From Chrysomallon squamiferum (Eukaryota > Animalia > Mollusca): a stretch of DNA of 64,000 nucleotides. The stretch is from the NCBI GenBank assembly GCA_012295275.1, contig CM022665.1, forward strand, positions 28,644,001 to 28,708,000. The letters run 5' to 3'. The position numbers and the translations under genes are program-made. How positions within the stretch are numbered: the stretch's first letter is position 1; the number at the start of each line of letters is the position of its first letter. Below the pieces are notes generated by a model, which was not told the DNA's origin, ran no database searches, and was given only the letters and a program-made list of their open reading frames with translations. Positions 1-64,000 of the stretch are shown piece by piece.

Positions 1-417
1 TTTGATGGACATGGAAAAAAATAACCGAGTATCTGTGTCCATGTTAGAATTCATGACAAAGTCTTATGGATGTACGTATATGACATTTCTAATTAAATTT
101 CGTACCTATAAGTTTTATTTATTTATTTCATTTCATTTTATTGTTGTTGTTTTTTTGTTTGTTTTTGTTTGTTTGTTGCTGTTGTTTTTTTGATTAATTA
201 ATTAATTTATTTAGTTTTATTTTTCGTTATGGCCTAACATATATAATAACCTCGAAAGATATGATTCCTCCATTCCTCTATGCGATTGGGGTATAAAGTT
301 AATAAAAATATTTTAAAAGTTACAAGAAATAGAAAAAACAGACACCTACTTAAAAATTAGTTTATAAAGAATAAGAAAGAAATTAGTAATTGAAAACTGA
401 ATCATTTTCATTTCCAG

Positions 418-1751
418 TGCCATCATTTGGAGTGAATATAGACATGCAGGAAATATCAGTAAGTGATACTTCAGTGTCTGTTTCTTGGACTCCGTTGCCG
501 CAAAGTGTTGTCAGTGAAATATCAGCCATGCAGCTTACATACAGTGACGGCAGTGACAGAAATGAACACAGCAAGAAAGTGGAGCCGAGTAGTAGCAAAT
601 TCGTTCTGGATGGGCTGGACCCAGGGACAAATTATGCTGCACGAGTTGAAGTATTATTCAAAAATGGGACAGTAGCTAGGTCTAGCACGATACACTTTGT
701 CACTGGTACAAATACTGGAGGTAATTATTTAAAATAAATAAATAAATGCAGAAAGAAATGTTATTAATTTTTGTTAACATATATATAGGCTTCCATCGAA
801 AAGTAATGTTTACAAAAATGGTTTTTTCAACGTTTTGTAGCGCTGTTGTAAAACCTAAGTTGTTTGTTTGTTGTTGTTTGTTGTTGTTTTGTTTTATTTT
901 TTTTTTTCTTCTTGTGACGGGGGTATGGGTTGGTAGTTAAACATAAAATTAAAATCCATATTGATGAAATTCATTAATTAACATTTCACGTATAGATCAG
1001 TAAAGCATAATATAAATAAACCAAACAATATTCTTAAAACTGGCGGCAACAAATAAGTTACTTAATTAATGATTAATTTATGTGGTCAAAATTAAAGAGA
1101 ACCGTTGGTTTTTAAGTCCATATTCGTTCATTTATTTAATCCGATGCCTTTAACATAATACGTTAAACATTTTGTTTTTGCATTGTATATGCACTTTCAT
1201 ATTAATAATTTGATTTCGTAATAATTATATTTAATTTTTCTCAGTTATGACATTTAAGCCAAAATCATCCGAATTTTGACTAATCATAAAGTAATATTAT
1301 TAATCAATATACTTTAAGTTCATGTAATCAAATGATTTGTTTACCAAAAAGAACTGTTTATTGAGGTGATGCCTTAATCATTTCAGACACGCCCCAGAGT
1401 GTCCTGATACCACTGGTCGTTTCGGCTGTGATTGTCGTCTGCGCGATCGCTATTGTAGCAGTCACGTGTTGCCTCTGGAGACGAGCAAAGCTCGGGCAGT
1501 CTCGTGACAATTCGTTTGAAAACAAAACATTTGGGGTGAGTATTTGTCATTTAGCAGAAAATCTTTACAAAACAGGCCAATATTATTGGCATATCCTCAT
1601 GGTAAAACATATATGACCGTTTTTATGGATTTATTATCGCGCATTTCCACACCCCCATCTATCTTATTCAATAAATGAACTACATTTGAATAAATACTGA
1701 TTTATTAGATGAGATTGTTTTTTCTTTTTAATTTTAATAAATTTTTATTCG

Positions 1752-1792
<41 letters not shown>

Positions 1793-2163
1793 TACAGAGA
1801 GAGAGAGAGAGTTCAAATAATTTTATATTTTTAGTAACTAAATAATTCATCTATATTAAAAAAATTAAATTTTGCTATAATTATAAAAACAATATCTGCG
1901 GATTTAAGCTCTTTTAAAAACAACAGGCCGTTTGTTTACCGACCTGAAACCCTTTGACTTTATCAACGTGCATTGTCTAAAAGGTATAGAAATATCTGCA
2001 TTACTTAACAGATGTATTGTGTTTCTTTTGTCTTTAAAAATAAAATATTCAATAAAAGATATGCTATTACAATGACAAAAATTAATATGCTCTGTACGTG
2101 AAGTTTTTTCTCTTTTAGATTCATCTAGAAAACGACGGGAAAATATTATCAGTGAAACCATGA
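418..2163 (+). CDS. 3' part of a single-pass membrane protein with a membrane-proximal fibronectin type III domain (5' exons lie upstream of the window)
   Basis: Exons 418-720 (ttccag|..|gtaatt, phase 1-1, FN3 signature VSVSW..LTY..LDGLDPGTNYAARVEV), 1387-1535 (TM VLIPLVVSAVIVVCAIAIVAVTCCLW, then RRAK and FENKTFG, donor gtgagt) and 2119-2163 (ttttag|IHLENDGKILSVKP-TGA). All junctions are in frame. Confidence 0.8.
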
Positions 2164-2900
2164 TGATGTCATTGAAAAACAGATTTCAAGTTAATCATGT
2201 TCAAGCAATTTTTATTACTCGTACCTATATATTTTTTTTTTACAGTTATCGATATAACTATATTTTTTTATTATTATTATTATAAAAGTGAATTTATATT
2301 GATGATAATATGTTTTGAAAAAAGAACGGGTTGATGTATGATAGGAAACATTAAAAGGGTAAAATGTCCGTTAGTTCATTACCATTCATTATTAAATCAT
2401 TTCATCAAAATGAAACCAGTGAACATGAAATTTGCTACAAGCCATATTTAGTTTTTAAAATAAAATTTCATATTTATTTATGTAATAAATTATCAGCATT
2501 TTTTTATTTTATAATTAACACACTCATGATGTGTTTTGTAATTATTGTATCTTTTTGTAAAAGAAAAGTTTTTGTATCATTGAAAATGAATTTGTAATAA
2601 TCATATTAATTTCATTTAATGGCTATTTACTATTTTTTCTTCTTTCTTTTTTACTTTTTCTTTACACATTTCTCTAAATTGTATATATATTAACATTTTT
2701 CAATTATTATTTTTATTATTTAATATGTGTATGTATATATATATATACACATTTTTTGAAAAAAAATTAATGTCAGTGTAAAAAGTACCTTTTTTAATTT
2801 TGTAAAATGCAGACATCTCTCATGAAAATATAAGATTATACAGCGTATACTGACTTTAGTATTTCTTTTTTTATTTATTTTTATTTATTTATTTATTCTT

Positions 2901-2965
<65 letters not shown>

Positions 2966-3791
2966 TTGTTTTTGTATAGTTTCTCAAGTTGAAATGAACA
3001 TGCATATTTAAATGTATATTTATGCTTAAATATTATATAATTTTCATAAAGTATATGACGTGTATGTCAATGGCACCTATATTCAAGTCACGAAATTATA
3101 TTAATTATTCGTGAAATATTTTGACATACGGTTGTGTAAATATGCTTCTTCGTCCTCTTTTAATCTTTTTCTATTAATTTTACTTCTTATTTTCCTGTTG
3201 GTGTTCTCTCTGTTATTTTACGGTTTTATTTTTGAATGTGCTCTACTACTTAAATAAATAACAGTATTGTCATTTTAGTATTTATAAAACAGTTTCAGGA
3301 ACTAAATCTTAAATCTGGTAGTGGAATTAACTTTTCTCCAATTGATGCACCTGTCCTATAATAATGTACTATGACGTCGATCCTTTACGGCAATTTTTTG
3401 GGTGGAAAGTTTGTCAAATGTAACAGTTCCGATTACAGACAATAATATTAACGAAATCAAAATTTATTGCATTAATAACCTAAATGTCTGAAATACTAAT
3501 ATGGCTGTTATCAGTGTAACGTTTAACGCGTCACTTGTTCTTTATCGACAAATCGTTCACTAGTCGGAGTGAGGTTGTTCCACTACGGATTATAATATTT
3601 ATTATCCGAGCATTCTTTTTCTACTCAGGAATTATTTGTTCTCTTTAGCTTTAACCTTAGCTTTTCAGTGGAAACAATGAAATATTAAACGTATCAGCTT
3701 GAAGAGTAGGCCACATGTATATTTATGCGAATTATGTACTAACATCCCTCGTATGCAGTGTTTCATGACATCGGATGTTTCTGGATTGTTC

Positions 3792-3822
<31 letters not shown>

Positions 3823-4992
3823 CATCTTCATCAAAATGCATTTCTTCGTGGCACTGAAAATGGTTATTGTTTAATTTATTTCTTTTTTTATTTATCAGAT
3901 CAAAAACAAAAATTGACAATTAACATGTTTTCAAATTTATTCAGATTTTTTTTTTTTTTTTTTTAAACACATAAACTTTGTCTTTTATTTTAAACATTTG
4001 TGACCATTTCTGAATATATTTAGATGAATCAGAAGTACAAGGCTAGATCTGATATTAATTCTGTTACCTAATTCCACAGCACAAATTACTGTGGCTTTCT
4101 GAGATCCTAGTAGATTTAACGAAAACAGTTTGTTCTAACTGTCCAGATATCTGTAAGGTGCAAGTCTCATAACTTGAGCCATTAACCATAAAATGTACAC
4201 CGTCATGATATGCGACGATTTCTGCAGTAATAGGAATGATCAAAAGTAGATATCGTTAACACGTAATATAGTCGCCTCTACTGAAATCTGTTTTAATGAT
4301 TATTACATATTATAATGGTCTCGCCATAAAATGTGTTTCTATTGTTTTCTTTTCAAAAACTGTGTTCAATATTGAATATAGAATTTGTCATAACTATTTT
4401 GTAAATCAAAATCGCATAATAATAAAATGTATGTTTATTTGAAATTTTCTGGATTGTCGTTTGTTGTTAATTCGCTAATAAATGCGAGTGTACGTAGCCT
4501 GTATACAAATTTGGTTAATATTATGTTTTATTTGACTTTCCTAGGCTATAAGAAAGTAATTTTATAATCTTATTTCTAGGCATTGATTTTCTTTTTGAAA
4601 AATTCTATGCAAAACCAATAACCAATTAGATTATTTTATTACATGACATTTCATACATATAAAAAATATAGTGTATTTACGAAACAAAAGTGAGCACTAC
4701 ATTAAGTGTTCATTTGACTAAAAAAGAGGCATTTTCCCTCTCTATCGCCGGTTTTCTCTATTTGGTTTAATCCATATAAAATTACGTCCCAAAAAATGTT
4801 TCAGGTGCCTAGCTTTTATTTTGTTATGAACATATTTCACACTCATTCTGCGTAATCTTAGAAAATTGTGATTTAAAGGATGAAATTATCGTGTCCCATA
4901 AACGGGATTGCAGTACCCATAAACGGGATTGCAGTACCAGTGGGTCGAAATGTTTTAGGATGTAATAGTAATAATTCTAATATCAGTTAGAG

Positions 4993-5260
4993 CATTGGTT
5001 TTCGCGAACCTTTATGAGCAACTCAGTATGACCGATGACCCCCTTTAAAAATTTTGATTCAATAATATCTAGGGTTACCATATTTTCATCAACCAAAGAC
5101 AATATAAAAGGAATCTATATCCACTGTGACGGGTCCGAAACCTATTTACACGTTTTTATTTATTCCTCCTTCCAAGTCAAGAGTAAAAAGCTAAAACATA
5201 CCATTGCTCAAGACTGACCCCCAGAAAAAAGGCTGGTGACCCCCAGGTTGAAAACCTATG
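4993..5260. mobile_element. Non-autonomous hAT (Charlie-like) MITE
   Basis: TIRs CATTGGTTTTC / GAAAACCTATG, perfect 8-bp TSD AGTTAGAG (4985-4992 and 5261-5268), and subterminal GACCCC repeats at both ends. Confidence 0.8.
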
Positions 5261-5404
5261 AGTTAGAGAGAGTAGTACAGTTAAGCTTATTTGGTACTAC
5301 TGGAAACTTGTGTCACTGACCGTGTGACTGACACTTAGGCAATGGTTTATTTTTATTTAATTATTTTTATGGGCCTGAATGTAACTGTTTAACATCAGTT
5401 ACGT

Positions 5405-5905
5405 ATGTTTGAATGTACGTGTGTGTTTCCTTATGTCTGTATGTGTAACTTTTGACATGCACATGGTATGAATGTATGTATTTATATATGCGTATGTGTG
5501 CGTGTGTATCAGTGTACATGTGTATGAACGTGCATTTTTGTATGTGTTTGTGTATAAATGTATGAGTATGCCTATGTGTTTGTTGGTGTTTGTGTCAGTG
5601 TATGAATTTGTGTTTCCGTGTATACATGTGCGTTTATTTTTGTGTACGTGTGTGTCCCTGTGATTCTGTGTTTACGTGCGTGTTAGTTTTGTCTTTCTCG
5701 GTGCTTCTTAGTACGTAGCTATGTATGTATCTGCCTATATACATGTGTATGTGACCGTGTGTTTGTGTGTGAATGGTTCTGAGCGAGTTTCTATGTATGT
5801 TGTTGATTTTTTTTTCTGTATGTATGTACATTTTTATAGCTATATTTTTATATAATTTCATAGATATATGAAACTATAGCGTAATTAATGGGTGCGTGTG
5901 TATAT
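5405..5905. repeat. Degenerate (TG/TA)-rich low-complexity tract
   Basis: Long run of imperfect TGTG/TATG units. Confidence 0.7.
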
Positions 5906-6249
5906 ATGATTCTGAAAATTTTAGATGGTAATACTAATAATAGCAGCAGCAGTAATGATATTAATACTAGAAATAGTAATATTAAATATCACTGCGACAA
6001 TAGTATTATGAAAATAATAATATTAATGAAGTAAATTGTGATTAAGAAGAAGAAGATGTAAAAATATCTCAGTTCCTTATTTTGTTATCAATAAAACGAC
6101 ACAAATTAAATTTATATTCATGCAAAAAGAACTATTTTTTTTCAGCATGAATCTAGATTATAGTTTGAATGTGTAAAATAATAAGAAACAAAACTGAAAA
6201 TGTATTAACATCACTGTTTAATACCATTTAACATGTTATTATTATTATT

Positions 6250-6276
6250 AGTAGTAGTAGTAGTAGTACTAGTACC

Positions 6277-6333
<57 letters not shown>
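6250..6333. repeat. (GTA)n microsatellite
   Basis: Directly visible; explains the poly-Val ORF at 6233. Confidence 0.95.
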
Positions 6334-6334
<1 letters not shown>

Positions 6335-8272
6335 TTGTCATTGTTTCATAATTATGATATGAAAAGAAATGCCTGTCTGCACTCCAAAAGCTATTCCATC
6401 TTACTATTTGATTTTTATTTACTAGTCTGTTTTTCTTTGTTTATTTATGACTTCTGGATACTCCTATCTGAGTAATATAGTTTGCTTCTGTGTAGTGCAG
6501 TAACTGAACTACCAGCCTAGCAACTACTAGGTACTCTTCTTCCGAACTAATGAGGAATGTTTAAAACAAGAACATATTTGTTTCCTACTAACTTATTCTG
6601 ATGTAATGCAAGTAACATCCTAATGTTAACTTCACCGATTTATTGGTTGTTTTTGCTTTGTTTGTTATTGTTTTTAACTTTCAGTTCCTATTTACCACTT
6701 TACTCATCATACTCCAAGTGGACCAACCCAAACACATAGAAATAAAATTAAATATTATTTAAAATTTACCTTTAGAAATGTGAAGAAATAGTGTAAACAT
6801 TTTTTGCATTTTTTCAAGTTACTTGTTATAACAAAAGAAATTTTTTGGTGAAGTAACCACATCGCCCACAACGACACAACTGTAGTAATGAAGGGTAAAA
6901 ACCATTCAAATGATTTTAAAATTTATATATATATTTTTATCATTTTATTCTCAGTCTTAGTAATGAATGATAATTGGTTGCTTCAAACAATAAAAATATT
7001 AACTGGAAATATGAAGAATTATACTGGGCCATTTTTGGTACCCTTACATGGAATGGAATGGAAAAAATTAACTGGGCCATTTTTGACACCCTTACAATAG
7101 AAAAAATGTTTATATACTGTTCAGGTGCACAACCACTGGTCTTTTTAAAAATTGTTTATGAATTTATTTATTTCACAATAGAATTAATTTTGAGAGTAAG
7201 AAAACAAGAACACATATGAATTCAAAAACTTCAGTGATAGGAGGCTTCTTCTTTTAATTAATATTATTATATATATATATTTTTTTTAAGTAGTTTTCAT
7301 CTTTTTCCTAATGAAACCTTGAAAAATGTTTTTTCAATTTGACCTCACTTTATTATTTCTTGCTGAAAATCAGATTATATATTTTCACTTCAGTTTCTTA
7401 TATTTTTGTGCATTGTCATAACATCTTTGAATATTTAAACTATAAACATATGCACAAAGAATAAACCAAACATTCTTGAACTAATATTCACTTGGATGGA
7501 AAATTAAGTCATTTCTCAATTTTGCTAGATTTACTAACATGTCACTTCACAGAAGAGACTTTAATTACAAAGAATGGAATGAGTTAAGTAGGGAACGCTA
7601 TGAACAACTCAAATACAAACATGTTTGCTAAAATAATTATTAGTAAAGCAGAAGATAACACAATAATATTAACGTTTTTTCATCAAGTCATATTTTATTT
7701 CAAAATATTTCTTCACAAATCTTAAAACGATCTGTAGTACAATTGTAACATTAAACATTGTTCAACAATCTTTATTAAAAATTGTATAAATAGCGTCCAA
7801 AAGTTTTGTACAATCATCATTTAGATTGTAAATGTTTTACATTTGGCACATTTAAATGAACACCTCAGTTTAATTTAGGAGATAAAAATTGCACTTTCAT
7901 TATCATCAGTAACATTTCTTCTGCTTATTTACTGGCCTAGACTTGCAAGCTGCAGTCTATTTTCTATTTCATTATTATATTTGTTAACAATCCCCAAACT
8001 TTTTAACCACGTCGATCTTCTTTCGTTATTTAAAAATTAAACACTCTCAAATTTTGAGTTACTTTCACAACCAGTTGAGGAATAAATATAAAATATTAAC
8101 CTCTTCAACTTCCAAAACTTTTCATCAATTGCAAAGTGTTTTAAAATTTTATATTTATAAAATATGAAAACATATCTTCTACCTCAAGGTAAAATAAAAG
8201 ATGCCTGGTAAGACAGTATTATTTAATTCCAAGAACTGCAGTCATTTGCACGTAAAGATTTTCAATATTTAT

Positions 8273-8569
8273 TCAACTATCCTCTCCAGTAACAAACATG
8301 TGTACTGGTTTCTCAGAGTTTAACATCAAAGATGCTCTGTTTGCACCAACAACCTCGGCCAGACGTTGAGCATCGTATTTGGAATACATCACAGTACATG
8401 TTGCATGGTCAGAGTTTTTTTGACGTTTTGGGTCTTTGATCATGTTACACAGTTCATAATAAAAGTGAGGATACTGGGGCAGACCATAAAATATTATGTG
8501 TTTAATACCTCGAATCTTAAACCTGAAATGAAAAAAAAAAATTAAAATTAAGAATTAGTGTTGATTTTG

Positions 8570-8606
<37 letters not shown>

Positions 8607-11600
8607 GTAATGGTTAAAATGGATACAGAAGTAATCCGAAGAAAATTAATAAAAATAAACAACAACAGTAACCCTATGGGAAAGTGCAGAGATGAATTCA
8701 TTGCTGCTAATGGTAGTACCATCATATCGTCATTATACACAAAAATTACATGATTCCTAATTTTCAGTCATTAATACAAAAACAGTAGTCCTTTCATATT
8801 ATTATTATTATATACAAAAACAACACATTTTATTCCTAATAAAAAACAACATAAAAATATATTGTTACTGATTTTCTAACATTTAATTTAATATATATTT
8901 TAGTAACAAAATTTGATGTTATCTCTAGCAAGAAATGACTGCCATTATTGATGCCAATTAATTAAATTATAAAAAATATAAAGGTTAAGTTATGTGGAAG
9001 CTAGATGTGTAGTTACCTTCTGTAGAAGTGTAGCCGTTCAGTGTAAAGCATGAAGTGAGACTTGCCGTGGTAGAAATCACATCTAACTCTCGTGATTCCT
9101 CTGTCTGATGCATATCTGAAACAAAAATACAGCGAAAAATAATTACACTGACATTTTATCTTGTTCATAACCTATACATAATAAAAGAAAAATAATATTT
9201 GTTTAAAACATTTTTTTTATTTAGTTACCATTATTATGTTTTTTGGTGGGATCTTTTGGTTCCTTTGTTATTGTTGTTATTATTATTATTGTTTTTTAAA
9301 CAAATTAATCTAAAGCATATGTACAAATATACTATTAATAATGATAATGTGAATTGTAAAACAGCTTCAGGTTTCCTACATTATAAATTTAAAGATTTGT
9401 CAGCCAAATAAAAACATCTATAATTTAGTCTGTTTAAAAGCAAGGAAATTTATAAATGTTTTACTATTTTTATTTTTTAAAATTCCCTAAATCTAAAGAC
9501 CAATTTTAGCTTATAAAACTATATTACACTAGTTTTAATCTTATTTTTTAGAGTACGACTTAAATCCAATCAAATAAATAAAACAAATAACTAATTTAAA
9601 CTTGTACTGTACTCATAATTTAAAAGGTGATTATTAATGATAACTGAAATCTATCTAGTATTTATTATTACTGTCTAAACTAAACTAAATTATGATTAGT
9701 AACTGAAATCAATCTAGCAATTTATGTAAGTAGTTATTTGTAAATAAAATTTAATGCAGTACTCATTGAGATGCACAAAATTCACATCTTCCTTTTTGAA
9801 ATAGTTTCTAACTCGCACAAAGTCAAAGTAGGATGGAATGAAGATAAATGTTTGGGACATCACAGGGTCTTTGTGATGAGGAAGCAGCTGTAAGGAAGGA
9901 ATGAAAAAGATAAACTGAAACAAACTGTAACAGATAAACTTATAATTCTCACATACAAACAAACAAAATATTCATGAAATAAAGAGAAAATATTTGAAGC
10001 ATATAAGCTGACAAAAAGTAAACAATGTAATATTTCCTTTAAAACTGACCATTTTCAGTTGTTATTACACAGAAATAAATCATGTGTTAACCTTCAATAA
10101 TCCAGCAGCCATATTTTGTTTTCATTTATATTCAGTTAGACAGAGTAAGTATAATTATAATCAGATTTCCGTAAAATCAATCTAATTCTTTGGAAATTGG
10201 AAAGAGACACTATACTTCAGTCAGATTTAAAATATTTAAATTCATAAATCCATTTTTTTTTTTTAATTTTTTTTTCATCTCTCTATAGAGAAATGGTCTG
10301 TTATACTACTGCATCTCTATTATGATTAATTAATCACAACAGAAATATTTAGTGATAACAACTGCAAAAACAGCAGTTGTCACACTAAAGATTTAATATT
10401 GTGAAGTAATAGCAATATCAAATGTTCTCCAACATGTTTTAAATTATTAATATTTTCTTTATTTATGACTATTTTCTTAATAAAATAGTTCTAAACTCAT
10501 GTTACCTTTTTGATGAAGAAGTTAAATTTTGTGTCAGACAGTTGACTGTAACTGGAACATTCCAACCTATGAAACAGCTGAGAAAAAAAAAAACAGACAC
10601 AAAAACAAAAAATTATAATAAAGTTTTTAGATCTAATTTCAAACACTAAACAGTTCCTGTTTCTACAGATTCTTTTAAAATTAAAATTTTTCAATTTAAA
10701 TATTGACATATTCATCATACACAATACATTTTTAAATTTCCACTCAATTTGTTCAAATATTATATAAACATCATCTCATTTAATGGTGTATTTATAAAAA
10801 TTTGAACATGACATAATGTGCATTAATGTAATAGATATACATGTTGAATTTTGTCCTTTAAGTTCTGTTTTCATTAGCTGAGATAAGCTTTTCTCTGCAG
10901 CAAATTCAGTCTGAAAAAACATGAGTGGAAATTTATAAAATGTTCAGTGCACACAGATCTCTGTGTTAAATGAATATGAAGTTTCTTCTTATATATATAT
11001 ATATACAAATTATACAGACTTTTGAAACATACCTGTGGTAGTTGTGTGATGATTTGGCATATAGCCCCTTTGGCTGGCTTTCGAATAAACTGAAGTTTAC
11101 CTGCATAATCTGAACAGTTAAAGGTAAATTCAATTTTTTGATAATATATCATCATTTCCACCATAAAAGACAAATGAAATTAAAATTTAAATGGCAATAT
11201 TTTGAAAATATCAAATTCAGTACTGTAATTTATTTCAGAATATTATGAACAGTATTATGTAAAAAAACTTGAAAGTCAAAGGATACTATGACAGTATTTG
11301 TTGAAAACTGCATTAATCTCAGGACAAAACACAGAGCTCAAGATAATTGTCTGTCTGTACAACTTAGACCTAAAACATTAAAAAAAATAATAATAGTAAA
11401 AATAAATGATAATGACACATACCAAAGAACAGATATTAATGAATTTATGACATAACCACCTCAATAATGCACTAAATTTAAAAAAAAAAATATATATATA
11501 TATATATTTTTCTGGAGACATGTATGTAAATTATATACTGATACCCTAAAAATACTTTCAACAACAAAATTAGTTTATAAATTAATGTGGCTGTTTTTAT

Positions 11601-13585
11601 TGCTGTTGTTTACAATGAAAAATTCTGTGCTATTATTTTTCAACTGAAACAAAACAAGTGTTTACTTGAAGAGTGATATAACATGTCCTCAAGACAATAT
11701 CAAACATTACTTTTTTAATTATTAACTTAGTCCAGTTTTCGTTCATTTTTATTTCATTTCATTTCATTTTGTATTTTAAATTATATTTTCATACCTCATT
11801 TAAAGAAACATTACATGCAGAAATAAAAAGCTAACTGTTAGACAAAAGGCAAAATATATTTACAGTCAACAAACTGATACTAGTAATTTAATTAACGGTG
11901 TGCTGTTTTAGTATTTTTTCAATGTTGTTTTCAACCAATTTTACCATCCATTCAGTGTCCACATCCTGACTCGTGAAAAGTCAACACCATGAGATTCTTT
12001 TGGTTGAAGATGTAGATGGTTGAATGTGTGCTGGAAAAAAAAAAAACTTAATTAAAACAAAACAAAAATGTTTTATTGTTACAGTTTATATCACATGTAA
12101 CCTCAAGATTACTTTTCTTAATTCTGCTGCTCAGATGACAGAGTTTAATGAATTACTTTTCAACAACCATATAAATTATTTGAATAAAACAAAACAAAAA
12201 GGAAATTTGATAAAATTATGTTGTAATATTGAGAATGATTGATAATACTTCACTGTTATAATTTTGTTTTTCAAATAATTTTACATTTTTATACAAACTT
12301 TAAATTAAAATGTTGAGTCCTTGTAATTACACCTTAAAAAAATAAAAATAAACAGGCTTAATATTATTTACTAAGAATTGAAAGTTATTTGCATTAAACT
12401 ACAACATAAGCATCATAACATCTACTTTAGATGTTTTTCATTTATTTTAAAGAACAATAAGCATTGTTATTATTGGTTTGGCTTACTAAAATATGATCCC
12501 AGTTTTGCATAAGAAAGATGTCTGCCTGGTCCATGATAATTACTTCTATTGAAGAAAGAAAATCATAGTCTCTCTCTTTTTCTCTGAAAATTAATTTTTA
12601 TAATAAAACAAAAATGTAGTTTTTTTTCTATTTATTTATTTATTTATTTTTTATTATTTATTTAAAATAAACACCTATGAAAAAAAAATCATTTATTATA
12701 AATTAAATTTTCTATCACTGAAAACTATTTATAAGCTAAGTGAAAAGAATTTATGATATACATTTAGTTAGTACAAGCAATCTGATTTAAGATAATAAAT
12801 CCTTAGTAATAAGAAATTAATACTATATCAATGGCAATAAATTCTTTTTTTCAAATAACCATCTACTGCTCCCATCCCTTACAGTCCTTTTTTTTTTTTT
12901 TTTAGAAAAATGCTCCTTGGAAATTCAACAAATTTCTATACAAACCCTTCAGCTCCTATGACTGTGCGAAGACCAAGTGGTGATGCCAGAATGATGTCAG
13001 AAGAGTAGAATGGAGAGTAGAGTTTCAGCGATTTCTTGGAAACACTGATTCCAATCCGGAAATGGTCATCATTGTTTCCAGTAAATGTTGCTTCATAGTC
13101 CTCTGTAAACATGTCAAACGTTTTGTTATTTCACATTAATTTTATGTTAACTGTCTTATTACGGTATTTATTTATTTTAAATCTATCCTCATACTGTCAG
13201 TTTCAGCTGTTTAAAATACAAATATGCTGTCAGTCAAGTGATGATTATTTTTGGTGTTAGTTTAATTATTTACCTGGTTTACACCCCTTCCTGAATGCTT
13301 CATCATTTTCAGCTCCATATTCGGATTTAAATCTCTTCCTACTGCTTACTGTGATCTGTAAATAACATTGTTCAGAGATATTTAAAATTAGAAACATATT
13401 TCTAACATTCTATTAATTACTGGCAGAAGTAACGAAATGTTTATAAAGAAATCAAAAGGTCAAAGAAAGCATGTTTTACTTTAATTAGATGTATGAAAAC
13501 AACAATTCATTCTTTATTTATGTGCTCGGACAATACAAGTAAAAATGTAGTCATAGCACTCTTTGTAACAAAGATAAATACATAC

Positions 13586-13624
<39 letters not shown>

Positions 13625-15935
13625 TATCTGTTTGTTCTCAAACTACATGGCTAGCAACTTAAAAATAAATGAAATAAAAATTTTATCACTTTTTATTAAA
13701 ACATACTTTGTCATTATCTTTTATTAAATCTGTAAAGATGTCAACAACTTTTAGAGCTGACTGTCTAAATGGAAGAATTATTAAAACTTTTGGTCGGGTA
13801 AGACCTTGGTCTCTGTGGTCTCTGAAACAAGCAAACAAAAACATTTAATAAATAAACAAAATATTATTATCAAAACAAAAATCATAACCAATTATCACAA
13901 TAATGTATTACATGGTTTTAATATTTTTTCCATTTCACTATATATGGGTAATCATAATGTATATATCGCTATAAATTTTAATCATTATAAGCCTTCCTTT
14001 AATTTAATACTTCCAAAACTGATAGTTGTAATAAGTGTATATTTGAGGAAATTAATGTAATCTCGAGGACAATGCAAACATTATTGTAAAACGAAAATCA
14101 TTCAGTTTGGAAAACAGAAACAGCAAATAATACTTACTCATCCTCTCCAGACATCTCTTTGTTTCTTAATTTTGCATTATGGGCTATTATACGACTTCTG
14201 GTTCTGAAAACAGGAAAATAAAGTTAAAGTTGTGGCTGTTTTTGTGTGGATTTTTTTGCATTTTATAAACCTAATATCATTTTATATATTTATTCATGTA
14301 TATGCATGTATGTGTGTACGTGAGTATGAAGATAAGTCAGACAATACTTGTTATACAGAATTTTTCTAACTTTTATAAGAGAAAATGAAGAAAAAATGTT
14401 AAATCTCTTATTTTAATGTATATGTTTATAATTACATTTTTTAACAATATTTGGGGGGGTTTTGTTGTTTTTTTGTTTTGTCTTTTTTATAATTAAAATC
14501 TATAACTCTAAACAACAGAAATTATGGGGTTTTTTTTAGTAATACACATACTTGAGAACATGGTTCAAGGCATGCAGACAGTATACAAGTTGAAGTTTTT
14601 CTCCATTTACATAATCTCTAAATGGAAACTGAACATCCTGAAAAATAATTTGTAATGTATACCAAACTACTAGTTATGTTTATTATTATCATCAAATTAA
14701 TGATTATTTTGTTATCAACATGTTCTGAGTAAGTATTTGTTTATTAACAAACTTCTATATTTTCACGCTCATTTATTAGGTGTCTGGCAATGCAATTTAA
14801 TAACACTTAAATGACACTTTTAAAATGAATTTTATCTAACAGATACAAACAGATATGAAACTGGAGAACAACTTCAGACAATTAGATCCATTATTTTATT
14901 AACAACATGGAAAATTAATCTTGATGTTTAAAAATTGCTACTCCATATTGGTTTAAATCAAAATATTTAAAAAATATCCAACAAAATTCTGACATATACA
15001 AGCAATGATTTAATACAATAAATAATAAGTAAATAAATAAGTATTTACTTTAATTATCTAATAAGAGTTTAACACTGAACAATCAGTAACAAAAGTCTTA
15101 CTGAAAAGTAAATAAGTAAATATTTAGTTTAATTACCTGATAAGAGTTCAAAACTTTAAACAAAGACAGCTGTAAAGGTGAGAGTTCACCTGAAATAAAA
15201 TTAAAAAAATAAATAAATGAAAACAAAATACACGTTAACTTTATTGCTGTGCATTTGAAATACTGAAACATGACAGTATGAAAAGAAATAGATATAATCA
15301 CCTTTAGTTTCTTCCATCTGGCATAAAGTTCTGTTGGTTTCTTTAACTTGGGCACATAATCTCTGCTTAACCTTTATTAAAACAAATAAAAAAATAACAG
15401 ACACAATCCTGTTAAAGAAAAAAGAAACAATGTGCAAAAGTCTGATTATTTTAACTGATTTGCTGAATAAATCAGTAATTATCTATACTTTGGATTAAGC
15501 TGAATAATTAATAGGAATAATATTCTAAACTTATTATTTATATTGTCTTTTATATTTTTATAATCAAGTAATTAACAATATGTGACATGATTATTACACA
15601 AAATTTGCAATAAAACTGTTATCTCTGTAACTTTCTCCTGAATAAAACCAATGAAAAACAAGTCAGTCCATAAAGACAATTTTAAATAAAATAAATAATC
15701 AGCATACATAAAGTTTTTCTAAATTCTTTTCATTTGTGTCAGGCTTTGGAAGAAGATCATGTTTCAAATACTGCAGAAATGCTTTTCCAATTCCGGGTAC
15801 CTAAAATAATAATTTAAAAAAATGTCCTAAATGTGAAGAAACAGGATATTACTATCAGCATTCCCAACAAAAGATTTGTAGTAATAATGCTAAAGAGAAG
15901 GCAAGAGAGAAACTGTCTCTAAAAAAAATGTAATA

Positions 15936-16021
<86 letters not shown>

Positions 16022-18987
16022 TATGTTTTTGTTTTTACAAATTAACAAAGTGTATGTTATATGGCTGCATACATCTGTCTTTTGACAAAATGATTTTGTT
16101 TATCTGTAATTCGTAACTACAAATCTTATGAATCAAATTAAAGAAATGTTCAAAATTACAGTTATTTCTTTTTTCTCCCACTCTCTTTTGGAATTTAGTT
16201 CTTCAGCAACATCATCAGCAAGATCTTTCTCAAAATGAATGCTGAATGGATCTAGTGATTTGAAAGTAAAAAAAAAAAAAAGCATTCTTGTACAGAATAA
16301 AAAGCAACACAGTGAAAATGATTCTGCATTGGGCATTAACAAAAAAGGTAGAGGTTGAGAATAACAATCTTACTGGATAAACAAATATTTAAAAAATACA
16401 GGATAAAACATGGCACAGTTAACAGAGTGGTAACACCAAAGTCATAACGTATGTTACACTGAACATATTTTTAAAGTATCCTTGTGGTGATGTAAATGAA
16501 ACAGCCTTCTGTTGATGATTCCCTCAGTCTGTGGCTTAGAGTTTTTTTTAACATTAAGATAAGCTAGAATAATAAAAAAAAAAATAAGTGTGCAAGACCA
16601 TAACATCAGTAAGTAAACTGTATTTCCTACAACAAAAGAAATTTAGGTTGTTTGTTCACATTACTGCAGTTTCACTTTTAAAAATAAATAATAATTATGG
16701 ACATTTGTGAATTATCGAGCATGTATATAAAAACTTTATAATGTGGGTGTATTACAAACCTGATTCTTTCAGTGTGATGTCGTCTTGTTTTTCTGTTTCA
16801 TCTTCTTGTTCCTCTTCTGAACTGGAAACACAAGCAGATAGTTTTCTTTTCTTTTTTCTCCCATTTGTTTCCAGAGGTTTTTCCTTTTCACTTTTGTCTT
16901 CTTTGGTATTACCATCACTTTCTGAGTTGCTGATGTCTGATTTACTGTCACTGTCTCCACTTTCTTCCAAGTCATCATCCTCAAGCAAATCTATATCATC
17001 AACACCTTCATGTTGTTCTCCACTCGATAAAGAATCATTGTCATCATTCTCTCCATCAGAAGCTGAAGAAATAAAATTAAAATGAAGACAGTTTAGCAAT
17101 ATTTTAGTATCTATCTACAGTTTCTGAAGTACATTTTACAGAATTATGCATCTAATATTGTTCATGTAAAACAAAATATCAGTGTTTCTTTATTTACAAG
17201 TTCGGAATGATACAAATAAAACTTTTTTGAAGAAATGTGTTTATTTCCTCAATTCATATTCTAAATTAAGATTTTCAAACGATTTAAAACAAAAAAATTA
17301 AAGTAAATGTTATTGTTAAATAAAATTATCAGAGTATTATTTATGCTAAAAGCATTTAATTTTTATAAATTATGCACAAAGTTTTAAATAATATAAAATA
17401 TTTAAAACTTACTGATGTAAGTGATTTTTATGCATGTTTTGTTTGGGAGAGGGAGTTTTTTAGTTATTTTTTTCATCCTATTAACAGTGTTATTAACCTA
17501 CTATTAAATTTAAAGTGCATATTTACTACTGCTGCAATGTTTCAAAATGAGTAAATTAATTCATACATTCAAAACTGTCATTAGCTATTCCACCAATAGA
17601 TGATATAAGCTGCTGATACGAAGTTTCTTCTTCACTCTCGGATAAGCTTTCCTCATCAGGGATGATTTTCTGTAAGAAAAATTAACTGATCATTAACATC
17701 ATCCTGAAACAATGTACTGCTGACCATCTATTTCATAGACTAATAGGTTTGAGCAGCAGTCTGGTAAATACAAAATTCTGGGTTATCACAAATGTAAACA
17801 TTAACCCTAAAACTGACCAAAACATTACATTTTAGTACACATAAGCTAAATAATACAGTAACACAATAATGTAAGAACAATATACACAGACACCTGATTA
17901 AAGAAGTTTCTGATCAACAGTAAGATGTAACTTTTTTGTTTGTTTTTCCTGCCTCTTCCTCTTGAAACCATAGAAGCCATAGCTAGTCACAAAAACTATT
18001 TTAGTGATTATAGTAATGAAAAAAATGGTGATGATTTGGAGGAAATACTGTGCTGTTGTTCCACTCACAAATATTACAACACACCAACTGCTGATGGATA
18101 TCTGGGAAATGGTGGCAAGTTCAAATTTTGTAATTTTGTTCCAGATTTGCTCTGGTTTTTCAAAAAACTGAGGTCCATGAAAATATTACATTACATACAT
18201 TAGTTTTGATTTTACAGTTTGGAACCAAAACTTACTGGTTTCTGTGCAAGATCTGTATCTTGAACTTTTGTGTATTTTCTCACTTCTTCACTGAAATAGT
18301 TTTATACATTATTAAAATATATTCTAGATCTACAGAAGAGCTTTAACTGTATAATATTTATTATATTATAAACAGTAAACTTACAGAAATATGAATAACC
18401 ATAAAACCAGCAATAACAATTGAAATTGAAATTTTAAAAAAGCAACACAATATTCATACACAAATAAAACTATAAAAAGTATAATGAAATTGTTTCATTG
18501 TAGTTTGTTTTATTCTTAATTTCCGAATGTTTTGCAATCTGTCTTGATTGGTCAATGATAAACATTAAACTTAATGTCAATATATTATTAAGCAAACGTT
18601 GTTGTATTTAATTTGACATTTACAAGCACTTTTTCAGCTGTCATTTCTGTTAGTGTTAGAAAGAGTTGCAGCCCTTCGCTGTGATAAATGTTACAATCTA
18701 AGTTTTTAAACATACGTCATTTTCCTTCAAATGCATTATATTTGAAGAGTTACTAAATTAAAAAAATATCGTCATATTTCTTACACAATTCACAGTAATA
18801 AAGATAAAATGTTATTTATTATTAATAAATTAATGTAATGTTACTATATTTATATATACCCGGATTCCGCAGGATGCCTTTCTCCGAACTGTCGAAAGTG
18901 ATGTTTCTGTGCTTGCGATACATTTGAATACTGACCTCGTTTTTTACCTCTGAAACGTCCACCACCCCGTTTCCCCCTAAAACCCAT
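8273..18987 (-). CDS. UTP25: U3 snoRNA-associated protein 25 / digestive organ expansion factor (UTP25/DIEXF), 21 coding exons
   Basis: Exons (-): 18987-18860, 18290-18236, 17669-17567, 17062-16760, 16251-16160, 15800-15708, 15371-15302, 15189-15137, 14637-14552, 14203-14138, 13821-13707, 13355-13274, 13102-12946, 12583-12487, 12030-11945, 11369-11287, 11109-11033, 10577-10506, 9887-9763, 9115-9017, 8522-8273. All are GT-AG with consistent phases. Diagnostic motifs: [13 protein letters not shown], acidic tract, [79 protein letters not shown]. Confidence 0.96.
11110..11286 (-). other. U12-type (minor spliceosome) GT-AG intron in UTP25
   Basis: 5' splice site reads GTATCCTTT (perfect U12 consensus). 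The 3' end reads TTTACCTTTAACTGTTCAG: a U12-like branch point close to the AG with no polypyrimidine tract. Splicing restores the frame (..KYCH-N-YAGK..). Confidence 0.88.
15940..16018. repeat. (TG)n microsatellite in a UTP25 intron
   Basis: Perfect dinucleotide run. Confidence 0.95.
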
Positions 18988-19039
18988 TTTCACTGACACC
19001 GATGTTCAAACACCACTGCCAATATTCAAGATGTAAATT

Positions 19040-19125
19040 TGCTTTAACACGTGCTGAGGTATTTCGGAAAATATCGATATAAATCGGGATATGTCGTATA
19101 CTTCCGTCAACAATGATTCGGAAAT
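19040..19125 (-). promoter_or_regulatory. Likely UTP25 core promoter
   Basis: CpG-enriched patch just upstream of the ATG (18987) with a DRE-type palindrome TATCGATA (19072-19079), an ETS-like ACTTCCG (~19100) and an E-box CACGTG (~19048). Confidence 0.4.
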
Positions 19126-19285
19126 GTATTAAAAAGTTTTAAACGGGTTCTTTTTTCGATGATGTAGTAATTACTGTTATACAGCAGGCACGAAGGAATA
19201 ATAATATATTTATCTTCCTATATTATATAGTCATTATTATGTAGCACAGGCTGGAACGGATTGAAACCGAAATTTATTAAACATT

Positions 19286-19287
<2 letters not shown>

Positions 19288-19328
<41 letters not shown>
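19288..19328. repeat. (AAT)n microsatellite
   Basis: Directly visible. Confidence 0.9.
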
Positions 19329-19331
<3 letters not shown>

Positions 19332-19799
19332 TGATGAATTAAAATAATTAAACAGAATACATAATTTGATCTGAGGCAAACCAACAATGTTTTTTATAGT
19401 ATGGAGCAATACTTCAAACATTAACAGAATAAAATCGACTGATCACATGGTTTCTGGGACGCCTTTCATAATTTTATCGATTGAACAAAGATATATATTA
19501 AAATAGCAGGACGAAGTACATAGTTCTGTTCTTAGGTAAAGCACTGATCAAAAGTTCATCTAGTCCTATACTTTCTGTTCCTAAATCAGTTGAAGTGAAG
19601 TGGTGAGTTTGAAAATACTGTGTTTATCAGATATTCAAATACATATACATAATTATGCTGAAAAGATTTCAAATATACCGTGTTATTTTTCATGCTGTTT
19701 TTGATAAATCAAGATAGCACATTCTCAGTTTCTGTGAGAATCAAGGTATCTCTGAAATCCATTAGGTGTAATACTAATGGTAACAATATTAATACTGTT

Positions 19800-19807
19800 T
19801 ATTATTA

Positions 19808-19861
<54 letters not shown>
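19800..19861. repeat. (ATT)n microsatellite
   Basis: Directly visible. Confidence 0.9.
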
Positions 19862-20559
19862 CTTCTTTTTATTCCCTTTTTTTCTTCAGTTTTTTTGCCA
19901 GATTAATATTAACTATATGAAGCAGCGAGAACGGGTTACTAATAAATAAACTTACTCCATTTACAATCTTAATTTCAGTATTTGGTGGATATATTAAAAT
20001 TCTTCAAATCGTGAAATCAGAAACATAGACATGATATAGTCCTTAGTGTCTAGTTATTAATATTTAATAAATATACACATACAGTGATACACTGATACAG
20101 TAGTATTAAAGCGGTCGACACCGCGAGTTAAAGAATATGTAATTATGGACGTAACAAATATTTGTCAGTCTTAGGCATATACTGTGAGTGTGTCACGTAT
20201 ATGACTATATCCGTTAACGGTTACCAATTAAGACTTTCTTTTAAATCATACATACGTGCATTCTTAATTGATAGCAGTAGTATTAAAAATATATATATTT
20301 ATTTATTTATTATATTAATTTTTTTATGCTGGTCATGCTATGTTACTTGTTAGGTGCTTCACAACACCTAGCTCTGATTAGCACGTTACATTTTTTTCCA
20401 TTCCATGCCATGTATCTGCAGGATTATAACTATAGGATATATTACTGATGATATCAAACAGTTTCAACGAAGACCAGTCTAAAATGTTCAGACCAATGCC
20501 ATGGCAGGTGCTAAGCAGTCAAAGATTACGACCAGTCTAGTATCACTGAAAACATTCTA

Positions 20560-20593
20560 TCAATTTTATTCGCCTAGCCTTGCCGCCATTTTG
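20560..20593 (+). promoter_or_regulatory. Probable non-coding first exon/TSS region of the RBM4-like gene with a YY1 motif
   Basis: GCCGCCATTTTG (YY1 consensus, 20582-20593) is immediately followed by donor GTAAAT (20594). The next strong acceptor is tttcag at 21552, 2 nt before the ATG. Confidence 0.55.
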
Positions 20594-20945
20594 GTAAATT
20601 CTGATTCTTTGTACTCTGAAATATCAGTTGTTTTTCCTTTTTATATGGTATAGTAATTACATTTTTCATTAAAGAGTCATATAATTTTATTTTTTTAAAT
20701 CTTAAAAATGGGCGTATGGGAACATTGAGCTAGTTAAAGGGGACAGAATCGTTGATTTGCAAGACATTTTACGTGGTTAACAATACAGTCGAATAGTGAC
20801 GGTATAATACCATTACCAGTTCCTTGTTGTATTGTCCAGATTGCCTCACTATTTTATCTGAATGTGGGAGGGCATTTGCCCACATGATCTCAACTGTAGG
20901 AATGAAACTTACTACCACTACTGTTTATTTATTTTATTTATTTAT

Positions 20946-20976
<31 letters not shown>

Positions 20977-21554
20977 TTATTTGATTGATTTATCATTTCT
21001 TTTGGTGGGTTCTGGCATAATTTGACATCGATTAAGTTAAACTTTAAAGCCATAAACTAACGACAAAGCATTATATATGTGGTGTATGATGTTGCATGAT
21101 GATTATTATTTCGTATATTTTTTTATTTCATTATTTATTAATATTAGTTGCACAACTTATATTCAAACTCAGAAACTGTTGATAGTTTGTATCAGTATAA
21201 CTTAACAATATTAACACTAGTACTGTAGTAACACTAACATGTGAAGCTAAACGATAATGCTTATTACACAGTGTGATTTTATGAAGAGTTGTAGTAAATC
21301 ACCATAATTCCATTTCTTACTAGGCGAGATTGCCCTAACACCCCCCTCAGAAAAAAAAAAAAAAAAAAAAACGAAAAAAAACAACACCAAAAACTGATTT
21401 ATTTCTCTGCCATCAGAAATTGACTTAAATTTAGTAAAGCTAATGATAAATGGTTAGATCTTAAATTTATTGCTTTTAACCACTGATAATCTTCATTATC
21501 TAGGTTAATGTTGAAAATAATCTGACAAATATATGTATTTTTTGCCTTTCAGAA

Positions 21555-24500
21555 ATGCCTGTTAAAATTTTTATTGGAAACCTGTCTGATGACACACAGG
21601 TTTCTCAACTTCAACCACTGTTTGACAAGTATGGAACTGTAACAGAGTGTGATGTGCTTAGAAATTTTGGATTTGTGGTAATGCATATTTACATTCATTA
21701 TTATTTGAACAGAATAACTCAGTATGGCAATATATAATATTCAGAATCTTTTTCCTGGTCATTTTGTGTATGTGTTGTGAGTATATGTATGTGTAAAGAT
21801 GTATATACAGGGATTTACTTGAATTTGCTAAAATGTTAATGAATACTTGAGTCAGTAAAGAAAACAAATGACAGTGACAACACATATTTTAATTAGCTTC
21901 ACCATTCACTGTGTGTAAACTTACCCATGTCAGGATCATTTATAACATCCCTCCAAAAACAGTTCTCAGTTAATCCTTTAGAAACTTGATCAGTGTTGGG
22001 AAATGGGCAATAATTGTTGTAATTTTTTTTAAATGGGTATTTAATTTTATTATAATAAAACAAATATTTTAAGCAAGTTGTGCTTCCAGTTGTGTAAGAC
22101 ACTCAAAATTCTACTCATCATTGTAAATGTCCCAGTTGTAACTTATTATTTTAAATCAGATTTTTAAAATGTATAATGAAAGAATTTATTATTATTTATT
22201 ATAATATTTTTTTTTATTTTTTATTTTTTTTTACAGCTATTAATATTTAAAATTATGAAAACCATTTCCATCTACATGTGTTAATAATGACTGTTATCAC
22301 TGAACACAGCAGGAAATATGAATGAGTGAATGTAAGATATTAGTGAGCTAGAATGTTGCAGTCAGCAGGCTATTATTAATTTTATATAAAAAAAATGTAT
22401 TGTTTCCATACAGCACATGCAGTCAGATGAAGAAGCTGATGAAGCCATAAAAAACCTGAATGGATATCATTTGAATGGACAGAAGATCAGAGTTGAGGTA
22501 TATAATAAATATTATTACTGTTGAAACATTTCAACAACATGCTATTTGGATTTATTAAACACCGAGTTCCGCCTCAGTTTTGTGCGAACCGTTGTGAAAT
22601 CTGCATTTGCACATTACCTATGTTTGCGTTTTTTTTTTTATTGTAATCGACACTGACTTAATGTTTATGTTGTATATTATTTGCGTTCCTAATTTTTTTT
22701 ACTTTCCGTAAGATTATAATGTGTCACTATTGTCTTAACGAATCCGATGTTTTATTTTGAGTGTGATAGCTCTATTCCAGTTTAAATTATATTAAAAGAA
22801 ATTCATTTATATTTATTTGCTTGCTAACATGCGTTTAACCCTGCAGCTAACAACTTTTAAATTCCGATTATGGTTCTCAGACTTGGATTGATATGTTTCG
22901 TTTTACTCGAGATTATTTTATTTAGTAGCAATCAGTGAAATAACGAGCAAACAGTTATTTTATATGAAAAGATTTAATTCGTTTTGTACATTACTAAAAA
23001 CAAACCGTTTTTATTACATATGTATGCAGTTCAAACGTTTTCTTTTTACGTGCGATCTACTAAAGGTATCCTCAGTAATGAATTGCTTACTTTACGTGTT
23101 CTTATACTCTGCAGAAATCGACAGGAAAATCGAGAGAAGATGGATTTAGAGGGGGAAGAGGGTAGGTTAAAATGCAGATGTAAACATCTCATTTTCTCAC
23201 TTTTTCCAAAATAAAAATTCTTAAATCATTTCACTGCCGCATAACCCCCCAAAGAACTGGACAATTTTAAGAATGGATTCCGAAATCTTTGCAGATAGAA
23301 GATGCCGAATTCGTTTGGTCTGTTCAAGTATGTTTTATGTACAGGTAACATGGCCCCAAATGTTCAGTCAGTTGGAAAATCCTTATTTAAAAGAAATAGG
23401 TAAAACAACACCGATAAATATGCTTGTTTTATACAACATATCTACAAATGTTCATTCGTAGTCAACAAAGCCGTTTATGCGTTTGTCACATAATGTGGTC
23501 TCAGCCATTTTATTTGGTAATGTATAAGAACTTTACTACATTTACTAAACTCGTTAGCTGACATTAAAAATTGTAATGAGAATCCTGTGTGTGTTTATTA
23601 CCTTACATATTTTATGTACAAAATCATATAAATATAAAAATAAACTGATTTCGAACTTTGAAAAAAAAGGTTGCATTGGTGACATATTCATTACAGAAGT
23701 AAATGACAAAGGTACACTTAATCCATTTTTTTTTTTTTTTTCATTTTGAAATCAAAAATTATTTGTATAAAAACTGGAAACAGTGAAGTATTGTTATCCT
23801 AAATTTTTTATTTTTTTTTAAATTCATTATCAGACATAACGATATTTCATATAAGGACATGGAAATCTTTGTTTTAGTGGACGAAGTAGAGGTGGAGGAG
23901 CAATGAGGGCAATGCGAGGTGCAAGAGGTGGAAGGGGTGGTTATCCAGCTCCATATGAGAGATTTCCACCACCCCCACCAGCATATGATAGATATGATGC
24001 ATACTACAGGTATTCTTCACCTAGTTATTATAACATTTATTATAGTGAAAACAGATTCTTATTAGACTGATCATTCTGAACTATAATTTGTTATATGTGG
24101 ATCTATGTTTCTATTGAAAACACGAGATATTTTTGTTTTATATTATTTATTATTGACAAAAAGAACATACATATAATTCAGAAATATTTAATTTTTCTTT
24201 CTATCAGAGATTATTATGAGAGAGAACCTTATTATCCTTCAAGAGGTGACCGCTACCCTGCCAGACTCCCTCCCCCACTTCCCCCAGGAGATCGGTACGC
24301 TAGGGAGCGACCTCTACCACCACCCCCTGAAAGGAGACCTGTATATGCTGATCCAAGGGACAGGCTGCCACCACCACCCAGAGATAGATATGCACCTTAT
24401 CCTGAAGACAGACATCTTCCTTTACCTTACGAAAGAGATTATGAAAGAGCAAGACCACTTGAGAGGGGACTGCCTGCTGATCCCTACTACAGAGAACGGA

Positions 24501-24956
24501 GCCCGTTAGGCCGACCACCCCCTGAATATTATGAACGATTGTAATTATTTTTATTTAATACAGATAATTTCTCAGAATTGATAAATATTTAATCATATAG
24601 TCATTCCATAATTTAATTGACATATGAAGAATGCACATGTCTATCATAACAGATCAGATGCATGAATTATGAAACAGAATAAATTTCCATGTTATTTTTA
24701 TTATTGTTTTTCAATTATTTGTTTTCATCTTGACAACAGGAAGTCTGACTATCCAGGAATGTCAGTTCGAGAAGGTCCTAGAGAAAGCAACGGTTATGAT
24801 TATTACAGACATCATGCTCCACGAGACCCTTATGATAGGACATACGGAGGAACAGCTGTTGTGCCTGGTCCAAGACAGAGCAATCAGCCATCAGCCACTG
24901 CAGCACATAAATTTGACAGTCAGGCAAAGTTGCAAACTGGGCCCATCTTCTTTTAA
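21555..24956 (+). CDS. RBM4: RBM4/lark-like RNA-binding protein: one RRM, an RGG box and a Pro/Arg/Tyr/Asp-rich tail
   Basis: Coding exons 21555-21677, 22414-22497, 23115-23161, 23878-24009, 24208-24540, 24740-24956, all GT-AG and in frame. [49 protein letters not shown] is the RBM4/lark RRM1 signature. Orthology versus paralogy is not resolved. Confidence 0.85.
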
Positions 24957-26153
24957 AAGTTCCTGGACAATTTCAGAAAATCATTTCATTGTTGAATCCA
25001 TATTTGTCACTGAGTTTTTTAACACTTTTCCTCATTGTAGATAATGTCAGAATATCATGTTGTGCTTGTGAACAAAGAAACAGAACAATGTAGACCACAG
25101 CAGCTAAAGGCTTGTACTTAATTTGTGTCCCATTTTGCAAAGTATTATCTAATTCAGATTGGCTTCCTATTTTCTGGCAGCTCATAGTTATTTCTGTTGT
25201 GTTTGTAATGTAATCTTGTTTTGTTTTCAAAAAATTGCTGTTCATAAAGCATTTTTAAACATATTTATTATTATTAAATTTATTTTTATTAATGGTTTTT
25301 CAATTTTTGAATAAAATACTAATGTGAAAACAAATTTTTTGAAGTAGTCACTGTAATTCTGATTTTTAATTGATTGTTTACAAATCATGAAACTTTTTAA
25401 TTACAAAATAAACTAGCTTGCCATACATATATTTTGTGATTTTTTTTTTTTTGAATGAAAATGATTTACCCAGTGCATAACATTTTTATCTTAGAATCTT
25501 TGTTTTTCACTAGATGTCTCCATAGATTGCTATAGTTTTACATTATATATACGTTTTATTTTAATATATTATTAAAATTAACACATATATTTTGTCCAGG
25601 ATCTTGTACATCCTAATGTTAACTGTTAAAAATATTTCTAAATAAAAATAATAATAAAAAGATTTTACTGACAAACATGGATCTCTCTTTTTTTTTTTTT
25701 TCTTCAGAAAGGTGTGAATAATTCAAAAGATGGTCTTAGTATTACATTGGAAACATAGAAATATGCTTTGTGTGTGTAACTTTTAGAAAATGAATCCTGT
25801 ATTTAAGCATTTGTTGCTTTTTTTGTTTTACTATTACCATATGTGTAACATCTACTAGGACTACTATTGCTACAAGCACAGTTCAATGAAAACGACTTAA
25901 AATAATTTTTTGTACACTTCTTAATAATTGATTGCTTTTCTGATTTTTATTATTTATTTTTTTTTACATATTTTAGAATTTATATATTAAATATTTCAGG
26001 TGACTATATTTTACTGCTAATAAAAAATGTAAAATACTAGTTATTTTTTATTATTATTATTTTTTCTTTTTTGTAGCCAAAATTATCAGAAATTAAAGTA
26101 GAACTATATGACTAAGTTAAAATTTGTTTAATGGAAAAGTGAGACCAAATATT

Positions 26154-26158
<5 letters not shown>

Positions 26159-26206
<48 letters not shown>
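26159..26206. repeat. (TC)n microsatellite
   Basis: Directly visible. Confidence 0.95.
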
Positions 26207-26211
<5 letters not shown>

Positions 26212-26847
26212 CCAACCTTTTAACAAATTTGAAAGAAAACATTATTTAATAAAAATAGTAAAATAATTGTGCAATATACTTATGACAAACTTTGTCCAGT
26301 AATAATAAGTATCCCTGTCCTAAAGCATATACTAATAAAATGCTAATTAAAAAACAAAACTAAACATCTATGACCACACTATAATGCTTACAAATTGATA
26401 ATAATAACTATATATATATTTAACTGGTCAAACACACATACAAACATATCTGACCCGTACGCAAGAGAGGGGTGTGTGCGTTCGTACCCGCATGTTCAAC
26501 CGAGATCCGTCCGTGGAACTGTTAAAAAAATAATAAATAAATAATCCGATGATGTGATCTGTGTCAAATTTGACATATTCTGATGCAAACAATCGTTTCA
26601 AATTTACTTCCCAGAATGCCATAAATGCACCCTTTGCATTACAGATTTTTTTAAAAATCGCCCATTGCAAATCGGCTCATTGGACCGTCGATTACGCACT
26701 TCGGGCCATATAAATTTCTGCGTCGTCTGTCTATTTATCTGTGTGTGTTAAAGCGATCAACTGAAATAACCTTTGTTACAGATGGAAACTATTTGAGCAA
26801 ACCAGGAATGATACACTGCGGCATTGTTATTATTATTTTGTATTATT

Positions 26848-26893
<46 letters not shown>

Positions 26894-28283
26894 TTTTTAT
26901 TTATTTATTTCTTCGCAAAGGTTAAAGTACTATCGAAAGAACCCAAAGATAAAACTGTCGCGAACGTTACATCTGAATTAATGAATGTCCGAGAATCGAC
27001 TTCTGCTAAAACAATAACGAATATCTCGAACGGTATTATGATTGTTAATAAATTTATTGAGACGTATCTTATTTATAAAAGATCGTTAATACCAACATGT
27101 TGAGACCAGTTGAGTCACGATCAGTTTTATTTATTATTTCTTAATTATTTTAACTTTGCCATTAAGGTTTAACAAGCTGCACGAATGATAACATCGTTTT
27201 TCTTTTCGTAATAATAATTATTTATTATATTATTTTATTTTATTAATACTAAAATCTTTTGTCTTTTATTCCAATTTGAAATGGCACATCAAATACACAC
27301 TTACATTCGTTTTCAGTGTAATCAATTTCTCGCGCTAAACGAGAATTATCGAGATAAAACCTTTGGGAACCAGTCAATCATTGCGAACCAGTGCTTTCTC
27401 TTTTATAATAATGTGAAACTATTACAGACTGTCAATTGTAAGGATTATTATCTTTAAAGGCCGAGAATTTTTATTTTTTATTAACATATTATTTTGTAAT
27501 GCAATAGGTACTTATGAAGTCGGTTGGTTAGACAGCATAATAAATAATTTTTTTGTTGTAAATGTTTTTCGTTGCTCGGTGAATCAAGGCTTCTGTTCCA
27601 CTGTTCGGTGTTCCAGTGTTAGTTTAAAACAATATTAGTATTATTATTACTTTATTAACTACCGATTGATCGTCATTATATATATGGTAGAAGCAGAACA
27701 TTTTAAACTAAAGAATTTATTAAACACATTTTTACTAATTTTGTTAAGGGTTCTGGATGCACACAAAATTGATCAACGAACACTGACAATAGTATTATTG
27801 CTAACTTAGTAACCATAAATTATTGTATATTTGATTAACCATTTACTGACTGCAAATCTTACTAAATAACATTCTTTTTAATAAGATGGTTTTAAAAGTA
27901 ATTAATGTTCCGATTAGATGCCTGAAATTAGCCATGACAAAACCATTTTATTCTCATTAATTATCATGGTATTTCATTTAAGAACAAAACTTTTAAACGA
28001 TTTCAAAGTATCCCTTCTGCTAAATATAGCAGCATGTTATGTAATGTCTTTATCTAATCCCCACTTTGGATCAAACACTAACACATATGTTTTTAGTTTT
28101 TAATGAGAACAGCATTGTAGTCTTCACAGGAGTGGAACAGGTCATGATGTTATCAAATTGAGTTTAATTTAATTTTTTTACTTTATATCTATCAGATACC
28201 ACTGCAGCTGAACCAATGGAAAAATTATTTCATCTCTTATATATCAACTGTTGCCTTTGGGCTTCAAAGTTAACAAGTTACCA

Positions 28284-31200
28284 ATGAAAAACTGGCCTTT
28301 TAGAGTTTTAAAAATGTGGATTAACAGACGGAAAAAGACTATTTTTTCAGCTTTTATTCTGGGTGGAATAATATACATGGTTGTGCAAGTGACATTCTTC
28401 CAACAAGCCTACAGCCCTTTGAGGGTGTTACCCAATGCTGAAAGTGAGGCAAGAAGATTGCTTAAATTTATAACATTGTACCACTACCAGTGTAATAATT
28501 CCATAAGTGGGGGTAACGGAACTTCATGGAAGCTTTGTACAGATGCTGATATTGGAATTAATTTAGATTCTAATGTACCAAAGATAGCTTATTCCATTGG
28601 GTAAAAAAACAAATTATTATTATTATTTTTTTTTTTTTTTTTAAATTAAATTTATATTAAACTATATCTGTTAAATTAGACTGTATAAAATTGAAATACT
28701 AATGCAAAGGTGTTTTAATTAATTTAGAAAAGATAAAGGTGTATTATATTAAAGATATTTTACTATCTTTGAAGAAGTAATATTCTTTGACTATTAAAAC
28801 TCTGCTAAATAAATATATATTTAAGTATAACTTATTATTTTGATCTTGTAGTAGTTCTTCTTGATCTTCTTTTTTTTTTTAATGTTTTTGTTGCATTGTT
28901 ATTGTTGTGCATGTGGCAGGGTATTTTATTTTATTTTTTTAAATATTTTATTTCAGCCCTCTCTGGGATTATGGCTTTGAACAGATGCTTGCTAGAAATC
29001 TTTCTTTTCACACATACATATTTGTACATTACTCTATTCCCCAAGCATTGCGAGCAGTCAATACATCACACATCTTTAAAACTATCATTGTGCCAAATGA
29101 CCCTGCAGATTTTGGAAGGAATTCATTTGAGACACAGACTTTAAACAATGTCATAGAAAAGCTCAATCATCACCATATAGACCTGCTCAAATTGGAATCT
29201 CTTCTGGATTTGAGCAATACACATGAATTTATTTTCTATCTTATCAAAGATGGTCTGCTGCATAATGTGAAGCAGCTTCATATTGTTTTTGATATTGGTG
29301 AGTTCAAATTTGTGAATTTCAATATTATCATTCTTACAAGACTTTGTTTTTTATAGCCTTAGTCATTGTATCTGTTATGCATTTAACCACAGTATTAATT
29401 TTATTTATTTATAATAACTGTTTCTTTATGAAATACATCTTGTTTTCCTTTTTGAGAATTCAAAATACACCAAAATGTATTTGTTTCTGATCTTTATGTA
29501 AAAATATTTGTATCATTTTTCATATTCATTGTTTTACAACTTGATGATATGACTTTCAATAGTTTTAATTTTCAAACAAACATTATTTGACCATTTCCTT
29601 TGTAATTTATACATGTGTGTGTTTGAGAGAGAGAGATTGATCTGAAAAAAGATTTCAGCATAAAATAATGTTGAACACAGAAATGTGCATTCATAAATCT
29701 TGTTTTAAAATTAATTTATAAATCTGTAACATTCAGATTTAATTATAATTTATTTTTCTTCTTTTTTTTACTTCGCCATGATAACGTGCAGATAAAATTG
29801 ATGATGATTATTTGTACAAATGGTACAAAACACTGTATCTCTTGTTCCATGAAGCTGGCTTCCGTCTCTACCACACTTCAGCATCTGATCCATTGTGTTT
29901 GCAAGTGACCATGATGGAATCTTGTCATTACTATATGTCCTGGGTTCAAAACCCAGGACCTAGAACATTTATTCTTTATCCTCCAGCTATAGATGGTAAA
30001 TTTCTCTACATCTTTATTTTTATATGAAGATGCCATTTACAGTTCTTCAAATGCAGGAACAAAATTTAGTAAATCTATGTTTTCTTATTTATTCAGTAAT
30101 TTATTTAAAAATATTTGGTCACATTATATCTTATTTTTATTTAACAGAACTATTTTAAAAATGCTTTAAAAACTATTTTACATGAGTTTTAAATATATTT
30201 ATGGCTTTATACATTTGCAGTACTTTATCCATCTGTTGTCAGTGATTTTATAAATGTCTAAACTAATTTATTCATCTGCTCAGTCATAAATTAATTTTAA
30301 AATCTATATATAATATGAAAAACTAATCACAACTAAAATATATTATTATACATTACTAATTTGTTGAATTGTATTTTTAAATTGATAAAACATGTAGTCT
30401 TTCTCCTAAATGTAAGCACATTTACATAAAAAAGCACAAAAATGCACATGCACACACACAAACACAGTGACGCACACAGATTAAACAAAACATCAGAAAT
30501 TTATACAAACTAATGTTATTATTTTAGGTTCATATGATCTTGAAGTTAAAAGAATGCTAGAGTTTCTAGAAGAACAAGAACCAGTTTGTCATAATAACGT
30601 AGAAGTTGCTGTCACAGTAAATAATATGTTCCATCTTTGTGCTGATCTTGTCATTTCAAAGAAAAAATCAAAATCGAGGTGTAACATTCTGGTGCTTGGG
30701 TGTGTGCAAAACATTTTTTCTTCTTTCTTTTTGATTCAGTAATTTGTTTTTTCTCTATTTTTAATTTAGTAGTACATATTTTCCTTACTTTTAATTTACT
30801 AATTCATTATTTTCTTCTTTTTAATTTAATAATTCATTGTTTTCTTCAGAAATATTGTTGAGGAAATATATTTATTGAACATTAATTGATATTTCACTGG
30901 CATGTTACAACTACTTTATAATTTATATTTTTTTCTTCTTGAACAGAGAAAAAACGGCATCCTCAGTTGTAGATTTTAGCCATCTGAAGTGTAATTTGAA
31001 AATGTTTACATTGAACAGAAAAGGAAATACCATCCAAGCATTAATAAATCAGTGAGAGATTGATTTAATTAATTTCATTAATTTAAAGAAAGTTATTATT
31101 TAACTCAAATGATTTTTAAATGCCTTTTATAAATTATAGAATAAGATTGTTTATAGGTGAATAAATGTATAAATGATTATTTGTTTAAAACCTTGAGTTT

Positions 31201-32188
31201 TACTGTTAATGCCTAATAAGTGTTAGTCTCTATTTTCACTATGTAACAATGATTTAAGATTCAAAAAATCCACATAGCCACAAGACATATTTTTATGTAT
31301 ATATTGAGATGAAAGAAATACATATAGTACAACATTTGATAAACTAATGCATCTTATGAAACTTGAGAATAAAATTATTTTGAATTGAAAAAAACCCTGA
31401 ACATTTTTTTAATTTTAATTAATAAACTGTGTAAATGTGTAGAGAAAAAGAAATGATGGGTTGTGCTATGATTTCAAAATTTTTAAATTTATTTTATTCT
31501 TATTTTAAAGAAAACCCACTGATGAAGATTTTATTAGCACTTTAGAAAGATATGTTAACCCCAGCTCTATCAACATTGTTTACCTGTCATCAACTCCATT
31601 AGCGTGGGATTTAATAACACCATTACTGGATAATGGCATTCTTAAGGTAAGCATCTGTGTTTCTGGTCAGAATAAATTCTTGTTAAAAATACTTACAGCA
31701 TTTGAATTGTTGTGTGAATTTGGAATATACATTCTAGTTCTTGATGCAAATTTGAACATGACCCACTTTCATTTGTTATTTGTGTTAATCAGCTGAAAAC
31801 CCTAATTATTTAGTTATATCAAATCATTAAATATGTGTAAATTAGCAAACACTTACCTAGGCAAAACAATGTCATCATAGTCTTCTATTATTTTTACTAT
31901 TATTGTGGTTGATATTTATTATAAATATTAGTAGGTAACCATTATAATATTGCTCATTATTTTCATGATCTTCAGGATATTGATCAGCTGACTGTTAACG
32001 TAGAAGTTTTGGATTCTCGGACAGAAGAAAATCCACTACTTGTTCGTCAGAGATACAGTGAACTTAAACGAATTCACTCAAGTGGTTTTAAATTTTATGA
32101 AATCAGACCAGTTGTTGAAGGTACTATCCATTTTCAGCATCATTCAAAAGAAAACTGTTGTTTTAGACTGAGTTTTATCAAGGCATAG
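28284..32188 (+). CDS. Type II membrane protein with two tandem METTL24/Methyltransf_22 (FkbM-like) domains
   Basis: Coding exons 28284-28600, 28957-29297, 29792-29995, 30528-30699, 30947-31051, 31511-31646, 31976-32188 (TAG), all in frame. N-terminal RRKK plus TM anchor. METTL24-like motifs: YQCNN..GG..WKLCTD, AYSIG..DYGFE, TLNNVIEKLNHHHIDLLKLE, LHNVKQLHI, GFRLYH, CHYYMSWV. Start codon may instead be the second Met (MWINRR). Confidence 0.8.
30745..30848. repeat. Degenerate ~30-bp tandem repeat in a METTL24-like intron
   Basis: Units of TTTTAATTTA.TAATTCATT.TTTTCTTC, about three copies. Confidence 0.6.
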
Positions 32189-35100
32189 CCAATTTGTATA
32201 ATGATAATCTTGTCCAAGATGTATTCATTTCTGTTTATCGTCATGCATTTTCTATCATCCTTTGAGGTAAGACGGTACTTATTTCAGAGATTATCATTTC
32301 ATCGGATAGATTTAATTCAGTGAACTTGTACAGTTATCAAAATAATAATATTTAAAGAAAACCACCAAGAATCTGCCTACATTTTTCATACTGGTTAAAT
32401 AACGAAATAGATCTTGACAGCATTTTTAAAATACGGAACTGTATGCGTGTGTGTCTGTGTTTAATTTTTAAAAGAACCATGAATAAGGTTAAGTTCATAG
32501 ATATATTAAAAAGGTATGGTGAGTTATATATTTTAAAATAACAAGGTTGTTGCTACAATCAGTAACTAACTTCTAATTTAATGCAGTGACCTTCTAACAC
32601 AGCTAATTGAATTGGAACTAAAATGTTAATATAGCCATTAAATAATAGCTGAATAGTTGTTAGAGTGAAGGCATTTGAGTAAAATATCATTAATTATTAT
32701 CCATTTTGTCCTTTACTCGTTAAAAATAATATAATAATAATAGGTTTGTACTAAAAAACACAAAAAATTAAACTCATAGTGTGTTTGTTCAGCTGTAAAA
32801 AGGAATTGCCTTGAATGTTTGTACACAAAGTTAATGTCTGTTGTTTAAACAGCTGATCTCCTGAAGGTGTGTTTGTGCTGTTAAGTTATTGACTTAGTCT
32901 AACAAGCACGTAGTTACCATTCTCAGCTGGGTTTTTTTATATTATTTATTAAATGATTCATAAATAGTATTTGATTCAGTGTGCACAAAGAAAGAAAAAG
33001 AGAGAGAAAGAGATACGCAAATGTTAAACAAAATGTATGATTATACTTTCATTTATCTTGATTTAAGTGTGATTTGACAGTATTACTGGTGTTTTCCATT
33101 CATTAGCTTAAACACTGGTTTAGCTTTTGTATGTACTTATGTAAAACATATTTCATTATCAGAACTGGTAGTTTTTAGTCTTTTATTTTTGAACAATTTA
33201 AAATGCAAAGCATTTTGGGATTATATTTTCAGTATATTTATTATGCTAATTAATTCCATTAGCCAAAAATGAATCCTTTTCTTTGAATATTTTAGAAGTA
33301 TGTATTTTGTGTCATTGTTAGTTGCTTAGAAATAAAATATATCAAAGTATTGAATATTTCAATGTTAATGTATCAATTATTTTAATTTTAAATTTCAGTT
33401 TGTTATATATATATAATTTTGCATTCTGGAGACTTTTTAACCAGTTACTTTTGTATTTTGTAAAGCTAACAAGAATCTCGGATATTGTTATAATTTATAA
33501 TGTTGAACCCAGCACATTTATCCATTGTTAGCTATCACAAAAATACTTCTACTTATTCTACTTATGCAAAATTGACTTCTTATTTAAGGTGCACACACAA
33601 AATGATTTATTTATTTTGTGTGTATGTGTTACATTTGGTTAGAGAGAGAGTTTAGCTAATGTTTTATATTAGCTAGTCTCCAAATTTGGTGTGTTTTGTT
33701 GTTTTAGTGTAGTAAGGGAGAGCAAATATATGTAGACAATAGGGGAAGAACCACATGCATTTGTTTTCAATTTATACCTGTCACATTGTTGATTATTAAT
33801 AGTTTCTCTCTTTACAGTGCTGACATTAGTAGCAATGTCAGTTACTTTCGTGTTACTCATGGCTGTTTGAATGAAATTAATTTTAATTATTATTATTTTT
33901 TTTTGTATTTAAATTTTATTTTACATTTATATTTTTAAAGAAAACCCTGAAACAGTCATAACTGGGTGTTTTCAGTAGTGCAATATTAACATAGGGTATC
34001 TGTTTGGATAATGTGTGGTTGTAATAAAGTACATTTATATCATTTGAGTTCTGCTTTTGATTTGTCAAAAAAAAATAAAAAAATACATAAGCATGTCTTT
34101 CAATGCACTGCTAATTAATTTATTTGAAGATAACATGGTTATATTAATGATCATTTAAAAACAATAATGAAAATAATTAAAAAGACAAGACATTTTAATT
34201 GTAAGTATTTTAATGTTCACCAAAATTTATTACACTGAAAACTAGACAGAACACAGTTAAGAACACACATAAATCTAAACAAACATGACAAAAAATGTCA
34301 ATTTCATTAAAATTCAGGAATTGGAACTTGATTTCTTTGTCCAAAATGGACCAATATTACTGAGAAATTTTTTAATTGAACATTCTGGGGAAACCAATGT
34401 TACAACTATCTATCTTTGCATAACAAATTAGGAATGCATTCAGACATTACTGTAATTCTTCAGTATAATTATTTCCCCGTGAGGAATCTATTTAAAAATG
34501 CTTTATGCACATTTCTGGTGAAAATTACCAACCACATTTTGGCACCATTTTACAGGCTTCCTATGGTGAATTTACTAAGAATAGTAAAATAGTTCAGAAA
34601 AATTTATTTAAACAACTGCATGCAAGAAGATAACTGAAAAACTGCCATCTAGCTGTAATCAGCAAAATATGACAATCAACATATTTTTCTGTCCTTTTGT
34701 AATTTTATTCAATCGTTTTCTTACTTTTAAACACTTTTTTTTTTCAGGGTCAAAACAGTAAAAACACATCTACTGAACAGATTAGACTGATTTTATAAAC
34801 ACAATGACCGTTTCAATAAATGTTTCACAACCAATAGCAGAAGTATCATGCATGTTTTCCCACATTAAGAAATGTTTCTTTAAAAAGACTGGTTAAGGCA
34901 AATATTTTCTTTTTTCTCAACAAATGTTAATCATCTTACCATCTGTGTTGATTTGATATTGATATTCTATCTCATCTACTGAATAGTTTTCATTATAAAT
35001 TATATGTGACAATACCTTGCTTGATTATGGTACATTTTAATTTTATTTTTATAAAGGAAGATAACACTATTTACAATTTTGATTCATTCAGAATAACAAA

Positions 35101-37836
35101 CATTTCAAAGTCATTAGATATTTTAAACATGTTATGTGCACAAATGTCAAATTGGCAAGCAGCTGTTTGTGTATTGATTTGTGGATAATACCCAGAAACT
35201 GAAAATACTAAATTGTGTTGAACTAAGCAATGTATCTTTCTCTCTCTTTTACACACCCACACCCACACACATACACAAAATGTGCAAACAGCAAGCTTAT
35301 TGTTTTCTGTAAATAAACCATATCATCCCACAAAATTTACCTCGATATATTTTCACCATGTCTCAAATTATTATTAAAATCCCACTGTATTTTTCAGCCT
35401 AAGACTCACAGAACTTTAACAAATATAACAGAATCTACTTGTCATTTGTAGTTCAACCTGAAGTACTCTTTATGCCCACTTTGTTTACATGCAACCACAT
35501 ATAAATATTTAAAATCAAACATAAATTGTGTTCTTGTACATGTATAATCCCTCTAATTTGTAAAAATAAACACTTTCTTGCTTTATCTTAAATAAACCCC
35601 ATTGCTTTCTGTCCTAAAACCATGCTTACATTTTTTCTTTTATGTACAACCTATAACCACAACTGATACATCATTTAAAATTTCACTTCAAGCCTGGCAA
35701 TATGATTAAGAATTATAATTACTTGTACATAAAAATAACTGATTCTGTTCTAACTGATCTGCTTTAAAAATTGTTTACTGGTACGAACAGTTGTATTATT
35801 ATTTTTCTGATCCTGACAGAAATGACTGTTGTGTGTGTGTTAGATCAATGATACATGTAAATCTGCAGCAGCTGTCAATGCCATTGATTCATCTGAAACA
35901 GATGTTATGTTTGGAAAATAATGAACTATGTCTATAAATAAATTCTTGAACATCGGTATCATTAAATCAATTTTTTTTTAAAATTTATTCTGATGCAAAA
36001 ATGTAAGTTAAGTTATATTGCTACATTTTCTGTTCAAATAAAAAAAACAAAAAATTGATGATAAACAAACAAAAAAAGAAACAACCAACAAACCAATATG
36101 GTTTCCCATCTTCTAATCTGCCTTTTTTTAAATTTTTTACATTATAATTATTATCTTTTAATTCTTACAAGAAGTTGTTATAATAAAAAAAACAAAAAAA
36201 AACAATCTAATCCTTGGAATTTGCTTTTTGAAGTGGAGGGGGCAGTGATAATTTCATATTTGAAATACAAATGAAATTAATTGTAAATAGTAGTTTTATT
36301 ATTATTATATTTATTGATTTTCAAATTGTGAACCGGCTTGAGCATACACTACATCTAAAGACAGTAATGAACAACACTAGACAGACAACAAGAAAGGAGA
36401 TTGAAATAAAAAATACTCGGGTAGGGGAGGAGAGTTCAAAGGATTACAACATAAAAGCTGAACACCATCAAATCTGCATAAGATTAGCAGCAACCATGTT
36501 TATAGTTCAGAGAAATGACAATTATAACATTTTACAGAAACATCTACAACAGCAAATACACACTGTAGAGAAACATAATGCATTGATTTGTTGTTATTTT
36601 AACAAAAGTCTCCAGCATTATTGTTTGGACAGTGAAGAAAATAAATTTACCATATGCCAATAATTATGCATAGCTTTAAGAAAGTTACAACCAGACATAA
36701 TCAAGGATTAAAATACATCAATATTTCAAAGGCATGATTTTAGTACAATTAATGAGGTCAAACAACATGCATTATTACATAGACTACAACTAGAACAACA
36801 ATGAAGCAGAATAACACATTTAATTATTAAAATTAAGTTAATTTATTAATTATATTTACCTCACCGAATGAAATTTGATTTTATTACAAACTACTTTAAA
36901 AGTAATAATTAATAAGACAAATAATTTTTCTTAAAGTTAGGTGAGAATGTGTATGAAACTTTTTTTATTTTCTTCAGCAAAACATATTTTTAACAGAAAC
37001 AGAAACAGAAAAACTGAAGAAATGACAAAATGAAAAACCAAGTTTTCACATAATACAAAAGTAAAAAAAAGAAGAGAAAAATAACCAATGTGCAATAACA
37101 GTAAACAAAACTGATATATGGTGATTAATATAAACAAAACATGAAAGCCCTCAAATAATAATACAAAAAAGCAGTAGAGAATGAATAATGTTAAAAAAAA
37201 TTAAAAATTCAAGTATTTTTAACTACGTACAAAACCTTAAGTGTGGATATATTTGAACATATACATATCCGATTTCATGAAGTGTACTTGGTTATTCAAA
37301 TAAAGCATTAATCACCTCATATTAACATTCATATGAATTTAAAATGAAAATATTTGAAAATAAAATGAACCATACATTAAACTATATACAAAATCTAAAT
37401 ATGTAAAAAAAAAAAAAAAAAAAAACTAATGTGAAAATTTAGACTGATGAATAAAAAAAAAAAAAAAAATAATAATTGCCTTCAGGTTTAATTTGTAGCA
37501 AACTTCAATCATAGAACTGATGAAGTGTAATAGTTAAGGCCAGACCTCTATCTTCACCAAAAAACTTAAAATCATGACAAGTTCTAGCTTTTGGACAGGA
37601 AAAACCATTTACTACATTTCACAAAGCTTCACTAAAGAAATGAACTAACAGTTGTAAATGTCTCAAAAAGAGGAAAAGCAATTTTTATATAACTTGGTGA
37701 CCTTTAATTTAAAAAAAATAATAAAATAATAGAAAAGGATAGACCAATAACAAATGAAAATGTATATATATGATATGATATTGGCACAAAAGAGAAAACA
37801 AGTCAATCATTTTTGTATCAGTTAAAAAAAATAAAA

Positions 37837-37947
37837 ATAATAATAATAATAAAAAGTAATAAACCACCAAAACAATAATAATAATAATAAAAAGTAATAA
37901 ACCACCAAAATAATAATAATAATAATAAAAAGTAATAAACCACCAAA
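37837..37947. repeat. Three-copy minisatellite (AAT)n-AAAAAGTAATAAACCACCAAA
   Basis: Three near-identical ~36-bp units. Confidence 0.85.
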
Positions 37948-39613
37948 GTGAAAACTGTAACATATTTGTAATACATGCTCTTTTTTGAAAATGCTTGACT
38001 AATCTTTTACAAGCAACAAGAAATTCACAACATCAGTAATACAAACTACAAGGCAACCTTGCTAAGTGACATGTCACACACAACATTTTACAAGAGACTG
38101 AATCATAGAGTGTGATAAAACACACAACACAGGGTGTTACATAGGATATCTCGCAGTACAACTAAATCATTTCACAAGTAAAGGTTTGTCACGTACTGAG
38201 AATATATTTCAAGCTTGGGCAATATTTTATCAAAAATAATAACAATGTGGAATGCAATATTTTCAATATGACAGGAATGTGATTTTTTTTTTTTTTTTTT
38301 TTATGATGCAGTTTATAACATTCACCTTATTACTGCTGCCATTCATCTCATCTCATGTGGTTCCAGGTTTATTAAAAAAAAAAAAAAAAAAAATGAAAAG
38401 AAAAGTGAAATAAAATAATAAAAATGAAAACAAATACACTTACAAACACATTTTAGAATATAAAATACATTTACTTAAACTAATTTACAATCTTTTCATG
38501 ACCACTACTTTTGGTATGTCTTCCTTTAGCATATTAAAAAAATCTTAACAATAATTGAAAAATTATAATGTTGTATCTGTTTAATATACATTATATTCCA
38601 TGTAAGAAAAACAAGTAAAGAAAGAAAAACAGAAGTGAGATTTGAACTGTTTTCACTGATTTGATCAAACTGATGGGAAACATTTTTCTGGTAAACATTT
38701 AATAGTAACACTTTTTGAAGTCTCTCATACAAAATAAGACTGCTAAGCTTTTGCTTTCTCCTTAATATATTGATTTTATAAACTTTAAACATCTGTGTCC
38801 ATAGTGAAGCTTGGAGATTATTTCTACTTTAAGCTAAATAAAAATTTTGTTGTTACGCCTGAAATGCATGTTACCACTCAAACGATCCACTATCAGAAAA
38901 ATTACAAAAGCCACATTTTTCAGTAATCCTTGTATTATTATATAAAGGTATATTTAGTTCAATTTCTATAATGTTACAAATTTTACTGAGTATTTTTCTT
39001 ACCATATAGATATTTTATTTTGTAAACTCCACCTGCACCCGAGATTTCAGATAAAGGATAACTGATATGTGACAATTTCTGAACTTCATAAATCATGATC
39101 ACTTAGAATTATTTAATAACAACTGGTACTATTAACAGCTAAAACAAATAAAAGAAAAAGTAAAAATAAAGACACAAAAATTTGTTCACAGTAAATCACA
39201 ATTATTTGATCAAACTGACAATCGAGTTTCTTAAATTCATAAAAACAAGAAATGGTGGAACAACTAAATATAATTAAACAACATCTAAACAATAATGCTA
39301 TCATTAAAAATCATACTTATATGTTACTGGTGGAAGCAGATAAATAATCTGTTACACTGGATTTGAAACAAACCAGAATATACGACTACATGCAGTTCTT
39401 AACTTGTGTAATTTAACAGATGAACTCGGTTAATTTTCATTTTTCCTTCAAAGGTTTGGAAGTTCAATCATTTAATTACACAACCGTAGTTTAAGACAAT
39501 TTGCCTTATTTCTTCTTCTAATTTGTAATATGTTCCTTCATGAAACAGCTTGAGAGAACATTTTGTTGGGTTCACACTGACGAAGATAATTTAGCTAAAT
39601 CCAGATCATTTTA

Positions 39614-59514
<19,901 letters not shown>

Positions 59515-59993
59515 ATTCTTTCCTTTCCGCCATATTTTGAAACGAGCACCTATCTTCAGTTATTTGATAGTATTTCCTAATTCATACCTAAAATAAATTT
59601 TCTATAATTTCCGAAGAATAACTATATTATCGAAACAAAATTAATATTTTTGGAAAGACCACTTAACTAAATTATTTGCTTCTACTACTGTTAATATAAT
59701 TAGTCCAATCCACTAAAATCACTATAAAAATTGTAAAGAACAAGAGTAGTTAACACACGTATATTATCATAAATCACTAATTTATTTTTCGGCAAATAGG
59801 GGTTTTCCCACAGTTTGTTCTAAATCTGTCTCTAACGTCACGCAGGGAATCCTCTTTAAACACCGTTTCATTGGTACGGTCAAAATGAATATTTACAATG
59901 ACCTTCCTTAAAGGTTGGCATTATCGGGGACACTGAAAGCATGCACATTGCGCCTGGCGTTAGGGCGTGTCAGTGGTACAACTAATTCTCCCG
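59515..59993. promoter_or_regulatory. Bidirectional promoter between spastin and the SOCS-box pseudokinase
   Basis: Start codons diverge ~480 bp apart. YY1-like CCGCCATATTTT (~59527-59538), CRE-like AACGTCAC (~59834), reverse CCAAT (attgg, ~59870) and local CpG enrichment. Confidence 0.6.
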
Positions 59994-61043
59994 ATGGCTG
60001 AACAACTAATAGAAGAAACACAAAGATCTAAATCTACCTTAGTTATAAGTCTACAAGATCAGTGTCGAAAAACTATTTTAAAATGTGTGACATTATCGCG
60101 GATCCAAGAAGTTTTAGATCTTCCTTTGCCTGCGGTAATTCAGGATTTTTTGATGAGTTTTAGCATTCCAGAAGACTTTGATTTAACTGGTATGTATGTG
60201 GATTACAATTTTAATTTTCCATACCATTTACACCACAGGACACATCAGATTCACCCTGGCGTGTTTTTATTAGACGGTACAAATGTGTTGATAAAATCTT
60301 ACAGTGATCTGCCTTGCAATATGTGTGGAAACGAAGGAAGTAAAGGAGATGACAAGAAAACGCGGGAAATTTGGCGTACGGTAAAACATGATAATCTACA
60401 GAATTGTTTGTTAACAATCCGAGATCCTAACAAAAACTTCGAATGCACTGTGTTTGAATTTCCAGTAATGAACTTACAAGACTATGCATACAACGTTTAT
60501 TTAGCAGGAAATCACGTGCCGGAGTATTTAGTGTGGGAAATCCTGTTGAAGTTAACAACAGTGTTGCTATATTTAGACGCTAAGAATGTTGAACCGTGGG
60601 ATCTCTGCAAACCAGAAAATATTGTTATTGACGAGCGGGGACAAATAAAGATAGAAAACTTGTTGCTGTATTATCCAGCTAAAAAGCCTTTCAGACCTCT
60701 GGATAATGTCGCATTCTCGAAAATGTACCAAGCTCCTGAATTAGCATTTACAAACAATGTGACAGACAAAACTGCTGTTTGGGGCATTGGGAGTATTTTG
60801 CTAGAGCTAGTATTGCCTGTCCCCATTGTTCTGCTGAAAAACCGCGGGAGTTTTCATTTCCCGCCACTTCTGCCATACGGGAGCTATTATTCATCTCGGC
60901 TACATAGCGTGATCCTTTCCAGTATGAAAAGCCAGCCCCATTTACGACCATGTTTAAGAAGTCTTCAGACGCTGGCGAAACAGGAAATAAAACAACTTAA
61001 TGATATTTACACCGGTCCACGTAACTTGCTGCAGTTCATTTAA
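59994..61043 (+). CDS. Intronless N-terminal SOCS-box + NEK-like pseudokinase protein (~349 aa)
   Basis: Uninterrupted ORF from ATG 59994 (ccgATGg). BC box ISLQDQCRKTIL and Cul5 box LPLPAVIQDFL, then kinase-fold motifs VLIK, KHDNL, VFEF, PWDLCKPENI, IKIENL, YQAPEL, TAVWGIGSILLEL, YSSRL..HLRP. Confidence 0.85.
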   Translation: MAEQLIEETQRSKSTLVISLQDQCRKTILKCVTLSRIQEVLDLPLPAVIQDFLMSFSIPEDFDLTGMYVDYNFNFPYHLHHRTHQIHPGVFLLDGTNVLIKSYSDLPCNMCGNEGSKGDDKKTREIWRTVKHDNLQNCLLTIRDPNKNFECTVFEFPVMNLQDYAYNVYLAGNHVPEYLVWEILLKLTTVLLYLDAKNVEPWDLCKPENIVIDERGQIKIENLLLYYPAKKPFRPLDNVAFSKMYQAPELAFTNNVTDKTAVWGIGSILLELVLPVPIVLLKNRGSFHFPPLLPYGSYYSSRLHSVILSSMKSQPHLRPCLRSLQTLAKQEIKQLNDIYTGPRNLLQFI

Positions 61044-63059
61044 AAACTACTATGACGAATACTTTACAACAATGTTATACAAAGAGACCACCCTGTAGTT
61101 GTTTGTCAAAGGCGAGCGGAAAGGTATTAAGAGCTGACTCGGAAATTTCACGTTCGAAGTTTCTTGTATCTATATTGATCATTACTCTTACAGTGCCTTA
61201 TAATATTATTAGTATTTAGGTAATATTTACCGTTTAATATTGTTTGTATTTAGGTAATATTTACCGTTTTTATTAATGGGAATTAGAAATTTACAAAAAA
61301 AAAAAAAAAAAAAAGCATTCCAAGAAAATTCAAAAACATTGAAACAAGTTCTTAGGAACAGACATTAGGTACAATAATGATTCCAAAATTCAAATCGGGT
61401 TACTTTTAAGTATCGTAATGTGAATTTCATTTTAGTTATTCATTTGTTTTACTTATGTCTTTTTCATTTTTATTATTGTGAATCATTGTGCCTTAAAACA
61501 AAATATATATAATAATAATAATAATAATAATTTACGGAGTGCCTCAAAATAAATCAACAAATTGTGTTACAAATTTAAACAATCAAAACACTTTTTAAAG
61601 TGATTTTTTTTTTTATTGTTACACATTTGTAGTTAAGATAATTTTTTAAGAAATGATTTGCAATATACATGATCCTATATTCAAAATGTGTAGGTGAAAT
61701 TTTATATACATTTGTTATATCCTCTACGTAATTTCATGTTAGTGTTAACCTCTGCCATGTATGTCTTTTATGTTCATTACAATTAGCGCCGTCGACGTTA
61801 GGCCCAAACCTTTGTGTGTATGTCAAGGTATTATTACCTTATCAAGCAGTCAATACATAGGTTTCCATGGTGATGAAATGTCTTAGTGCAGGCAACTGCA
61901 TTAGATACAACATACCTGTGGACATTTTGAAATTAGTTCGATACACAGAAACGACTGAGGGTCTTTGTGTATTGAATTTACAATATATTACTTTGTTTTT
62001 GATATTTGATATATATTTTATACTGTAAAATATAGGTAACTGTAGTTGTAACCTATTACTAAAAAATGCATTCACGTGTGCCTTTTCTCTGTATATAATT
62101 AATGCATAATATTGCAGGTTTATTATGGATATTTTTAATGAAGAAATGTAAATTATATAGAATACTTTACAAATATTACAATCTGGTATAAAGTCAGAGA
62201 ATTTTTAGAATGGTTTTATCTTAAAACGTCGAATCGCCAAAAACATATAGTTTTGTAAAAAGATAGGGGGATGTGTATAAACCGTCCATTATTTTAAAAA
62301 TACTGATTGATGTTATTTGATCTCTGATTAAAAACAATTAAAAAAAAAAAAAAAATAAATAAATAAATAAATAAATAAAAAGAGAGGGAAGAAATTAACA
62401 ATAATAATAATAAATCAGATAGGTAACTGATGATTTCAAGAATCGTTGTTATATACCGTTCAAAATAAATTAGGCGAATTTTGAAACCAAGCTGTTGACG
62501 CGTTAACATTATCTCCCGGTAAAGCGAGTTTCCAAAGAGCATCATATGGTTAAAATTTCCGAAGTACACATGGCTGCCAATTAATTGAATGTTTATAAAA
62601 TCTATCATCAGCGAGACGCTGTGTTGTTCTTTTTCCTGCGCTGCATTCACTGTATACTATCCATCGGGTCATACTTTTTTTGTAATTATAAGACAAGATT
62701 TTAATTCAGTTTACAAATTTAGAAGAAAAATTTGTATCTTGTTTTCGGTTTACCTTTTTTTTTTTGAAATATTATTATATGAAATTCTAGATTGTTATGA
62801 TTTATGTAATATAATGCTAGATTTTGATTTATCTTCTTCAGTTTTAGCATTTTGTCCTTATTTACTGACGTGCGTTTCAAACACGTGTATGATTATGAAT
62901 ATTTTATAAACCTAGTTTAAGAGTATTGTTTTACGCTTTCCAAAAACTTTTTTGTAACACTTACCTGGCAGTTTACATTTAATTAATCATTTAATACGAC
63001 GTATTCCGAAAACTGTAATACTTTTCTTTTAATACCATTAAAATGGGTTGAAAAACAAA

Positions 63060-63387
63060 GCTGAAAATCTGAGAAAGAGAATTTGCCGCGGGACGGCAGA
63101 TGTAGTGATCTGTGAGTATGATTGGGCTAAATGATCTCCCCACTGCTAGGATTAATGCGACAGGTTCACCTAGATCAGTACGTCAGTGTCTGGTTTGTAC
63201 TCGGCTATAGGGCTCCACGGTTCTCGATCTTAATAAAGAGTAACGTGCCGAAACAGGTCTGCTTTTCTTTAACTTTCTTCTGTCAGTGTGAGGGGTTAAT
63301 TAACATCTACGTGCTGCTCTATACCTGTCGCTATCAATTCGTATACATTCAAGTGTATTGTAGGATATCCAGGCTGCTGCCCAGACG
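63060..63387 (+). promoter_or_regulatory. GC/CpG-enriched island, possibly the promoter or non-coding first exon of the next gene
   Basis: Abrupt GC rise, reverse CCAAT (attgg, 63121), CRE-like TACGTCA (~63179), ending at a candidate donor gac|GTAATT before AT-rich sequence. Confidence 0.3.
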
Positions 63388-64000
63388 TAATTAGTTATTA
63401 ATTTAAAAAATATATATATATACCTATATATGAAATAGAAATACAGAAATTATAAAATACGATTTACACAGATTAAGAATTTGAATTCAGTGGTCTTTCG
63501 TTTTTTTTTTGTTTTTTTTTAATATATGTTTATAAATCTTTATTATTATTTTAGAATGCATTTTGATATCGATTTACAAGTGATCTTATTCCTTCTTATT
63601 TATTTGTTGTTTCAAATACTGAATGATAAAACCAGTACATTTTGTATATTCGTATAACTACAATTTAAAAAAAAAAAAAAAAAATCAATCAAAATTATAT
63701 AAATTATTTTAACATCTTTTATTTTGTATTTTGTATTTTTTAATCATTGTTTAAAAAGAAAGCAGAATTGTCTTAATGGACGATTATTGCTGTTATTATA
63801 ACTAAACTGTTTCATTTCGACCAAATACTGATATTCATGCACCAAAACACGAATATTTGTATTAATAAGAATTGCACGTTTAAAATAATTTTGTATTCAG
63901 TAAACATTTTCTGTGCATTTTTCTGTTACTTATTTGTATTTATGTAATAATTGATAATAAGTGCATTACACACTGAACACGTAATTATTTTATATTCAAT

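Follow-up and report, generated by a model that had tools for sequence, protein, structure and literature searches.

This locus raises the question of whether a protein kinase that has lost its catalytic motifs may have been turned into the substrate-binding part of a ubiquitin ligase. The window, by which we mean the whole 64-kb stretch of DNA that was analysed, is AT-rich and of eukaryote type (GC content of 24-35% per 2 kb), and one of its ORFs was described in a first-pass annotation as a fusion of a SOCS box with a NEK-like pseudokinase, and as a candidate new type of Cullin-5 (Cul5) receptor. We consider it probable that in this protein a NEK-like pseudokinase serves as a substrate receptor of CRL5 and that it arose independently of NRBP1, the ligase function being read from matched motifs.

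The gene and its transcripts

The ORF (Table 1) is the longest of six stop-to-stop frames of at least 130 aa in the window, and an in-frame stop codon lies directly upstream of it. The stretch is contained in four RNA runs of one study, and in all three of the runs examined it is tiled by RNA-library contigs with no splice joint inside the ORF; both of the homologous DNA loci (L001 and L002) are likewise uninterrupted, which confirms the original description of an intact, single-exon frame. The same libraries contain a spliced contig of the adjacent spastin gene, and mRNA of the organism is therefore present in them. Expression had been named at the outset as a point on which the proposal could fall, and to the extent that these libraries report it, in a single study and at low depth, the ORF is present. 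The depth over it (approximately 3-8) is comparable to that over pieces at 61.7-63.0 kb, and contigs of this kind give neither strand nor level. The RNA runs leave stretches of the spastin introns uncovered (for example 58167-59001) whereas a DNA-like run covers them, although holes in contigs prove nothing.

Table 1. Coordinates of features at the pseudokinase locus, numbered from the first base of the window
Feature	Position	Strand	Evidence
Spastin exon 1, coding part, head-to-head with the pseudokinase ORF	59121-59514	-	PDB spastin match, E 4e-9
Gap between divergent start codons, 479 bp, likely bidirectional promoter	59515-59993		Same arrangement in L001 and L002
SOCS-box/NEK-like pseudokinase ORF, intronless, 349 aa	59994-61043	+	ORF scan, Pfam, RNA contigs, AlphaFold model
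SOCS box, aa 18-54	60045-60155	+	Pfam, 31.4 bits; three helices in model
BC box, aa 19-28 (S19-I28)	60048-60077	+	Fits [TSP]Lxxx[CAS]xxxPhi
Cul5 box, aa 40-53 (V40-L53), LPLP at 43-46	60111-60152	+	Fits PhixxLPPhiPxxPhixxxPhi
Protein-kinase fold, aa 53-336, most like NEK7	60150-61001	+	VIA-align Z 22.1; family profiles rank NEK7 first
His-rich motif H78-H84 at glycine-loop position, candidate zinc ligands	60225-60245	+	His in 88-100% of 16 subfamily sequences
beta3 lysine K101, retained	60294-60296	+	K in 30/39 family members
CxxC (C108, C111), beta3-alphaC loop, candidate zinc ligands	60315-60326	+	Invariant in 16/16 subfamily sequences
Degenerate catalytic loop, aa 201-209, no HRD	60594-60620	+	0/37 proteins with HRD/YRD
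N222-L223-L224 at DFG position	60657-60665	+	Asn at Asp position in 33/39

Some further observations concern the flanks of the ORF. An upstream ORF of 14 codons (59941-59985, + strand), out of frame with the main one, lies inside an RNA contig and ends 8 nt before the main ATG; short upstream ORFs are visible by eye in the corresponding gaps of L001 and L002 too, and the one in the window may limit translation or may be there by chance. On the other side, low-depth RNA contigs occupy 61657-62967, downstream of the ORF, and AATAAA hexamers occur near 61548 and at 62354-62464; these contigs could come from a long 3' UTR, from a further transcript or from carried-over DNA. Elsewhere in the window, a 130-aa open frame (28212-28604, + strand) has a hydrophobic segment and no Pfam match, and we take it to resemble the start of METTL24-type methyltransferases. 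A frame at 1365-1613 (+ strand) contains a transmembrane-like stretch with a weak Cadherin_C_2 match (E 0.006, below cut-off) and is possibly an exon of a membrane receptor; no Pfam match was obtained for the open frames at 24080-24544, 28943-29356 and 36232-36663.

The SOCS box

The N-terminal BC box and Cul5 box (LPLPAVIQDFL) reported at first pass were confirmed. Pfam SOCS_box (PF07525) matches aa 18-54 with E 2.3e-7, its 31.4 bits standing against a cut-off of 23.5, and both boxes match fully the published consensuses as these are quoted in PMC3355856 and PMC13342108. In the AlphaFold2 model of the whole protein, which was built on a 35-sequence alignment (pLDDT 84.6, pTM 0.86), the SOCS region forms helices at aa 20-32, 34-42 and 47-53, with a block pLDDT of 92-94 over aa 21-60, and the kinase fold follows directly after these three helices. 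Folded alone and without an alignment, the SOCS segment gives a poor model (pLDDT 60) for which fold searches are uninformative, and the segment by itself matches solved SOCS boxes weakly (ASB7, E 0.079; SOCS1, E 0.3; SOCS2 also among the best). The proline at the fourth position of LP-Phi-P is said in PMC3355856 to favour Cul5, and P46 is the only column that shows no variation among the 35 aligned sequences.

A kinase fold without catalytic motifs

The presence of a kinase fold was also borne out. Pfam Pkinase matches aa 125-279 (42.1 bits, cut-off 31.7, E 9e-11), so that both of the domains for which an HMM check had been suggested stand above their curated cut-offs; Foldseek with the model returns kinases (E 6.6e-13), and VIA-align of the model with NEK7 (2wqm) gives Z 22.1 and an rmsd of 3.1 over 239 aligned residues, with FGFR, NEK2 and others tied within 1 Z. 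The protein ends approximately 13 aa after the fold.

The catalytic loop carries a one-residue insertion of ambiguous place. In pairwise and narrow-profile alignments D203 falls on the catalytic Asp, whereas in the family alignment and the wide profile L204 stands there and D203 falls on the Arg, the family alignment choosing this register because the Arg position is acidic in members that lack the insertion. There is no HRD in the ORF under either register, and the change from HRD to PWD first described thus holds as a loss of HRD, its register being ambiguous. The DFG position, originally read as ENL, is corrected to N222-L223-L224, and the alphaC Glu position is T123. The Asp-to-Ala change in subdomain IX was recovered as A261 at the alphaF Asp position, and the beta3 Lys (K101), the APE motif (247-249) and the C-lobe Arg (R318) are retained as described; N209, the catalytic-loop Asn, is retained as well. 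Lacking both a glycine loop and an HRD, and with Asn where DFG has its Asp, this kinase fold appears from its sequence to be that of a pseudokinase, in which catalysis is very unlikely.

The glycine loop is absent, as was noted at first pass, but it has not merely been lost: a conserved His-rich motif lies in its place and is followed by a CxxC. Among 16 sequences drawn from the 25-row branch that holds the ORF, near-duplicates and the most divergent rows being left out, H81, H84, C108, C111 and C138 are invariant, and H78 and H80 are conserved in 94% and 88% respectively; the set is absent from the other branches of the 39-member family described below. The glycine loop and the beta3-alphaC loop are neighbours in the kinase N-lobe, and for this reason H78, H80, H81 and H84 together with C108 and C111 are likely to form a zinc site that caps the old ATP cleft. 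Conservation by region over the same 16 sequences is highest in the His loop (0.70) and in the beta7-DFG segment (0.69), and lowest in the activation loop and alphaG (0.34 for each). A complex prediction for a homodimer with zinc, in which the alignment was not used, scored 0.00 with no contacts and is no evidence either way.

A family of SOCS-box pseudokinases

Word-based searches found four and then eight relatives, and when a profile was run against 1.84 billion representatives, 19 matches came in at E 1e-30 or below, with 63 at 1e-10. From these we assembled a set of 39 members, comprising the near-full-length proteins from the best 150 listed matches, the earlier matches and the two DNA loci, and leaving out the fragments P0022, P0025, P0029, P0030, P0037, P0144 and P0149 and also P0152; a further homologue search with a wide alignment returned five proteins and no new names. 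The search for the same architecture that had been suggested therefore revealed a family. Its 39 members form one clade with approximately five deep branches (SH-aLRT 99 in a quick tree of 77 rows), and a nine-member subset is a clade with support of 100/100 in a careful tree of 29 rows. SOCS_box is above the Pfam cut-off in 29 of the 39 and some SOCS match is present in 37, always N-terminal to the kinase. The BC-box pattern is found in 33 members and LP-Phi-P in 28; the 11 that lack LP-Phi-P include the four closest to the Mactra protein (P0010, P0014 and the ORFs of L001 and L002), and cullin choice may thus vary across the family. The intact catalytic motifs of an active NEK were seen in none of the 37 proteins checked for an HRD/YRD or a glycine-loop pattern. 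Asn occupies the position of the DFG Asp in 33 of 39, while the beta3 Lys is kept in 30 and the catalytic-loop Asn in 14, and the alphaC Glu is present in seven of the 13 closest members.

Three of the 18 clusters that were looked up carry names, all of them molluscs. The Haliotis cracherodii member is uncharacterized and is 48% identical to the ORF, that of Mactra antiquata is labelled 'Nek2', and that of Patella caerulea/vulgata, on a distant branch, is labelled 'Nek6'. A search for relatives in viral contigs confirmed none of 91 pattern matches. In the ESM Atlas the whole protein fell among generic kinase clusters only, and for aa 14-135 no match exceeded 0.84. For oyster, the kinome paper (PMC4883820) counts 19 NEKs and, in its available portion, makes no mention of SOCS; an oyster 'Nek6' given there (EKC42150.1) has 26.1% identity to its best kinase match, beside a true NEK6/7 at 71.7%, and is a possible misfiled member of the family. 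We also note that two SOCS-box family-like fragments, P0030 and P0144, cease to resemble the family shortly beyond the catalytic loop, at nearly the same position in both, which suggests an intron or break there, so that some branches may not be intronless. P0152 is another protein with a SOCS box and a kinase fold, has more kinase-like loops, and may represent a separate branch or a separate fusion.

Searched as a single sequence, the kinase part matches CDKs first (E 3.8e-8), with NEK7 at E 8.3e-7. A family profile compared with solved structures gives NEK7 at E 2.5e-48 as against 1.9e-30 for NEK1, and another family profile gives NEK7 at E 9.7e-26 as against 7e-15 for NEK2. In both the 77-row and the 29-row tree the long family stem attaches outside the NEK6/7 rows, and in the best tree the family is not nested within NEK6/7; the family and the NEK6/7-like rows split from other NEKs at only 78/86 in the 29-row tree. 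The AU test does not reject a grouping with animal-type NEK6/7 (p 0.15); it does reject one with three other NEKs (p 0.027). The kinase part is thus likely, as judged by profile comparison, to have descended from a NEK6/7-type kinase, a point that the trees do not settle. The protein resembles NEK6 and NEK7 in that NEK7 is the best profile match of the family among solved structures and the top fold match of the model, in a similar beta2-beta3 hairpin and in its compact kinase with a short tail, whereas it differs in the absence of catalytic motifs from the family, in the SOCS box and, within the branch of the ORF, in the His/Cys motifs. NEK7 binds NLRP3; an analogous NLRP3-binding role was set aside, since the ORF has not retained NEK7's basic alphaD-alphaE segment.

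Selection was checked, as had been proposed with the original annotation. Synonymous sites are saturated between the ORF and the homologous loci (pS 0.79-0.83), which makes a dN/dS ratio not computable, and pS and pN were compared instead. The pN value is 0.43 for the ORF against each of L001 and L002 and 0.19 between those two, the latter being near the 0.185 of spastin exon 1, and the frames are intact at 38-39% identity. The gene is under purifying selection.

Linkage to spastin

The neighbouring spastin gene (40442-59514, - strand) has a first intron of approximately 9.8 kb, a next exon near 49327 and AAA exons at approximately 40.4-44.1 kb; the loose end of the exon-1 RNA contig maps to 49310, and an AAA exon matches spastin at E 2.5e-14. 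Only two homologous DNA loci were found (2 of 332 pattern matches), and both are intronless and head-to-head with spastin exon 1, with start-codon gaps of 341 bp in L001 and 326 bp in L002. The arrangement therefore holds in all three loci for which there is DNA, which count as two lineages and not three, because the L001 and L002 proteins group with the Mactra protein. The gap in the window is likely to be a bidirectional promoter common to both genes, and a common promoter accounts for the linkage with no need for the two genes to be functionally related. Retrocopies are often intronless and near housekeeping-type promoters, and a retrocopy origin of the pseudokinase gene is plausible.

The gap holds the window's only match to a kappaB consensus, and there is one in the L001 gap and none in that of L002; a CSL-type motif overlaps the kappaB-like site (together at 59799-59812), and CSL-type motifs occur in all three gaps (in 2-6% of shuffles each). 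The gaps of the window and L002 have a 13-mer in common, a length reached in eight of 1000 shuffles. Since the consensuses were chosen after the sequence had been inspected, we regard these matches as a lead only. The longest exact word common to all three gaps is 8 nt, no more than chance would give (484 of 1000 shuffles). Within spastin intron 1 there is also a Spin-doc zinc-finger fragment (55719-56000, + strand; PF18658, 29.8 bits, cut-off 27.3), presumably a relic of a SPIN/hAT-type DNA transposon.

Comparison with known receptors

The SOCS-box partners listed in the available text of PMC3355856 are SH2, WD40, SPRY, ankyrin, LRR and GTPase, with no kinase among them. The ORF is like the SOCS/CIS, ASB, SPSB, WSB, Rab40 and LRRC41/MUF1 proteins in having a canonical BC box and Cul5 box, and unlike the known receptors in that its partner is a pseudokinase and its box lies at the N-terminus, immediately ahead of the kinase N-lobe. 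LRRC41/MUF1 also carries its SOCS box N-terminally. NRBP1 is WNK-related; it and NRBP2 share with the ORF a dead kinase fold together with a BC box, which in the case of NRBP1 belongs to an Elongin BC cullin ligase receptor. NRBP1 binds Elongin B/C and, in one study, Cul5 (PMC3365428); it is described as the substrate receptor for BRI2/BRI3, and another paper reports NRBP1 with Cul2/Cul4A (PMC12254500). The BC motif of the NRBPs lies in their C-terminal half (PMC12254500), whereas the SOCS box of the ORF is N-terminal and its fold NEK-like, and the NRBP layout, in which BC box and dimerisation region are C-terminal to the pseudokinase, is not that of the ORF. These two features, a full SOCS box at the front and a NEK-like fold, make an origin independent of NRBP likely for the family, the trees having been built without NRBP sequences.

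The protein ASFV MGF505-1R has an N-terminal SOCS-box-like motif that recruits EloB and Cul5 (PMC13342108), and an adaptor-first SOCS box can therefore work, although this is a viral protein, for which the available text shows no connection with kinase folds. PCMTD1 has a methyltransferase fold without activity that serves CRL5 as a substrate-binding module through its old active site (PMC12590147). It is thus a dead enzyme fold in the CRL5 role that is proposed for the ORF, and differs in that the ORF has a kinase fold and the substrate class of PCMTD1 is known. Given these precedents in NRBP1, PCMTD1 and ASFV MGF505-1R, the description 'new type' was overstated in concept. The accompanying statement, that no characterised protein with an N-terminal SOCS box and a kinase was known to its author, holds for the combination, in that no description of a SOCS-box pseudokinase family was found in the literature searched (most subscription papers lie outside it), but each of the ideas has a precedent. 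What is new is this family and its architecture, which is much larger than one gene.

Proposed function and alternatives

As a CRL5 receptor, the protein would dock Elongin B/C and Cul5-Rbx2 through its SOCS box, with L20 and C24 binding Elongin C and LPLP (43-46) selecting Cul5, in keeping with established SOCS-box biology. Vertebrate Elongin B/C and Cul5 are conserved. The pseudokinase would present a target held at the remodelled former ATP cleft, which would be capped by the likely zinc site and lined by the N222-L224 segment; we favour the cleft as the target surface because its parts are the most conserved and the activation loop and alphaG the least. Our first guess at the substrate, and an unlikely one, is a microtubule or NEK-network protein co-expressed with spastin, a signalling-feedback target being the next.

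The Elongin-binding end of the protein could also be read differently, as that of a non-degradative scaffold or inhibitor bound to Elongin B/C, or of a protein that uses another cullin (Cul2), the SOCS box mostly governing its own stability. The BC box is retained in 33 of the 39 members, whereas the Cul5 motif has drifted in 11. There is overlap between the consensus for a Cul2 box and the Cul5 box (PMC3355856), and a Cul5 box is no guarantee of binding, since SOCS1 binds Cul5 poorly (PMC3355856) and the cullin reports for NRBP1 conflict. However, the ORF and 27 other members keep the full LP-Phi-P, and the ORF fits the complete Cul5-box consensus, so that we judge this alternative decidedly unlikely.

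Less probable still, and in our view very doubtful, is that the kinase fold binds nucleotide or metal as a ligand-gated switch, or is an atypical active kinase, with a SOCS box attached. The fold may still bind nucleotide, since K101 and N209 remain, and the family frequencies of the beta3 Lys, alphaC Glu and catalytic-loop Asn, the high conservation of the cleft-lining motifs and the cofactor that PCMTD1 requires for substrate binding (PMC12590147) all speak for such a role. An active kinase is opposed by the absence of glycine loop and HRD and by Asn for the DFG Asp across the family, and nucleotide binding alone is compatible with a CRL5 receptor. That the ORF is a decaying retro-pseudogene or a chance frame, retained by closeness to the spastin promoter, as its lack of introns, housekeeping-type neighbour and low RNA depth might suggest, is hardly credible and is in effect refuted by the intact frames at saturated synonymous sites, by 39 related proteins in several deep branches and by the same position beside spastin in three loci.

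Returning to the CRL5 receptor, we tentatively put forward a fuller account, somewhat unlikely in its entirety, in which an old, multi-branch and hitherto unrecognised family of invertebrate CRL5 receptors would have arisen from a NEK6/7 copy. In one large branch a zinc clamp of His and Cys residues would have taken the place of the ATP-binding glycine loop, and would itself form the substrate site or act as its gate. The mollusc member, which in lineages of gastropod and bivalve type would have one promoter in common with spastin, would degrade spastin or a microtubule or NEK-network partner. If so, pseudokinases would have been recruited as E3 receptors twice, on independent occasions.

In summary, these findings correct the annotation of family members, which appear in databases under the labels Nek2, Nek6 or 'non-specific serine/threonine kinase' and may inflate the NEK counts of mollusc kinomes. 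To retire an ATP site by means of a His/Cys motif in the glycine-loop position would be unusual. The few domain classes known from SOCS-box receptors would gain a new one, and NRBP1 would be joined by another dead kinase, likely of independent origin, that is coupled to an Elongin BC ligase.
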